From contig CP064974.1 in assembly GCA_016699385.1 (NCBI GenBank), forward strand, positions 532,466-596,465: a stretch of DNA of 64,000 nt, in the 5' to 3' direction. This document shows positions 1 to 64,000 of this stretch, piece by piece (position 1 is the first letter of the stretch; every line of letters begins with the position of its first letter). Source of the DNA: Candidatus Moraniibacteriota bacterium (GTDB lineage Bacteria > Patescibacteriota > Minisyncoccia > Moranbacterales > UBA1568). The position numbers were made by a program, and so were the translations under genes. The notes under the pieces are model-generated. The model saw nothing but the letters and a program-made list of their open reading frames with translations, was not told the origin of the DNA and did no database searches.

Positions 1-1682
1 ATATCGGGGCGCTTTCGCTTTGGCGCAATGAGGAAGGGGTATTTCTCTGCCCACGAGCCAACCAAGACATCAAGCAGTGTCCGTGTAAGCACAATTGCCG
101 TAAACATCGAAAACAAAACGCCAAGCAAAAGAATAAGAGCAAATCCCTTCACAAAACCCGTCCCAAGCCATATAAGGATAAGACACGTCAGCAATGTCGA
201 ATAATTACCATCACGTATCGATGGCCATGCTCGTCGAAATCCCTCCTCAATCGCTTTTGAGAGATGTTTGCCCTGCTTCATTTCTTCCCATGTCCGTTCA
301 AAGATGAGGATATTCGCATCGACCGCCATACCGATTGACAATACAAAACCGGCGATACCCGCAAGCGAAAGTGTGATAGGAAATGGCGTGAGACTCGAGA
401 GTTTGAATACCGCAAAGAGAAGTCCTGCATAGAGCGAAAGCGTAAACGCAGCAACCAAGCCGAAGAATCGGTAATAGAGAATGACAAACAACATCACAGC
501 GCCAATGCCAATCATGCCGGCAAAAAGACTCTGTCGAAGTGAAAGTTCACCCAAAGATGCCGACACGGTTTGCTGTCCGATGAGCGTAATCGGTGCCGGA
601 AGCGCCCCCTCATTGAGTCGCGAGACAAGTGCCTTTGCTTCCGCAAGCGTGTAGTTTCCAGTGATAACCGCCTGTCCATTCGGAATCTCCGCCTGCACTG
701 TCGGTGCACTGATAATCTGCCCGTCCAAGAGAATCGCGATTTGCTTGCCAATATCGCGTTTTGTCAGCTCAGCAAAGAGCTTTGCTCCCTCGGCATCAAA
801 CTGAAGCGAGACCTGAGGAAGACCGAGCCCCTGCCCCCCACCATAGTCCACAAATGCGTTCTTGAGATTTTTCCCAGAAAGCCCCGTTGATTTGAATCTC
901 GCCGTCTCAGGAAGTCTCTCAAGAGTTTGTTTTGGGAAGAGAATATGCGAAGCGCGAACTCTATAGTCATCACCCTCGCCTTTTTCATCGGTCTTCTTGA
1001 TAATGTGCCAGCCAAAAGGCGACTCTACCAAATCCGGCCATACGGTGCCAACTTTGAAATCAGGGTTGAAGAGTACATCATCGAATTCCTTCACAAATTG
1101 CCCCTTCGCCACAAAGTCCAAATCTCCGCCCTTGTCAGCAGAACCAGGATCTTTACTCTCTGTCTTTGCCAATTCCGCAAAATCCTCCCCTTTCTTGACG
1201 CGCTCAAGCACCACGTCCGCCTGCTTCTTCGAAGCATCGTTCAAAACATCAAGCTGTTTCTGAACTTCCTCGGTGTTGTCCTCTTGGAATTCGAGATACG
1301 GCGTTTCTTTGAGCATTTTCTTTGCCTCGTCCACATCCTTGACGCCCGGCAACTCCACGATAATACGGTCTTCGCTCCCCGCACGCGAAAGTTGTACCAA
1401 AGGCTCCCCTACACCAAAAGCATTCACTCGTCGCTCTATCACGGCGAGCGCCGCCTGAAGCGCATCGGCGCGCTTCTCTTCGGGAATCTGCGAAGTGTCT
1501 ACTGCGTATTCGAGGTGAATACCACCCTGCAAATCAAGCCCGAGATTGATACGCAATCCCGAGACTGCCGACCCAAGCCACGGCACGCGCGACACAGCAC
1601 GCGGATAGGCAATGACTCCCGCAAAAACCGTCAGAAGAATAACTCCGAACAACCGGAGTCGAAGTGAACGTCGTCTATTCAT
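1..1682 (-). CDS. secD: Protein-export membrane protein SecD (partial, runs off window) with embedded PpiC/parvulin-like domain
   Basis: Minus-strand ATG at 1682. I verified by hand MNRRRSLRLRLFGVILLTVFAGVIAYPRAVSRVPWLGSAVSGLRINLGLDLQGGIHLEY (LGLDLQGG SecD signature). Further downstream I read VIERRVNAFGVGEPLVQLSRAG, then a PpiC-like stretch KGGDLDF...FGWHIIKK...RASHILF (around 900-1200), then a TM-rich C-terminus. The frame is open to position 1; it is absent from the ORF track because no stop falls inside the window. Confidence 0.8.
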   Translation of the reverse strand, partial: MNRRRSLRLRLFGVILLTVFAGVIAYPRAVSRVPWLGSAVSGLRINLGLDLQGGIHLEYAVDTSQIPEEKRADALQAALAVIERRVNAFGVGEPLVQLSRAGSEDRIIVELPGVKDVDEAKKMLKETPYLEFQEDNTEEVQKQLDVLNDASKKQADVVLERVKKGEDFAELAKTESKDPGSADKGGDLDFVAKGQFVKEFDDVLFNPDFKVGTVWPDLVESPFGWHIIKKTDEKGEGDDYRVRASHILFPKQTLERLPETARFKSTGLSGKNLKNAFVDYGGGQGLGLPQVSLQFDAEGAKLFAELTKRDIGKQIAILLDGQIISAPTVQAEIPNGQAVITGNYTLAEAKALVSRLNEGALPAPITLIGQQTVSASLGELSLRQSLFAGMIGIGAVMLFVILYYRFFGLVAAFTLSLYAGLLFAVFKLSSLTPFPITLSLAGIAGFVLSIGMAVDANILIFERTWEEMKQGKHLSKAIEEGFRRAWPSIRDGNYSTLLTCLILIWLGTGFVKGFALILLLGVLFSMFTAIVLTRTLLDVLVGSWAEKYPFLIAPKRKRPD

Positions 1683-1810
1683 AATACGCCCAGTATACGA
1701 AGTTCCTCGACTCCCTGCAACCCTTGACGTTTTTCCAAGTATATGAAAAGGCGGGTGTATTGCTACAACCCGCCTCACTGTTAAACTCTCCTCCTATCCT
1801 AGTCCATCTC

Positions 1811-1927
1811 CTAACTGTAGAGACGAAGCACTATGTCGAGAAGGAGAGAAACGAACGCGACTACAAGGAGAGTCGCTATCAGCTGCTCTTCCGTGAAACG
1901 TCTAATAAACTTTTCAAAGATTTTCAT
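1811..1927 (-). CDS. small hydrophobic protein (38 aa)
   Basis: ATG at 1927. MKIFEKFIRRFTEEQLIATLLVVAFVSLLLDIVLRLYS, a single predicted TM helix, directly upstream of secD. Length alone makes it uncertain. Confidence 0.3.
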   Translation of the reverse strand: MKIFEKFIRRFTEEQLIATLLVVAFVSLLLDIVLRLYS

Positions 1928-2156
1928 CTTACCCTCCAATTAGGAACGATACGAAATCGCTGCTGGCAATCGATGTAGGCACTCAGTGGATACTGCATGG
2001 ACCATTTCCAACAGTGCAAGTTGGTCAAACGCGTATCAACGAGAGACTCGCCGCTCATGGGCATAATCATTCTTGAAAAAAGATGCCATCCAAAAATGAT
2101 GAGCAAAACCACCAGAGCGAGCCACCAAAGAAACTTGTCCTCCGATCGAGATCGCA

Positions 2157-2609
2157 TCACCTCGGCGCCTTTCTTGCCTTTGCCGTATTTGTCCGATACC
2201 GCTGACTCGCAACGCGATTTTCCCGATTATCGCGATCGTGACGTAACGATACAGCGTGATTCACTTCGGGACGAAGCGCTTCAGCCTCTTGACAAGCGCG
2301 ATATTCAAGAAATTTCGCTGTTCTCCTTCGGTATACAGCGCGGCATTTTGGAAAAGTTTTTCCAAAATAAAGCGCATCACGCTCCCGATGAGATAGATTT
2401 TTCCTCATCTCATCACCAAGGCACTTCCTATACACGAGCAGTGAATTGTCATCTGGCGCATAGAACCGTTCACATACTTCCTTAGGCATTCCATGAGCTT
2501 GATAAGGGGAAATTGCCCCCTGAATATCTTGTTTCAATCCATTGAGCGTTCCACAGCCCGAAACTACCACAGCAAAGAAGAACACCACGAGGGACCGGAA
2601 AAGACTCAT
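2157..2609 (-). CDS. putative lipoprotein (entericidin-like N-terminus, Arg-rich tail)
   Basis: Signal peptide plus lipobox-like VVSGCG, then GTLNGLKQDIQGA, which resembles the EcnA/B family. The C-terminal 100 aa are low complexity, so the true gene may be shorter. Confidence 0.35.
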   Translation of the reverse strand: MSLFRSLVVFFFAVVVSGCGTLNGLKQDIQGAISPYQAHGMPKEVCERFYAPDDNSLLVYRKCLGDEMRKNLSHRERDALYFGKTFPKCRAVYRRRTAKFLEYRACQEAEALRPEVNHAVSLRHDRDNRENRVASQRYRTNTAKARKAPR

Positions 2610-2678
2610 TTTTAAATTACTCCTTTTTGACCGAAATTGGTCCTCTCTTTTTTAGCACAATTCACTTATAAAGTCAAG

Positions 2679-3200
2679 CTATCTTGACAGAATACGTTGT
2701 GCCAGACGGAGGAGCTCTTTGGCATTTTCGAATGTTGCACGTTCAACTGCTGTTTCAAAAGGAAGCCATGCAAAATCAAGATGCTCATCGGACAGTCGGA
2801 CCGATGTCGAGTCCATACTCTCCGCCAAGAAAAAATGTACGGTTTTGAATATCCACAGTGCGCGACCCTCCTGAAGACGGCGTTTGCGTTCACTCCCCTT
2901 CGCGGTGTAGAAGAAATGCACTCTCCGGTGAAAGGGCGCGACCAAGCGCAAGCGCGTCAGACCAGTTTCCTCTTCGGTTTCCCGACGCGCCGCTTCTTCC
3001 AATGTTTCGCCCAACTCCACATGTCCCTTGGCAAAGTCCCAGTGCCGATGACGATATTGCAAAAGAAGAAAACGCCGTGTGCTGTCCGACTCGCGCCGAA
3101 ACACTACTGCTCCCGCCGACACCTCATAGGCAATCGGGAGGCCAAGTACATGATCTATCCCCGGTTTATTGTTGAATAATTTCATACCACTCAAGTACAT
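2679..3200 (-). CDS. NUDIX hydrolase
   Basis: Nudix box GHVELGETLEEAARRETEEETGL (GX5EX7REUXEEXGU). The true start is probably MKLFNN at about 3185. Confidence 0.85.
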   Translation of the reverse strand: MYLSGMKLFNNKPGIDHVLGLPIAYEVSAGAVVFRRESDSTRRFLLLQYRHRHWDFAKGHVELGETLEEAARRETEEETGLTRLRLVAPFHRRVHFFYTAKGSERKRRLQEGRALWIFKTVHFFLAESMDSTSVRLSDEHLDFAWLPFETAVERATFENAKELLRLAQRILSR

Positions 3201-3201
3201 T

Positions 3202-3999
3202 TCAAAAAAGAACGGGCTTCTTCGCCACCTTGTCTATTAGAACAGGCTCTCGATGAAGGAAACTCAGATGCTCACGAACAGCCATACTGGCGAGCCTCGC
3301 AAAAACATGGTGTTCGCCAAAGCGATCAATGCGCGATTCTTCCACAAGCTTGCCACTATGCCACACGCAAAAAGATTCGCCAGTCGCCACTCGTTTCACA
3401 TCTCGGGCTTGCCAATCACACGCGAGCGAAAGTCCAAAAGATACACGCTTCCCCGGAAACGACTCGGCAATCTTTCGAAGCCGCATTGAATCACCGTTAA
3501 ACACGAGAAGACCATCCCGCTTCATGCTTCGCACCAAAAGTCCATATTCTTTCATCATAGCATTGATGTCAGAAAAATGCTCCGCGTATCGCTGTGTCAC
3601 CCCTGTCAACACGACGATATCTGGATGAACGATGGAGAGAAGATACCGCATATCACCCCGATTCGACATACCAAATTCAAGAACAAGCACCTCGGGGAAT
3701 GGCCAGTGGAACACGCTACGAATCGATTGAGAGAGGATGGGGAGCCAGGCACGATAGTCGCCATACCCACTCGGAAGTCCGAGTATCGAGAGAGGGAGTC
3801 CGACATCTGTATTGAAGTTTCTCGGTGTCACACGCACCGAAAACGGCGCATTTCTCAATACTGCCTGCACCTCGTCTTTTACAAAAGATTTATTCGTCGA
3901 ACCCGCAAGAGCAATCACTCGAGGACGATGAAGAAAGAGCGTGAGTTTTGCTGCACATTTGAGAAAAGACCGCAAGAAAAATTTCAGAAGAGAACGCAT
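3202..3999 (-). CDS. Mur ligase family protein, truncated MurF paralog with degenerate P-loop
   Basis: Block-wise similarity to the murF at 34220..35596: RVIALAGSTNKS vs IVLGITGSVGKSS; NFNTDVGLPLSIL vs NFNNEIGIPLTII; LVLEFGMSNRGDMRYLL vs LILELGIDRIGDMEYLL. It lacks the C-terminal domain (265 aa). The Gly to Asn change in the P-loop means it may be a pseudoenzyme or pseudogene. Confidence 0.7.
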   Translation of the reverse strand: MRSLLKFFLRSFLKCAAKLTLFLHRPRVIALAGSTNKSFVKDEVQAVLRNAPFSVRVTPRNFNTDVGLPLSILGLPSGYGDYRAWLPILSQSIRSVFHWPFPEVLVLEFGMSNRGDMRYLLSIVHPDIVVLTGVTQRYAEHFSDINAMMKEYGLLVRSMKRDGLLVFNGDSMRLRKIAESFPGKRVSFGLSLACDWQARDVKRVATGESFCVWHSGKLVEESRIDRFGEHHVFARLASMAVREHLSFLHREPVLIDKVAKKPVLF

Positions 4000-4161
4000 A
4001 GAAAAAATGCTTCAACGGAAGAAATGACTCGATTGAAAAAATATCAAAAAGATACACCACTCTCATTGTCTTTCAGAAAAAATCATTTTTTACTTGTCTC
4101 CACCTGTTCCAAAAGCCACAAAAAATAATTCTTCCTGAAAAACAATCCTTGCCAACAGACT

Positions 4162-5397
4162 CTAAAAAGAGCGCGGTCGACATATGGTCTCGATGCGATC
4201 GAAAGCACGATTGATTTCTTCTTCTGTCTTACCAAAACTTAACCGGATATGCCCTTCGCCATTGCGACCAAAGGCAACACCTGGCACTGTGACGACCTGC
4301 ACCGACGCAAGAAGTCCAAGCGCCGTGCGCCACGAGAGACTCTCTGGGAATTCACCACTCTCTTCAAAAAGATCTGCACGCAATACTTTTGGGAACACGT
4401 AGTAGGCGCTCGTTGGCTTTTGGTACTGGAAGAATTCCGAGAGCGCATCCAATCGAGAACAGAGAAGATCTCGTCGTGACCGATAGCATTCATTGAACCG
4501 AGCCACGTCATCCTCTGCTGTCTCAAGTGCACCCATTGCTGCATATTGTGACACAACCGGTGCGCACGTGACGAGCGAGTCATGCACTTTGAGAATTTCC
4601 GCAACGATTGATTGGTCGCTATGCAAATAACCAACCCGCCACCCCGTCATGGCATAGGTCTTGGAAAAGCTAAACAATCGAATCACTCGCTTGCGAAGCG
4701 CGGGAATCTCGGCAAGACTAAACAACTTTTCAGCCTCATCAAAAACCAAATCTTTGTACACTTCGTCGGAAATGAGAAAGAGATTGTGCTTTTCGGCGAG
4801 ACGTGCCAATCCCAAAAGCTGCTCTTTGGTATAGGTCGTACCCGTCGGATTATTGGGATTACAATAGAAAATTGCTTTGGTCTTTGGCGTAATCGCCTGC
4901 TCATATTTCTCCAATTCAAACGCCCAACCATTCTCCTCATGAAGCGGAACAAATACCGGGACGCATCCAGCAAGTACGATGACTTCGCGATACGAAGTAT
5001 AGGTCGGTTCAGGAATAATCACTTCGTCTCCCGGATTTGTGATGGCAAGAATCGTCGCCGTAATACCCTCAATAGACCCGGCTGTCACGACGATTTCTTT
5101 CTGCCAATCATAGAACATATTCTCGCGCGCCAGACACACCTCGATAAGCTCACGAAGCTCCGGTAATCCTGGCGAGAGCGAATAGCGCGCGACCACGCCA
5201 TCACGAAGCGCTCGCTCCACTCGCCGCTTGATACACGAAGGCGTGTCAAAACTCGGCACTCCCTGCGCAAGCGAAATCGCATCCGGAAATTTCGACGCCC
5301 GAAGTTCCATTTGCTTGATCACCGAAAGTCGAAGATCTTTGGTTCGTTCAAACACACGCTCTACACAAATAAAATGAAATTCTCGAAAAGCACACAC
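4162..5397 (-). CDS. PLP-dependent aminotransferase class I/II (aspartate aminotransferase-like)
   Basis: NPNNPTGTTYTKEQL, SFSKTYAMTGWRVGY (PLP-lysine region) and the GVPSFDTP N-terminal motif. The true start may lie downstream (MELRASK at about 5313). Confidence 0.85.
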   Translation of the reverse strand: MCAFREFHFICVERVFERTKDLRLSVIKQMELRASKFPDAISLAQGVPSFDTPSCIKRRVERALRDGVVARYSLSPGLPELRELIEVCLARENMFYDWQKEIVVTAGSIEGITATILAITNPGDEVIIPEPTYTSYREVIVLAGCVPVFVPLHEENGWAFELEKYEQAITPKTKAIFYCNPNNPTGTTYTKEQLLGLARLAEKHNLFLISDEVYKDLVFDEAEKLFSLAEIPALRKRVIRLFSFSKTYAMTGWRVGYLHSDQSIVAEILKVHDSLVTCAPVVSQYAAMGALETAEDDVARFNECYRSRRDLLCSRLDALSEFFQYQKPTSAYYVFPKVLRADLFEESGEFPESLSWRTALGLLASVQVVTVPGVAFGRNGEGHIRLSFGKTEEEINRAFDRIETICRPRSF

Positions 5398-5400
5398 CTG

Positions 5401-6654
5401 CTATTCCCCGCGTATCGCTCGTATCGGATCTATCTTCGACGCCTTCCATGCCGGATAGGTTCCAAAGACAATACCCGAAAGAAAGGCAAACGCAATGGCA
5501 AAAAGGAGATTCCGAAGCGAGAATACGAATGCAAGCGGAAAGCCAAGTGCCGCAATTGCTGAGAAAGCAAAGAAGATAATCACAAACGACAGCACGATGC
5601 CAATCACACCACCCGCAATCGCTACCAAGACTGCCTCGACCAAAAACTGCCGCAAAATATCCCGCGGTCGTGCCCCAACCGCCTTGCGCAATCCAATCTC
5701 CGGCGTCCGCTCCGCAACCGAAACAAACATCACATTCATAATACCCACCCCGCCAACGACGAGCGATATCGAAGCAAGTGCCACCAAGAGAATCCGTACC
5801 GCTCCAAACACCGACTGCACAAGTGTCTGTGCTTCCTTGATCGTCGTCACTGCATAGTCTTCTTGCCCTGCCTTCCGAATATCGTGCCGATCCCGCAAGA
5901 GATCATTTATTTCTCGAGCCGTCTCATCGACACGCGACCCATCCTGCGTCGCCACCGTAATGAAGCTCACGTAGTCAACGCCGAGAATTTTCTTCTGCAT
6001 GGTACGAATCGGAATATACGCGAAATCGTCGAAATTGACAAACCCCGTCGAACCCCGCTCCTTGATCACTCCTGCAACGCGGTATCGCTGACCCTTAATT
6101 GTAATCGACTGCCCCACCGCCGAACTCTCTCCGAAAAAAGTTTTCTTCACTCCCGCACCAAGTACAACTGTCTGCGCAATACCCCGATCATCGGCTGTTG
6201 AATAGAAACTTCCTTCAGTCAATACGATGTTTTTGTCTATCTGTGGTGCACCTGCCGTCGCCCCAAGGAGAAAAACTTGCTTATTTGTTTCCTGTCGACT
6301 CGCGAGCGCCTGTCCAATAATGCCTGCATAGTACCCCAACACATTCGGCAAACGAGCAATGGCATCCGCATCATCGAGCGTAAGTGTCGTCACTTGTATA
6401 CCCTGTGCAATACCCGCCGCATTCCCCGATGAATTTCGCCCCGCCGAGGGAACTTTTACCTCAACCTGAATACTATTGTCCCCAAAGCTTTTCACCTGAT
6501 CAAGGACAAATCCTTCAACTGCATCCCCCGCCGACGCCACCGTCATGATGGCGATAGTACCGATAATAACACCAGAGAGTGTGAGAAGCGTCCTTCCGGC
6601 ATTCGCCGTAAGACTCTTGACCGCAAAAGAAAGCGAAAGAAGAAGCTCATGCAT
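5401..6654 (-). CDS. ABC transporter permease, MacB/FtsX family
   Basis: N-terminal TM, MacB-type periplasmic domain, and C-terminal FtsX 4-TM region (GLRKAVGARPRDILRQFLVEA...). Confidence 0.85.
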   Translation of the reverse strand: MHELLLSLSFAVKSLTANAGRTLLTLSGVIIGTIAIMTVASAGDAVEGFVLDQVKSFGDNSIQVEVKVPSAGRNSSGNAAGIAQGIQVTTLTLDDADAIARLPNVLGYYAGIIGQALASRQETNKQVFLLGATAGAPQIDKNIVLTEGSFYSTADDRGIAQTVVLGAGVKKTFFGESSAVGQSITIKGQRYRVAGVIKERGSTGFVNFDDFAYIPIRTMQKKILGVDYVSFITVATQDGSRVDETAREINDLLRDRHDIRKAGQEDYAVTTIKEAQTLVQSVFGAVRILLVALASISLVVGGVGIMNVMFVSVAERTPEIGLRKAVGARPRDILRQFLVEAVLVAIAGGVIGIVLSFVIIFFAFSAIAALGFPLAFVFSLRNLLFAIAFAFLSGIVFGTYPAWKASKIDPIRAIRGE

Positions 6655-6783
6655 ATGTAATCAGAACCAGTAAAAAGCACGCTAACACTCGTATTATACC
6701 AGACGAAGAAGTGCTCCCTCCGAACATTTCACTACGAAGTTTTTCTAGGGTACTAGAAAAGAGGTTCTACATTCTTGACGTCA

Positions 6784-8031
6784 CTATTCATACCGAAGTG
6801 CTTCCATGGGGGATACTTTGGCGGCGCGGCGAGCGGGGTAGAGTCCGAAGATGATGCCAATGAGAAGTGAGACAATGAAAGCAATGCCCGCAGCTTGGAA
6901 AGTAAGAAGAAATGTCCATTCATAGCCTGCCGCACGAATACCGACCGCCGAGAGATAGGTAAGCACCACACCGAGGACGAAGCCAAAGAATCCGCCAAGG
7001 AGAGAGAGAAACACTGCCTCGGTGAGAAATTGCACAAGGATATCCGCATCGCGCGCTCCAACTGCCTTGCGCAACCCCACCTCACGGATACGTTGCTTGA
7101 GAGCGATGAGCATGATATTCATAATGCCAATACCGCCAACAAAAAGTGAGATACCGGCAACGAAAGAGAGGAAGTATTTGAGCACATCGGTAATCGATCC
7201 CAGTATCGAGATAGCATCTGCCGTATTGCGAATCGAAAAATCATCCGGCGATGTAGATTTGATACTGTGTCGATCGCGAAGGAGTGTACGTATCGTAGCA
7301 ACTGTATACGGAATGTTTTTCTCTTCATCCACCTTGAGTCGCGCGAAGTTCAGATAGTCGATGCCGAGCAAAATTTTCTGCGCCGTTTCGAGTGGGATAT
7401 ATATAGTCGTGTCCGTATTCGAAAAACTTGAGCTTCCTTTCGATTCCAAAACACCGACCACAGTGAAACTCACATCACCCAAAGAAAATCGTTTTCCAAT
7501 CGGGTCTTCGGTTGAAAATAAATCCGTCGCACGGGTCGATCCCAAAACCGCGACGCGACCAAGTCCGGACGCTTCTTCAACGGAAAAGAAACGCCCCTTT
7601 GAAACCGGCAGGTTTTCTACCTGAGGAAGCGCTGCGGATGCCCCCTGATACGACACGGACATCGACTCCCCCTGAAAAGTCGCTATGGCCGATCCCGTCA
7701 CATACCCCGATCCGGCAACTATGTGCGGCACGCGACTTTTCTGCAAAATCGCATCGAGATCTTTGTTGGTAAATGTCGTCGTAACAACGCCGAAAACACT
7801 CGCGGGCGGCCCCTTTGGATCGGACGCACCCGGCAAAACGGCAATGAGGTTTGACCCGACACTACGAATCTGTCCCAAGATGAAATCTTGCGCCGACGCA
7901 CCGATAGACATGACGAGAAACACCGCGGCGATGCCGATTACCATGCCAAGCACGGTGAGAAATGTGCGCCCCTTCGCCGCAGAAAGATTCCGCACAGCAA
8001 CACGAATAGATTGGAATATTCTCCGAAACAT
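6784..8031 (-). CDS. ABC transporter permease, MacB/FtsX family (tandem paralog)
   Basis: Same architecture as the 5401..6654 permease (GLRKAVGARDADILVQFLTEA...). No ATPase gene is adjacent in this window. Confidence 0.85.
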   Translation of the reverse strand: MFRRIFQSIRVAVRNLSAAKGRTFLTVLGMVIGIAAVFLVMSIGASAQDFILGQIRSVGSNLIAVLPGASDPKGPPASVFGVVTTTFTNKDLDAILQKSRVPHIVAGSGYVTGSAIATFQGESMSVSYQGASAALPQVENLPVSKGRFFSVEEASGLGRVAVLGSTRATDLFSTEDPIGKRFSLGDVSFTVVGVLESKGSSSFSNTDTTIYIPLETAQKILLGIDYLNFARLKVDEEKNIPYTVATIRTLLRDRHSIKSTSPDDFSIRNTADAISILGSITDVLKYFLSFVAGISLFVGGIGIMNIMLIALKQRIREVGLRKAVGARDADILVQFLTEAVFLSLLGGFFGFVLGVVLTYLSAVGIRAAGYEWTFLLTFQAAGIAFIVSLLIGIIFGLYPARRAAKVSPMEALRYE

Positions 8032-8054
8032 GCTCCCAGTATAGCACTTCTCAT

Positions 8055-9800
8055 TTATCCAAACGTAAAGGCGTACACATCGGCATTGCCATCCTCAAAT
8101 TCAAGCCGAAGAAGATGCCGACCCGGAATGGAAAGATGGATCAAATGGTACAACCGATCGGCATTGACCGTTATAATTCCATCTTGATTGTCCGCTCCAA
8201 AGTCTTGTGCCATACCGTCAAGCAACACGCGAACACGCGCCGGACTCCCTGCAGTCTTCGGTCGCATCACCAAGAAAACATCTTGAGCGTCCACGCTGAA
8301 GAGAAGTGCCGAACCCGCCGACGGTGTCGCGTATTCTCCCGACACATTCCACTCCCCGGAGAAAGCAAGTTTGTCGGAAGGAATTTTTGCTGGTGCCGTA
8401 TAGGTAGATGCCGCATCGTGGCGAACAGGCTCGGGAGAGATGAAACGATCGAGTCGCGCATAGCCCACATAACTCTCCGGTGTTTTTGCTGAAACGGTAT
8501 AGGAAGGATTATCCGTCGACTCCGGCACATTTTGCTCCCCCGCTTCCCGCAGCAGTTCTTGGATAACATGCTCGCTTTCGTCATAACCACCCTCGCCGAA
8601 ATGGTGATAGCGGATATTGCCTCCCGCATCAATGAAGTACTTCGCCGGCCAATAGTGATTGCCATACGCTTGCCACGTTGCAAAGTCATTGTCCTGCACG
8701 ACTGGATAGGTGAGACCAAAATCGGCAACCGCTTTGCGAACATTGTCAGCATTTTTCTCAAATTCAAATTCTGGCGCGTGCACACCGATAATCACAAGTC
8801 CCTTGTCGGCATACTTCTCATTCCAGGCGCGCAGATACGGAAGCGTCCGCTGACAATTGATACACGAATAGGTCCAGAAATCGACAAGCACGACCTTACC
8901 GCGAAGCTCTTTGAGTGAGAGCGGCTTACTATTTATCCAGACGCCTCCAGGGATAATCTCCGGCGCCGGGACACCCTTTGGCTGCAAATCAAAGAGTGGT
9001 TTCCCTGTCATATTTGTACTCGAATTTTCTTCCGTTGATTGGTCACCGCGAAGTTTTCCCAATTCACTTTGAATGAATCCTTTGTCCTCAAACGACGTCA
9101 AACCAGAACCGTAATTGGGAAAAACGGTCAGGATAAATGTCTGAAATTTCCGATCCGCATTCACCAATATCGCAAAGGCTGTAAGCACCATAATAACGCC
9201 AAATGCTCGCTGAATGGTCGCGCCATGAGACAAGAGCCATGGCACACGTTGAAGAAGTGCTCGACCGCCCCACATTACAAGAAACATCGGAAGCGCCGCC
9301 CCTGCCGAATATGCGAGGGTGAGAATAAAAGCGGAAAACGACACTGCTCCAGTCACTGCAAGCGTGATCACCGATGCAAGGATTGGTCCGACACAGGGCG
9401 TCCAGAGAAGTCCGAGTGAAAAGCCAATCAACAAACCAGACAGAAATCCACTTTCGGAAGAAGCGGTCGGAACGAATCGAGTAAACTTGGAAGTAAGTCC
9501 CTCCAGGAAGAGTTGCACGCGCGGCACCAAGAGCGAAAATCCAAACCCGGCAATCACAATCACCGAGAGAAGCCGCAGCGTATCAGCGGACACTCCAAGT
9601 GCATTCACAATCGCCGAGAGAAACAACGTAAAGAGCGTGAAACTCGAAACAAATCCAACGACAACGCCGATTGGTCGCGATTTCCCCACCGACACACCGC
9701 CGATACCGGACGACAAAATAATTGGCAAAACAGGAAGAATACACGGCGAAAGTACCGTCACAACGCCTGCCGCAAAAGCAAAAAGAACGAGCAATATCAT
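8055..9800 (-). CDS. DipZ-like cytochrome c biogenesis protein: CcdA/DsbD TM domain fused to TlpA/ResA-type thioredoxin plus C-terminal domain
   Basis: N-terminal VLSPCILPVLP (CcdA Cys motif) with multi-TM. Middle VDFWTYSCINCQ thioredoxin CxxC. An extra C-terminal domain of about 150 aa, as in mycobacterial DipZ. Confidence 0.8.
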   Translation of the reverse strand: MILLVLFAFAAGVVTVLSPCILPVLPIILSSGIGGVSVGKSRPIGVVVGFVSSFTLFTLFLSAIVNALGVSADTLRLLSVIVIAGFGFSLLVPRVQLFLEGLTSKFTRFVPTASSESGFLSGLLIGFSLGLLWTPCVGPILASVITLAVTGAVSFSAFILTLAYSAGAALPMFLVMWGGRALLQRVPWLLSHGATIQRAFGVIMVLTAFAILVNADRKFQTFILTVFPNYGSGLTSFEDKGFIQSELGKLRGDQSTEENSSTNMTGKPLFDLQPKGVPAPEIIPGGVWINSKPLSLKELRGKVVLVDFWTYSCINCQRTLPYLRAWNEKYADKGLVIIGVHAPEFEFEKNADNVRKAVADFGLTYPVVQDNDFATWQAYGNHYWPAKYFIDAGGNIRYHHFGEGGYDESEHVIQELLREAGEQNVPESTDNPSYTVSAKTPESYVGYARLDRFISPEPVRHDAASTYTAPAKIPSDKLAFSGEWNVSGEYATPSAGSALLFSVDAQDVFLVMRPKTAGSPARVRVLLDGMAQDFGADNQDGIITVNADRLYHLIHLSIPGRHLLRLEFEDGNADVYAFTFG

Positions 9801-9805
9801 AGGAG

Positions 9806-10402
9806 CTATTTTATGTTATTGAGCAATTCCGCCATCTTTCCACCATTCCATTTGGTGACAACATTGCCATCACTATCAATCTGGACAAATGTATGTTGGT
9901 ATGTAACGCCGTATTCTTTGGCAAGTGCTTTCTCATCGCTATCGGTATCAGTATCATTGTAGTTTACACGAAGAACCGCGACATCCGCCGGCAACTTTGC
10001 GACATTCGCTCGAATATCGCTATCCGCAGGGCGACATATCGGACACCAATTCGCATAGAAGAAAAGAACACGTCGCTTCCCCACTGCCTGATCAAATGCG
10101 CTTTTGGTATAGTCTTCATACTGCCCAGCGTTTTCCGCATCAGGCATCATCGCATCCTCTTTCTCTGGCATCAGAGCATCATCTCCAGATGAAGCATCCT
10201 CATTCATCATAGTATCATCTGACTTCGCATTGTCGCCTTCCATCATTTCACCATCTTCTGCCATAGCGCCTTCTTCTTGTAACTGATCTGTTATCGACGA
10301 CATCATTGACTGGTCATCACCGCTCTTTTGCAGGAGTGCCCACGCCCCGATTCCCAAGGCAACAATCACTCCACCAATAAACAATACTCTTTGACTCTTC
10401 AT
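9806..10402 (-). CDS. membrane-anchored thioredoxin-like protein
   Basis: N-terminal TM, an acidic Met/Asp/Glu-rich linker, then FFYANWCPICRP (WCxxC thioredoxin motif). Confidence 0.75.
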   Translation of the reverse strand: MKSQRVLFIGGVIVALGIGAWALLQKSGDDQSMMSSITDQLQEEGAMAEDGEMMEGDNAKSDDTMMNEDASSGDDALMPEKEDAMMPDAENAGQYEDYTKSAFDQAVGKRRVLFFYANWCPICRPADSDIRANVAKLPADVAVLRVNYNDTDTDSDEKALAKEYGVTYQHTFVQIDSDGNVVTKWNGGKMAELLNNIK

Positions 10403-10637
10403 ATCCTTGTATATTACAAATTATTTTTGAAAATATATCTTCTAAAAAATTTGATTCCATCGTGATTTCACAGCACACAAAATGAAACATTTTTTGTCAT
10501 CGCTTCCGAAAAGTTGAGATTCCTCGACTTCACTCGGATTGACAGGGCTGAATTTTGTTCTGTGTTCCAGATACAGCATTTTCACTATTCTGGGTAAGGT
10601 GAGCTACGATTACTCAAGTGGAGTATCATCAAAAATA

Positions 10638-11009
10638 CTAGCACTGCCGTCTCGCAAAGAATCGCCCAGCAATTTTTGCAAATACCATGCCCGCCAATAT
10701 GGAAGGAATCCATGGATCAATCTTGTGAGAGAACGCCTGAACAACCGTTCCAAGGAGGAGGAGTGTCGCGCCGGCAATATAGGCAAATCGAGCAGCAATA
10801 AACCGATGAAGTTGTTCCCGTTCATCTATCGCGCGTTCTTTCCAGAGAAGCACCGCAAACGCAGCAAATACTGCGACAATGCCTCCGAGAATCGTCATGT
10901 GAACCGCGTCCGTCATCCAGAAATCAAATGGATTCACGAAACAAATCAAGAGAAATACCAAAATACCAACGACAACCTTTTCAGAGAACAAACGTGTAAG
11001 AAACTGCAT
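10638..11009 (-). CDS. hypothetical 4-TM membrane protein (DUF2975-like partner of XRE regulator)
   Basis: Four hydrophobic helices, located immediately downstream of a small HTH gene. That is the classic YozG-like regulator plus membrane protein pairing; the family assignment is by context only. Confidence 0.5.
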   Translation of the reverse strand: MQFLTRLFSEKVVVGILVFLLICFVNPFDFWMTDAVHMTILGGIVAVFAAFAVLLWKERAIDEREQLHRFIAARFAYIAGATLLLLGTVVQAFSHKIDPWIPSILAGMVFAKIAGRFFARRQC

Positions 11010-11026
11010 ACAAGAGAAACTTAAAA

Positions 11027-11230
11027 TTATCTCAGCAAAAAAAGTGTTTCAATGGATTCATCGAAAAACCGAGCGATTTTCAAAGCGAGCACAAGCGATG
11101 GTCCATAGTGTCCTTTTTCAAGAGCAATAATCGTCTGTCGTGTTACACCAACATGCTTCGCCAGCTGTTCCTGCGTTATGCCACGCTGTTTCCGAACACA
11201 CTCCAAGCTATTTTCCAGTATATCGCCCAT
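11027..11230 (-). CDS. XRE-family helix-turn-helix transcriptional regulator
   Basis: [23 protein letters not shown] is a canonical Cro/C1 HTH. The start is set at MGDILENS (the ORF track extends to 11281). Confidence 0.75.
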
Positions 11231-11411
11231 ACGTTTCTCACACAGAAGAATGCTCACCACATGACAAAAGCTTTTCTCCACTCTTCAGTGTCTCCAGTAT
11301 AAATCAACATATTCCAATGTCAAGTTTACCTTACATTGAAATGTGCAAAAAAAAGACGCCCCGAGAAGGGTCGCCGAGAAAACAACTTAGCCTGCATTTT
11401 TCACTCATCAC

Positions 11412-12131
11412 CTATTTCCCAAACCGCCGCGATCGCCGCGCGTATTCTTCAATCGACTCAGCAAATGCCTGCTCATCAAAATCAGGATAGAGTTTTTCGG
11501 AAAAGTAGAGTTGAGCATCAGCGATATCCCACATCATAAATCCAGCAGAAAGATGTGGCTCCCCACCGGTACGAATAAGGTAGTCGACCGGCGGTAAATC
11601 CCGCGTCATCAACGCGCTTTTCAAACGCTCCGACGAAACCGCCCGCGCCTCAACACCTGACGCAAGTAATGATCGGACAGCCTCAAGCATTTCGTCATTC
11701 CCACTGTAGGCAAGGAAAAAATTGAGCGAGTAGTCATCATAGTTTTTCGTTTCCTCTTCACATCGAAGCAATATCTTCTTGAGACCTTCGGGAAATTGCT
11801 CACGCCAATGACCAATCATGCGAATCCTTGCTCGATCCCGATGCACCGCCTCATTCTCAATCATTCTCGTAAAGTACTCTTCGTACAAACGAAGAAGCTC
11901 GCGCTTCTCCTCAAAAGGACGCTTCGTGAGATTCTCCATAGACGAACCCCAAAACGAAAACGAACGAATACCAAGCTCGCGAGCTTTCTCGATAATTTTC
12001 TCTGTATTTTTGGCACCCGCTTCATGCCCGTCCCAGGGGTCAAGTCCACGCGCCTTTGCCCATCGGCGATTGCCATCTGGGATAAGCGCTACATGAGCAG
12101 GAACAGAAGAAATCGGTCGAGACATACGCAC
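11412..12131 (-). CDS. uppS: isoprenyl transferase (undecaprenyl diphosphate synthase)
   Basis: HVALIPDGNRRWA (consensus H-V-A-I-I-M-D-G-N-G-R-W-A) and the FSFWGSSMEN region. Confidence 0.85.
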   Translation of the reverse strand: MRMSRPISSVPAHVALIPDGNRRWAKARGLDPWDGHEAGAKNTEKIIEKARELGIRSFSFWGSSMENLTKRPFEEKRELLRLYEEYFTRMIENEAVHRDRARIRMIGHWREQFPEGLKKILLRCEEETKNYDDYSLNFFLAYSGNDEMLEAVRSLLASGVEARAVSSERLKSALMTRDLPPVDYLIRTGGEPHLSAGFMMWDIADAQLYFSEKLYPDFDEQAFAESIEEYARRSRRFGK

Positions 12132-12145
12132 AAAAGAAGAGTAGA

Positions 12146-13216
12146 TTAATATTCCCGATTCATCATATAGTCCGCGATACCAACGAGGAAGTTCTTTGCC
12201 TCTCTGGGAAATTCAATCGGAAGAATCTCTTGTTTTCCAGATTCGATACAAGCTCGAGCCGTTTCCTGTGAAGAAGAAAGTGCACCGGACTCCGTGAGAA
12301 TCTCGCGAAACCGATCGATATCAATTCTCGAAAGCGCCTTGCCTTTTCGCAATATCACGGAAAGTTCACTTCGTGAATCTTTTGAAGCAAGCATAAGTGC
12401 TCGCGAAACCAATATCGATATTTTTCCTTCTTCGATATCAGAACCGATTGGCTTCCCTACTTTTTCCTCCGATCCAAACACACCAAGAATATCGTCTTGA
12501 ATCTGAAAGGCAATTCCAAGAGGAACGGCGTATCCTCCAAAGGCAGTTGCAAGTTCCTCGGAACCCCCTGCCAATATCACCCCAAGCTGAAGCGGACCAT
12601 CGATGGTATAGCGCGCCGTCTTATGCTCATACATAGAGAGGATTTCCTTTTCCGTTGCCTTTCCAGCATATTCTATCAAAATATCTTTTGCTTGACCCAC
12701 AACGGTAAACGAGATAATATCCTGCAACTTCGAAAGCGCCCGAAGAATACGCTCAGGAGGAAATCCGGACTCAAAAATAATCTGGTTTCCGAGAGCTCCA
12801 ACCATATCACCCACAATAATCGCCATCGAATTGCCGAAATGTGCCGAATTAGCATGAGGAAACATCATGTCAGCAATTGATCGGAAATGCTCATGCGCCG
12901 TCACCACACCATGCCTCTTCTCGTCGCGATCGATAATATCATCGTGAATGAGAAGGAAGATATGTACCAATTCTATTGAAACAGCTGCGCGAAGCATTCG
13001 TTCCCGATCAGTCCCACCAGCGGCAATATATCCATAGTACATAAACGCCGCCCGCAATCGTTTTCCCCCAGACAAAACTAGCGTCTTCACATATCGAAGC
13101 GACTCGGCCATGAATGGATCATATTTTTCCGTTTCCTTGATGGTTCGATCGAGATAGCGAGCGATTTCCTGATCGACTCGAACCTTGAAATCGGCGAGTT
13201 CTGCATGTACATCCAT
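12146..13216 (-). CDS. polyprenyl diphosphate synthase (IspA/GGPPS family)
   Basis: First DDxxD motif LIHDDIIDRD and second FQIQDDILG. Confidence 0.85.
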   Translation of the reverse strand: MDVHAELADFKVRVDQEIARYLDRTIKETEKYDPFMAESLRYVKTLVLSGGKRLRAAFMYYGYIAAGGTDRERMLRAAVSIELVHIFLLIHDDIIDRDEKRHGVVTAHEHFRSIADMMFPHANSAHFGNSMAIIVGDMVGALGNQIIFESGFPPERILRALSKLQDIISFTVVGQAKDILIEYAGKATEKEILSMYEHKTARYTIDGPLQLGVILAGGSEELATAFGGYAVPLGIAFQIQDDILGVFGSEEKVGKPIGSDIEEGKISILVSRALMLASKDSRSELSVILRKGKALSRIDIDRFREILTESGALSSSQETARACIESGKQEILPIEFPREAKNFLVGIADYMMNREY

Positions 13217-13458
13217 AGTGAAGCAATACCATCAAATACCAAGGCTACAAAGAATCCAGGCGAACCAAAATCACAGCAGACTATGGAGTTTTTGGACAGA
13301 CTCCCAGAGTCACTACAAAAAATCGAAATACAGAGCGATTGTAGCATCGGATACATCGAAAAACAAGAAAAATACGAAGCAAAAATTCCTTCTGTACCAA
13401 GGATACAGTGCATACCTGCCCTACGAGATATTAAACTATAAAGCCAACATATTGTCTA

Positions 13459-13487
13459 GTTGACGCCAAAAATAGCGCACCGTACAA
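13459..13487 (+). promoter_or_regulatory. sigma70-like promoter (TTGACG-17-TACAAT)
   Basis: TTGACG at 13459-13464, a 17-nt spacer, TACAAT at 13482-13487, upstream of the plus-strand gene at 13579. Confidence 0.45.
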
Positions 13488-13578
13488 TAAAAAAGACGGT
13501 CGATCCGACTTCAACGCAAGCGGCATGTTCAGTGATTGCTGTTAATGATTGAATACTAGAAAGGCAGGTGACACACAT

Positions 13579-14229
13579 ATGCAAGACGAACACCAAGAAG
13601 AAGACTACCAGGAAGAAGAGGGTGGATTCAAAGTATGGCTCGAAGACAACCTCCGCATTATCCTGAGCATACTCGTTGTGTTTGCAATAGCTGGCGGTAT
13701 CTATTCGTATTCCCAACGTTCTCAGACTCCTGCATTGACCGAAGAGACCACCACGACAAGCGACGAAGCTGATCAGGCAACCAAGCCAGATGACCAAATC
13801 GCTGAGGGTGAAACCAAAGCGGCACCGGAAGTCAAGAAAGATGACAGTACAACGAAACCAGATACAACGAAGGTGGCAGAGGTTAAGCCCACTGAAACGA
13901 CGCCAGAGCCAACCATGACGGAAAGCAAAGAAACAGAAACCACTTTCGTCGAAACGGCAGCCCGCGGCGACAGCGCCACGCTCCTCGCGCGACAAGCAGT
14001 TGCTAACTTCCTCGAGAAAAATCCCGACTCGGCAATTTCCAGAGAGCACAAAGTGTACATCGAAGATTACCTCAGAAAACACACTGTCTCTGGGCCTATC
14101 CATGTCGGCACCAGCATAGAATTTTCCAAGAGTCTCATACAAGAGGCTATCGGGAAGTCGAAGCAGTTGAACGATCGACAGCTCACGAATCTCAAGAAAT
14201 ATTCTAGCCGAGCCCCCTCTCTTCGCTAG
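13579..14229 (+). CDS. hypothetical membrane-anchored protein with Thr/Glu/Lys-rich linker
   Basis: ATG at 13579, preceded by the extended SD tactagaaaggcaggtg. One TM helix, a low-complexity linker, and a C-terminal globular domain. The overlapping minus-strand ORF is Cys/Phe/Arg-rich and was rejected. Confidence 0.5.
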   Translation: MQDEHQEEDYQEEEGGFKVWLEDNLRIILSILVVFAIAGGIYSYSQRSQTPALTEETTTTSDEADQATKPDDQIAEGETKAAPEVKKDDSTTKPDTTKVAEVKPTETTPEPTMTESKETETTFVETAARGDSATLLARQAVANFLEKNPDSAISREHKVYIEDYLRKHTVSGPIHVGTSIEFSKSLIQEAIGKSKQLNDRQLTNLKKYSSRAPSLR

Positions 14230-14450
14230 ACATTCTCGACAAGCTTCGTCTCCTTTGGAAACAAGTTTTCGGAGAACTCTCGCGTAAGAATCCGATTGAC
14301 ATTGATAGGCAGGATTGATCGATAGATAGAAAAGAATGGAATGACATTTTGAATTTCATTTTCTCCATTTTCGACTTTTCGTTCTTTATTTGCATTCCAA
14401 AGCCCCGCAACGCGGGGTTTTGTGTTTTTTCTCGCAACGCGAGAAATTGC

Positions 14451-14918
14451 CTATTGCTCAAACGCCACCATGTCCCCTTCTTGTATGCCCCACTGTGTAC
14501 AAATGCCGGCATTTACCTCAAGGACACGGTCAGCGGGCTGTTCGGAGTGATACACTTTGTACTGATTACGAAAGTCAACATTTCGTTCAATATGTACGAT
14601 TTTTCCATCACGAATCCAGAGTATGTCGAGTGGAAATCGCATATCTTTCATCCAAAAAGCATATTTACCAGAAGAATCAAAAAGAAACAACATACCACAT
14701 GTATCGCACAACGCATCTCTATTTCCAAGACCACGTTCCCGTTGCTGCTCCGTATCAGCCATTTCAACCGAAAACAAAGCACTGCCAATACGTACATGCG
14801 GACCACCTAGATCAGGCGCATTGTAGAAAAATTTAAAAACGAAAAAAGCAATCAACAGAAAGAATAATACAAGAAAGAAAACGTATTTTTTCATACTTTT
14901 TGAAATTACACGTGACAC
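14451..14918 (-). CDS. DUF192 domain protein, membrane anchored
   Basis: N-terminal TM, FPLDILWI and LEVNAG motifs typical of DUF192/COG1430. Confidence 0.65.
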   Translation of the reverse strand: MSRVISKSMKKYVFFLVLFFLLIAFFVFKFFYNAPDLGGPHVRIGSALFSVEMADTEQQRERGLGNRDALCDTCGMLFLFDSSGKYAFWMKDMRFPLDILWIRDGKIVHIERNVDFRNQYKVYHSEQPADRVLEVNAGICTQWGIQEGDMVAFEQ

Positions 14919-15925
14919 ATAGACAACGCCCTCTTTCGAACCCAGAAAAGAAACATCGTAATAATGATGCCGAGGAAAAGAAGCACTACTGTTTTTCCGA
15001 GAGAGCCCGTTGAAAGAGCAATCACACCAACAATACCCGTATATATCGTATACCCCGCAACAATGTGTCGATCCGACCAGCCAATCTCACGAAGGCGATA
15101 GTGCAGATGGCGGGAATCACCACCATGGAAAGGAGAGAGTCCTAATTGGAGACGCTCGGTAAATACCCACAGTGCGTCAAGTATAGGCAGAGAGAGCACA
15201 AGAATAGCCGTTGCTATCTTGGCGCCCGACAATACCGAAAGTGACGCCAATGAAAAACCGATGAAAAACGATCCACTCGTCCCGGCAAAGAAACGTGACG
15301 GTGGCATATTAAAGAGGAGGAGTCCCAATACGGCGCCAGCAAGCGCCACCGAAAGAATACCGAGCGGTGGCTGATTCACCTGGGGAGAAATCGAGAGAAA
15401 AAGCAAAGCAAGAAATGCCAGCGTGGCAATACTTGGAAGAAGTCCGTCAATACCATCAACCCAATTAAGCACATTCATCACAAAAACAATCCAAAGAATG
15501 AGAACTATGCAACCAATCATTACTCCACCTGGCAACGTATTCACAAATACTTGTCCAACGAAGGGCATTGGTAAGGAAAAAATCCGCATACCAGAGACAA
15601 AAAGCAAAACTCCAAGGAAAAGCTGAAACATCAACTGCGCTTTCCAGCCAAACGTTACCACATCATCCCATATCCCAAAGAGAAGAATCGCTCCAGATCC
15701 CACAATCATACCAGCGATTACTGGCGTCACAATCAATTGCGGGTTCAAAAAAATTGCAAAGAGAAAAGCGATGATAACTGCTCCGCCGCCAAATCGTCGA
15801 ACAGGAAGAGTTCTACACAGCGCGGAGCGCGTTGCATATGTCAGCATCTCCCGAAGCAGGAGGAGAAGAACAACTACTACAGAGAAGCTCACGAGAAACG
15901 GTTGAAAATAGAGTGATACATCCAT
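14906..15925 (-). CDS. glycosyltransferase family 4 polyprenyl-phosphate sugar-1-phosphate transferase (WecA/MraY-like)
   Basis: NVLNWVDGIDGLLPS (the N-x-x-D-G-I-D-G-L motif of the MraY/WecA family), 10-11 TM helices. The ATG at 15925 follows directly the stop of the upstream ORF at 15928. Confidence 0.8.
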   Translation of the reverse strand: MDVSLYFQPFLVSFSVVVVLLLLLREMLTYATRSALCRTLPVRRFGGGAVIIAFLFAIFLNPQLIVTPVIAGMIVGSGAILLFGIWDDVVTFGWKAQLMFQLFLGVLLFVSGMRIFSLPMPFVGQVFVNTLPGGVMIGCIVLILWIVFVMNVLNWVDGIDGLLPSIATLAFLALLFLSISPQVNQPPLGILSVALAGAVLGLLLFNMPPSRFFAGTSGSFFIGFSLASLSVLSGAKIATAILVLSLPILDALWVFTERLQLGLSPFHGGDSRHLHYRLREIGWSDRHIVAGYTIYTGIVGVIALSTGSLGKTVVLLFLGIIITMFLFWVRKRALSMCHV

Positions 15926-15927
15926 GA

Positions 15928-16341
15928 TTAATTCACGAGAATAAGCGCACTTACAACAACAATCGCCGCCACATGAAGGAAAAAAGAGGCAACCATGAGA
16001 ATTGTCCCAGGAGCAAATATTCGATTCCGAATAAATACGAAAGCAAGACTCGTATTTACCAAGAAAAAGAAAGTTGTTACCAATGGAACAAGGAGCGTCT
16101 GCCACAAAGCACCGGTCAGATCAACACCAAAGTACGAATTGTATCGAAGCACCGCCGTGCCATTCCCTATACCAATGAAAAATATTGGCAATCCCCAGAG
16201 TATAACCGTCAGCACGAGCGATACATAGAAGAACGCTGCTGCTGCGCCGCGCCGAAAAAGAGAGGGTGTCTGAAAAACAGACGAGGCTTTCGAAGTATCA
16301 GATATCATAGTGTTCTTGCTCGCCTCTCGCACAACTCCCAC
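15928..16341 (-). CDS. hypothetical multi-TM membrane protein
   Basis: Three to four hydrophobic helices, in an apparent operon with the WecA-like transferase. Confidence 0.45.
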   Translation of the reverse strand: MGVVREASKNTMISDTSKASSVFQTPSLFRRGAAAAFFYVSLVLTVILWGLPIFFIGIGNGTAVLRYNSYFGVDLTGALWQTLLVPLVTTFFFLVNTSLAFVFIRNRIFAPGTILMVASFFLHVAAIVVVSALILVN

Positions 16342-16406
16342 GGAGGAATGTCCTCAGGATATTTTCACAAACTCCGAACTCATTCCCGCACAGAGAAATA
16401 CATCCC

Positions 16407-17540
16407 TCATGAATTCGACTCGGGAGGAATGGCTAGTGACTCAATCGAGTCTGCATCATCTTCAATCCGAGTCCTTGCAATCTGATCTTCTACTTTTCCG
16501 AGACGCTTATCCGCTTCCTCATATTTCTTCGCCGCATTGGTGATATGTCCACCAAGCGTCTCGAATTCCTTGGAGAAACGATCATATTCCCTGCCAAGTC
16601 GATTCAGATTCCCCATGATTTCCTTTGCGCGCTTCTCAATCTGCATGCCCTGAAGCCCCAAAAGAAGTGTCCGCATATACGCATAGAACGAATTGGGCGA
16701 AACCGGAACAATCTTCTTCGAAAAGAGGTACTCCGCCAAACCATCCCCCTCATTGTCTTTCACAACAATCTCATAGTAAACATTTTCTGCCGGAATATAC
16801 ATGAGTGCAAAATCAAGCGTCCCCTCTTCAGGAACAATATACTTTCGCGCAATGGCATCGACATGCTTCCGAACATCGGATGAGAAGAGTTTCCGATATT
16901 GTTTTCGGTCTTCGTCTGAATTTGCTTCAACAAGTTTGCGAAAATTTTCGAGCGGGAATTTCGAGTCCACACTAATAATACCTCCTTTCAAGTGTATTGC
17001 CGCATCAACAACATCTCCACTCTTAAAAGCATACTGAATCGAGTAGTATTCGCGCGGCAACATTTGAGAGAGCATATCTTCGAGCAAGAGCTCTCCGAAT
17101 CCGCCACGAAGCTTGGGGGATCGCAAGATATCCTGGAGTGACCGGACATCCTTCCCTACCTCGAGAATACGATTGCTCGAATGCTTCACTTCTTCGAGTG
17201 CAACTCCAACTTCGGTCCGCACTCGACCCATTTCCGTTCGAACCTCAGTAAACGATCGCGCTGCACCATCGAGTCGACTGTCAAGCCGTGTCGTATTGTC
17301 TTCGAGACGGTGACTCACATTCGCCTGGAAGTTTCCCATCTGTTGCAAAAACGATGACGAAAATCGATGCATATCCTCTACCACATTCCGATGCATCTCT
17401 TCCATTCGCTGCGCCATATCTTCACGCAAAGCATCTGCCTCCGTCATCTCAACTCGTTTTACATTGCGGACCTTATCATATACCAAAAACACAACCGCCC
17501 CCGCAAGAAGAAATGAAATTGAGAAAAAGAGACCCTCCAT
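16407..17540 (-). CDS. rmuC: DNA recombination protein RmuC
   Basis: N-terminal TM, a long coiled coil, LRSPKLRGGFGELLLEDML, VDSKFPLE, ALMYIPAENVYYE. Confidence 0.85.
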   Translation of the reverse strand: MEGLFFSISFLLAGAVVFLVYDKVRNVKRVEMTEADALREDMAQRMEEMHRNVVEDMHRFSSSFLQQMGNFQANVSHRLEDNTTRLDSRLDGAARSFTEVRTEMGRVRTEVGVALEEVKHSSNRILEVGKDVRSLQDILRSPKLRGGFGELLLEDMLSQMLPREYYSIQYAFKSGDVVDAAIHLKGGIISVDSKFPLENFRKLVEANSDEDRKQYRKLFSSDVRKHVDAIARKYIVPEEGTLDFALMYIPAENVYYEIVVKDNEGDGLAEYLFSKKIVPVSPNSFYAYMRTLLLGLQGMQIEKRAKEIMGNLNRLGREYDRFSKEFETLGGHITNAAKKYEEADKRLGKVEDQIARTRIEDDADSIESLAIPPESNS

Positions 17541-17550
17541 ACAAGCAATA

Positions 17551-18153
17551 TTATCGACGAAGTCCAGCAACAAAACGCCTCAGCTCAGGAACCTTATTCA
17601 CTATTTCACGCATCGGATTTTCGAGAAACTCCATCAAAAATCTATCCATCATATTGAGACGATACTGCAATTCTTCACCATTCATAAGGACAAAACGAAT
17701 TTCACGCCCAATCTCCGCTTCAATATATCCCATAGCACTCTTCAATTTCGCACGACTTGGATTGTTGACAACGAGAATCATATCCGCCTTACTCTTTTGA
17801 TAATTCAGGAAAATACCCGATACGAGAAGCAATCGCACATCACCAACTGCCTGCAACTTCTTAAACATACTGTCATATACGCTCGAGTCAGGACGAACAA
17901 AGAGAAGCTGCAACTCATTAAAAAACGGGAAGTTTGGATTTACTGAAAAGATCGGTTTTCCGGCTTTTGTCCGCTCAATGACAAACTTTATTTTTGCCAG
18001 CTGGCGCGCTTCTCGGAGCAGGGGGCTTCGCAGAAGAATCGCTTTTTCAGCAAGTTCTTCAGTAGTGTAGGCTTTCTCGGGATTTAAAATAAAAAGCCGC
18101 AAGAGCCGCGCTCGCGTCTTGGAACCAAACAGCGTTTCAAACATGTCGGACAT
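17551..18153 (-). CDS. hypothetical protein with N-terminal winged-helix-like segment
   Basis: FGSKTRARLLRLFILNPEKAYTTEELAEKA resembles an ArsR-like HTH. The rest is unrecognised. Confidence 0.45.
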   Translation of the reverse strand: MSDMFETLFGSKTRARLLRLFILNPEKAYTTEELAEKAILLRSPLLREARQLAKIKFVIERTKAGKPIFSVNPNFPFFNELQLLFVRPDSSVYDSMFKKLQAVGDVRLLLVSGIFLNYQKSKADMILVVNNPSRAKLKSAMGYIEAEIGREIRFVLMNGEELQYRLNMMDRFLMEFLENPMREIVNKVPELRRFVAGLRR

Positions 18154-18269
18154 ATCGGTAAAGTAAAGAGAACCTACGCCACCTTCCCTTGATTATACGA
18201 ATCGCTCCGAGGAAAGTCAAAGTCCCCACAAAAACCTTCTGAAGATGCTCGTGGTATTGAAGCGAAATA

Positions 18270-18290
18270 CCTCCATTCTGTGATATAATA
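18270..18290 (+). promoter_or_regulatory. extended -10 promoter (TGATATAAT) giving near-leaderless mRNA
   Basis: TGnTATAAT at 18280-18288, only 12 nt upstream of the ATG at 18301. No SD is present. Confidence 0.45.
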
Positions 18291-18300
18291 GATTTCATCT

Positions 18301-20691
18301 ATGGTAAGAAAGATTGCTTCGCCAAAAGCGCCAGAAAAAATCGCGCCGACGGCCACTGAAATATCCGTTGCCCGAAACGGTCTCTTGAAGCCGTATGCGG
18401 TGTGTTTTCAGCACCTTCCGGATAACATTGCCCGCGAACCATTAGGAATGCTCGCTGGTGTCATGACAATCAATGATCGAAGTGAGCATTCCGCATATAT
18501 TGTCAATTTCCTTTCTTCACTCGCAAAGAAAGAATATTACGGAAATCCCAGACGAGGTGCCATCGAAAGTTTCGAAGCAGCGCTCCACAAGGTAAATATC
18601 GGACTTGCTGAGCTTGCCAAAGAAGGGAATACCGAATGGATTGGAACACTTGACGCGGCAATCTGCATCATCGAACGAAACAATCTTCACTTCTCGGTCG
18701 CTGGGAACGCAAAAGTTCTTCTCTTTCGCGATCACCATCTTTCCGACATCAGTGAGGGACTCGCCGATTCCGACAACGATCACCCAATGAAAACTTTCAC
18801 TGACGTGGCAAGTGGGAAGATTTCGCCCAGTGACCGCATACTGATTACTACACCGGAGATTTTTTCTATACTCTCAGAAGCCGAGCTCGAGCGATCAGCA
18901 AATAGACTCCCCAGTGACCAATTTGAGCAACTTCTCCAGACAGCGACTATCAATCAACTTGACCTCTCCGCAAGCATACTCATCACCATTGGGACAGTAG
19001 CGGAATATGAGCGAAAACCAGCACCAAAACGCACGCTCGCCACAATTGACTCCGTACCAAACGCCTGGAGTCATGCCATTTTCGAATCTTCGAAACAACA
19101 AGGAAACAGTGTCGAAGACGGTCTCAGAGAAAAAGAAAGGCATGAACAAGATCGCATAGACAACAAAACCGGGCATATTTATGTAACCGGTGAGACTCCG
19201 GGCGAAGAGACGAATGAAACATGGGAACGCGCCCGAATATTTTTTGGAGATGCTCGCGCATCCCTCCAACACACCGGAGCGCACCTTGGAAAAAGATTCC
19301 TCTTCATTCTCATTTCCGGATCCCACAATCTTTGGATTTTTTCTGTAAAGATTGCTTCGAACGCACTCGATGCACTTCGTTCCTGGAACGAAAAAAGACA
19401 CTTATCAAAACTCCCTCAAACAGAAACCGAGCAAACGACTCCAGAAGAACGCCTGTCGAAGAATATCCCCCTTGCCGAGACAAACATTACTTTTACCAAA
19501 GAATTGGGGCGATGGACAGTGTTATCTTCCTCTATTTCAATAAAAACCCGACAAGCCCTCCAAAAATTCCCTCGCCTTTCACTTTTGAAACGAAATACCG
19601 TTCGTATCCCCGTGCAGGGCGAATCAAAAATAGCCCTATTCTTCAAAGCATTCCTTCAAACAGGGACAGTAATATTCTCAAGGAGCGCAAGAGCCTTCTT
19701 CTTCCCCAGAACTTTTTTTAACAACCTCCCTCTTCAAAAACAAAAGATTGCAAAAATAACAGCACTCACACTTCTCTGCATTGTCACATTCTTGCTCTTT
19801 TGGACATTCTTCGCCAAAGACGATTTGACGAAAACAACTGCCGAAGAATCCGCCAACGCTGTAAACGCAACACCTGAAACACCACGAGCGCTTTCTGATG
19901 ATGTCCACATACACTTCATAGAAAATACACCAGTCATTGCCACATTCTCTGATATTGTCAGCATCACACACCTTCAGGAAACCATATTCTTCATAACGAG
20001 AGACGCACTCTATAGCACCGGATCAGACGGAGGAAATGCCATACAAGTCGCCTATCCTCAGGGAGAAACCGCGAGAATGGGAACGGTAATGCCAGCCCTC
20101 AATGCAATCCTCATCCTTACTGAAAGCGGAAACATACTCTTTTTCACACCGTCAACAAACACGTTTGCCGATGAACACTTCACTCTCCCAGACGCTGCCA
20201 ATATTATCAGCATTGCTGCCTCATCCACCTATCTCTACGCCTTAAACCAAACGCAGAATATGCTCTTGCGATATCCACGGACCGAGGGAGGATTTGGCGT
20301 GGCGACAGAGTGGTTCCGGGAACCCATTTCAATACAACCCGAAGCAACACTCGCTGTCAGCGATTCCGTATTCATTGCTGATAGATTGGGAATCCACACG
20401 TATTTCCAAGGTACCGAAAAAACCGAAAACTTTGAGTCTTCAACAACACCAATACTCCCGACAGATATACTTATCATCTCTTCCAAAGAAGGTTCCTCTC
20501 AGATATTCATACTCGATGGCGCTGCAGGACGCATTGTCCGCTACGATGCTTCTACTGGCTCAATTGGAGTGCAATATGCAAGTGACTCTCTTAAAGGAGC
20601 GACTCATTTCACTATCAATCCAACAACACAAACTGCATTTGTATCAGTCGGGAATTCTATCATCATGGTCGACATGGAGATGGCACAGTAA
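18301..20691 (+). CDS. large hypothetical membrane protein (796 aa)
   Basis: Long ORF with a central TM helix (ALTLLCIVTFLLFWTFF). The N-terminal 240 aa are cytoplasmic, followed by a C-terminal extracytoplasmic domain of about 300 aa. No recognisable catalytic motifs. Confidence 0.6.
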   Translation: MVRKIASPKAPEKIAPTATEISVARNGLLKPYAVCFQHLPDNIAREPLGMLAGVMTINDRSEHSAYIVNFLSSLAKKEYYGNPRRGAIESFEAALHKVNIGLAELAKEGNTEWIGTLDAAICIIERNNLHFSVAGNAKVLLFRDHHLSDISEGLADSDNDHPMKTFTDVASGKISPSDRILITTPEIFSILSEAELERSANRLPSDQFEQLLQTATINQLDLSASILITIGTVAEYERKPAPKRTLATIDSVPNAWSHAIFESSKQQGNSVEDGLREKERHEQDRIDNKTGHIYVTGETPGEETNETWERARIFFGDARASLQHTGAHLGKRFLFILISGSHNLWIFSVKIASNALDALRSWNEKRHLSKLPQTETEQTTPEERLSKNIPLAETNITFTKELGRWTVLSSSISIKTRQALQKFPRLSLLKRNTVRIPVQGESKIALFFKAFLQTGTVIFSRSARAFFFPRTFFNNLPLQKQKIAKITALTLLCIVTFLLFWTFFAKDDLTKTTAEESANAVNATPETPRALSDDVHIHFIENTPVIATFSDIVSITHLQETIFFITRDALYSTGSDGGNAIQVAYPQGETARMGTVMPALNAILILTESGNILFFTPSTNTFADEHFTLPDAANIISIAASSTYLYALNQTQNMLLRYPRTEGGFGVATEWFREPISIQPEATLAVSDSVFIADRLGIHTYFQGTEKTENFESSTTPILPTDILIISSKEGSSQIFILDGAAGRIVRYDASTGSIGVQYASDSLKGATHFTINPTTQTAFVSVGNSIIMVDMEMAQ

Positions 20692-20775
20692 AGACCATCA
20701 AAAAAACCGCAACAATTGTATCCTCTCTCGAAAACACGGTGTTGTTATTGTGCGTATATGCAGGAAGAACTGGAA

Positions 20776-21876
20776 TTAAATCTTGCGTCCAGCACAAACA
20801 CGGTCAAGATACAAACGAATCTTTTCCCGAAATAATGAACGGTCAAAGGCAAGTGCCTTCTGACGAATGACATTGGCATCATAATCGGCGTCACGGAATT
20901 TTCGAACCGCTGATACAACGTCGCCAACCGTTTGTTGATTAAAGAACATACCCATTTTCCCTTCCTCGAGATGCTCTGGGATATCCCCGCCGCGAAAAGC
21001 AATAAGAGGTCTCCCAGAAGCAAACGCCTCAAATGCGACGATACCAAAATCTTCTTCCTGAGGGAAAATGAATGCCCGACACGCACTATAATAGCGGGGC
21101 AAATCGGCATCCGACACACGTCCCAAAAACTCAATTGTCGGTCCGGAAAGCTTCCTCAACCGATTATACTCCGGACCGCGCCCAATAATCTTCAGTGGAA
21201 GACGAAGCTCATTGAACGCCCGAATAGCAATGTCGTGCCGCTTATAAGCAATGAGTCTCCCTACCATGAGGAAATAGTCTGATCGCTCAGATAGAGGCAG
21301 TAGACCAAATGCATGTACATCAACTGGTGGATGAATAACTTCTGCCGAACGGCGATAGTACTTCGCTATCCGGGTAGCGACAAAGCGAGAATTCGCAATG
21401 ATGTGATCCGGTCTACTCGCACTCACCTGATCCCACAAACGGACAGGACTCATAAAAAACGGCACCGTCCGCTTCACAATACGAGGGAAACCGAAGTCTT
21501 CGACATACTTATGGCAGTCATCCCACGCATAGCGCATTGGTGTATGCATATAGCACACATGCAGCGTATTGGGACCCGTAATAATACCCTTGGCATAGCT
21601 CGATGAATCAGAAATGACCAAATCAAAATCCCGAAAATCGAACTGCTCAATGGCAAGTGGCATAAGCATAGGGAAAAGCCGATGATTCCGCTTTGCCCAA
21701 GGAACTCTCTGAAGAAATGATGTTTGGATATCGTGATCTTCAAAGGCACCGTGCATCGCCTCCCTATCATGAATGAGCGTAAAAATCGGTGCCTCCGGAA
21801 ACATATCCGCAAACACCTCGAGCACTCGCTCAGCTCCTCCATGCTGAACCAAATAATCATGCACCAACGCCACTTT
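20776..21876 (-). CDS. glycosyltransferase family 1 (GT4)
   Basis: N-terminal MKVALVHDYLVQHGGAERV and the C-terminal EEDFGIVAFEAFASGRPLIA (E-x7-E motif). Confidence 0.85.
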   Translation of the reverse strand, partial: KVALVHDYLVQHGGAERVLEVFADMFPEAPIFTLIHDREAMHGAFEDHDIQTSFLQRVPWAKRNHRLFPMLMPLAIEQFDFRDFDLVISDSSSYAKGIITGPNTLHVCYMHTPMRYAWDDCHKYVEDFGFPRIVKRTVPFFMSPVRLWDQVSASRPDHIIANSRFVATRIAKYYRRSAEVIHPPVDVHAFGLLPLSERSDYFLMVGRLIAYKRHDIAIRAFNELRLPLKIIGRGPEYNRLRKLSGPTIEFLGRVSDADLPRYYSACRAFIFPQEEDFGIVAFEAFASGRPLIAFRGGDIPEHLEEGKMGMFFNQQTVGDVVSAVRKFRDADYDANVIRQKALAFDRSLFREKIRLYLDRVCAGRKI

Positions 21877-21903
21877 CATACAGCAAATATTCTCACGCAT
21901 CCA

Positions 21904-22254
21904 TCACAATTCATCCTGTCTCCGAAATGCTCGACCAAACACCCATCCAAGAAGAGAAAAAAGAAATGCTCCTAAAAGCGCGGCACCAAACGATGTCACC
22001 TGAAATCCCGACACCATTTGAGAAAGCAGCCAGAAGAGAAAACCGTTCACAACAAATGTAAAGAGTCCCAAAGTAAGAATCGTCACTGGAAGCGTAAGGA
22101 GAAGGAGAATCGGTCGAATCGTAATACCGATACACCCCCACAAAAGCGCCAACCACAATGCTGTCCCAAAATCGCGAACCCCGATACCCGGCACAATATT
22201 TGCAATCATCAAAAACAACACAGCATTCACAATCCACAATGCAAAAAGGCGCAT
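21904..22254 (-). CDS. YvlD/DUF360 family 4-TM membrane protein (phage holin 4_2-like)
   Basis: WIVNAVLFLMIANIVPGIGVRDFGTALWLALLWGCIGITIRPILLLLTLPVTILTLGLF matches the YvlD family consensus. Confidence 0.75.
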   Translation of the reverse strand: MRLFALWIVNAVLFLMIANIVPGIGVRDFGTALWLALLWGCIGITIRPILLLLTLPVTILTLGLFTFVVNGFLFWLLSQMVSGFQVTSFGAALLGAFLFSLLGWVFGRAFRRQDEL

Positions 22255-22330
22255 AAGGAAAATGTAAAAAAGAAATATACGTCTCTAGTATAAACGAAAA
22301 ATCCAGTACCTCAAAGAAACTAAGAGAAAA

Positions 22331-22360
22331 CAAAAAAACCGCCCAATGTATGTCTGGACG
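22331..22360 (-). terminator. intrinsic terminator downstream of rplU
   Basis: Minus-sense CCGUCCA-9nt-UGGGCGG stem followed by U7. Confidence 0.55.
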
Positions 22361-22391
22361 GCTTTATGAAAGACAGGCGAGATAAAAAACG

Positions 22392-22706
22392 TTATGAAGT
22401 AGCAATCTTCGTCACTTCGACTTCCGTATAAGACTGACGATGACCAAACTTCATCTTGTATCGTTTCTTCGGCTTATGTTTGATACCCCACACTTTGTCA
22501 GCACGTCCCTGCTCCGCAATTTTGGCAGACACAGAGGCTTTCGAGACAAAAGGAGTCCCCACCTGTACCGATTCTTCATCCCCCACCAAGAGTACCTCGG
22601 AAAAGGTAATCACATCGCCCGCACTACCCTCAAGCTTCTCCACGCGAAGCTTTTCGCCTTCGAGCGCTCGATACTGCTTCCCTCCCGTTTTGATAATAGC
22701 AATCAT
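22392..22706 (-). CDS. rplU: 50S ribosomal protein L21
   Basis: MIAIIKTGGKQYRALEGEKLRVEKL...GHRQSYTEVEVTKI matches the L21 consensus along its full length. Confidence 0.9.
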   Translation of the reverse strand: MIAIIKTGGKQYRALEGEKLRVEKLEGSAGDVITFSEVLLVGDEESVQVGTPFVSKASVSAKIAEQGRADKVWGIKHKPKKRYKMKFGHRQSYTEVEVTKIATS

Positions 22707-22759
22707 AGTATGTTCCTAAGACAAAGCAAGATTCACTTTACTCAAGAATGCGCAATTTG

Positions 22760-24640
22760 TCAAACGGCATCCTCCAAAATCGCTTTCACTCGACGAACAC
22801 CCGCCGAAGAGGCTTCTTCCTTGATAATCCGGAAATGCCCCATATCACTCGTATTACCAACATGCGGGCCACCACACAACTCCGCAGAATACACCGTGCC
22901 ACCCACACTTTTCACGCGATAAACCGTCACTCTTTCCGGATATTTCTCCCAGAAGCTTCCCTCAACACCCGCCGCGCGTGCCGCCTCTTTATCCATGATA
23001 TCTGTTCCAACGGTACATTTCGCCCGTATCGCCTCGTTCACATAGACTTCAACCTGGTCAAGCACCTCGCGCGAAACCTTCTCCGGATAGGTAAAGTCAA
23101 ATCGCGCCCGCTCCTCGGTAATATTCGATCCCGCCTGATGTACACCGTCTCCCAAGAATTTCCGCAGTCCCGCAAGCATCAAGTGCGTCGCTGTGTGCAG
23201 TTTCGTCGTCTTCTCGCTTGTATCAGCAAGCCCGCCCTTGAATTTCCCTGCCGATGCCGTTCGAGACAAATCCTGATGCCGCTTGAATTCTTTGCGAAAT
23301 TCCACTTCATCAACCTTCAATCCGCGTTCCTCGAGCATCTCTTGCGTCATCTCAAGTGGAAATCCATACGTCGAGAAGAGCTCAAAGGCGTCTTTCCCCG
23401 AAATACTCCCTTCCGCAGACCGTTTCTCAAGTTCCTTCATGCCCTGCTCCAAAGTTCTCCGAAACTTCTGTTCCTCCTGTTCACATTCACGCAAAATCAT
23501 CTCCTGCTTCTCTTTCAAGGCGACATACGATTCTCCATAGGTTTCGACATATGCTGCTGCCACATCTTTTACAAAAGACTCGCAAATGCCGATATTTTTT
23601 GCAAATCGCACCGCGCGACGAATCAATCGTCGCACAAAGTATCCTTGATCCTTATTCGACGGCACGACACCATCGGTAATGAGAAACGTTGCTGCTCGCA
23701 CATGATCAAGGATAACACGAAACGCATAGGTATCCTTTTCATCTTCTCCATACCGCTTCCCAGAGAGTTTTTCAAGAATACTGCGCGCACCATCAAAGAT
23801 GTCGATGAGAAACACGTCCGGATTGTCATTAACCGCTGCTGCCATCCTCTCAAGTCCGCCGCCGAAGTCCACATTGGGCTTAGGAAGTTTCTGAAATCCG
23901 CTATCTGTCTTCACATATTCCATGAAGACATTGTTGCCAATCTCGACAAATCGTCCGCAGTCACAGTTCACATGGCACGGCATATCTTTCCACAAAGATG
24001 CTTCATGCAGATGAAGTTGCTCACCAAAATCCCAGAACATTTCTGTGTCCGGTCCGCCTGGCTCGCCCGTAGGCATATTTTCCGGCGCACCAACACGTGA
24101 CCACCAGTTCTTTTTGTCGCCATAGTAGAAGATTCTCCCCTCCTGGAGACCATGCTCCTCCGCATTGTCAATAATACTCACCGAGACACCCGACTGTTCG
24201 AGCAACTCTTTCCATATATATGCTGCTTCCTCATCCCGAGGAATACCAAGTTGCGCATTGCCACCGTGACACGTAAAGGAGAGCCGTGCCGGATCAAGCC
24301 CAAGTTCTTCCGTCAAAAATTCCCACATCCAGGCAATTTGTTCCCGCTTAAAATAGTCACCAAATGACCAATTGCCGAGCATCTCAAAAAATGTCGTGTG
24401 ACGATTATCGCCCACTTCCTCGATATCTTGACTCCGGAAACACTTCTGCGAATCAGTAAGTCGTGCCCCCAAAGAATGCCGCTCTCCAAGAAGGTATGGC
24501 ACCATAGGTTGCATGCCGCTCCCTGTAAAGAGTGTTGTCGGATCGTTTTCCGGGACAAGCGACGAAGAAGGCACGATAGCGTGCCCCCTCTTCTCAAAAA
24601 ACCGAAGATACTTTTCACGTATTTCTTGCGTAGTCATCAT
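22760..24640 (-). CDS. alaS: alanine--tRNA ligase (short form, lacks C-terminal C-Ala domain)
   Basis: N-terminal FFEKRGHAIVPSSSLVPENDPTTLFTGSGMQ (class II motifs), HxxxH...CGGPH editing-domain motifs. At 626 aa it is about 250 aa shorter than canonical AlaRS. Confidence 0.9.
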   Translation of the reverse strand: MMTTQEIREKYLRFFEKRGHAIVPSSSLVPENDPTTLFTGSGMQPMVPYLLGERHSLGARLTDSQKCFRSQDIEEVGDNRHTTFFEMLGNWSFGDYFKREQIAWMWEFLTEELGLDPARLSFTCHGGNAQLGIPRDEEAAYIWKELLEQSGVSVSIIDNAEEHGLQEGRIFYYGDKKNWWSRVGAPENMPTGEPGGPDTEMFWDFGEQLHLHEASLWKDMPCHVNCDCGRFVEIGNNVFMEYVKTDSGFQKLPKPNVDFGGGLERMAAAVNDNPDVFLIDIFDGARSILEKLSGKRYGEDEKDTYAFRVILDHVRAATFLITDGVVPSNKDQGYFVRRLIRRAVRFAKNIGICESFVKDVAAAYVETYGESYVALKEKQEMILRECEQEEQKFRRTLEQGMKELEKRSAEGSISGKDAFELFSTYGFPLEMTQEMLEERGLKVDEVEFRKEFKRHQDLSRTASAGKFKGGLADTSEKTTKLHTATHLMLAGLRKFLGDGVHQAGSNITEERARFDFTYPEKVSREVLDQVEVYVNEAIRAKCTVGTDIMDKEAARAAGVEGSFWEKYPERVTVYRVKSVGGTVYSAELCGGPHVGNTSDMGHFRIIKEEASSAGVRRVKAILEDAV

Positions 24641-24667
24641 AAAAACGAAAGGTGAAAGTAAGAGGGG

Positions 24668-24919
24668 TTAAGCATAATCAATTTTCTTCTGCAAATTTCT
24701 AACCTCAGCAGGACTCAAATAAATTTTGAACTGCTTAAGAATATCTGCTATATTCTGTCCTAAATTTTCCCGCTGTATATCTTTTTTCTCAAAAGAAGAG
24801 CCGAGAGTAAACATTTTCCCATCAAAAAAACTACAAGCATCCTCGATATTTTTCCTCTGATCAGGCGTAAGAAATTCCTCTGTGATACTTTGAATTTTTC
24901 TTCGATCGATATAGCCCAT
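24668..24919 (-). CDS. hypothetical small protein (83 aa)
   Basis: ORF only. Hydrophilic, no recognised motif. Confidence 0.35.
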   Translation of the reverse strand: MGYIDRRKIQSITEEFLTPDQRKNIEDACSFFDGKMFTLGSSFEKKDIQRENLGQNIADILKQFKIYLSPAEVRNLQKKIDYA

Positions 24920-25011
24920 AAAAACAATCCAAGGAGTTACTATTACAAACTATACAAACTAAACTGGAGAGCTACCAAGGGAGAAAGATTTGGAATCAGA
25001 CAGTTTCTCCA

Positions 25012-25461
25012 TCAGATACCTACCAATCGCTTCTTTGCGAGACGGATATTTTCTTCCAGCGTGCGAAGCTCCACTTCATCCTTCTTCGCCTGTATTTCAG
25101 CACGCTCAATCTCTACCTGGATACGACGAAGTTCCGTCCGAAGCTTGCGAAGAGCGAGATCTCGATCCGTCTTCTGACGATTGAGCTTGAGCCGGTCACT
25201 GTAAAAAAGAGACAAATCGGACTCAACACGACGAATAGCCGCCTTCCGTTCATCGGGAGAAAGCGCCTTCCCATGTATATCCGGTCGAGCGGTAATCCGT
25301 GGTCCAAAGAGCGACATAATACCCAGAAAATCAAGAGAAAACAAGAGACCAATCGACACTTCCCAACTTCCCAATAGAATATCGGGAATTCCCATGAAAT
25401 GCAAGCAAACATCACATCCCACCCGTCGCCGTTTCCACGTGCACCGATACTTGCGAAGCAC
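25012..25461 (-). CDS. hypothetical protein with TM segment and C-terminal coiled coil
   Basis: ORF only. LRKLRTELRRIQVEIERAEIQAKKDEVELRTLEENIRLAKK is a heptad-rich coiled coil. Confidence 0.35.
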   Translation of the reverse strand: MLRKYRCTWKRRRVGCDVCLHFMGIPDILLGSWEVSIGLLFSLDFLGIMSLFGPRITARPDIHGKALSPDERKAAIRRVESDLSLFYSDRLKLNRQKTDRDLALRKLRTELRRIQVEIERAEIQAKKDEVELRTLEENIRLAKKRLVGI

Positions 25462-27574
25462 GACTCGGAATACGACTTGTCATAAACTTTGGCCAGAAAA
25501 CCACTTCGATTTTCTGAATATTGGGATAGTCAGCAAAAACAGCCTGCACATCACCCACGCTTTTACCAAGAATATTTTCTTTAATACGTTCAATATCCAT
25601 CTTCTGACCTTTTTCAAATGAAACCCGAGCTTTTATACCAAGCAGCTTCGCAGTGAAATCAGGATGTGGGATTGTATATTCCACATGGACGTCCTCAGGC
25701 TTCGCCCCCTCACCCAAGAGCGCTGCCGCAACGGTACGGACATCGGATTCCGAAAAAACCAAAGCACGTGCAGACACATGTATGCGAAAGTCGAAACTCG
25801 ACGCGACTGCCCCCACACTCGGAAAGGCATCCGAAGAAAGCGTTTCCGAAAGTATCGCATCATCTAAAAGCTTTTCTCCTGGCTGAAGATCTTTTTCCAA
25901 TTCATTGCGAAGCGACTCTGGAAGCGCTTTGAGTGCCGCATCCTTCGCACGAGCGACATCGTCTGCTGAAACAGAAGCAACTGCCCCCTCACCCTCGCCT
26001 CCACCCGAAAAGGCATGCACAGACGATGCCGATATTTTCTCATACTTTGGACCCCCCTTTAAGCCAGGAATGGTGAATGTCGTTGAATCAATATTGTATT
26101 CCTTGCCCGAAGCATCAGCAACTACTTCCGCATCGATCGTCCCGGGAATTATTTTCCCGTCAACTTCTTTCGTACCGGGAATAGTCACACCCTTGGCAAG
26201 ACGGAAAATTTTCCCATCAGGAGACTCAAATCGCGTCGTCGCCACGAGAGATTGCGGACTGCTTCCAAATGTATTTGAAATGGTAATCATACCTCGAGCG
26301 CGCTTATCAGACACCGATGCCTGTCCGGTACTTGGAAACGACTGAACGATGTCCTTCTCCGCTTCCACAACGCGAAGCGGTATATATTTCCCTGAGACGT
26401 CAACACTTTCTTGATCCGCTCGTGCTGATATTTCCACATCAAGAGAAGTGGAAAGCTCTTTCGCAATGACGGTCACATCCGCACGCGGAACAAAAATAAC
26501 AATTGCCACACCAAGTGCCGCCAACAAAGAAAGCGCCCCTCCTCCAAGTAAAATCCATCGAAAGGCATGTGAGTCAGAGTGTCTCTGGGAAGAAGCATCA
26601 GCAGACTCAGTCGCTCCTACCGACTGAGTCGGCGTATCCTTCCGATAGAAACGCGAGAGCGCTCCCTGATCAGGAGATGATGTCTGCTGAGGCAGAACAG
26701 AACCCGGAGAAGGCGAGAATTGTTCATTATTCAAAGGCTGTGGAACAGACTGCAAAGGCGACGGCGAAAGTGGCGTGGTCGGCGCTGGGAAAGTAAACGA
26801 TACTCTTGAGGCAGCATCCGAAGCTGGCTTTGAGGAAAGCGTTCTTTCCGGCATCCGATTCACTCCGCCCGGCTTCTGAGAAATATTGGAACGAGAAGGA
26901 GGTTCCACAGGAGGTAGTTCCGGCGAGGGCGAAGGGGGAGCACTCGACACAGAATTCAGCGCCGTTAATCGCTTCGGAGTCCGATCGCGAACAGGAACTG
27001 ATCGAGGTATCGGCGTTGCAGCTATCGTATTTGAATCCGGCAAACGCAGGGGAACAACCGGCCGAGGAAGAGGCGTGGGATTCTCATCGACCGGACGAGG
27101 AGCAACATCAGCTCTCGGTCCATTTACAGCAAAAAAACTCGATGACCCGATAGATTCAGAATGGAGCCGCGATCCACCCGGAGGAGATACAAGCTGCTCA
27201 GAAGCCGGAAATTGTCCCGACTGAGATTGAGGAAGTCGCGCTGGAAGCGATGGTTTCGCCGACTGATTAATACCCGGAATTCCCTCAAGAGAACCTCTTG
27301 ATTCAATACCAGCCTTCTGAGCAAGCGATCGTCCCTCTTCATCTGGAGTCACAAGACAGAGACGTTTTCCAAGTTTCTTCGCTTCACGCTCGAGAAGACG
27401 AAGGTTGACGAGACTTCGCACAAACAAAGCACGCTTCGGCACAACAAAGAACACATCCGCTTCCGAGGCTTTCCGGAGCCGACTAATCACGGAGATAATC
27501 TCTTCATCCGGATCAATGTAAGCGAGATGTGACATAAAATTATTGTGAGAATTTTGTTTTTGAGAACCTTTCAT
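25412..27574 (-). CDS. large hypothetical membrane protein (720 aa) with cytoplasmic N-domain, Pro/Ser-rich linker, TM, and extracytoplasmic C-domain
   Basis: Long ORF with a central TM (WILLGGGALSLLAALGVAIVIFVP) and a Pro/Ser-rich low-complexity region of about 200 aa before it. No known domain recognised. Confidence 0.6.
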   Translation of the reverse strand: MKGSQKQNSHNNFMSHLAYIDPDEEIISVISRLRKASEADVFFVVPKRALFVRSLVNLRLLEREAKKLGKRLCLVTPDEEGRSLAQKAGIESRGSLEGIPGINQSAKPSLPARLPQSQSGQFPASEQLVSPPGGSRLHSESIGSSSFFAVNGPRADVAPRPVDENPTPLPRPVVPLRLPDSNTIAATPIPRSVPVRDRTPKRLTALNSVSSAPPSPSPELPPVEPPSRSNISQKPGGVNRMPERTLSSKPASDAASRVSFTFPAPTTPLSPSPLQSVPQPLNNEQFSPSPGSVLPQQTSSPDQGALSRFYRKDTPTQSVGATESADASSQRHSDSHAFRWILLGGGALSLLAALGVAIVIFVPRADVTVIAKELSTSLDVEISARADQESVDVSGKYIPLRVVEAEKDIVQSFPSTGQASVSDKRARGMITISNTFGSSPQSLVATTRFESPDGKIFRLAKGVTIPGTKEVDGKIIPGTIDAEVVADASGKEYNIDSTTFTIPGLKGGPKYEKISASSVHAFSGGGEGEGAVASVSADDVARAKDAALKALPESLRNELEKDLQPGEKLLDDAILSETLSSDAFPSVGAVASSFDFRIHVSARALVFSESDVRTVAAALLGEGAKPEDVHVEYTIPHPDFTAKLLGIKARVSFEKGQKMDIERIKENILGKSVGDVQAVFADYPNIQKIEVVFWPKFMTSRIPSRASQVSVHVETATGGM

Positions 27575-27608
27575 CAGACTCTTTCCGACGTATCACCAAA
27601 GAAAGCGA

Positions 27609-28865
27609 TTATTTCTGAACCGTATCCATCGCTCGACGCAACATTCCTGCAAGAGATTTCTCTTCATCAGCCAAGTGCAAAGCAAGATTTGCAAGACCCA
27701 TCGGCGTAATATCCTGAGGATTTGAAAGAACTCCCGTCGAATCGCTCATACGAACAATGTCGTGCGGCTGAAGAAAGCTCACTTGGGGCGATTTCGAGAA
27801 CGGCAAATTACCACTCCATTCTTCCGAAAGAAGTGCCTCCCGAATACCCGGAAGTCCAGACCCACCGCCACAGAGGAATATCTTAGTCGGAAGCAAATCA
27901 GTATCGGAAAACTCGGCAAGCGAAAGCTCGATACCACCCTGCCACACGCGACAGTCTTCGTGAAAAAATTCATGAAGCGCCTCGGTCGCCTCTTTGTCGA
28001 GCTTGCCAAGAGAATAGTTAATCTTGAGTTTTTCTGCTTCTTCGAAGCTCATACCCGACTCCTGTGCAAGGCGCTTTGTAAAGGCGCGTCCACCCAAAGC
28101 AAACATTTTCGTTCCCTCGAGTCCACCATTTCGCACAACCGCGATATCCGTCGTTCCACCACCTATATCAATGAAGATAGCGCTGAAGTCAAGCATATCT
28201 TCCACTTCGACCGAACGAGCAACAGCATAGGGCTCCGCAGCAATATTGATGAGGTCGAGATGAAGCTCAGACGCGATACTCTCAATCGCGCCCAAGTGAA
28301 TCATCGGCGCATACGCATTGAAGATACTCATCGAAACATCACGCCCCTGAAAATTGAGCGGGTTGGTGACGCGATACCCATCGATCCGCACATCCACCAC
28401 GGCAGCATTAATCAGTTTCACATCAATTTCGGATTGATTTGTTTCCCACGCGAGTTGTTTATGAATACGCTCATAGGCCTTCTCTTGAACCTTCTCGACA
28501 ATCATACGGAGTTCTGAGAGGCCGATTTTTACCTCCGGATTCACTCGTTCATAGTGCACCGTCGTTGTTGTCCCTTTTACAAGTTCCCCAGCAATTCCCA
28601 CGATACTTTTCCGAACATTTTTTGCCTTTGCTTGTTCTTCTGCAAGGAGTATTGATTCACGACACGAATCAATGACGCCCGCGATATCCGAAACGGCGCC
28701 ACTTTGCATATTGCCCGACTTCTGACGAACCCATCCAACGCCCTTGACAATACCCAAACCGCCCTCGATGCGAAACACTAAGGCTTTTACGATTTCCGTC
28801 CCAATATCGAGCGCAAGAAAATGTTCGCCCGACCCCTGTCCCAAAACTTTTGAGAAAAAACCCAT
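27609..28865 (-). CDS. ftsA: cell division protein FtsA (actin-like ATPase)
   Basis: LALDIGTEIVKALVF (phosphate-1), DIGGGTTDIAVV (phosphate-2), and GGR...LAQ. The ATG is at MGFFSKV. Confidence 0.85.
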   Translation of the reverse strand: MGFFSKVLGQGSGEHFLALDIGTEIVKALVFRIEGGLGIVKGVGWVRQKSGNMQSGAVSDIAGVIDSCRESILLAEEQAKAKNVRKSIVGIAGELVKGTTTTVHYERVNPEVKIGLSELRMIVEKVQEKAYERIHKQLAWETNQSEIDVKLINAAVVDVRIDGYRVTNPLNFQGRDVSMSIFNAYAPMIHLGAIESIASELHLDLINIAAEPYAVARSVEVEDMLDFSAIFIDIGGGTTDIAVVRNGGLEGTKMFALGGRAFTKRLAQESGMSFEEAEKLKINYSLGKLDKEATEALHEFFHEDCRVWQGGIELSLAEFSDTDLLPTKIFLCGGGSGLPGIREALLSEEWSGNLPFSKSPQVSFLQPHDIVRMSDSTGVLSNPQDITPMGLANLALHLADEEKSLAGMLRRAMDTVQK

Positions 28866-28941
28866 AGAAAGAAACAGCAAGAGAATGTCACAAAACACCC
28901 ACCGAAACACTCTAGTATTTTATAGAATCACTATGCGTTTA

Positions 28942-29967
28942 TTATACCACAAGAGCGCCAGGTTCCTTCACAAGACTCACTGCAATATCAGAGATTCGTT
29001 CTTCAATATCCTCTCGTCGAAGCAACCCTTCAATGGCACCGTAGTGTTGCACAACATGCGCACCATTCACCATACCCCACTGTAGTGCTTCCGCAAGAGA
29101 TTTCCCAGAAATTTCCGCCGCTAAGAAAGCACTTCCAAATGCATCGCCCGCACCGGTCGTATCAATGCCTCGTTCTGTCTGTTTCGAAACCGCGCGAAAA
29201 AATTCCGTCCCGTCGTACCCCCACGCGCCCCGCACGCCATCCGTCATCGCAATTTTTTTCGCGCCATGCGCGAAGAGCGTACGAACAAGGAAGTCCTCAT
29301 TATTGAGAAGCGAGGCATCATGTAGAAGATGCGACACCAGTTCAATCGCCTCATCTTTGTTCAAAAGAAGAATATCCGCTTGTCCAACAGCTTCAAGCAC
29401 ACCGAGAGGATTATCTTTCATGTTCTTTTGTCCGGGATTAACGGCGAGCTTCGCGCCCACATTCTTGGCACCTGCTATCGTCTGCCGCATATTCTCTTCC
29501 CACGCGCCATTTAAGGCACTCATCATCACCCACGACGCGCCCTCAAATTTTGATACATCAACATGAAGTCGCTCAGCAGAGTCGCGATTATAAAAAATAG
29601 TCCGTTCGCCATCTTTGGTAAAGACAAGAATCGCCGAAAGATCACTCTTCACTTTCTCGTATTCTTCAAGCAGATTCACATCAACACCCTCTCGTTCAAA
29701 CTCACGCCGAATCCAGGCGCCGATATCATCGGCACCCATAGCGCCGTAGCACGACACCGGAAGACCGAGCCGTGCAAGTCCCACCGACGTATTCGCCGCC
29801 ACGCCACCGAGAGATTCAAATCGATCCTCAATCTGATACTTCGCGCCTACCTCAAACGCCACCTTCTTCTGCGCTGCAAGATCCTCCGGCGTATCCAAAA
29901 ACATTCCTTCCTCCGTCGGAAAAAAAATATCTTTTGCTACCGACCCAACACAGATAATATGAGGCAT
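28942..29967 (-). CDS. PfkB-family carbohydrate kinase
   Basis: N-terminal GG motif region, C-terminal DTTGAGDAFGSAFLA (PfkB signature 2). Confidence 0.85.
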   Translation of the reverse strand: MPHIICVGSVAKDIFFPTEEGMFLDTPEDLAAQKKVAFEVGAKYQIEDRFESLGGVAANTSVGLARLGLPVSCYGAMGADDIGAWIRREFEREGVDVNLLEEYEKVKSDLSAILVFTKDGERTIFYNRDSAERLHVDVSKFEGASWVMMSALNGAWEENMRQTIAGAKNVGAKLAVNPGQKNMKDNPLGVLEAVGQADILLLNKDEAIELVSHLLHDASLLNNEDFLVRTLFAHGAKKIAMTDGVRGAWGYDGTEFFRAVSKQTERGIDTTGAGDAFGSAFLAAEISGKSLAEALQWGMVNGAHVVQHYGAIEGLLRREDIEERISDIAVSLVKEPGALVV

Positions 29968-30014
29968 AAACTATGGAGACAGAAACGAATCAAAAAAAGG
30001 AATAGGACGAGTTT

Positions 30015-31310
30015 TTATTTCCCTAATTCTTCCGCAATGGCGAGCAAACGATTGTATTTCACCAAGCGTTCGCCACGGGAAAGTGACCCCGTCTTGATAC
30101 AATCGGCGCCAGCGCCTACTGCGAGGTCGGCGATGAAGTCGTCTGTTGTTTCACCAGAGCGGTGCGATACCACCGTCTTCAAGTTGTTTTTCTTGGCAAG
30201 ATGCATCGTATCGAGCGTCTCCGAGAGCGTGCCAATTTGGTTCGGCTTAATGAGAACGGCATTGCACGCCTTCTTCTCGATAGCAATCTCGACACGCTTC
30301 GGATTGGTCACGAGTAAATCATCGCCGATTGTCATAATACTCTTCCCTTTTCCAAATCGTTCTTCATGAATTGTCCACCCCTCCCAATCTCCCTCATGAA
30401 GTGCATCTTCAATTGAAACAAGAAAGTATTTCTCAACCCACTCCATATAGACATTGAGCAATTGGTCACGTGTCAAGCGAGCATGTTCGGGCTCGAGCGC
30501 ATACACATTTTCCGATGGAACATAAAAAGAATTCGCCGCCGCATCGATGCCAAAGAAAACATCTTTCCCTGGTGTATAGCCCGCTTTTTCGATTGCCTGA
30601 ATCAACATCTCAAATGCCTGAGCATGACTTTCGAGACGCGGCGCAAATCCGCCTTCATCCCCGACACTTGTCGAATATCCTGCCTTCGAAAGAATACCCT
30701 TCAGTGAGTGAAAAATCTCACTCCCCGCTCGAAGCCGCTCAGCATAGCCTTCGATTCCTTTTGGAAAAAGTTTAAACTCCTGCACTGACAAGCCAGAATC
30801 GCTATGATCCCCACCATTCAAAACATTGAACATCGGAATAGGAAAAGCATCGTCAGGTACCAATATATCACCTCTACCTTTCACGAAAAGCGTGCGAATA
30901 TACCGATGAAGTGAAACGCCCTCGCTCATCGACGCCGCGCGCGCCACTGCAAGCGAAATGCCGAGGAGAGCATTCGCACCCAACCGCGCTTTATTCTCCG
31001 TTCCATCAAGTGCACATATCGCAGAGTCGATACCTGTCTGATTAAGCACATCCATACCGACCACTTTCTCTCGAAGTTCACCATTTACATTCGCAACGGC
31101 ATTGAGCACACCCTTCCCACCATAGCGCTTGGCATCATTATCTCGCAACTCAATCGCCTCGAGTGACCCAGTCGACGCTCCACTCGGCACACCGGCAATT
31201 GCTGACATACCATTTTCAAGCGTCACTTTCACCTCAACCGTCGGATTTCCTCGCGAATCCAGAATCTCTCGCCCATGAATATCAGTAATTTTCGTCATAC
31301 AGAATAGCAT
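30015..31310 (-). CDS. eno: enolase
   Basis: MTKITDIHGREILDSRGNPTVEV plus full-length enolase motifs (SHRSGETED, IKPNQIGT). Two ATGs are possible, at 31310 and 31298. Confidence 0.95.
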   Translation of the reverse strand: MLFCMTKITDIHGREILDSRGNPTVEVKVTLENGMSAIAGVPSGASTGSLEAIELRDNDAKRYGGKGVLNAVANVNGELREKVVGMDVLNQTGIDSAICALDGTENKARLGANALLGISLAVARAASMSEGVSLHRYIRTLFVKGRGDILVPDDAFPIPMFNVLNGGDHSDSGLSVQEFKLFPKGIEGYAERLRAGSEIFHSLKGILSKAGYSTSVGDEGGFAPRLESHAQAFEMLIQAIEKAGYTPGKDVFFGIDAAANSFYVPSENVYALEPEHARLTRDQLLNVYMEWVEKYFLVSIEDALHEGDWEGWTIHEERFGKGKSIMTIGDDLLVTNPKRVEIAIEKKACNAVLIKPNQIGTLSETLDTMHLAKKNNLKTVVSHRSGETTDDFIADLAVGAGADCIKTGSLSRGERLVKYNRLLAIAEELGK

Positions 31311-31343
31311 TAAAAATCAGCCTTTCGGTGAAAAATCAGATTT

Positions 31344-32957
31344 CTAGGGTGCCACCTCGATAAAATGTCCATCACATTGTTTTGAACCCTCACACAAACG
31401 TCCACAACTATTCTTATAAGTACCCCTGCACTGTGTCGAATTTTCTCCGCTATCGCACACGCACGAAGCAATAGGAATACATGTTGTACCACTTCGGGTA
31501 TATCCTGACTTACACGTATATTCGCATTTCGGTTCAGAACCAAGTGGTGAACTACAAGAGTCTACCAAAGTATTTTGAACATCAGAAGTAAGACCGCTCA
31601 TATCTCCCGAGCATGATACTGCATTTGTCAGAGTAATCGAAGTATTTGATTGACAAGAAAACGTTGGGGAAGGACTTCCAGACACATTCACCGTCACCGC
31701 GCTAAAACTTGGCAAACCGATGTACAACGCTTGAATATTCGCCAGTGATGTCGAAGCAGGACTTCCTGCCGTCACCACACCCTTCGTTCCGGATATGTTC
31801 CCTACTGTTGCAACGGACGGAACTGAAGATGACCACGCTGCACTCGGAGTGACCATTGAATACCCTGTTGTCGAACACGATGGGATACTCGCAAGATTTG
31901 CCCAGTATCGCGCTTCGAGCTGTTGTGTTTGTGTCGGATTCAGAGTAACCGCAGCAGGACAAACCTTGAGGCGAGGAGTTGGACAAACCATCGTCCCATA
32001 CCCACACGAACCTCCACATCCATCACTGCCGAGGTAATGCGTCGTGCAATATGACGCCGGATTTAGAGAACAACTTGGCGTACATGACACTGTCTTACTT
32101 GCACTGCAGGCTGTTCCGGTACAACTCCAGCTCCAGGGGCCCGAACCGGAAACAGCACTCGAGACACCGGCACTACAGCGTTCCGCTACAGTCGATGGAG
32201 CTGTTGCGCGTGTTGTTCCGTTAGCAGTTCCACAAATACCAGGGGAAAGATTCGCACTGCAAGAAGCTGTGCCACAATTCCATGTCCATCCATTCCAATA
32301 GGAACCAGAGTAACGGAAGGCGAAATTCGTCTGCGTTGTGTTGACACAACGGTCAGCCGAAGGAGGTCCTGAGGTTGGATATGTTTTCCCATTTGCCGTG
32401 CCACAGGTGATAGCAGGGGCAGCATCTCGACTTGCGGAGCATGTCACTGTTGGAGATGAGCTATTGAAACATGACCACGTGACTGTCTTCCCTGGCGCAG
32501 GAAATGGAACCGCTCCATTTCCTACAGTGGGAGATGAACCTGATACACAAAGATTACTGGGAGAATATGCTGTATCTGTATACGCATAGTTTTTTGCCGC
32601 TGAACTACAGAGGGAACCACCTCCACTGCTGCCACTATTTTCACATTGCGCAGTTTTACTCAGCATGCACCGCGGAATACTATAGGCACAATCACAGCTC
32701 CCACAAGCTCGTTGCTCACCAACCGTAGAACAGCTCGAACCGGCACTCGGACAACTTACACTGCTTGTTGGCGACCAATTTCCAGAACCTGACGGACTCT
32801 CAACTCCACAAGATTGAGTCAGTAAATTGTTTACAACCCATGTGCTAGCAGCATGTGCCCTTTGTCCGATAAGAAAAAACGAACCAGCAAGAAAAAGAAA
32901 CATGAAAACACTCCGTGATATGTGCAATTTTTTCATTGTAAGTAAAACGCTCTTCAT
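31344..32957 (-). CDS. secreted Cys/Ser/Thr-rich repeat protein with Big_2 (bacterial Ig-like) domain
   Basis: Signal peptide (FMFLFLAGSFFLIGQRAHA), repeated WxWxC...CSAS and CGTANGxT...RC modules, and a Big_2-like stretch VTLNPTQTQQLEARYW...GNISGTKGVVTAGSPASTSLANIQALY. Confidence 0.7.
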   Translation of the reverse strand: MKSVLLTMKKLHISRSVFMFLFLAGSFFLIGQRAHAASTWVVNNLLTQSCGVESPSGSGNWSPTSSVSCPSAGSSCSTVGEQRACGSCDCAYSIPRCMLSKTAQCENSGSSGGGSLCSSAAKNYAYTDTAYSPSNLCVSGSSPTVGNGAVPFPAPGKTVTWSCFNSSSPTVTCSASRDAAPAITCGTANGKTYPTSGPPSADRCVNTTQTNFAFRYSGSYWNGWTWNCGTASCSANLSPGICGTANGTTRATAPSTVAERCSAGVSSAVSGSGPWSWSCTGTACSASKTVSCTPSCSLNPASYCTTHYLGSDGCGGSCGYGTMVCPTPRLKVCPAAVTLNPTQTQQLEARYWANLASIPSCSTTGYSMVTPSAAWSSSVPSVATVGNISGTKGVVTAGSPASTSLANIQALYIGLPSFSAVTVNVSGSPSPTFSCQSNTSITLTNAVSCSGDMSGLTSDVQNTLVDSCSSPLGSEPKCEYTCKSGYTRSGTTCIPIASCVCDSGENSTQCRGTYKNSCGRLCEGSKQCDGHFIEVAP

Positions 32958-33002
32958 AATTTCAGTTTTTATATGTTTTTCTCTTGAAAATAAAGAAATT
33001 GC

Positions 33003-33566
33003 CTACTGCCCCGATTTCATCATTCCCTCACCAGTCTTTTCTGCACTCATCACGCCCAGCTCTTTCCCCACCTTCTCCCCAATAACATACGCGTCTTCCG
33101 TTGGGTTCGCCTGTGACGTCACTGTCACGGTATCCCCTACTTTGAAGGATTCGGAGAATCCTTCTTTCGTATCTCGTTCGGAAAGAAAGAAGCGATAGAG
33201 TTTGTCGGGGGCCGGATAGAGCAGAGAATCAATGATTGGACTCACTTTGAGATCAAGCTCCATGCCTTTCACATCTTTTTGCTCGGGTACAGCACGAACA
33301 CCTAGTACCTCTCCGGTGACAGAGATATGATTTTGTTCATCTCGCTTCCATCCCATGAGGACTTCTTCGGTCATGACTTCAGAGGGAGGAACATCTTTCA
33401 CATCGTCTTTGGACATATTCGGAGAGTTTGAAAGAGAACTATCCTTATCCATTTCTCGATTAAACCCGCGGAGAGCAAAAGCAACCGCGAGTATCATGGC
33501 GATAGCAAGTGCAACAAGAGACCAAAACAAAACTTTGTTTGATCCTGAGGAAGACTGAAATGGCAT
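33003..33566 (-). CDS. hypothetical membrane-anchored protein
   Basis: N-terminal TM (VLFWSLVALAIAMILAVAFAL) and an extracytoplasmic domain of about 150 aa. No motif recognised. Confidence 0.5.
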   Translation of the reverse strand: MPFQSSSGSNKVLFWSLVALAIAMILAVAFALRGFNREMDKDSSLSNSPNMSKDDVKDVPPSEVMTEEVLMGWKRDEQNHISVTGEVLGVRAVPEQKDVKGMELDLKVSPIIDSLLYPAPDKLYRFFLSERDTKEGFSESFKVGDTVTVTSQANPTEDAYVIGEKVGKELGVMSAEKTGEGMMKSGQ

Positions 33567-33738
33567 GACGTTTTTGTTTTACTGATTATGCATTTGTTTC
33601 GAAAGGAAACAAATGAAAGAAGATACTGTGAGAAGTATAGCATGGAAACTTCTTGTGGGGGAAATTTTCGATACAGAGTAAATAAAAACTGCCCTAAAAA
33701 ATTTAGAGCAGCTTTACTGTAAGAAAATTCTCCCCTCT

Positions 33739-34119
33739 CTATATCCGGATATCATTCATAACGTCATCGAGACTCCGCTTCTCGGATTGTTCAGCAACTT
33801 CTTCATGCCGTTCTTCGTGGGAATTACGAGAAGAGGGTATACTTTCGCGATTGCCACGGGTTGAACCGACCGGCTCATTAATTTTGAGATTCACACGAGC
33901 ATTGTTTCGCGCACCGATAACGCGCAGGAGCGTTCGAAGGGCTTTCGCTGTTACACCTTCCCGACCGATAACCATACCCATATCTTCCGGATTCACATCA
34001 AGCGTAATGAGCACGCCCATCTCATCAATCTTCCGCTCTACTTTCACATCATCCGGATGATCCACCAACATCTTTACGACATATTCAACAAACTCCCGAT
34101 CTTTTGCATTCTCAGTCAT
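33739..34119 (-). CDS. KH-domain RNA-binding protein (KhpA/YlqC-like)
   Basis: VIGREGVTAKALRTLL is the GxxG KH motif of the UPF0109 family. It has a C-terminal acidic extension. Confidence 0.8.
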   Translation of the reverse strand: MTENAKDREFVEYVVKMLVDHPDDVKVERKIDEMGVLITLDVNPEDMGMVIGREGVTAKALRTLLRVIGARNNARVNLKINEPVGSTRGNRESIPSSRNSHEERHEEVAEQSEKRSLDDVMNDIRI

Positions 34120-34219
34120 ACACGTTCATAAAGGATTACGGCTTATGCGCGAGCTTTTACCCACATGCCCGCTTTCACACTCATTATACCGCACCCCGCA
34201 TCAGCAAACAAGAACCAAG

Positions 34220-35596
34220 TCAAGCAAGCAAAGATGATGATGGGGGAAGAAAAGGTGTATTTCTCCATTCATTTGACTGACGACACAAAAGCGTACGCGC
34301 AGAAGAAGGTTCAAGCAATACCATCTCAACCGTCTTCTCAAGCCGCATACCTTGCGAGCCTTTGAGAAGCACTACATCTCCTTCTCGAAGAGATGCGACG
34401 AGTTGATCTCCAAGTGACTCAGGATCAGAAAACCAATGGAGATGATTCGAAGGAAACTCCATACGCTCGAGCTCTTCCTTTGCAAGAAGCATACCGGTGC
34501 CAAGGAGAAATACCTCGTGAATACCGTGTTTGCAAATCCACTCTGCGACACCCCGATGTGCTCGATCAGAATCGGCGCCAAGTTCAAGCATATCGCCAAG
34601 CACAACAACTCGCCGAGAACATTCTAATGTCTCAATCGTTTTCAGTGCTGCCAAGAGCGACTTGGGTGACGAATTGTAGGTATCGTCTATAAGCAGTGTG
34701 CGATGCACACCTTCAAACAATCTCATCCTCCCCGGAAGTGACTGGAATTTCCGAAGCGTTTCCGCCACTTCAAGCGGATTCATCTTGAAAAATATCCCAA
34801 CTGCCGCTGCCGCAAGCGCTGCCGAAATATGATGCTCTGCAATAATGTTCGGGAGACGGACCGGTATACTCTTCCCATCATATTCCAACTTAAAACTCGA
34901 CCCAATCGGAAGCGCTGCGGTATCCCGAAAGAACGCGACGTGCGTTCCGCGAACATCAGCTGCCTCGTCAAATCCATAAGAGAGTACTGCCGCCTTTGTC
35001 TTGTCTCGAAATTTCATCACGCATGGCTCATCAGCATTTAAAACAGCGAGACCATTCTTCGGAAGAGAGAGGATTAATTTCCCCTTTTCTCGAGATACAA
35101 CTGAGAGCGATTTGAAAAATTCGAGATGACTCGTCGAAATAGTTGTGAGTACACCGACAACAGGCGACAGAAATTCCAAGAGATATTCCATATCTCCGAT
35201 GCGATCAATGCCAAGCTCAAGAATCAATATCTCAGGATATCGACTATGAGGAAGACAGAGTGTCAAAAAAAATCGAAATGGCGCAACAACAAGACGGAAT
35301 CGTGACCGTTTCGTATCAAGAGACCCGATAATAGTAAGCGGAATACCAATTTCATTGTTGAAATTCCCCGGACTCTGCCGCACACGAAAACGCGCAGAGA
35401 GCACCGTCGCAATTGCTTCCTTTGTCGAACTCTTCCCAACCGATCCAGTAATGCCAAGAACAATCGGTCGATGTCGTTTCAAGACGACAATCGCCATGAT
35501 ACGCAGCATTGATTCCACACAACGAAGAAGAAATGATTTCATAAGAAATATGTTACTTCCCAAGAGATTCTGTTGGCTCGATATTGGAAGATTCAA
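34220..35596 (-). CDS. murF: UDP-N-acetylmuramoyl-tripeptide--D-alanyl-D-alanine ligase
   Basis: GITGSVGKSSTKE P-loop, NFNNEIGIPLTIIG, ELGIDRIGDM, LIDDTYNSSPKS, GDMLELG. The N-terminal domain looks short, and the start overlaps the ftsI stop. Confidence 0.85.
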   Translation of the reverse strand: MNLPISSQQNLLGSNIFLMKSFLLRCVESMLRIMAIVVLKRHRPIVLGITGSVGKSSTKEAIATVLSARFRVRQSPGNFNNEIGIPLTIIGSLDTKRSRFRLVVAPFRFFLTLCLPHSRYPEILILELGIDRIGDMEYLLEFLSPVVGVLTTISTSHLEFFKSLSVVSREKGKLILSLPKNGLAVLNADEPCVMKFRDKTKAAVLSYGFDEAADVRGTHVAFFRDTAALPIGSSFKLEYDGKSIPVRLPNIIAEHHISAALAAAAVGIFFKMNPLEVAETLRKFQSLPGRMRLFEGVHRTLLIDDTYNSSPKSLLAALKTIETLECSRRVVVLGDMLELGADSDRAHRGVAEWICKHGIHEVFLLGTGMLLAKEELERMEFPSNHLHWFSDPESLGDQLVASLREGDVVLLKGSQGMRLEKTVEMVLLEPSSARTLLCRQSNEWRNTPFLPPSSSLLA

Positions 35597-37307
35597 GGAG
35601 AAACTTCATCACCTTTTGAAATGTCGGTGCCGCACTCGATTCCGCCCACTCGACATTTTTTGGATTATCAATCTTCACCAAAACGACAAACTTCGGATCA
35701 TTGAGCGGAGCGTAGCCCGCAAAAGATCCAATGTTCATCCCGTCTGCATATCCTTTGGCATCCGATTTCGCAACCTGCGCCGTTCCGGTCTTCCCAACGA
35801 CGAGATAGCCCGGAACATCCGCGCGCTTCCCATGACCATTCACCACCACATCGCGAAGCATCATTCCTATCTCACGAGCAGTATCCTTACTTACCACTGA
35901 CCGAATTTCCTCCGGAGGAACCTCTTCTACGCGACCATCAGAAAAGAGTTTACGATCTATGATGCGTGGCTTCATAAGAATACCGCCATTGGCAAGCGCA
36001 GCATAGGCATTCGTCAGTTGCATCGGTGTCACAGTCACACCCTGACCAAACGACGCAGTGAAATATTCCGTCGATCGATTCACATTTTCCAGATTGCGAA
36101 TATTGCCAGCTGTTTCCGCAGGGAGCATGATACCGGTCTTTTCCCCAAAACCAAAACGCGTGAAATACTCACGGAAACGCTCATTTCCCACCAGACGCTC
36201 AACAAAGATAACGCCGGTATTTATAGACTCATCGAGCACCTGCATCATGGTAGACCGACCATATACTTTGCTCTCCGCATTTTTTATCACATATCCCCCC
36301 TCTTTTACAAATCCCGTATCGACATATTCCGTGTGCGCATTCACCTTCCCATCTTCGATACCAATAGCCATTGTGATTGGCTTCATAACTGACCCGGGCT
36401 CATACGCGAGACTCACCGCCGGATTGAGAAATGTCTCCGCATCCTCCGTCTTTGCATATTCATTTGGATTGAAATCAGGAAATGACGCAAGCCCCAAGAT
36501 ACTCCCTGTCTTCGGATCCATCACGACGATTGTTCCGCTATCCGCTTGAAAGTTTGTAATAGCATCTTTGAGAATCTTTTCAACCTCATACTGGACAACG
36601 CGTTCAATTGTCAAAATAAGACTCACTCCACTTTCGGGAGACGAAAACGCTTTCCCGCTTAGGGAAATCCAACGTCCACTTGCATCTTGTTTATTCGACA
36701 CAAAGCCAGCTTCCCCCCTCAAAGCATCCTCGAATGACGCTTCCACCCCATATCGCCCCTCATATTGATCGCCTTGCATGCCAACAAATCCCACTGTCTG
36801 CGAGGCGAGATCAAACCCCGGATAGTACCGAAATATTTCCGGAAGAAGAAAGACGCCTCCAATATGCAATGCTCGTACCCGATCCACTTCCTCATCCGAA
36901 AGTCGATGCTTAAGTATCTCAAAAGGATCATGTGTCTTTGCAAGTTTCTCTTCAAGCATTGAAGTATCGAGATCCAGCGCTTCCGAAAGGTCGCGCACTG
37001 CCCGAGCAGCGTCTTGCACTTCCCCGGGAACCACATAGGCAAGTAGGTATTGCCGATTAACCGCAATTGGATACAGCTCACCATGGTCACTCAAAAATAT
37101 TTCTCCACGCTCTGCCGGAAGCGCACGAGAAACACTTTGCTGCGCTTCCGCACGAGAAACATAGGCATCATGCTGAATCACCTGAAGTGTTGCCAGTCGA
37201 GCCACAAGCACCAAAGAGAGCCCGAAAACAAAAAGCACAAGAGCGGAAATCCTCCAGTGCTTCCGAGGGGGAGCTGTCGATAGACGTTTTCGAGAAGATT
37301 TCGGCAT
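35553..37307 (-). CDS. ftsI: penicillin-binding protein 2 / FtsI transpeptidase
   Basis: N-terminal TM, SVMKP (SxxK), SxN, KTGTAQ (KTG) motifs. Confidence 0.9.
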   Translation of the reverse strand: MPKSSRKRLSTAPPRKHWRISALVLFVFGLSLVLVARLATLQVIQHDAYVSRAEAQQSVSRALPAERGEIFLSDHGELYPIAVNRQYLLAYVVPGEVQDAARAVRDLSEALDLDTSMLEEKLAKTHDPFEILKHRLSDEEVDRVRALHIGGVFLLPEIFRYYPGFDLASQTVGFVGMQGDQYEGRYGVEASFEDALRGEAGFVSNKQDASGRWISLSGKAFSSPESGVSLILTIERVVQYEVEKILKDAITNFQADSGTIVVMDPKTGSILGLASFPDFNPNEYAKTEDAETFLNPAVSLAYEPGSVMKPITMAIGIEDGKVNAHTEYVDTGFVKEGGYVIKNAESKVYGRSTMMQVLDESINTGVIFVERLVGNERFREYFTRFGFGEKTGIMLPAETAGNIRNLENVNRSTEYFTASFGQGVTVTPMQLTNAYAALANGGILMKPRIIDRKLFSDGRVEEVPPEEIRSVVSKDTAREIGMMLRDVVVNGHGKRADVPGYLVVGKTGTAQVAKSDAKGYADGMNIGSFAGYAPLNDPKFVVLVKIDNPKNVEWAESSAAPTFQKVMKFLLESSNIEPTESLGK

Positions 37308-37383
37308 GAAAACACAGTTTCCAAATTCAGCATTTCAAACAAACGTGCGCACGTTCAAAGAATCATGGAGAATACGCTGGCTT

Positions 37384-37728
37384 CTATCTCCCATACGCAA
37401 CCGGACCAGGAACATCGAGCGACACCGCGTCTTCAATCGGACGCATGCCAAGTTGACTACTTGCATTCTCGAGTCCGTAGAGTGACCGAAGTTCCGCCTC
37501 TCGAATACGCAACTTTTGTGCTTCGGTAGAGAGCTCTGCCATACGCTTCTCAGCGACTCGCATGGAATAACCCGCCACCGCATTTCGATTCACCATAGAG
37601 AGGTATCCTACCATGGTAAGGAAAAGACTCACCATCGAGAGTATGCCAAGGACACGAAAACGCTTTCGAGGAAATTTTTCCTCCATAGCTATCTTACGCG
37701 ACACACGAATTTGAGAGTGATGAGACAT
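37384..37728 (-). CDS. ftsL: cell division protein FtsL/DivIC-like (septum formation initiator)
   Basis: Small bitopic protein with a TM followed by a coiled coil, located between rsmH and ftsI as in dcw clusters. Assignment is by position and architecture. Confidence 0.6.
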   Translation of the reverse strand: MSHHSQIRVSRKIAMEEKFPRKRFRVLGILSMVSLFLTMVGYLSMVNRNAVAGYSMRVAEKRMAELSTEAQKLRIREAELRSLYGLENASSQLGMRPIEDAVSLDVPGPVAYGR

Positions 37729-37857
37729 GATTCTGTTGTTTTTGTATTTTTGACAATTCTTCCCTCAGAAAACTCCGAGAAAATTCTGAAATCCGAGTCA
37801 TTCCACATTCTTCAAAGAAGCCGGGACTTTAAACGCGCACCACCATTTCGTATACGG

Positions 37858-38814
37858 TCAGATTCTTTCCGCAACGCGCAATTTTGCACTTCGTGCGCGC
37901 GGATTCCGAAGACATTCTTCGTTATGAGGCACAATCGCTCGCCTCGTAACAAGGCGAAGCCGCGCCTTCCTTCCGCACCGGCAGACCGGAAATTCCTTCG
38001 GACAGACACATCCCCTGGCGTCTTCCGCGAATATCCGCTTCACCGTCCGCTCCTCGCCGGAGTGGAACGAAAGCACCGCTATCCTGCCACCTTTTTTCAA
38101 AAGACCAATAGCATCTTTCAGAAACGTTTCGAGTGATTCTTGCTCTCGATTCACTGCCATGCGAAGTGCCTGAAACACTTTTGTTGCCGGATGAATCGAC
38201 GCGTGCCGATCCCGAGAAATATTTTTCACAAACTCCGCAAGCTCTATCGTCGTCTCAAACCGTCCCTCTCTACGGCGTCGAACAATCGCGCGCACTACTC
38301 TCTCCGCATCCCGAACATCGCCGTATTCACGAAATATTCGAGACAACTCCCGGTCATCCCAGCTATTCACGATATCGCCAGCCGTCTCACCACCATCGCG
38401 ATCAAATCGCATATCGAGTGGTCCTTCCCGAAGAAGGGAGAATCCGCGCTGAGCATCTTCTAGCTGATCCGATGAAAGCCCGAGATCGGCAAACACCGCC
38501 GATACTTGAGAGACACCTCGCTCTCGGAGCGCCTCCCCGATATCCGAGAACTTCCTATAAATGAACTCGATCCGACCATTTCGCATCAAATCGGTATATT
38601 CCGCATCTCGATCAAGACGAGAACGAAATCGCTCAATTGCCTCTCCATCTTGATCACAAGCAAAGAGCGTGCCGTTCGGAAGAATCTTCTCCAGAACGAG
38701 GAGGGCGTGCCCGCCTCCCCCCAGAGTGGCGTCCACAACCGTATCTCCTTCATGCACCTTCAACCCCTCAAGCACTTCCTTCGGCATCACTGGAATATGA
38801 ATCGTTTCAGACAT
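37858..38814 (-). CDS. rsmH: 16S rRNA (cytosine1402-N4)-methyltransferase
   Basis: HIPVMPKEVLEGL...VVDATLGGGGHA (SAM-binding) and other RsmH/MraW family blocks. Confidence 0.9.
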   Translation of the reverse strand: MSETIHIPVMPKEVLEGLKVHEGDTVVDATLGGGGHALLVLEKILPNGTLFACDQDGEAIERFRSRLDRDAEYTDLMRNGRIEFIYRKFSDIGEALRERGVSQVSAVFADLGLSSDQLEDAQRGFSLLREGPLDMRFDRDGGETAGDIVNSWDDRELSRIFREYGDVRDAERVVRAIVRRRREGRFETTIELAEFVKNISRDRHASIHPATKVFQALRMAVNREQESLETFLKDAIGLLKKGGRIAVLSFHSGEERTVKRIFAEDARGCVCPKEFPVCRCGRKARLRLVTRRAIVPHNEECLRNPRARSAKLRVAERI

Positions 38815-38858
38815 AACAGAAATCAGGGATTCAACGGAAAATGATATTTTGAAATTCT

Positions 38859-39293
38859 CTAGTACGCTCCCATCTTCCCCAATTCTTCTGCGATACGCTC
38901 CGAATTACTTTCTGCCTCCGTTTTGTAGTGTTTCCATTTCGATTCATCCCATACCTCGAGTCGATTCCAGAGTCCGGCGACGATCACGTCTTTTGAGAGT
39001 CCTGCATATTCCCTGAGATAGTCTGGTATCAGTATGCGCCCCTGGCTATCCACTTCCGTATCGACCGCTCCCGCGAGCATGAGTCGCACAAAGCTTCGCG
39101 TCCCCGCTTCCCCAATTGGCATCGAACCCAACTTCTCAGCAAGCGTTTCCCACGTTTTGACCGGATAGACAAAGAGACACTGATCAAGTCCGCGCGTCAC
39201 GACAATCCGCCCCCCAAGTTCGCTCCGCACCTTCGAAGGAAGAGAGAGTCGTTTCTTCGCATCAATACTGTGGGTATATTCGCCGATGAACAT
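38859..39293 (-). CDS. mraZ: transcriptional regulator MraZ
   Basis: MFIGEYTHSIDAKKRLSLPSKVR and the second DxxxR-containing repeat, at the head of the dcw cluster. Confidence 0.85.
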   Translation of the reverse strand: MFIGEYTHSIDAKKRLSLPSKVRSELGGRIVVTRGLDQCLFVYPVKTWETLAEKLGSMPIGEAGTRSFVRLMLAGAVDTEVDSQGRILIPDYLREYAGLSKDVIVAGLWNRLEVWDESKWKHYKTEAESNSERIAEELGKMGAY

Positions 39294-39346
39294 GCTCGTT
39301 TTTTCAAAACTTCCCACTCTTCCCCACTTCACTACACTTTGCCCTC

Positions 39347-39376
39347 ATTCTATTCCACTCACCTCCAGAGTGTCAA
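39347..39376 (-). promoter_or_regulatory. mraZ promoter (TTGACA-18-TAGAAT)
   Basis: Minus-sense TTGACA (39371-39376), an 18-nt spacer, TAGAAT (39347-39352). Direct repeats GTGGG-N5-GTGGG-N5-GTAG follow at 39312-39336 with 10-nt periodicity, a candidate MraZ operator. Confidence 0.5.
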
Positions 39377-39619
39377 GCTCCCCACAGAAGAAAACCGCCA
39401 CTTCCACTCATTTTTCACTCCACGGCAAGAAAATAATTCGTCAGTACTCAACCAAACCCATAAAAAAACGAGACGATTCCGCATCGTCCCGCTCTTTTTA
39501 TAAAAATGGGTCTTCTTCTGAATTCCATTTTCTTCCCCTCAGAACCCACCAAAGAAGGAGAGGAAAAGATATGCTTCTCGCACTGTTTTTCCTGAAAAAC
39601 AGTGTTTCTCAACAAATTC

Positions 39620-41041
39620 TCACATCTCTTCCACAATTTTAAGAAGAAGTCGCACAGGCGCGCCCGCCGCACCTTTGGCAAGGAATTCTCCTTCAATTGC
39701 CGTCATGCGAGGCGCCATGTCGATATGCGCCCAGCGATAACCGGTCGCAAACTGCGCAAGAAATGCTGCCGCCGTAATCGCTCCACCCCACTTCGTCCGC
39801 CCAAGATTCGCCACGTCACCAAATGTCCCCCTTATCTCCTCGTCGTATTCTTCCCACAGAGGCATCGGCCACACATAGTCTCCGGATGTCTCGCCAAATT
39901 CCCGGAGTTTCATTTCAAGCTCCTGATCGCGCGTAAAAACCGCCGATGCGCGTTCACCCAAGGCAACAAGCGCCGCGCCAGTCAATGTTGCCACATCGAT
40001 AACCAAGGATGGCTTATATCGCTTTGCATAATGAAGCGCATCAGCAAGAATAATGCGCCCCTCAGCATCGGTATTCAACACTTCGATAGTCTTGCCACTC
40101 ATCGAACGAAGAATATCTCCCGGTCGATAACTCGATCCCGACGGCATATTCTCAACTGCCGGAACCAATGCGACGATGTTCTTCCGAATACCCAGACGCG
40201 CCGCAAGTGCCAGCGAGTGGATAACTGCCGCGCCACCGGACATATCCATATTCATCCCCAATATAGATTCCGACGGCTTGAGATTGATACCACCCGTATC
40301 AAATGTGACTCCCTTCCCGACAAGTACTATAGGCGCTTCAGTTTTTTTGCCACCGCGATACTCCATGATGATAAACTTCGCCGGCACATCCGATCCTTTC
40401 CCAACGCCAAGTACACCACCCATTTTGAGTCGCACCATATCCTTCTCTTCCAAAATCTTTACCACAATGCCTTTTCCCTTTGCCACACGACGCGCCTCAT
40501 CAGCGAGCGTCTGCGGAGTCACATCACCACCAGGGAGATTAGCAAGTCGCCGGCAAGCATTCACCTCTTCCCCAATTATTGTGCCGCGAACAATGCTCTC
40601 TTGAAATGATTTCGACGCACCGACAATCGACACCTGCTCTACAAATGCAAAGCCCTCTTCCGGCTCAGTGAGAAATTCCGTAAACTGAAAATTCGCCATC
40701 TCCATATTCGTCGCGATCAGCTCTCCCAAGTCACGGTCGGAAATATCAAGGTGAAGAAAGTAAAAGTCCGCTGCAGAAAACACAACCCGCTTTGCATGCC
40801 TTGCCTTTGCAAGCATCACTCCCTTCCGCACCAAGAGCACAAGCTTCCGCCGGGTCATTTTTTCCGGCTCCGCGACACCCAGGAGAATATCCACTCGCCC
40901 CTCTCCACTCTGCACCACATCATCTTCTTTGGCAGACACCACACAGATGCGCACGACACCATCCACCAAACTCTCCTGTTTCGGAAATGAATACTTCATA
41001 AAAATATCGTTAGTACCAAAAAGAAAACCGTGAATATTCAC
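39620..41041 (-). CDS. pepA: leucyl aminopeptidase (M17 family)
   Basis: NTDAEGRIILADAL (M17 signature NTDAEGRL) and metal-ligand residues. Confidence 0.9.
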   Translation of the reverse strand: MNIHGFLFGTNDIFMKYSFPKQESLVDGVVRICVVSAKEDDVVQSGEGRVDILLGVAEPEKMTRRKLVLLVRKGVMLAKARHAKRVVFSAADFYFLHLDISDRDLGELIATNMEMANFQFTEFLTEPEEGFAFVEQVSIVGASKSFQESIVRGTIIGEEVNACRRLANLPGGDVTPQTLADEARRVAKGKGIVVKILEEKDMVRLKMGGVLGVGKGSDVPAKFIIMEYRGGKKTEAPIVLVGKGVTFDTGGINLKPSESILGMNMDMSGGAAVIHSLALAARLGIRKNIVALVPAVENMPSGSSYRPGDILRSMSGKTIEVLNTDAEGRIILADALHYAKRYKPSLVIDVATLTGAALVALGERASAVFTRDQELEMKLREFGETSGDYVWPMPLWEEYDEEIRGTFGDVANLGRTKWGGAITAAAFLAQFATGYRWAHIDMAPRMTAIEGEFLAKGAAGAPVRLLLKIVEEM

Positions 41042-41113
41042 AGTACCAAAAAGAAAGCAATTTTAAAAGCCCCGAGGATTACTCAGAGCTTTTTACATTC
41101 GCGACCTTTTAGG

Positions 41114-41491
41114 TCATTTTCTTGTTCTCATTTCTTTCGGCTGAGGTGCCGGAGAAGATGTAACAGAGGCAATTATTTCTCGAAATAGGTTCTTCTGCCA
41201 CTCTGGTAAACCACTCTCTTCGAGAGCTCGACGAAACATCCTTAGCCAAACACATGGGCGAGCAATACCGCCCAAAAACCGACTCACTCCATCTCGATCA
41301 TACTCAGTAGAGTGCTGCTCATAGGCAACAAGGAACTGCCCATCTTTCTTTGGAACTGAGGACAAAAGAATATTTACTTTGTCAATTTTAATTCTTATAG
41401 CAACCGGCTGCATTTGAGTCCCTCCGCCCATTAATTGGATTAAGGTTAAAAAAAACGTGGTAAAGAACTCCCTTCTTTCTATTCTCCTCAA
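41114..41491 (-). CDS. hypothetical protein
   Basis: ORF only. The likely start is at the internal MGGGTQMQP. Confidence 0.35.
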   Translation of the reverse strand: MRRIERREFFTTFFLTLIQLMGGGTQMQPVAIRIKIDKVNILLSSVPKKDGQFLVAYEQHSTEYDRDGVSRFLGGIARPCVWLRMFRRALEESGLPEWQKNLFREIIASVTSSPAPQPKEMRTRK

Positions 41492-41521
41492 TATGAATTC
41501 TCCCTCAAAATGAGGAAAATG

Positions 41522-42781
41522 TCAATACTTTTTGCCATTGATGCGGATATAGCACTTCCCACGAAGTCGTTCTGGGAAATATTCCTGCTCGGCGTCTTCG
41601 GGAGTGTTGAAGTCAGGCGTATACTTGTAATCCTTTCCATATGCCAAATCTTTCATGAGTTTCGTCGGCGCATTGCGCAAATGAAGTGGCACTGGCTCAC
41701 GAGGAAAATTCTGTGCATCATCGCGCGCCTTCTCATATCCCACATAGAGTGCATTGCTTTTCTTGGAAAGCGCAAGATAGACGACTGTTTGCGCGAGATT
41801 CACGGCACACTCCGGCATACCGATCATCCGACACGCTTCAAATGCCGCAACCGCCTGCGGAAGCGCCTGAGAATTGGCGATACCGACGTCTTCAGACGCG
41901 AAGCGCACGAGTCGCCGAGCAACATAGAGCGGATCCTCACCCGCTTCGAGCATTCGCGCAAGCCAGTACAAACTCGCATTCGCATCATTGCCACGCATCG
42001 ATTTGTGCAGTGCGGAAATGATATGATAGTGCTCCTCGCCATCCTTGTCATAGGCAAAGTGCGGACGACTCGCAATCGCACGAATCCGCGCTGTATCAAC
42101 TGCTCCCGACGATGATGCGGCAGCCTCCAACAAATTGAGCGCCGCTCGCGCATCACCACCCGAAACATTCGCAATCGTCTGGAGAGCATCATCTCCAATC
42201 ATTACTTGGCGCGCGCCAAGTCCACATTCCACATCGCCAAGCGCGCGACGCAAAACATCCACGATGTGTTCCATACCCAGTGCCGCAAGCACCACCACCT
42301 GCACTCTCGAGAGAAGTGCGGCATTCACTTCGAAGCTCGGATTCTCCGTCGTCGCGCCAATGAGCGTAATCGTCCCGCGCTCCACATGCGGCAAGAGCGC
42401 ATCCTGTTGACTCTTGTTCCATCGATGCACTTCATCGACAAAGAGAATCGTTTTGCCTCCCGAACGCTTTCGCTCCTCTGCAGACAAGAACACCGCACGC
42501 AATTCCTTGACACCACTCCCCACTGCAGAAAGTTGCACAAACTCCGCATCAAATTCTCTCGCCAAGAGAAGAGCAAGCGTCGTCTTACCTGAACCGGGCG
42601 GACCCCACAAGATAAGTGAAGGGAGTGCTCGTCGCCCGATTGCCGAGCGGAGCAATGTCCCCTCGCCAAGCACCGCCTCTTGCCCAACAATATCCGCAAG
42701 CACCCGCGGCCGCATCCGATCTGCGAGCGGTATAGATGTATCGTGAGATTTCAGAGACTCGCTCATGTTTTTTGAAACCAT
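41522..42781 (-). CDS. rarA: replication-associated recombination protein A (AAA+ ATPase RarA/MgsA)
   Basis: LILWGPPGSGKTTLA Walker A, ILFVDEVHRWNKSQQDALLP Walker B/sensor, TTENPSFEVNAALLSR. Confidence 0.9.
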   Translation of the reverse strand: MVSKNMSESLKSHDTSIPLADRMRPRVLADIVGQEAVLGEGTLLRSAIGRRALPSLILWGPPGSGKTTLALLLAREFDAEFVQLSAVGSGVKELRAVFLSAEERKRSGGKTILFVDEVHRWNKSQQDALLPHVERGTITLIGATTENPSFEVNAALLSRVQVVVLAALGMEHIVDVLRRALGDVECGLGARQVMIGDDALQTIANVSGGDARAALNLLEAAASSSGAVDTARIRAIASRPHFAYDKDGEEHYHIISALHKSMRGNDANASLYWLARMLEAGEDPLYVARRLVRFASEDVGIANSQALPQAVAAFEACRMIGMPECAVNLAQTVVYLALSKKSNALYVGYEKARDDAQNFPREPVPLHLRNAPTKLMKDLAYGKDYKYTPDFNTPEDAEQEYFPERLRGKCYIRINGKKY

Positions 42782-42791
42782 ATCCTCATGC

Positions 42792-43409
42792 CTACAAACT
42801 CACAACTGATGACGGAATTTTCCTCGCTCCCTGCCGAAGCAATCTGCATTTTTCGCCTTCAATCCGCACAAGCGTCGAAGGCTCTCCAGAGAGTATCCCG
42901 CCATCAACGAAAAAATCTGCCGACCTTTCAAAATACCGCCGCGCTTCATCAATTGTTTTTGCCGGCTTCAAACCCTCCGGATTTGCCGACGGCGCGACAA
43001 CCGGTCCGGACTCACGAAGAAAATTCCGCAACTCGACGGAATCTGGAACACGAAACGCAAGCGTTTCTGTTCCTCGGTGAAGATACGAGAATCGCTCAGA
43101 GATATCTGGAAAAATAACACTCACTGCTCCCGGCCAGAAATTCTGCAGCATCAATTCAACCTGAGGAGAAAAAGAAACATCAAAGTACTCAACATCAACA
43201 AGTTGCTCAATAAGAACAATGCAAGGTTTTCGTTTATCTCGTCCACGCGCACGATAAAGCCGCTCGACAGCATGAGGAGATCGAGCTGATGCAACAAATC
43301 CATACAGCGTATCAGTCGGAAGAATACCGATATCGCCACGCGCAATCAAATGCGCAGCCTCCGAAAATGAAGCATTCATCATACGCGAAGTTCCAACATC
43401 ACCGGACAA
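42792..43409 (-). CDS. tsaC: L-threonylcarbamoyladenylate synthase (YrdC/TsaC)
   Basis: GDIGILPTDTLYGFVASA and the SANPEG region. Confidence 0.85.
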   Translation of the reverse strand: MSGDVGTSRMMNASFSEAAHLIARGDIGILPTDTLYGFVASARSPHAVERLYRARGRDKRKPCIVLIEQLVDVEYFDVSFSPQVELMLQNFWPGAVSVIFPDISERFSYLHRGTETLAFRVPDSVELRNFLRESGPVVAPSANPEGLKPAKTIDEARRYFERSADFFVDGGILSGEPSTLVRIEGEKCRLLRQGARKIPSSVVSL

Positions 43410-44161
43410 TGATCGGACCCAAGGACATCAGAGAGAATATTTGCATTCACAACTCGCTTCTGCAATTTCTCGTCGACAAAGAAATAATCCAAGCGCCAGC
43501 CGACATTTCGATCGCGCGCACGCGTCTTCATATCCCACCACGTATAGTATCCATTCCCTTCATGAAACATCCGAAATGTATCAATGAAACCACGTTCGAC
43601 AAGCTGATCAATCCACTCGCGCTCAACTGGCAAGAATCCAGATACACCAGCATTTTCCTTAGGACGAGCGAGGTCGTATTCAGTGTGCGCCGTATTCACA
43701 TCGCCACAGAAAATAACATTTTTCCCCAAGTCACGCAGTTCAAGCACATGCTGCAAAAATTCCCGATAAAATTCCAACTTATATCGCAGTCGCTCCTCGC
43801 CCGATCCGCCATTGGGGAAATAGATATTGAGAAGCGTAAAGGACGGATACTCGACTTCGATAATGCGACCTTCCTTCGAAAGGAGCGTCTTTCCAAAATC
43901 CGTCTTCACCTCAATAGGCGCCTCCTTCGAATACACCGCGACACCGCTATAACCTTTCTTCTCAGACGCCACATGCCAAAACGATTCGTATCCACGTGGC
44001 GTACGAAGCTTCTCAGACAACTGATCCGGATGCGAAACCTTCGTCTCCTGCACTAAGACAATATCGTATTCACCCTTCTCTATCCATTCGACAAATCCCT
44101 TCCGTTCCGCCGCCCGAATCCCGTTTACATTCCATGAAACAAGAGAGATAGTTTGCTTCAT
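43379..44161 (-). CDS. xth: exodeoxyribonuclease III (AP endonuclease)
   Basis: MKQTISLVSWNVNGIRA...VLVQETK, FCGDVNTAHTEYD, GSDHCPV. Confidence 0.9.
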   Translation of the reverse strand: MKQTISLVSWNVNGIRAAERKGFVEWIEKGEYDIVLVQETKVSHPDQLSEKLRTPRGYESFWHVASEKKGYSGVAVYSKEAPIEVKTDFGKTLLSKEGRIIEVEYPSFTLLNIYFPNGGSGEERLRYKLEFYREFLQHVLELRDLGKNVIFCGDVNTAHTEYDLARPKENAGVSGFLPVEREWIDQLVERGFIDTFRMFHEGNGYYTWWDMKTRARDRNVGWRLDYFFVDEKLQKRVVNANILSDVLGSDHCPVMLELRV

Positions 44162-44324
44162 ATGTTCTGAAGTGAGAAGTGAAAAATGAAAGGTAATGGT
44201 CAACTTCGCCCCTATCCTACCATGCCAAAAAGAAAAGAAAAAACGCCCCGGTTCAAATATTTTTATACATGAACTTGGGCGTTAACATGTGAAAGAGGGG
44301 TTTGAGACATCTTATTAACTTCTG

Positions 44325-44645
44325 TTAGTCCCAAGATGGTAAACGGTCAATCCCACCTTTCACCCACCGGAGTAGTGAGAAAAAACCGACTACTCCGAGA
44401 AAGAACAAGGAAATTCTCGGATTCTCGAAAGAGAAATTCACCAAAAACCCGATGAAAAAAATAAGGAGAAACAAAACTCCGAGAGCGCCAATCGCGCAAG
44501 CGATATCGGAAAAGAGATAGCTCCGTACCTCCACTTGCGAAACTTCATCGTCCGCAAGGGAGCCCGTTATTCCCTTCGATTCTTTAACCCTTGAAAGGGC
44601 AATCTTAAACGACAAGGACATCATAGTCAATCCCTCCACTTTCAT
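44325..44645 (-). CDS. hypothetical membrane protein
   Basis: ORF with two hydrophobic helices. No recognised family. Confidence 0.4.
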   Translation of the reverse strand: MKVEGLTMMSLSFKIALSRVKESKGITGSLADDEVSQVEVRSYLFSDIACAIGALGVLFLLIFFIGFLVNFSFENPRISLFFLGVVGFFSLLRWVKGGIDRLPSWD

Positions 44646-44723
44646 TGATAAATCGAGGTAATTATTCCCTCGAGGACTATCTCTCTTTTACCATAAAAAA
44701 TAGAATCAGTCAACACAAGTGTG

Positions 44724-45863
44724 TCACTTCTTATTAACAAGAGAATCAAGCTCTTTCCAACGACGTTTCTTTTCTTCGTACGGGACATCGTCCAGAAATT
44801 TTGACGCCGCCGTCCCCGGGCGTGGAGAGTACCGAGCGGTATAACTTTTCTCAAATCGAGCTCGCTTCGCAAGATCAAGTGTTGCCTCGAAGTCTTCGCG
44901 CGTTTCTCCTGGGAATCCCACGATAATATCCGTCGTAAAACGCGCCCCTGGAATACACTTGCGAATCCGATCAATCAATCCCAGGTATTCTTCTCGGGAA
45001 TACCAGCGATTCATCCGCTTCAAAACATCATCACTCCCCGACTGCACCGGCAGATGAAGCAGTCGATCGATATTTTCATTCCTCGCAATCACTGCGATGA
45101 GATCATCCGAAAAGTCCCACGGATTCGAGGAGACAAATGACACATTCGTAACGCCCGGAACCATCGCAACCTCCTCAAGCAATTGCGGGAAGAGCGTTGG
45201 AATCCGATGACGATTCAAATGCTTCACCATAGTCGGTTTCACCTCATCGCCATTTGGCAATCGAAACGATTCTGCCCTCCCACCCAGCGCGTCCATCAAA
45301 AGATCCGCGCCATAGGAATTGACATTTTGTCCGAGAAGCAAGATTTCATCTCGCCCGCATGCGACTGCCGCCCGCACTTCATCCACAATGTCTCCAAATG
45401 TTCGGGATCGTTCCCGCCCGCGCGAAAACGGAACAATGCAAAACGTGCAAAAATTATTACATCCGTTTGAAATAGGAATTGATGCAAGTCGTCCCATTGC
45501 ACGCTTCGGAGAATATTCAAAACCAACCTCTTCTAATGGCAAGAACTCCACATCCGGCAATCGCGCTCGAAGCGATTGCATCATCTTTCCCGACGGCTCG
45601 CGACTCGCCGCCCCAATAAGGCACCCGGTAATCACAAAGGCAAGATTTGGATTCTTTTCTTTGAGATGCGCGAGATTTCGGATCAGTCCAAACACTTTCT
45701 CCGCCGCCCTCTCACGAACAACGCAGGTATTGATTACAATTGTATCGGCGTCTTCTTCGGACTCTGCGGCTTCAAGTCCGCGTGATTCATAGAACGACGC
45801 AATCCGCTCACTGTCCGCAACATTTTGCTGACATCCAAAAGTTTTGAGAAAATATCGAGGCAT
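44724..45863 (-). CDS. radical SAM methylthiotransferase, MiaB/RimO family
   Basis: N-terminal MTTase domain (KTFGCQQNVADSE) and a radical SAM CNNFCTFC CxxxCxxC motif. At 379 aa the TRAM domain looks reduced. Confidence 0.85.
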   Translation of the reverse strand: MPRYFLKTFGCQQNVADSERIASFYESRGLEAAESEEDADTIVINTCVVRERAAEKVFGLIRNLAHLKEKNPNLAFVITGCLIGAASREPSGKMMQSLRARLPDVEFLPLEEVGFEYSPKRAMGRLASIPISNGCNNFCTFCIVPFSRGRERSRTFGDIVDEVRAAVACGRDEILLLGQNVNSYGADLLMDALGGRAESFRLPNGDEVKPTMVKHLNRHRIPTLFPQLLEEVAMVPGVTNVSFVSSNPWDFSDDLIAVIARNENIDRLLHLPVQSGSDDVLKRMNRWYSREEYLGLIDRIRKCIPGARFTTDIIVGFPGETREDFEATLDLAKRARFEKSYTARYSPRPGTAASKFLDDVPYEEKKRRWKELDSLVNKK

Positions 45864-45866
45864 AGT

Positions 45867-46922
45867 TTATTGTTTATTCCCCTCCACCACGAGCTGTCCG
45901 CAAGCGGCGGCAATATCATCCCCCATCGCCTTTCGCACCGTTGCCACGACACCCGATTGTTTGAGTTGCACAAGAAAGTCCGAGACTCGACTTTCTTCAC
46001 TCTCACGATGATCACTTGCTGTTTGATTGTACGGGATGAGATTTATTTTGACCTTGCCAACTCGACGAGAAAAGTCGATAAGTTTCTTTGCATCTTCCAC
46101 GCCATCATTCACACCACGGAGGAGAATGTATTCAAAGGTAAGGTGTCGTCGTCGCTCATCATGTTGTGCGAAATAGTCACTCGTCCACTGAGCCAAGTCA
46201 TCGAGAAACGAATCAAATGACGAGGGCATAAGACGCTTCCGCGTCGACGAATCAGCACTGTGAAGCGACACAGCAAGGCGAACCGGTAACCACAAAGGAT
46301 CCGCAAGGAGTCGCCGCATCGCCGGCAGAAGTCCCACCGTCGATACCGTAATCCTCGTTGTTCCGAGAGAGGTAGAAGCAAGTAATATGCGTACCGCCTC
46401 GCGCACCGAATCATAATTCGCCAGAGGTTCTCCCATTCCCATGAAGACTACATTCGAAATCAGTTTTGACTCCGCTTCCGAAGACACTTCTTCCTCGAGA
46501 ATATATAGCCAGAAACGAAACTGATCAATGATTTCATCCGTCGTGAGATTGCGCATCAAGCCCATACTCCCCGTCGCACAAAACGTGCACCCCATCGCAC
46601 ACCCCACCTGCGACGACACGCACACACTCCAGTGTCCGCGCGCATTCCGCATCAAGACCGTCTCGACTCGCGCGCCATCTATGCACTCAAGCACGGCCTT
46701 CTTCGTATCCCCACGCCGACTCTCCATAACTGCAACCGCTCGAACCGACATCCAAGGAATCTGCGCAGAGAGCTCATCCCGCATACTTTTCGAAAGCGTC
46801 GTCACACTCTCCCACCCTGTGAGAATAGGATTAAACAGCGCGCAAACAATTTGACGATACCGAAAAGACGGCTCGTGAGGGAAAAGTTGCTGAAAGAGAC
46901 TTTCTCGAGTTTTCAGTTCCAT
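45867..46922 (-). CDS. rlmN: 23S rRNA (adenine2503-C2)-methyltransferase RlmN (radical SAM)
   Basis: VSSQVGCAMGCTFCATG cluster, MGMGEPLAN, and the C-terminal Cys. Confidence 0.9.
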   Translation of the reverse strand: MELKTRESLFQQLFPHEPSFRYRQIVCALFNPILTGWESVTTLSKSMRDELSAQIPWMSVRAVAVMESRRGDTKKAVLECIDGARVETVLMRNARGHWSVCVSSQVGCAMGCTFCATGSMGLMRNLTTDEIIDQFRFWLYILEEEVSSEAESKLISNVVFMGMGEPLANYDSVREAVRILLASTSLGTTRITVSTVGLLPAMRRLLADPLWLPVRLAVSLHSADSSTRKRLMPSSFDSFLDDLAQWTSDYFAQHDERRRHLTFEYILLRGVNDGVEDAKKLIDFSRRVGKVKINLIPYNQTASDHRESEESRVSDFLVQLKQSGVVATVRKAMGDDIAAACGQLVVEGNKQ

Positions 46923-47157
46923 AGTTTCTCATACTAACCTATTCTTTCTTTTCGTCAAAATAAACCAAGATTCCGACAGAAATTATTGACAAAAACACAA
47001 ATTAGTACCATAATGCCCCCGCAAGGTAAGGAAAGTGCTGGTTATGATTCTTTGTATAGTTCACTGTCAAAATATATCTTAGAATCTCCAGTATCCTTCC
47101 CTGTTCGTTCAAAATTTTCTCAAGAAGTTTTCTCAAGAAAAAAGGGAGTACATACCA

Positions 47158-47813
47158 TGAATAACAGCGATTCCCTTCTACTTAAACAGAGAATTTTTCC
47201 AAGTATAGAGAAACAAGTTCTCACTTGGAATGAGCTGTTTCCAGGGATCGGAGATGTCGATAAACACACCTTGGAACGTCCTATCCCTGAGAAAACAATT
47301 CAGGTATGTTTTCCAAGAATGAGCTTTCTAGCTGAGGGTGGAGCGCAAATCTACGCCATCCTACGCATCAAGGAGGTGCTCGCTAAGCTTTGCAGAGAAA
47401 GTGGAATGCCCCTCCATGATGACTGCGATTTTTTCCATCCAGATACCCTCAAGAAAGAGGAAGGAAACATCAAAGACTTCGAGCGTCCTTTCGATTATCA
47501 AGGAAAGTCAAACCTCATTGTGACGTCTGTACAGTTCTGGTTGCTTCATCAAGAAGGCAATCGATTTCCAACCAATCAAATCCCAATGAGTGTTTCTCAT
47601 GCATCAGCACTCCTCTGCATAGTGCAAGGAGGGCCAAGGAAGCTTTGGGAAGGATGCAACCAAGACCATTGGTTTAGTTGTCCAGGAAGCCCCGCAGGCA
47701 GTGGCGGTATTCCCTGTTTCGATTTTTTCCAGGAGGCACTATGCCTGACACCTCTCGGCTATCTAGAAAAACCAAGAGAGATAGGCGGCGCCGCATCTCT
47801 CTTCATTAATTGA
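47158..47813 (+). CDS. hypothetical protein
   Basis: ATG at 47158 with the SD aaaagggag. The ORF-track start at 46986 is the TTG of the -35 box of a TTGACA-17-CATAAT promoter (46986-47014). No motif recognised. Confidence 0.5.
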
Positions 47814-47979
47814 AGGGAAAAATCATCAGAGAGACTATCTATCAAGATGGTCTCTTTTTCTTTATTTAACTTCATAGCCCCTTCCTCTTGATGGATGTGA
47901 AAAAGAGCTTCCTAATTGCGCAGCGAGAACAATGCGAAGAAATTACCGCTATCAAAATTCCCCTCCGATGCAGAGTTTC

Positions 47980-48285
47980 TCACTTCTTCAGACAAGGTGC
48001 GAAATCGCAGTAAGGAGCAACACGCTTCACTATCGAGCCGTCTGAACACACTTTCATATCCTTCGCACAACTGCCAGTTAGTGACGACTGAGTATCAAGC
48101 TGGTCCGGAGCGCTATTTACGCGATTTTCGATATGAAACGCTGGTGAATATTGCGCCATATCAATAATGTTCTGTGCGGTACGCAAGGTAAGGAGCGCAA
48201 CCAACACACTCAAGAGAAGAATAAGTACTATCGAAAGTGTACTCGAAATCCTCTGCCCCAATTCGAAGGAAATAGTAATGCGCGT
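47980..48285 (-). CDS. small membrane-anchored protein with 4-Cys C-terminal domain
   Basis: MTRITISF... with TM LSIVLILLLSVLVALLTL, then SCAKDMKVCSDGS...YCDFAPC. It lies directly downstream of lexA on the same strand. Confidence 0.45.
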   Translation of the reverse strand, partial: TRITISFELGQRISSTLSIVLILLLSVLVALLTLRTAQNIIDMAQYSPAFHIENRVNSAPDQLDTQSSLTGSCAKDMKVCSDGSIVKRVAPYCDFAPCLKK

Positions 48286-48348
48286 CATGAAAACAGTATA
48301 CCATGTTTCATGATGAAAACATGCGTTCTGTATATTCAATAACGCGTA

Positions 48349-48999
48349 TCAATTCAATTTGAGTACGTCAATTACCTTCCCATTCAAGACAAAATTGTCA
48401 TCTTCAGTGAGAAATATCGCCTTGTGTTGTGAATCGGTCGATTCGGGGAGAAGAACAATATTCTTTCCATCAACTGTCCGAAATGTTTTGACTGTCGCCA
48501 ATCCGTCAATCACGACGAGCACCCTATCCCCCGTCTTGTATTCCTTTGTATCGCCGTTGACCAAGACAAAGTCACCATCTTCAATTGTCTTCCCTTCTAT
48601 TTGTGCTTTGTTCATACTTGTCCCCGATATCTGTACCGCAAAAACATTTTTGCTACTCTTCACAATCTTGCGTGACACCTTGAGATACCCTTCGACATAT
48701 TCATCCGCAAAGGAAAGTGCCATTCCTGCATTCGCTGTTCCGAGTATGGGAATATTTACAAACATATTTCCGGTGAGTTCCTTGAGCTTTATACCGCGAT
48801 CCTCATGCGTCCGCTCGATATATCCCTTATCCTCAAGTTCATTGAGATAGACGAAAAAACTTCGCAAACTTTTGAGACGAAGTCCCTGGCGACCCGACTC
48901 TTCTTGAAGCTCGCGCACGGTTGGCATCTTCCCTCTTTCGGAGAAAAACTGTCGAATCGCTTGCAAAACTATTTTCTGCTTCGGCGTGAGAATATTCAT
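48349..48999 (-). CDS. lexA: LexA repressor (S24 peptidase)
   Basis: N-terminal winged HTH, ISGTSM (catalytic Ser), and the Lys-containing VKTFRTVDG C-terminal domain. A TATAAT -10 sits at 49017-49022. Confidence 0.85.
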   Translation of the reverse strand: MNILTPKQKIVLQAIRQFFSERGKMPTVRELQEESGRQGLRLKSLRSFFVYLNELEDKGYIERTHEDRGIKLKELTGNMFVNIPILGTANAGMALSFADEYVEGYLKVSRKIVKSSKNVFAVQISGTSMNKAQIEGKTIEDGDFVLVNGDTKEYKTGDRVLVVIDGLATVKTFRTVDGKNIVLLPESTDSQHKAIFLTEDDNFVLNGKVIDVLKLN

Positions 49000-49139
49000 A
49001 CACTTTGTGTTTACTTATTATACATATACAAGTATACTCTCAAAAAGAATCCGGTCAAATAACGCCTCTATGAAGCATAAATGATAAACCAGTCCTCAGT
49101 ACACTTTCCGAAAACAGAACAGATTTTGAGATAGACTCA

Positions 49140-49173
49140 AAGCAAAACCCTCCTTGAATCTCCAAGGAGGGTT
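49140..49173 (-). terminator. intrinsic terminator (bidirectional hairpin) after the Fn3 surface protein gene
   Basis: CCCUCCUUG-6nt-CAAGGAGGG 9-bp stem followed by a U-rich tract on the minus sense. Confidence 0.5.
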
Positions 49174-49203
49174 TGCGATTTCGGCTTTCCGAAGAAGTAG
49201 AGG

Positions 49204-51387
49204 CTACTGCCAACTACTCATCATGATACCGATATCCCTCGTATTCACAACACCGTCACTATTCACATCCGACGGATTATTCGTCACACTCTGGAGCCAG
49301 ACAGACACCAGGGCAGTGAAGTCCGAGAGAGAATACGTTTTGGCAAGCGTCTTCACAGATACACCACTCGTCTGCGCTGATGAATTGCCATCGGCATCAT
49401 AGGCAAGCACCGTGTATGAGTAGCTTGTATTCTGCGTGAGACCCGTGTCGGAATACGTCGTACCTGTCGTCACATCCGCAATCTGTGTTCCATTACGGAA
49501 GACCTTATAGCCCGTCACTGCGATATTGTCAGTCGAAGCAGTCCAGGAGAGATCAATAGCCGTCATGGAAACAGCTGTACCAGAGAGTCCAGTTGGAACA
49601 GAAGGTGCACTCGTATCACTGAGCGTCGTCACTGAGACAGGAGCTGTCTGTGCCGATGGATTCCCTGCGGCATCATAGGCAAGCACACTGTAAGAATACG
49701 CGGTTGATTTCGTCAGACCCGTATCAGAGTAGGACACCGCAGAGGTCGTCCCAACCTGTACTCCGTCACGGAACACTCGATAGCCAGCTACACCAACATT
49801 GTCAGTCGAAGCAGTCCATGAGAGATCGACAGTCGTCATAGACGTCGCTGTGCCAGAGAGTCCCGTTGGGACAGAGGGGGCAGATGTGTCGGAATTGGTC
49901 GCCGACGAAACAGCTGATGATTGAGACGATTCATTTTCTCGTGCATCAAGCGCCGTCACTCGGTATCGATAGGTTGTACTCGTAGTCAAACCTGTATCAT
50001 TGTAGGTGGTCCCGCTTGGCGTTCCTATTTGGGTATAGTTCGAACAACCCGATCCGGTACAACGGTAGACCTTGTATCCTGTCACCGCAATATTGTCAGT
50101 CGAAGCGGTCCAAGAAAGATTAATCTGGGAAATAGATACTGCTGTTGCGGAAACTCCCGTTGGCGTGGTCGGCGCCACTGTGTCTTGCCCGGTCGTTGCC
50201 GACACCTGTGTCCCTTGTGCCGAAGCATTTCCTGCCGCATCAACCGCCACAATGCGATACCGATACGTCGTCTCAGCAGTCAATCCCGTATCGCCATAGG
50301 TCGTCCCGCTTGGCGTCCCTATTTGGGTATAATTCGAACAGCTCGCTCCAGTACAACGGTAGACCTGATACTCCGTCACAGCAACATCATCTGTCGATGC
50401 CGTCCAAGCAAGATCCACTTTATCCATGCCGTTTGCTATCGCTGAGAGATCCGTAGGAACAGAGGGTGCCGTTGTATCAGCCAGTGTCGTCGCTGAAACC
50501 TGGCTCGATTGAGCCGACTCAACCCCACTCCCATTCACGCCACTCACGCGATAAGCATAGGCGGTAAGAGGAGCGAGTCCGGTATCTGTATACGATGGCG
50601 TCGCGCTCGTTCCAACTTGCGTGCCATTTCGATAGATTTTATAACTCACAATCGTTGAATTCGCCGAGGCCGCCGTCCAGGTGAGACCAACAGTTGTCGC
50701 AGTCTTCATCGGCGCGGCAAGTCCTGCAGGAACTTCGAGAGATGCTGTCACAGTGGTATTCGTCACACTATTCAAAATATCTGTTCCAAGCTTATCATCA
50801 AAAATGACGTCCGAATCGGTATAATTCCCATAGGCAACATACTGAATGGTGATGTTTGCCGAAGAAGGAACAATTGGCTGCAATGCACGGAATTGAAGCG
50901 TCGCAATCTTTCCTGATGCCGTATTCACCCCTGGCGTTGGCTTTGCAAGTGTAATAATTGCCTTGCCATTTGCCGCATCCTGCACGACAATCTCACACGG
51001 CTTGCTATTGTAGACACACGTATTCCCCGAAGAAAACGCGGAGGTCGACGTATCTATGTTGAGAAGCGAGAAATTTGCCGGGTTATACTCCACTACCGCC
51101 TTTACTGCCACCACATTATTGTTGTGCGTATCAACACTCATATCCACATTGAACGGCGTCCCTACGGTCGCCGAAGTCGATGATGGAGACAAGTGCAAAT
51201 CCGCCACTTCCCCCGATGTCTTTGCTGCGATAAACCACACAAGCACAATGAGTGCAACCGCCAGGAACACAATCGTAAACACGGTCATGCGATGCTCCGG
51301 TGCAGAGAGAAAACGAAAAAACCGGGAGAGCACACCTGCTCTTCCTGGCGAAACGCCACCTCCTTGCCCATAGGAAACTTCATCCAT
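49204..51387 (-). CDS. surface protein: cohesin-like domain, 5 fibronectin type III repeats, C-terminal dockerin-like repeat
   Basis: N-terminal TM/signal. Cohesin-like block VVAVKAVVEYNPANFSLLNID...GKIATLQFRAL. Five repeats of about 90 aa, each WTASTDN..Y.V(Y/F)R...Y.DTGLT..T.Y.Y.V.A.D..GN.S. C-terminal SDVNSDGVVNTRDIGIMMSSW (D-x-N-x-D-G-x-V-N dockerin repeat). Confidence 0.75.
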   Translation of the reverse strand: MDEVSYGQGGGVSPGRAGVLSRFFRFLSAPEHRMTVFTIVFLAVALIVLVWFIAAKTSGEVADLHLSPSSTSATVGTPFNVDMSVDTHNNNVVAVKAVVEYNPANFSLLNIDTSTSAFSSGNTCVYNSKPCEIVVQDAANGKAIITLAKPTPGVNTASGKIATLQFRALQPIVPSSANITIQYVAYGNYTDSDVIFDDKLGTDILNSVTNTTVTASLEVPAGLAAPMKTATTVGLTWTAASANSTIVSYKIYRNGTQVGTSATPSYTDTGLAPLTAYAYRVSGVNGSGVESAQSSQVSATTLADTTAPSVPTDLSAIANGMDKVDLAWTASTDDVAVTEYQVYRCTGASCSNYTQIGTPSGTTYGDTGLTAETTYRYRIVAVDAAGNASAQGTQVSATTGQDTVAPTTPTGVSATAVSISQINLSWTASTDNIAVTGYKVYRCTGSGCSNYTQIGTPSGTTYNDTGLTTSTTYRYRVTALDARENESSQSSAVSSATNSDTSAPSVPTGLSGTATSMTTVDLSWTASTDNVGVAGYRVFRDGVQVGTTSAVSYSDTGLTKSTAYSYSVLAYDAAGNPSAQTAPVSVTTLSDTSAPSVPTGLSGTAVSMTAIDLSWTASTDNIAVTGYKVFRNGTQIADVTTGTTYSDTGLTQNTSYSYTVLAYDADGNSSAQTSGVSVKTLAKTYSLSDFTALVSVWLQSVTNNPSDVNSDGVVNTRDIGIMMSSWQ
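49400..50710. repeat. nucleotide-level tandem repeats (~270 nt) encoding Fn3 modules
   Basis: attgtcagtcgaagcagtcca recurs at about 49531, 49798 and 50089. cgcttggcgt(c/t)cctatttgggtata(g/a)ttcgaaca recurs at about 50010 and 50300. The blocks are near-identical. Confidence 0.8.
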
Positions 51388-51515
51388 AAGACACTTTTAA
51401 TATTATTATTCCTACTTGTTTTAAAAATATTTGCCTCTTCGACAGGAGACATCCACAGTCAGTATACCATATCGAGAGATATCAGAAAATCATTGTCAAC
51501 CCCCGAACAATAATG

Positions 51516-51878
51516 CTAGCGTGATCGATCAAGATACTGCATGAGTTCAATCAAGAGGTACCCTATAAATACGTATACAAAAAGCGCCAGAAGCGTCGAA
51601 AAATCAAATACGAACCCAACCACGTGCCCGCTCCGAAACACATCCGCAAACGGTGCAAGAAGCGGCGCGCTCGTCTCAGAAACAAATCGCACAAACGACG
51701 CCTCCGGATTCGCCCCAAAGAGCCGCAGGATAAAATGCATCCCGAGAAAAAATTCTATCGCGCCAAGCAACAACATGAGGAAGCTTTTAACAATACCCGG
51801 GAGAGACATAGGTACAGAAGTTTGAATTATTCTTTCTACAAATATACCACAAAACACCGCATTCCCTTGTATCGACAC
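51516..51878 (-). CDS. YggT family membrane protein
   Basis: FILRLFGANPEASFVRFVSETSAPLLAPFADVF fits the YggT/Ycf19 consensus. Two TM helices. Confidence 0.7.
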   Translation of the reverse strand: MSIQGNAVFCGIFVERIIQTSVPMSLPGIVKSFLMLLLGAIEFFLGMHFILRLFGANPEASFVRFVSETSAPLLAPFADVFRSGHVVGFVFDFSTLLALFVYVFIGYLLIELMQYLDRSR

Positions 51879-51939
51879 ATCGCTTCTTCCAGAGCCCGGT
51901 CAGAGCACCTTCGTGGAGAAAAAGTAAGTGTCTCTAGAA

Positions 51940-51981
51940 TAGAAATGAAAAGGCTGGAAAATACTCAAAAGTATCCCCAGC
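51940..51981 (-). terminator. putative intrinsic terminator closing the RT-containing transcription unit
   Basis: Minus-sense GGCUGGGGAUACU-loop-AGUAUUUUCCAGCC compound hairpin followed by UUUUCAUUUCU, about 90 nt downstream of the 52070 stop. Confidence 0.45.
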
Positions 51982-52069
51982 CTTGTTGTTTTGGCACCCA
52001 CTTATTCAAGTGGCCGTTTTAGGCAATTCCCAGATATGCGCGCGTTTTTCGCGAGCATGTCTTTTTGAA

Positions 52070-52537
52070 TCAGTCATAGCTCGCCCAAAATACCTTACAG
52101 CGATACTCCCATTCCTCCTGATCGCAGTGAATCTCTTCGGCTGTCATGCCCTGTTCTCTTACTCGAAATACGAGCTCTTTCTTCGTAGAGTTCCGCGCCA
52201 TATCGCCATAGAATTCATACACCAATGCTCGCATCTCTTCGATAAAGCCCTCCGGAAGAGGGATACAGCGTTCCGCTTCGTGGGTAATCTTCCGAAGAAG
52301 AGTGAAGCGATACATATTGTTCACGTTGAGTTCCTTCTTCAAATCCGCTTTACCCACCAAGTCGTATTTGCGAAGGAGGTCATCAAACGATTCAGAGAAA
52401 TCTTTGCTCCTTGGTTCCTCCCTGCCTTTAGAAGAAAATAAGAGGCAAACAAGAATCATAACTCCCAGAACGACTCCTGTACTAAAAAGGGTAAGTACGC
52501 CTGATACCATACCTGCTGTCAAAGAACTTTCATTCAT
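52070..52537 (-). CDS. small single-TM protein, candidate retron effector
   Basis: ATG at 52537 with SD ggaggt at 8-nt spacing; the ORF-track start at 52546 is a TTG. TM GVLTLFSTGVVLGVMILVCLLF, then a cytoplasmic domain of about 110 aa. The next gene on the same strand after the RT, 124 nt downstream. Confidence 0.5.
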   Translation of the reverse strand: MNESSLTAGMVSGVLTLFSTGVVLGVMILVCLLFSSKGREEPRSKDFSESFDDLLRKYDLVGKADLKKELNVNNMYRFTLLRKITHEAERCIPLPEGFIEEMRALVYEFYGDMARNSTKKELVFRVREQGMTAEEIHCDQEEWEYRCKVFWASYD

Positions 52538-52669
52538 GATGACCAACCTCCATATACGTTGCGATCCTCTTCTTTATGGTCTTTCCAAAAGAGCCTGTCA
52601 AGCTTGCCGTATTTCTTCCAAAGCCCTGACACAGTACCTTCGTGGAGAAGGAAGTCAAATGTCCATTTG

Positions 52670-53560
52670 CTAAAGAAATCTCTCCATGGTCACATTGTAA
52701 AAATTTTCCAACATCAGACCAGCCTCCCTATTGATGCTTTTTACAAAGCTAACCTTCCCTTGTACGCTAAGACGGTGTTCTGGCACAAAGTAACACAAGC
52801 CTTCCTCGATTTCACATTTTACGCTCTCAATGAAGAAGTCACTCAAATCAATTTTATCATTTACAACCAAGCCAGTAACATGTTGCGTTTCTGTACGATG
52901 AGCGATATGTTTCTTCTCCATGTTGAGCAAAAACCCTTCATGCCGAATAATTCCATCAACCATCCCTTTTCGGTAAGCACCTTCCACTTCCCTTCCGCCA
53001 GAAATAGTTATATCATCGAAGAAACGTGTATACCCAGCATTGATCCCCTTGCAAAGATCCCACAGTTTTGTGTCCAAATCCAACGCAACTACATTCGAAA
53101 GAAAGGGGCTAGTAGGCGCCCCTTGCGGAAGCTGATTTTCATATGTAGCTATTCTGACAATCCAACCCAGAGACTTCTGCGAGATATTAAGCCTTCTTCT
53201 TAAAGCTTTCAGCACTCTTGTGTTATGAATACTGGGGAAAAAGTCTTTTATGTCATAATTCAAAACAAACTCTTTGCCAACATGGGGCTTGGCATTTGTA
53301 ACAATTGAACGTCTGTCAACACCACCGTGAACGCACGGTAACAAAGAAATGCTTTTCTTCAGAAAAGTAAGAATTTTCTTTTGCAACAACCGCAAGTCTT
53401 TTCTTGGAATATTCAAAATCCTCTCGCTCATCCCTCCACTGCTTTTTTTCTTTGGAATTTTAATCTCGATATATAACCGTTTAATATTCGAGTAGAAAAA
53501 ACTTGCTTGTTTTTCGTCCAAGCCTAAGTTAAGCAAAAATTGTCTGTGTTCCGGATACAT
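52670..53560 (-). CDS. retron-type reverse transcriptase
   Basis: 296 aa. Block similarity to the Ec86 RT: IPKKKSSGGMSERILNIP (motif 0), NAKPHVGKEFVLNYDIKDFFPSI vs Ec86 NATPHIGANFILNIDLEDFFPSL, LPQGAPTSPFLSNV (motif 4), YTRFFDDITIS (YxDD-type, here FFDD), and TQHVTGLVVN (the retron VTG motif). No maturase/X or endonuclease domain. Confidence 0.85.
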   Translation of the reverse strand: MYPEHRQFLLNLGLDEKQASFFYSNIKRLYIEIKIPKKKSSGGMSERILNIPRKDLRLLQKKILTFLKKSISLLPCVHGGVDRRSIVTNAKPHVGKEFVLNYDIKDFFPSIHNTRVLKALRRRLNISQKSLGWIVRIATYENQLPQGAPTSPFLSNVVALDLDTKLWDLCKGINAGYTRFFDDITISGGREVEGAYRKGMVDGIIRHEGFLLNMEKKHIAHRTETQHVTGLVVNDKIDLSDFFIESVKCEIEEGLCYFVPEHRLSVQGKVSFVKSINREAGLMLENFYNVTMERFL

Positions 53561-53756
53561 GCGTTAAAAAGAAAACTGTCGCACAAGCAACAGTTTTAAG
53601 ATAGTAGGAAAATAAGTTCCGCAGAAACTCAAAAAGAGTTCTAACCTCCTGAACAATGTCTTTCAAAGACACCTGAAATGAGAATCGACACTTTCTTTCT
53701 TTGCTTTTCCTTGTAACTTTTGTGTACGTTTCTATTTCCGTTTTCAGTGTTGCCAT
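53529..53756 (-). CDS. small ORF (75 aa) with perfect 14-nt Shine-Dalgarno, upstream of and overlapping RT start
   Basis: ATG at 53756, preceded at 2-nt spacing by CUAGAAAGGAGGUG, which is fully complementary to the 16S 3' tail CACCUCCUUUCUAG. Encodes MATLKTEIETYTKVTRKSKERKCRF... It may instead be non-coding msr/msd sequence. Confidence 0.35.
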   Translation of the reverse strand: MATLKTEIETYTKVTRKSKERKCRFSFQVSLKDIVQEVRTLFEFLRNLFSYYLKTVACATVFFLTHVSGTQTIFA

Positions 53757-53810
53757 ACGCCACCTCCTTTCTAGTAAAATGCGGCGCGGAACTAAACCTA
53801 AACTTCTATC
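53600..53810 (-). ncRNA. candidate retron msr-msd region (tentative a1/a2 inverted repeats)
   Basis: Minus-sense a1 at 53810-53786 (GAUAGAAGUUUAGGUUUAGUUCCGC, followed by G) and a2 at 53622-53600 (GCGGAACUUAUUUUCCUACUAUC) can pair over 8+4+5 bp about 165 nt apart. Internal small hairpins are present. An AU stem plus U-tract (53572-53597) sits just before the RT ATG. The statistical support is weak. Confidence 0.25.
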
Positions 53811-53927
53811 AGGAGGAGAAATATACTCTTTCATCTTTAAAATCCGCAACCAACATTCTCTCAAAAAAAGAAAACTGGAATATTTTTAGATTTCAGACTA
53901 AAAATAAGTATACACCCATCAAGAAGG

Positions 53928-53955
53928 AAAAAAGGGGTTATCTTTAAAACAACCC
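53928..53955 (-). terminator. intrinsic terminator about 150 nt downstream of 16S rRNA
   Basis: Minus-sense GGGUUGUUU-UAA-AGAUAACCC stem followed by CUUUUUU. Confidence 0.5.
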
Positions 53956-53971
53956 ATAGAAAGGAGAAAGG

Positions 53972-54004
53972 TTGCTTTTGCAATCCTCTGCGGTCAATCC
54001 AACG
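53972..54004 (-). promoter_or_regulatory. 16S trailer half of leader-trailer processing stem (RNase III-type)
   Basis: Trailer UUGGAUUGACCGCAGAGGAUUGCAA pairs with leader UUGCAAUUUUUUGCGGUCAAUCCAA (plus 56666-56692): 14 bp, a 4-nt internal loop, then 7 bp. Confidence 0.6.
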
Positions 54005-54241
54005 TCTCAAGATGCTTTGGTATCTCTTTGGCGAACCAAAGAAATAACGACCATATGTGTGTCATTGTCTGTCTTGCGACAAACAACTTGTTCACCATTA
54101 CTCCCTAGAAAGGAGGTGATTCATCCACAGCTTCCGCTACGGATGCCTTGTTACGACTTCACCCTTATTACCAACCCCACCGTCGTCCCCGATATAAAAC
54201 GGGGCCTTCTGGTATTGCCGGCTCTCTTGGTGTGACGGGCG

Positions 54242-55123
54242 ATTATCTTCGTAAAACTCCGAATTGATGTTCCCATCGTGCCTGCGGATTTCCCGCACAC
54301 GACGAGCTCTAATGCATCGTTTGCTTAAGTGCGTAGATACTACGCAATCCTTCATCTGTGAAATGGAGATTCTTGCGAATCATTTCGAAGATGACACAAA
54401 ACGTTTCAAAGTCACTTTTCTTTGAGCGTAACCTCAAAGCATTTCTTTTGAAGAATGGAATAATAACACGTTCCAGATGTTCTCTATTGGACACTTCATA
54501 GCGATAACATTGCTGATGATTGGCACGTCTATCTTTTTGAAAATACACATTGCCACATCCGAAATAGTCTTTCAGTTCATCGAGGACTTCTTTGTCTCGC
54601 TCGATCAACTTGAGAAAAAATCTCGGCTCAACTTTCGTCCGTCGCTTGACGCGCTTGTCCGAATCGGGATTTTTCACATATACTGTGAAGCTTCCCTCTC
54701 CATCCACAAGACCAACGATATATTCTGGTGTTATCTTTTCCATATGCATTGGAGTGAACCCTTCGTCCTGATAGAGATACCAGAAGTTACTATGATTCAG
54801 CTGACTTCTTACGCCGCGTAAGTTCCATTATTCAATGCTATTGTGATACAACATTGAAACAGCGTAAGATCTCCCGGGGTCATATATCTTTCTCTTCCTG
54901 ACATTCTGAAAACGCTTTGTATTGTATCTTCCCTCTGCTCACCACCTATCCAAAGGTCGATACCGTTTTCCGCCTTTCGACGGATAATCAGACTGCCATT
55001 TGCTTCCGAATCCTTCGCCATTTCCCTCGCGAGAAACGACTATTCTTCAGCTACGCCCCAGTTGACGAATCGGGGGGAGAGATTTGAACTCTCTAGAAAT
55101 ATATACTGCCCGGCGCTTTTATT
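54242..55123 (-). mobile_element. intron in 16S rRNA (probable group I) carrying LAGLIDADG homing endonuclease ORF
   Basis: Exon 1 ends CTTGTACTCAC (plus 55124-55134) and exon 2 resumes CGCCCGTCACACC (plus up to 54241). Joining them restores the universal CTTGTACACACCGCCCGTCACACC with a single A to T difference. The intron is 882 nt. Confidence 0.7.
54309..54749 (-). CDS. LAGLIDADG homing endonuclease (intron-encoded)
   Basis: YIVGLVDGEGSF is the LAGLIDADG motif. 146 aa, single-motif type, entirely inside the 16S intron. Confidence 0.85.
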   Translation of the reverse strand: MHMEKITPEYIVGLVDGEGSFTVYVKNPDSDKRVKRRTKVEPRFFLKLIERDKEVLDELKDYFGCGNVYFQKDRRANHQQCYRYEVSNREHLERVIIPFFKRNALRLRSKKSDFETFCVIFEMIRKNLHFTDEGLRSIYALKQTMH

Positions 55124-55189
55124 GTGAGTACAAGATCCGAGAACGTATTCACCGTGACTTGGCTGATTCACGATTACTAGTGATTCCGG

Positions 55190-55228
<39 letters not shown>

Positions 55229-56765
55229 GCCGGTTTTTTGGGATTAGCTCCGTCTCGCGACTTGGCAACCCTTTATACCGGCCATTGTAGCACGTGTGTC
55301 GCCCAGGGTGTCAGAGGGCCATGCTGATCTGACGTCATCCCCTCCTTCCTCCCCGCACCCTTTTCCCGATTATTTTCGGTAAACAGCAACAAAGAAATAC
55401 TGCCAAAGGCAACGTCTCTTCATTCTGCTCAGAAAAAAGGTGCGGGGCGGTCTCGCGTGATACGTGTAACACGCGACAGGGGTTGCGCTCGTTTCCCGAC
55501 TTAACGGAACATCTTACGACACGAGCTGACGACGACCATGCAGCACCTGGTCTAGCGGCCTCGAAGGACTTCTTATTTCTAAGATCTCCAGCTAGATTTC
55601 AAACCCTGGTGAGGTTCCTCGGTTATCGTCGAATTAAACCACATGCTCCACCACTTGTGCGGATCCCCGTCTATTCCTTTGAGTTTTAAGCTTGCGCTCG
55701 TACTTCCCAGGCGGCACACTTAACGCGTTAGCTACGGCACGGAAGGGGTCGATTCCTCCCATACCTAGTGTGCATCGTTTAGGGCGTGGACTACTGGGGT
55801 ATCTAATCCCATTCGCTCCCCACGCTTTCGTGGCTCAGTGTCAGATCGGTGCCAACCAGCTGCCTTCGCCTTTGGTGTTCTTCACGATATCAACGCATTT
55901 CACTACTACACCGTGAATTCCACTGGTCTCTCACCGCCTCAAGTCGTGCCGTTTCAAATGCAGTTCTTCGATTGAGTCGAAGGATTTGACATCTGACTAA
56001 CACGACCACCTACCCACCCTTTACGCCCAATAAATCCGGATAACGCTTGAGGTCTCTGTATTACCGCTACTGCTGGCACAGAGTTAGTAACCTCTTATTC
56101 TCCAGGTACCGTCATCGAAATTCTTCCCTGAAAAAAGTAGTTTACGACCCGAGGGCCTTCATCCTACACGCGGCATCGCTCGTTCAGGCTTTCGCCCATT
56201 GACGAATATTCTCGACTGCAGCCTCCCGTAGGAGTTTGGGCAGTGTCTCAGTCCCAATGTTGGGGGCCATGCTCTCACACCCCCTACCCGTCAGAGCCTT
56301 GGTAGGCTTTTACCCCACCAACTAGCTGATAGGACGCAGGCTGCTCCTCAAGCGATAAATCTTTACTCCGTAGAGCACATCGTGTATTAGCTTGTCTTTC
56401 GACAAATTATTCACGACTTGAGGGAACATTCCTACGTATTACTAACCCGTTTGCCGTGGGTCTAAACCCACTCGACTTGCATGCCTTATCCATGCCGCCA
56501 GCGTTCATCCTGAGCTAGGATCAAACTCTCAATAAAGATGATATTCCGAGAGCATCCGGTAAACCGAACTCCACCACTCATCTTATAATGGCAGATAAAC
56601 TCTCGAGAAGTTGCTTCCCTTCCCCTTGCGAAGATAAAGAAGACTTAAATAGATCCATGTAACTATTGGATTGACCGCAAAAAATTGCAATCATACTTTC
56701 GCAAATTGTTAAGGGGCTCTTGGCGATAAAAAAGAAGGCGGAAAGCTTTCTTCCTTCGCATGTGC

Positions 56766-56795
56766 AGTATAGAGGAACAAAAAGACTTCTGTCAA
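56766..56795 (-). promoter_or_regulatory. 16S rRNA promoter (TTGACA-18-TATACT)
   Basis: Minus-sense TTGACA (56790-56795), 18-nt spacer, TATACT (56766-56771), about 230 nt upstream of the mature 16S 5' end. Confidence 0.55.
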
Positions 56796-56887
56796 GCGTC
56801 CGACCCATTCCATGCTTTTTCCTCTATCGGACAGGTGTAATACCCTGCCGGAAAAGAGAGGAATGTGACTAGTACAAGCCAAAATCC

Positions 56888-57436
56888 CTATCTTCGGCGC
56901 TTATTGACGAAGAGGAGAAAGACAAGTGGCGCCGCCATCCAAACAAGACGCGCCCATGAGTCAGAAAAATAGCCATACACCGTCGGAGAGAGAAACCGCA
57001 AAGCAAATGATCTCGACACCAAGGAAAGTGCCATACTCATCGCAAGACCCGTCCCCAAGCACCCCATCACGAGCACTCGCGAGAAAAACGTCGATGTCGG
57101 ATTGGAGATATGAATATCGAGAATGTAGTCTCCCACCATAACCAAGAAAGCAAGAAGTACGACAAAGATAATAGCTCTTCCCTCTGGCGCAAAAGCAATC
57201 CACGATGCTGGAACAGTCAATACAAGAGCAAGCGCCACATAGGAAAACACGACGACACTGAGGAGTCGCGTGCGCCCCAACACAAATGATAACGCGAGAC
57301 TTCCCCCGATAAAGAGAAGGAGAAATGAAAGGTCTCCCGCAAACTTCCCCGGCACAAAGGAAAAAAAGGAGGTCAGGACATTCATATGATTCATCGAAAA
57401 AACATCGAATTTTGAGTACACACTCAAAGCGTACAC
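56888..57436 (-). CDS. hypothetical polytopic membrane protein
   Basis: Five to six hydrophobic helices. No motif recognised. Confidence 0.5.
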   Translation of the reverse strand: MYALSVYSKFDVFSMNHMNVLTSFFSFVPGKFAGDLSFLLLFIGGSLALSFVLGRTRLLSVVVFSYVALALVLTVPASWIAFAPEGRAIIFVVLLAFLVMVGDYILDIHISNPTSTFFSRVLVMGCLGTGLAMSMALSLVSRSFALRFLSPTVYGYFSDSWARLVWMAAPLVFLLFVNKRRR

Positions 57437-57517
57437 CGCGCCACTCTCCTGGTCAACGCTTGCGAAAAAGGCTCCGAATCGATACTATAAGGGCATTCAT
57501 CTCTATACTACTTTCCT

Positions 57518-59005
57518 ATGAGTCCGATTCGTCGGCGCGTGTTTTTTTGGGCACTCACACTCACCTTTCTCGTGACAACTCCCATTATCGTGCTCTTCCT
57601 CATGGGATACCGCTACAGTTTCGAGCGGGGCATTTTCATATACACGGGTTCCGTTTCCATCCAAGCAAACCCCGCACAAAACATCGATATACAAATAGAC
57701 GGCAAGCCTGTATCCGCCGACAGCAATCGCCTCAACAGCTCCTATCATATCGAAGGTATTCTTCCGGGGAAACACACGGTTTCTGTTTCCGCACCCGGAT
57801 TTAGCACCTGGTCCAAAGAAATCACCGTCCGAAGCGGTATCGCCACTGAATTCTGGAATATACTTCTTGCCCGAACTGAATACCCCCAGAAAGTACTCGC
57901 TTCTTTCAAAGATGGTCAGGCATTTTTTCCTCTCCCCCAGAAGAATCAAATTGCCATAGTATCAGAGAATGATCAAGAAACAACCGTCACCGTGCTCAAC
58001 ACAACAACCGGAAATCGAGAGCAAGTATTTAGCAGCACGGACTTTTTCCTCAGCAAGGACGCTCCAAGAAATGCTTTGCGGTGGTCTTCACGAGATGCAA
58101 CACATTTCCTCCTCTCCCTTCTCTCTCGAGAAACACAAGAGGAGCATACATTTCTTATCCAAACAGACATAGCAACCACAACTGATATCAAAGATATTGT
58201 AAACGTTCCACATCCACGAGAAGTACGATGGAATCCGAATGCCAACACGATTCTCTTCCTCTCGGGAGCAACGCTCTTCAGTCTCCCTATAGACACGCCC
58301 CTTCACGAGACAGCACTGTCCGACAATATCGAAAGCTACGACACCGTTGGAAACACACTCATCGCACTTGAACCAAAAACCGGCATACTCTACCAATTCC
58401 CACTGGGGGATCCCGCTCAAAAAAAGCAACTCACGACCGCTCCTCCGGAAGGATTCTCTCACAAATACACCACGCCATTCTCCCTCATCGCCTACGACGA
58501 AACGAGAATTACTCTTCTCAATAATGGCACAGGAGACCTCTTCCTCTTCAATAAAGGACAGGGAGGCGAATGGTTCAAAAGCCTCTCAAAAGACGCAAAA
58601 GGCGTGCAGTTTTCCGACGATGGAAAAAAAGTTCTCTACTGGACTGATTGGGAAATATTCACATTCTTCACGCGAAAATGGGAAGTACAGCCCGTCCGTC
58701 AAGAAAATGACCGTCTCGATATCGGACGATTTTCAAATACCATACATGATGTCCAATGGACCAAAGACTACGAGCACATCATCTTCTTCTCCGGGAATGA
58801 CATACGAGCAATCGAACTCGACGACCGTGGAAGTCGAGATATGGTCACGGTTCTCAATCTTCCCTCCGTGCCACTTCAGATATCGAGTATCGGCTCAAAA
58901 AACGAAATTCTCTTCCTTCTACCGGACACACAATCAACATCTCTTTCTACACTTTCTTCCATTACATTTCCAGAGCCCCTCGGCTTCTTCGGATTTGGAC
59001 AATAG
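57518..59005 (+). CDS. membrane-anchored PEGA-domain protein with C-terminal beta-rich domain
   Basis: N-terminal TM, PEGA-like stretch IEGILPGKHTVSVSAPGFSTWSKEITVRSG, followed by a domain of about 350 aa. Confidence 0.6.
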   Translation: MSPIRRRVFFWALTLTFLVTTPIIVLFLMGYRYSFERGIFIYTGSVSIQANPAQNIDIQIDGKPVSADSNRLNSSYHIEGILPGKHTVSVSAPGFSTWSKEITVRSGIATEFWNILLARTEYPQKVLASFKDGQAFFPLPQKNQIAIVSENDQETTVTVLNTTTGNREQVFSSTDFFLSKDAPRNALRWSSRDATHFLLSLLSRETQEEHTFLIQTDIATTTDIKDIVNVPHPREVRWNPNANTILFLSGATLFSLPIDTPLHETALSDNIESYDTVGNTLIALEPKTGILYQFPLGDPAQKKQLTTAPPEGFSHKYTTPFSLIAYDETRITLLNNGTGDLFLFNKGQGGEWFKSLSKDAKGVQFSDDGKKVLYWTDWEIFTFFTRKWEVQPVRQENDRLDIGRFSNTIHDVQWTKDYEHIIFFSGNDIRAIELDDRGSRDMVTVLNLPSVPLQISSIGSKNEILFLLPDTQSTSLSTLSSITFPEPLGFFGFGQ

Positions 59006-59044
59006 TCGCAGCAAACAAGATGCAAATTACATTTTCAGCCAGCC

Positions 59045-60088
59045 TCATCCTTCGAGGGCTACCAGTCCTGGAAGTGTCTCGCCACTTAAGAACTCAAGCA
59101 TAGCGCCGCCACCCGTTGAAACAAAAGAAATTTTCTGAAACACTCCTGCTTCCTCAAGAGCGATGATTGTTTCGCCGCCACCAACAATAGAAAACGCCCC
59201 GCTCTCGATAATACTCTCAAGTGTCATATTTGTTCCCGCAGCATATTCGGGATTCTCAAACTTTCCCAAAGGACCATTCCACACGACGGTCTTTGCTTTC
59301 AATATCTCTTCGCGAAAACGAAGCAAAGTTTTCCTACCAATATCTTGTCGATCAGGAGCATAATCCTCCGGAAGCAACACCTTATCAGAAAATGAAATTC
59401 CTTCATCCTCCGCTTCACACGCAACCTTTCCAGCAACAAGCACGCGATCGTAGTTCTCTTCGAACATACGAATAATCGGGAGCTTCGTCTCGATCTTCGC
59501 ACCACCAATCACGGCAACCGCCGGACGCGCCGGATGTTCGCGCGCATCTGTCAGATGTTTCACTTCATCCAAGAGATGAAGTCCGGCGAAACTCGGCAGA
59601 AATTTCGTGACACCGGTCACACTCGCCTGATCCCGATGACACACACTGAAGGCATCATTCACAAATACATCAAACGGCGCCGCAAGCGCTCGTGCAAATT
59701 CCGGATCATTCGATTCATCTCCAGGAGAGAACCGGACATTCTCCAGAAGAAGAATCTCCCCCTCCGGAAGAGTACTCAGCATAGCAACAACCTGGTCACC
59801 GACACAATCATCGACGAAATGAACCTTCCTTACAAGAATCCGCTCAACATCGTCTGCAATATACTTCACGGAAAACGCATCATCGCGCTTTCCCTCGGGT
59901 CGCCCCAAATGTGTCGCAAGTGCCACTTTGGCACCCTTTGAAAGCAAATACTCCACTGTATGCCGTGCAGCATCCACCTTATACTTCTCTTTCACATCCC
60001 GATTCTCATTGAGTTCAACATTGCAATCCACTCGAACCAACACCTTCTTCCCAGCTACATCCGCATCTCGCACACTTCGTAGAGTCAT
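59045..60088 (-). CDS. pgk: phosphoglycerate kinase
   Basis: KKVLVRVDCNVELN, ATHLGRPEG, GGGETIIALEEAG, STGGGAMLEFL. The start is set at MTLRSVRD; the ORF track extends to 60148. Confidence 0.9.
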   Translation of the reverse strand: MTLRSVRDADVAGKKVLVRVDCNVELNENRDVKEKYKVDAARHTVEYLLSKGAKVALATHLGRPEGKRDDAFSVKYIADDVERILVRKVHFVDDCVGDQVVAMLSTLPEGEILLLENVRFSPGDESNDPEFARALAAPFDVFVNDAFSVCHRDQASVTGVTKFLPSFAGLHLLDEVKHLTDAREHPARPAVAVIGGAKIETKLPIIRMFEENYDRVLVAGKVACEAEDEGISFSDKVLLPEDYAPDRQDIGRKTLLRFREEILKAKTVVWNGPLGKFENPEYAAGTNMTLESIIESGAFSIVGGGETIIALEEAGVFQKISFVSTGGGAMLEFLSGETLPGLVALEG

Positions 60089-60257
60089 ATATGAAACATT
60101 AAAAATTGATACAGCCACAGCATTGAAACACGGAAACTCAAAACACAAGCAACAAAAAAAATGAGTACTACTATCTTACATTAATTCTGGACATATCAAT
60201 TCCAAGAGAGTATTTTTGTAGAGACTTTCTTGAGAGTCAGAACTTTTGTAGGCAACA

Positions 60258-61385
60258 CTAGTGATACCTCCCCATGCCGAGAATAGCGATGATAGTGCCC
60301 AAAGTCGCAGTAATCACTGTGAAAATCCAGGCGCGCATCACCACTTTCGGTTCGGGCCAACCAAGCGCTTCGAAATGATGATGTATCGGTGCTGCCAAGA
60401 AAATCTTCCGATGGAACAATCGCTTACTCATAAGCTGAAGAGCGGCACTTCCCGATTCGAGTACGTAGATGAAGACGATAACAAAAAGCGCGAGCGCAGA
60501 GTTGGTGAGCATAGCGACCACACCAAGTGTGAGACCAAGCGACACTGCGCCCGTATCGCCCATAAAAAATCTCGCCGGATAAATATTGAACCAAAGAAAG
60601 GCAAGCAATGCGCCAGCAATCGCGGAACAAAATGCTGCAAGATCCATTTTGTTTTGAAAAAACGCAATAAGTGAAAAAGAACCAAATGCCATCAACAAGA
60701 CACCGCCATTGAGTCCGTCAAGTCCATCCGTTTCATTTGATGAAATTGCCGCAAAGAGAATCACCAGTATAAAAACGGGGATGTACCACCATCCAATCGA
60801 GAAATCTCCGACGGCTGGCACATGAATCCGGTCCCAGCCAAGTTTGGCATAGAACCACCATGCCCCCGTTCCGGCAATCGCAAAAAGCCACCAAAATCGC
60901 ATGAGAAATCTCATGCCACCACCCTTGTTCTTTCCAATACCTCGAACACTCATCCAGTCGTCAAGAAGACCAAGTAGCCCCCCTGCCGTGAGCGCAAAGA
61001 GCGGTAGCCACACCTGTGATCGACTGAAGAAGTCGAGCCGCGCAATGAAATTTTTCCCAAAAAAACCGGCGAGTGCCGGAAAGACGAAGTGAGAATAGAG
61101 TGCCAGGACAACAACAGAAAACCACACAATAACACCGCCCATTGTTGGTGTCCCCGCCTTCCTCGCATGAAGTGAATTCACGACAGTGAGTTTGTCGCCG
61201 GAGACGCCGCATTCCTTGATGCGAATCCCAATCTTGTTCCGATAGAGAATATGCGTCCACAGGGGCGTCAAGAAAAAAGCGAGACAAAAAGCAAGAAGTC
61301 CCGTCACTAAGACTTTGAGAACATGCACCACTTCCGGAATGGTTTGTATGTCAGAGAGCTGTACCATAAGTATGCTAAAAGTCAC
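60258..61385 (-). CDS. mraY: phospho-N-acetylmuramoyl-pentapeptide-transferase
   Basis: SNETDGLDGL (D-G-L-D-G-L), APIHHHFE (the MraY HHH motif), 10 TM helices. Confidence 0.9.
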   Translation of the reverse strand: MTFSILMVQLSDIQTIPEVVHVLKVLVTGLLAFCLAFFLTPLWTHILYRNKIGIRIKECGVSGDKLTVVNSLHARKAGTPTMGGVIVWFSVVVLALYSHFVFPALAGFFGKNFIARLDFFSRSQVWLPLFALTAGGLLGLLDDWMSVRGIGKNKGGGMRFLMRFWWLFAIAGTGAWWFYAKLGWDRIHVPAVGDFSIGWWYIPVFILVILFAAISSNETDGLDGLNGGVLLMAFGSFSLIAFFQNKMDLAAFCSAIAGALLAFLWFNIYPARFFMGDTGAVSLGLTLGVVAMLTNSALALFVIVFIYVLESGSAALQLMSKRLFHRKIFLAAPIHHHFEALGWPEPKVVMRAWIFTVITATLGTIIAILGMGRYH

Positions 61386-61424
61386 ATGGGCACTCGTTTA
61401 CACGAGAGCTTTTAGAAAAAAGTT

Positions 61425-62480
61425 TTAGCGCCAATAGTGTGACTGGAATGCCCAAGAGAACATCTTTTTGATACTCGACCACCGTTCCGGATCATTCAAT
61501 ACTACCGATACCACTTTGTGCTGACGATTTGGGTCAAATGAAATTGCAAGAAGTGAATATCCGGCAAGCGGGGTAAAGCCCGTCTTGGTACCGATAAGGC
61601 GAGAGTCTTCACCAAGCAACACATCCGTATTGAAAATATCATGTGCATATTTCCCATCTCTCGATACAATCGTCGTGCCAGGCGTTCGTGCCAACTCCCA
61701 AATGATATCATACTTCAGCGCTTGAGAGGCAATTCGCGCGATATCAAATGCCGAAGAATAGCAACTCGACTCATGACCATCTGGCTCCAACCCCGATGGT
61801 GTACAGAAATGCGTATCCAAAAGTCCCAGTGCATGAGCCCTGGCATTCATAAGATCGACAAATGCGCTCATTGACCCAGCTGTGTGCTTTGCAAGCGACT
61901 GCGCCGCGTCATTGGCACTATTCATCAGCATCGCCATAAGGAGACTCCTCACAGAGACTTCCTCTCCAACATGCAAACGCACTCCATTACAAAATCCTGA
62001 CCGAGGACAACCAACTCTTGTTCCTTCCGCAGTAATCATCTCCTCATCGATTTTCACAAACTCATCCAGATTTTTGATGCGTTCAACAACCAGTATCGCC
62101 GTCATGAGTTTGGTCAGAGAGGCAATTTGTCTCTCCTCATGCGAATTTTTTTCCTGAAGAACAATCCCCGACTCGGCATCCATCACCACACTTGCATGTG
62201 CTGAAGGAAGTGCCAAATCATATACACCTTCCTTCCGAATCGGTCGAAATTCCGCAGCATGATCCCGAGATTCAAATGAGATGGGAAAGTTTTCCTCATG
62301 AGCATCCGAAACACCCTCCACTTCCGGCACGAGCGCCTCAGCAATCTGAGGAGAAGTTTCATTACTAGAAAAAAGTTTTGTTTTTACGAAAAACACACCG
62401 CCGCAAAGAATTGCAACGAGCATTCCTACTCGAAAAGAGGTTCTCAAAAAAGTGGGTCGTGACAAATGCGCAGTGTTCAT
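61425..62480 (-). CDS. D-alanyl-D-alanine carboxypeptidase (S11, PBP5/DacA-like)
   Basis: Signal/TM, IASLTKLMT (SxxK), NSANDAA (SxN), KTGFT (KTG). Confidence 0.85.
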   Translation of the reverse strand: MNTAHLSRPTFLRTSFRVGMLVAILCGGVFFVKTKLFSSNETSPQIAEALVPEVEGVSDAHEENFPISFESRDHAAEFRPIRKEGVYDLALPSAHASVVMDAESGIVLQEKNSHEERQIASLTKLMTAILVVERIKNLDEFVKIDEEMITAEGTRVGCPRSGFCNGVRLHVGEEVSVRSLLMAMLMNSANDAAQSLAKHTAGSMSAFVDLMNARAHALGLLDTHFCTPSGLEPDGHESSCYSSAFDIARIASQALKYDIIWELARTPGTTIVSRDGKYAHDIFNTDVLLGEDSRLIGTKTGFTPLAGYSLLAISFDPNRQHKVVSVVLNDPERWSSIKKMFSWAFQSHYWR

Positions 62481-63067
62481 ATATTTTCAGACTCTTCATT
62501 ATTCTCCTTCTTTGGAGTATCCACATCCGGAACCAACGTCGAGAGACGTTCGTCTTTCGAAAGATGATCAAAATCAGGAAGCTCCGAGCAATTCGCAAGT
62601 CCGAGTGTTTCCAGAAATGCAAGCGACGGGCTATAGAGATAGCCCCGCGTGTCATCCAGATTCCCGCGTCGCTCGATGAGACCGCGCAAAAGAAGACTGC
62701 GCAGCGTCATAGTCGAGTTCACTCCGCGAATCGAATCGATATCAGCGCGCCCAATCGGCGAGCGGTAGGCAACTATCGAAAGCGTCTCCAGTGCTGCTCG
62801 AGAAAGCGCCCCTTCTCGTTCACTGCGGACAAATCGTTCGACAAAGAGAGCGCTATCCGGATGGCTCGTCAGCACGATATCGCCGTCTTTCCGAATCAGA
62901 AAAAGCCCTCGATTATCTTCCTCGTACGACTTCCCGAGCAATTCCAACGCCGCTTCCAATTCTTCCTCGGAAACGTCTATCACCTCAGCAAGTCGAGAAA
63001 CCGACACTGGGTCCCCCGAGACAAAAAGAAGCGCCTCCACAATTGATGCTATTTTCTGTATATCCAT
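62477..63067 (-). CDS. scpB: segregation and condensation protein B
   Basis: IVEALLFVSGDPVSVSRLAE... and the SIVAYRSPIGRADIDSIRGV tandem winged-helix pattern. Confidence 0.85.
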   Translation of the reverse strand: MDIQKIASIVEALLFVSGDPVSVSRLAEVIDVSEEELEAALELLGKSYEEDNRGLFLIRKDGDIVLTSHPDSALFVERFVRSEREGALSRAALETLSIVAYRSPIGRADIDSIRGVNSTMTLRSLLLRGLIERRGNLDDTRGYLYSPSLAFLETLGLANCSELPDFDHLSKDERLSTLVPDVDTPKKENNEESENI

Positions 63068-63074
63068 AAGAAAT

Positions 63075-63785
63075 CTATGCAGACACCATTACTCGACGAA
63101 ATCGTATTTCCCCGAAAAGTTCTCCCTGATTAACCTCAAATGTCCTCCGCCGTACCAATTCAAGAAGTGCCAAAAAAGAAACTACGACTTCCACTCGATC
63201 GCGTGATTCCGCCGCTATTTCAGAAAACGCCACTTCAAGACACCGCTCAATCCGAGTCTCCAAAAACGCCACGCGCTCCTCAAGCGTCACTACCTCTTCA
63301 ACGACATGCTCATCCAGAGAAACAGGCAATGGAATAGCTCCCAATACAGCAGAAAACGCCTCTCGAATATTCTCAGCACGAACATTGGATGGCGGCACAA
63401 ATACCTCCGGAACATTGACAAACGATTCTCGATGAAAACCTCGATGTCCCATCAAAAACAAGCTCCCGAGTTTCATCGATGCTTCCTTGTACCGCTTGTA
63501 TTCCCGTAGCCGCCACTCGAGATCTTCTATCTCGCCTTCTTCTTCCTCTGTGAATGAAAGTACTGGCAAGAGCGCTCGGGATTTGAGTAACAAAAGTCGC
63601 GAAGCAACCGCGAGAAACTGCGAGAGATGTGGGAGCGGGACATCATTCTCGTGTGCAATATGCTCGAGATACTGATCGGCGACAGTAGCAAGCGCAAGTC
63701 GCGTAATATCAAGTTTCTCCTTCTCAATAAGAGAAAGGAGAAGTGGCATCGGTCCCTCGAATTGCTCCAACCGCACGTGGTACAT
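63075..63785 (-). CDS. scpA: segregation and condensation protein A
   Basis: FEGPMPLLLSLIEKEKLDITRLALATVADQYLE is the ScpA N-terminal consensus. Adjacent to scpB. Confidence 0.85.
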   Translation of the reverse strand: MYHVRLEQFEGPMPLLLSLIEKEKLDITRLALATVADQYLEHIAHENDVPLPHLSQFLAVASRLLLLKSRALLPVLSFTEEEEGEIEDLEWRLREYKRYKEASMKLGSLFLMGHRGFHRESFVNVPEVFVPPSNVRAENIREAFSAVLGAIPLPVSLDEHVVEEVVTLEERVAFLETRIERCLEVAFSEIAAESRDRVEVVVSFLALLELVRRRTFEVNQGELFGEIRFRRVMVSA

Positions 63786-64000
63786 AAAATAGAAAAGGAA
63801 ACCTCAACAAAAGCCAACACAACAAGAAAAGCAAACAATTTATCAGTGCTATAAAGAAAATCCACACATCCACAAGTAGCTTCTATTGTACCACAAAGCC
63901 AAAATAGAAACCAAAAAGACTCGGGATTTACAGTAAGCAATCGATATACCAGTGCGACTGGAGAGATAAAGAAATACTCCTCAGAAAAGCACAGAAAATA

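Follow-up and report, generated by a model that had tools for sequence, protein, structure and literature searches.

A conserved structured RNA overlaps a small gene upstream of an unclassified retron-type reverse transcriptase in candidate-phyla-radiation bacteria

We analysed a 64,000-nt stretch of DNA from Candidatus Moraniibacteriota (the window; contig CP064974.1, positions 532,466 to 596,465), the minus strand of which carries the end of a 16S rRNA gene, a small open reading frame (ORF) and a reverse transcriptase (RT) gene, in the order of transcription. The first-pass annotation of this DNA had placed a candidate retron msr-msd RNA, flanked by the inverted repeats a1 and a2, directly upstream of the RT gene. 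The elements of the locus are listed here from 5′ to 3′ on the minus strand.

54106..54118, minus strand: 3′ tail of the 16S rRNA gene (CACCUCCUUUCUA), 296 nt 5′ of a1
53957..53966, minus strand: anti-Shine-Dalgarno (anti-SD)-like motif CUCCUUUCUA, a 10-nt perfect inverted repeat with SD positions 53773-53764
53935..53955, minus strand: terminator-like hairpin just after the anti-SD-like motif, with a hairpin at the same position in all lineages
53786..53810, minus strand: a1, 5′ arm of the long-range helix, core stack AGUUCCGC(G) at 53793-53785
53785, minus strand: candidate branching G, able to pair as G-U with U53623
53761..53773, minus strand: extended Shine-Dalgarno (SD) sequence UAGAAAGGAGGUG, perfectly complementary to the 16S 3′ tail over 13 nt
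53529..53756, minus strand: small ORF, 75 aa, overlapping the RT start by 32 nt
53623..53673, minus strand: two small internal hairpins (53673-53655 and 53642-53623), predicted in the window, L001 and L007
53600..53622, minus strand: a2, 3′ arm of the long-range helix, core (U)GCGGAACU at 53623-53615, inside the small ORF (codons L-R-N)
53572..53597, minus strand: terminator-like hairpin of 11 bp with a 4-nt loop, followed by a U-tract at 53571-53561 (terminator scan)
52670..53560, minus strand: retron-type RT, 296 aa, without an SD of its own

The RT matches the PADLOC retron RT models at 1e-66 to 1e-40 (best 1.2e-66) and the NCBIfam retron models at 1e-50 to 1e-53 (retron_St85_RT, 3.5e-53), all of the latter below the family cutoffs. 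Its top PDB matches are all retron RTs, with Ec86 at 3e-29, and the motifs NAxxH (TNAKPH), LPQGAPTSP, R[YF]FDD (RFFDD) and VTG (VTGLVVN) are present. These models, structural relatives and hallmark motifs bear out the earlier assignment of the enzyme to the retron type, and the claim that its gene lacks an SD was upheld as well. According to the profile scores, the RT fits none of the 13 retron types clearly: the RT_VI model covers its full length at 165-228 bits, and the XI or III-A models score equally or higher (204-236 bits; 224 and 212 bits for the window). Judged by its sequence, the RT is thus a retron-type enzyme of an unclassified lineage.

For comparison, we assembled a set consisting of the window and 10 related loci (designated L with a number), which span about seven candidate-phyla-radiation (CPR) lineages and have RT identities of 39-76%; as only about seven lineages are independent, statistics for individual base pairs are thin. 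The RT module lies directly 3′ of the 16S gene across the loci of this family, the exception being L177, which has no 16S gene upstream, and it apparently resides on an island integrated beside the 16S rRNA gene. As a negative control, we used at least 160 unrelated retron loci (≤42% identity) obtained from scans of genome and metagenome collections with conserved RT peptides, and in none of those listed is the RT preceded by a 16S end or by the SD motif. The next-best RT homologues, P0015 and P0016, were rejected as family loci: neither adjoins a 16S gene, the architecture is missing from P0016, and P0015 keeps only the hairpin and U-tract before the RT. No effector gene is conserved downstream of the RT, where the encoded proteins are unrelated even between loci with 75% identical RTs; the small ORF is therefore the sole conserved partner of the RT. 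A sigma-70 promoter scan of the minus strand found none, and we claim no transcription start because the −35/−10 candidates picked by hand after the terminator-like hairpin are inconsistent between lineages.

Arms a1 (53810-53786) and a2 (53622-53600) and the G at 53785 are all found on the minus strand with the sequences that the first-pass annotation had quoted. They contain a perfect 8-nt inverted repeat (53786-53793 and 53615-53622), which the G53785-U53623 wobble lengthens to 9 bp. In the window alone, this repeat is one of 25 inverted repeats in 700 nt, and the z-scores of the fold are just −1.5 and −1.8. The annotation's caution that its support was weak and the repeat possibly due to chance is therefore correct for the window alone. 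Set against the 10 related loci, however, both the core helix and the hairpin next to the RT go far beyond chance: features that are insignificant in one sequence are real by comparison.

As MAFFT sets the a1 and a2 arms of different lineages out of register, we dropped a covariance model of the helix and instead used a register-free permutation of duplex energies together with the extraction of stacks from each lineage. An uninterrupted a1/a2 stack of 8-11 bp is present in all 11 loci, and its sequence differs completely by lineage (AGUUCCGCG, UGUUUCGC, GGAUGUUUCG, AAGAGGCU, GAGGUCGA, GGAGGUCUGU and AAAUAAGAGAG). Its position is constant, 11-17 nt 5′ of the SD motif UAGAAAGG and 13-21 nt 5′ of the RT-proximal hairpin. 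Among the 5040 lineage permutations, the cognate a1/a2 duplexes have the best summed energy, whichever of three definitions of the segments is used, and single-sequence minimum-energy folds, which were made independently, display the helix in 9 of the 11 loci. In L008, the helix carries a compensatory GUUUCGC/GCGAAAC change that is attained via a synonymous CGG to CGA substitution. Comparison with orthologous loci, which had been proposed as a check, thus finds the a1/a2 core pairing conserved and covarying, and we conclude that this core is a genuine long-range RNA helix directly 5′ of the RT. Of the interrupted helix of 8+4+5 bp drawn originally, the 8-bp core is kept; the outer segments of 4 and 5 bp are already lost in L001 and L007, which are the nearest relatives.

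The AU-rich hairpin and U-tract that had been noted before the RT ATG lie where they were described; the hairpin (53597-53572) ends 11 nt before the ATG at 53560 and is separated from it by the spacer CUUUUUAACGC. In the MAFFT alignment A2, 97.5% of the cells of this hairpin are paired and both sides have changed in 6 of its 11 pairs. None of 500 shuffles reaches its pairing, and controls slid along the alignment stay at or below 70%. Furthermore, the small ORF reads the hairpin in another frame in L008 and L170 than in the window; the constraint therefore acts on the RNA. The hairpin is a genuine conserved structure, and its stem and U-tract predict a terminator or attenuator.

The candidate region had been said to overlap the SD and the first ~45 codons of the small ORF, and the a1/a2 domain does enclose both; a2 itself covers roughly codons 45-52. 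All 11 loci, AU-rich as they are, keep an open frame of 44-79 aa, and its ATG follows an SD by 4-8 nt. Its pN/pS is 0.14-0.67 in frame versus 0.63-1.58 in the other two frames; in the comparison with L001 the values are 0.14 in frame and 0.75-0.85 off frame, and 13 of the 21 differences fall on third codon positions. The stop codon ranges from 47 nt inside the RT gene to 3 nt before the RT ATG in all loci, which would suit translational coupling to the SD-less RT start. The predicted peptide has a basic N-terminal half and a hydrophobic or amphipathic C-terminal half. It has no family match in Pfam, PADLOC or NCBIfam, and a search for small-protein homologues returned its own close relatives only. 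By these sequence measures, the small ORF is a real conserved gene under purifying selection.

The extended SD of this gene is the only match of at least 11 nt to the complement of the 16S tail in the 64 kb, the 16S gene itself aside, and it is kept in all 11 loci with at most two changes.

In its simplest form, the original proposal reads the region as a canonical non-coding msr-msd, in which a1 and a2 pair, G53785 is the branching residue and the 75-aa ORF is open by chance. The retron-type RT immediately downstream and the covarying a1/a2 helix agree with it, as does the presence of a G after a1 in 4 of the 11 sequences (the window, L001, L007 and L008). That part of the claim does not extend to the other lineages, where U, A or C occupies the position and a G is 1-3 nt off or absent; the nucleotides that follow the a1 stack are, by lineage, CCGC, GCCA, UGCC, AGGG, CAGC, CAAU and AUUU. 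The small hairpins reported between a1 and a2 are likewise found at their coordinates and restricted to close relatives: in the window, L001 and L007 they show one-sided changes with pairing retained, and in more distant lineages they are not recognisable. No long msd-type hairpin is conserved between a1 and a2 across the 11 loci; the enclosed interval is coding, and in L177 and L179 it is AU-rich and shrinks to about 85 nt. Rfam scans of 52000-55200 at gathering thresholds and at E≤10 returned no retron or other RNA family besides rRNA and weak noise. Considering (i) that the small ORF is open in every lineage with a conserved SD and spacing, (ii) that purifying selection acts in its own frame only, and (iii) that the position of its stop follows the RT start, we conclude that a plain non-coding msr-msd does not describe the region, and we regard the canonical form as very unlikely.

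A second possibility is that the retron RNA lies farther upstream. Over 10 nt, the anti-SD-like motif (53966-53957) is perfectly complementary to the SD (53773-53764), with which it could form a helix, which we call helix A, that is interleaved with a1/a2; the two would then be terminal inverted repeats around a hairpin, variable msd-like hairpins and a1. Every lineage has the motif immediately before the hairpin and a G within 0-2 nt after it, and its pairing with the SD appears in every minimum-energy fold of the interval from the 16S end to the SD. In L170 and L174, an A to G change of the SD is matched by a U to C change of the motif despite an unchanged 16S tail. The motif is specific to the island, being missing from the displaced native copy of the 16S flank in L008, long variable hairpins separate it from a1 in L177/L179 and L170/L174, and the description of Retron-Sen3 offers an analogy. 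The SD, however, must match the 16S tail and is hence nearly invariant, so that covariation is a poor guide to helix A, and the AA to UU change of the SD in L181 is not compensated in the motif. Moreover, L001 and L007 have about 33 nt and no msd-like stem between the hairpin and a1, and the hairpin after the motif in the window resembles a true terminator, which would leave the motif outside a retron transcript that starts from its own promoter. On this balance we consider the upstream placement unlikely, if the most substantial of the alternatives. Assignment of the motif to the 16S processing stem was rejected: the leader partner pairs with 54000-53978 instead, the motif has no comparable partner in the leader, and the native L008 flank lacks it.

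The location of the module raises a further alternative, namely that the long-range helix serves as a processing stem of the RNase III type and frees the downstream RNA from the 16S precursor. The module does follow the 16S gene, and some 170 nt upstream there is one strand of the stem used in 16S processing. As a2 is inside the conserved ORF, however, cleavage there would cut the mRNA from the RT gene; besides, a terminator-like hairpin stands between the 16S flank and a1, and the helix is retained in L177, which has no 16S gene upstream. Such a role for the helix is highly improbable.

Combining these findings, we propose, with a probability of about 0.55, that the region forms the structured 5′ RNA of CPR retron-type RTs of an unclassified lineage, and that it is a hybrid RNA rather than a purely non-coding one. 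[quoted passage not shown] By analogy with the hybrid RNA (hyRNA) of Type VI retrons, the folded RNA would be bound by the RT as template or scaffold and would at the same time encode, as an mRNA, a small toxic effector. Folding and translation would be mutually exclusive, since translation requires the ribosome to open both a2 and the terminator hairpin. Most transcripts would end at the hairpin and U-tract, which would thereby supply an abundant short RNA, and ribosomes on the small ORF would carry expression on into the RT. As neither an invariant branching G nor a long msd hairpin shared by the lineages was found, any priming site and msDNA of this RNA are putative. The same two absences count against the hybrid-RNA proposal as a whole, as do the empty Rfam scans at E≤10, an RT that does not score best with Type VI, the lack of a helix-turn-helix (HTH) gene and a peptide that has no named homologue; in addition, the true closing or priming helix could be the competing one between motif and SD.

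Much of this architecture would also suit an ordinary mRNA leader, in which a leader peptide and an attenuator control the RT, the helix tunes translation or stability as in hok, and the RNA is not reverse transcribed. The ORF crosses a covarying terminator-like hairpin and ends at an RT start that has no SD, and in being small, basic and hydrophobic the peptide resembles type I toxins. A mere leader peptide would not, however, be expected to show purifying selection on its sequence. Furthermore, the characterised RTs of the retron clade all use an adjacent structured RNA (PMC7736814), and the module contains no other conserved non-coding element. A leader without reverse transcription therefore seems rather improbable to us.

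A more speculative extension, to which we give little credence, links the retron to the ribosome. The 13-nt complement would be more than a strong SD: through it, the retron RNA would read or influence the 16S tail, and it could detect free 30S subunits or the state of translation and so switch between translation of the peptide and reverse transcription. More radically, the complement could be a primer-binding site at which the RT extends the 16S 3′ end; the upstream anti-SD mimic would be a competitor in cis. The position beside the 16S gene would then be functional, beyond a preference for an integration site. Should the hybrid-RNA proposal itself hold, this design would not be limited to the Type VI retrons of Proteobacteria and Bacteroidetes: in tiny CPR genomes, one RNA would be both the RT partner and a toxin mRNA, with the system stripped to a small ORF and an RT, and no HTH gene or separate effector. 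This would be a minimal system for the trade-off between reverse transcription and translation on one RNA, and small ORFs in the 'ncRNA' regions of other retrons seemingly devoid of an effector would become candidate effectors.

Among known systems, hok-family type I toxin mRNAs, with their 5′-3′ fold-back, and leader-peptide attenuators are comparable in that the mRNA contains a long-range helix and a small ORF for a basic and hydrophobic peptide, and a terminator hairpin is located within that ORF. Unlike in hok-type mRNAs, the ORF here is coupled physically and evolutionarily to a retron-type RT, and no antisense RNA gene is evident. Retron-Eco1 (Ec86) shares the NAxxH, YxDD-type and VTG motifs of the RT and an upstream structured RNA with inverted repeats about 165 nt apart, but the region enclosed here is coding, and an invariant branching G, a conserved long msd stem and a separate conserved effector gene are lacking.

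The hybrid layout, a structured RT-associated RNA with an embedded small-protein gene, has so far been described only for Type VI, a recently studied class of anti-phage retrons with clade 3 RTs, a Cro/C1-type HTH gene in ~78% of members and an accessory protein of 75-79 aa (bioRxiv 10.1101/2025.10.22.683967; 10.64898/2026.04.27.721009). Several differences set our locus apart from that class: (i) the small ORF abuts or overlaps the start of the RT gene, with no Cro/C1 HTH gene intervening in the window or called in the homologous loci; (ii) the Type VI model is not the best-scoring one for the RT; (iii) no separate msr-msd arm of ~280 nt is evident 5′ of the RBS, the 5′ arm being 11-17 nt before the SD; (iv) the RBS, complementary to the 16S tail over 13 nt, is not obviously sequestered in the a1/a2 conformation; (v) a terminator-like hairpin stands at the ORF end; and (vi) in CPR bacteria the module is fixed beside the 16S gene. 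No resemblance is seen to the ncRNA of the Levybacteria retron Mestre-729, the sole CPR Type VI member tested in the retron census, and the likeness of the small proteins (44-79 aa here) to those of clusters cl2075, cl2760 and cl3272 is an analogy only. In the Retron-Vpa2 hyRNA and the Retron-Sen3 transcript, on the other hand, as at our locus, the structured RNA before the RT carries an RBS and the gene of a protein that measures about 75 aa and is hydrophobic in its C-terminal part, the RNA is closed around that gene by a long-range inverted repeat like a1/a2, and a stem-loop lies just 5′ of the 5′ repeat, as it does in several of our lineages. By this analogy, the putative hybrid RNA is most like a Type VI retron hyRNA minus the HTH gene.

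The first-pass annotation had read the sequence directly upstream of the reverse transcriptase (RT) gene as a tentative retron msr-msd RNA flanked by inverted repeats a1 and a2. Every sequence it quoted is present where it was placed, and comparison with homologous loci confirmed and strengthened the observation as a whole. The elements of the locus in the window are:

56536-55077, minus strand: 16S rRNA gene as matched by Rfam; the gene continues with its 3′ part beyond an inserted sequence
54118-54106, minus strand: end of the 16S rRNA gene, ...GGAUGAAUCACCUCCUUUCUA
53966-53957, minus strand: pyrimidine, anti-Shine-Dalgarno (anti-SD)-like motif CUCCUUUCUA
53955-53935, minus strand: terminator-like hairpin, directly 3′ of the CUCCUUUCUA motif
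53810-53786, minus strand: a1, followed by G53785
53773-53761, minus strand: SD-region sequence UAGAAAGGAGGUG
53756-53529, minus strand: small ORF, 75 aa
53622-53600, minus strand: a2, inside the 75-aa ORF
53597-53572, minus strand: RT-proximal hairpin of 11 bp and U-tract
53560-52670, minus strand: RT, 296 aa

Between the terminator-like hairpin and a1 (53811-53924), the window is ~80 nt longer than its close relatives L001 and L007, and this surplus contains a perfect 9-bp hairpin (53906-53898/53889-53881). The module can therefore do without it.

An identical RT protein is annotated in a Candidatus Moraniibacteriota genome, and the RT matches RVT_1 (Pfam) and the PADLOC retron RT models (E-values 1e-66 to 1e-40). 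The RT-Protease_XI, RT_III-A, RT-TIR_XII, RT_II-A and RT_VI models score within about 50 bits of one another, and eight relatives likewise have no clear best PADLOC retron type; matches to NCBIfam retron models are full-length with scores below the cutoffs. Its best solved relatives are all retron RTs, Ec86 first, and the motifs NAxxH, LPQGAPTSP, R[Y/F]FDD and VTG are present. Judged from these profile scores, solved relatives and motifs, the enzyme is a retron-clade RT that the tests run assign to none of the named types. Its family is small and tight (P0001-P0011, 39-76% identity), and the score drops beyond it. The catalytic box (residues 180-183, YTRFFDD) reads FFDD in P0001-P0003, the clade of the window, and YFDD in the remaining family, with both catalytic aspartates intact in either form.

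DNA was obtained for 10 further distinct sequences besides the window, representing about seven lineages. Every recovered locus has, ahead of the RT, a small ORF of 44-79 aa that starts 4-8 nt past a near-invariant UAGAAAGGAGGUG, and a 16S rRNA 3′ end 260-940 nt upstream (the L177 module occupies a non-rRNA site). A 16S end was nearby in 0/160 other retron loci among the matches listed by a generic RT motif search. Because the host 16S genes are mutually only 79-86% identical, this arrangement spans deep diversity of the candidate phyla radiation (CPR). The source MAGs of L177/L178 (P0007) and L179 (P0008) carry the labels Bathyarchaeia archaeon and Anaerolineaceae bacterium, yet L179 has a bacterial 16S gene, 79-83% identical to that of other CPR loci, and these MAGs are probably mis-binned.

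The RT-proximal hairpin proposed in the annotation proved real. In a plain MAFFT alignment (A2), 97.5% of cells pair and both sides have changed in 6/11 pairs (for example CUGUUGC/GCGACAG versus CUGCCGC/GCGGCAG), values reached by 0/500 shuffles; slid controls give 37-70% pairing. The small ORF reads through the hairpin as T-V-A-C-A-T-V-F in the window and, in another frame, as L-L-R-K-R-Q-F-F in L008, so the constraint acts on the RNA and not on the peptide. A hairpin with a U-tract also stands immediately before the start codon of a distant CPR RT, P0015 (37% identity, L187 2940-3000, not next to 16S), which suggests that this element is older than the 16S-linked family.

The annotation had cautioned that a1/a2 could arise by chance, and in the single sequence the repeat is indeed not significant: its perfect 8-nt core is one of 25 inverted repeats within 700 nt, and a fold of the a1-a2 interval recovers the helix with z = −1.48. 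Across seven lineages, the arm sequences are wholly different, yet their complementarity is kept.

Arms of a1/a2 in seven lineage representatives
Window: AGUUCCGCG / UGCGGAACU
L008: UGUUUCGC / GCGAAACA
L170: GGAUGUUUCG / CGGAACAUCC
L177: AAGAGGCU / AGCCUCUU
L180: GAGGUCGA / UCGACCUC
L181: GGAGGUCUGU / GCGGACCUCU
L183: AAAUAAGAGAG / CUCUCUUAUUU

In every lineage 11-17 nt separate the end of the a1 stack from UAGAAAGG, and 13-21 nt separate that of the a2 stack from the terminal hairpin. In a register-free test, we computed the best duplex energy between the SD-upstream and hairpin-upstream segments of the seven representatives. Among the 5040 possible permutations, the cognate assignment came out best under each of three segment definitions (for example, a sum of −145.9 kcal/mol versus a permutation mean of −101.1, sd 10.8), and the helix is present in independent single-sequence folds of 9/11 loci. 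As judged by this conserved pairing, the a1/a2 core is a genuine long-range helix. The outer 4-bp and 5-bp segments of the originally proposed interrupted helix are not conserved, and no invariant G that could mark the suggested branching position after a1 was found across the lineages. Comparison of the homologous loci revealed no conserved msd-type stem, and an Rfam scan of the region gave no match.

The same RNA carries a reading frame that is open in 11/11 AU-rich loci. Between the window and L001 it has 14 synonymous and 7 non-synonymous differences, 13/21 at third codon positions, giving a pN/pS of 0.14, against 0.85 and 0.75 when the remaining frames are read; for further locus pairs the value is 0.31-0.67. 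By these measures the small ORF is genuine and conserved. Across all loci the position of its stop codon ranges from 47 nt into the RT gene to 3 nt ahead of the RT ATG, and no RT has an SD, which the annotation had already stated for the window; this layout is that of translational coupling, we infer. The encoded peptides are basic; their N-terminal portion is charged, their C-terminal portion hydrophobic or amphipathic. They match no Pfam, PADLOC or NCBIfam family, and a search of the protein database finds close relatives only. What lies downstream of the RT shows no relationship from one locus to the next, the window and L001 included, which by gene comparison leaves the small ORF as the RT's sole conserved partner. 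The gene directly downstream (window 52070-52546; L001 1445-1915; L007 1602-2153) differs although the RTs are 75% identical, encoding in the window a membrane-anchored protein of 158 aa and in other loci UCP014422-like or UCP032817-like proteins; a dedicated effector role for it is therefore unlikely. Codons 6-9 of the ORF (about 53725-53737, minus strand) contain GGAAAUAGAAACG, a recurrence of AAUAGAAA from the SD region, and most lineages have a similar purine-rich repeat.

A second long-range helix is possible. The motif CUCCUUUCUA, which resembles the 16S tail and is complementary to the small-ORF SD, occurs in all lineages just 5′ of a hairpin, and each fold of the interval from the 16S end to the SD pairs motif and SD. 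L170/L174 show G for A in the SD and C for U in the motif with the 16S tail unchanged, and the motif is island-specific, missing from the displaced native 16S flank copy in L008. The evidence is weaker than for a1/a2 because the SD hardly varies and its change in L181 is uncompensated. As the motif/SD helix is interleaved with a1/a2, the two would be mutually exclusive or form a pseudoknot. Assignment of the motif to the 16S processing stem was rejected; the leader UUGCAAUUUUUUGCGGUCAAUCC (about 56690-56712) pairs instead with the 3′ flank GGAUUGACCGCAGAGGAUUGCAA (54000-53978), and a related box, AACCGCAAAAGAUUGUGA, is kept in other lineages.

In L008, the 16S tail and about 150-185 nt of 3′ flank are repeated 4.7 kb downstream (1081-1260 and 5794-5980; first 41 nt identical), so that the two copies enclose the small ORF, the RT and two further genes, with similarity ending just before the anti-SD-like motif. 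Homology between L177 and L179 begins exactly at AUCACCUCCUUUCUA (L177 2490-2520), and a tyrosine integrase directly follows the RT in both (3940-4839 and 3501-4400, respectively). From the repeat, the homology start and the integrase, the module appears to be carried by an island that integrates at the 16S 3′ end, which can account for the adjacency without a functional rRNA link; no distal 16S-flank repeat was found in the window. A functional link is also possible via UAGAAAGGAGGUG, which is perfectly complementary to the final 13 nt of the 16S gene and is, that gene aside, the only match of at least 11 nt within the 64-kb window. The 16S gene itself carries, near its 3′ end, an insertion of about 860 nt (54150-55077, minus strand) that encodes a LAGLIDADG endonuclease (54309-54749) and weakly matches group II intron D1-D4 (21.8 bits, 54758-54843; above threshold in L179 and L183); the L170 gene has no such insertion.

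The msr-msd reading is partly right: the region is a structured, retron-associated RNA with a putative priming site, and it is also the mRNA of a conserved small protein. In Type VI retrons, as recently shown, a hybrid RNA joins the reverse-transcription template to the RBS and reading frame of a small toxic protein, its 3′ end folds back via a1/a2-like inverted repeats, and toxin translation is derepressed by msDNA (bioRxiv 10.1101/2025.10.22.683967). Also described are a second long-range pairing, on the flanks of the small-protein gene, and covarying pairs within the coding sequence (bioRxiv 10.64898/2026.04.27.721009), and the small proteins measure 75-79 aa (PMC7736814). The present family follows the same principle of structured RNA plus small-protein coding sequence. 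However, it has no HTH gene, which about 78% of Type VI systems carry, and no separate msr-msd arm is evident; the small ORF is placed against the RT, Type VI is not the best-scoring type for the RT, and the RNA bears no resemblance to the ncRNA used for the sole Type VI retron from CPR bacteria that the experimental census covers. Given the shared principle and these differences, we file the family as working like the Type VI hybrid RNA, but not as a demonstrated Type VI member.
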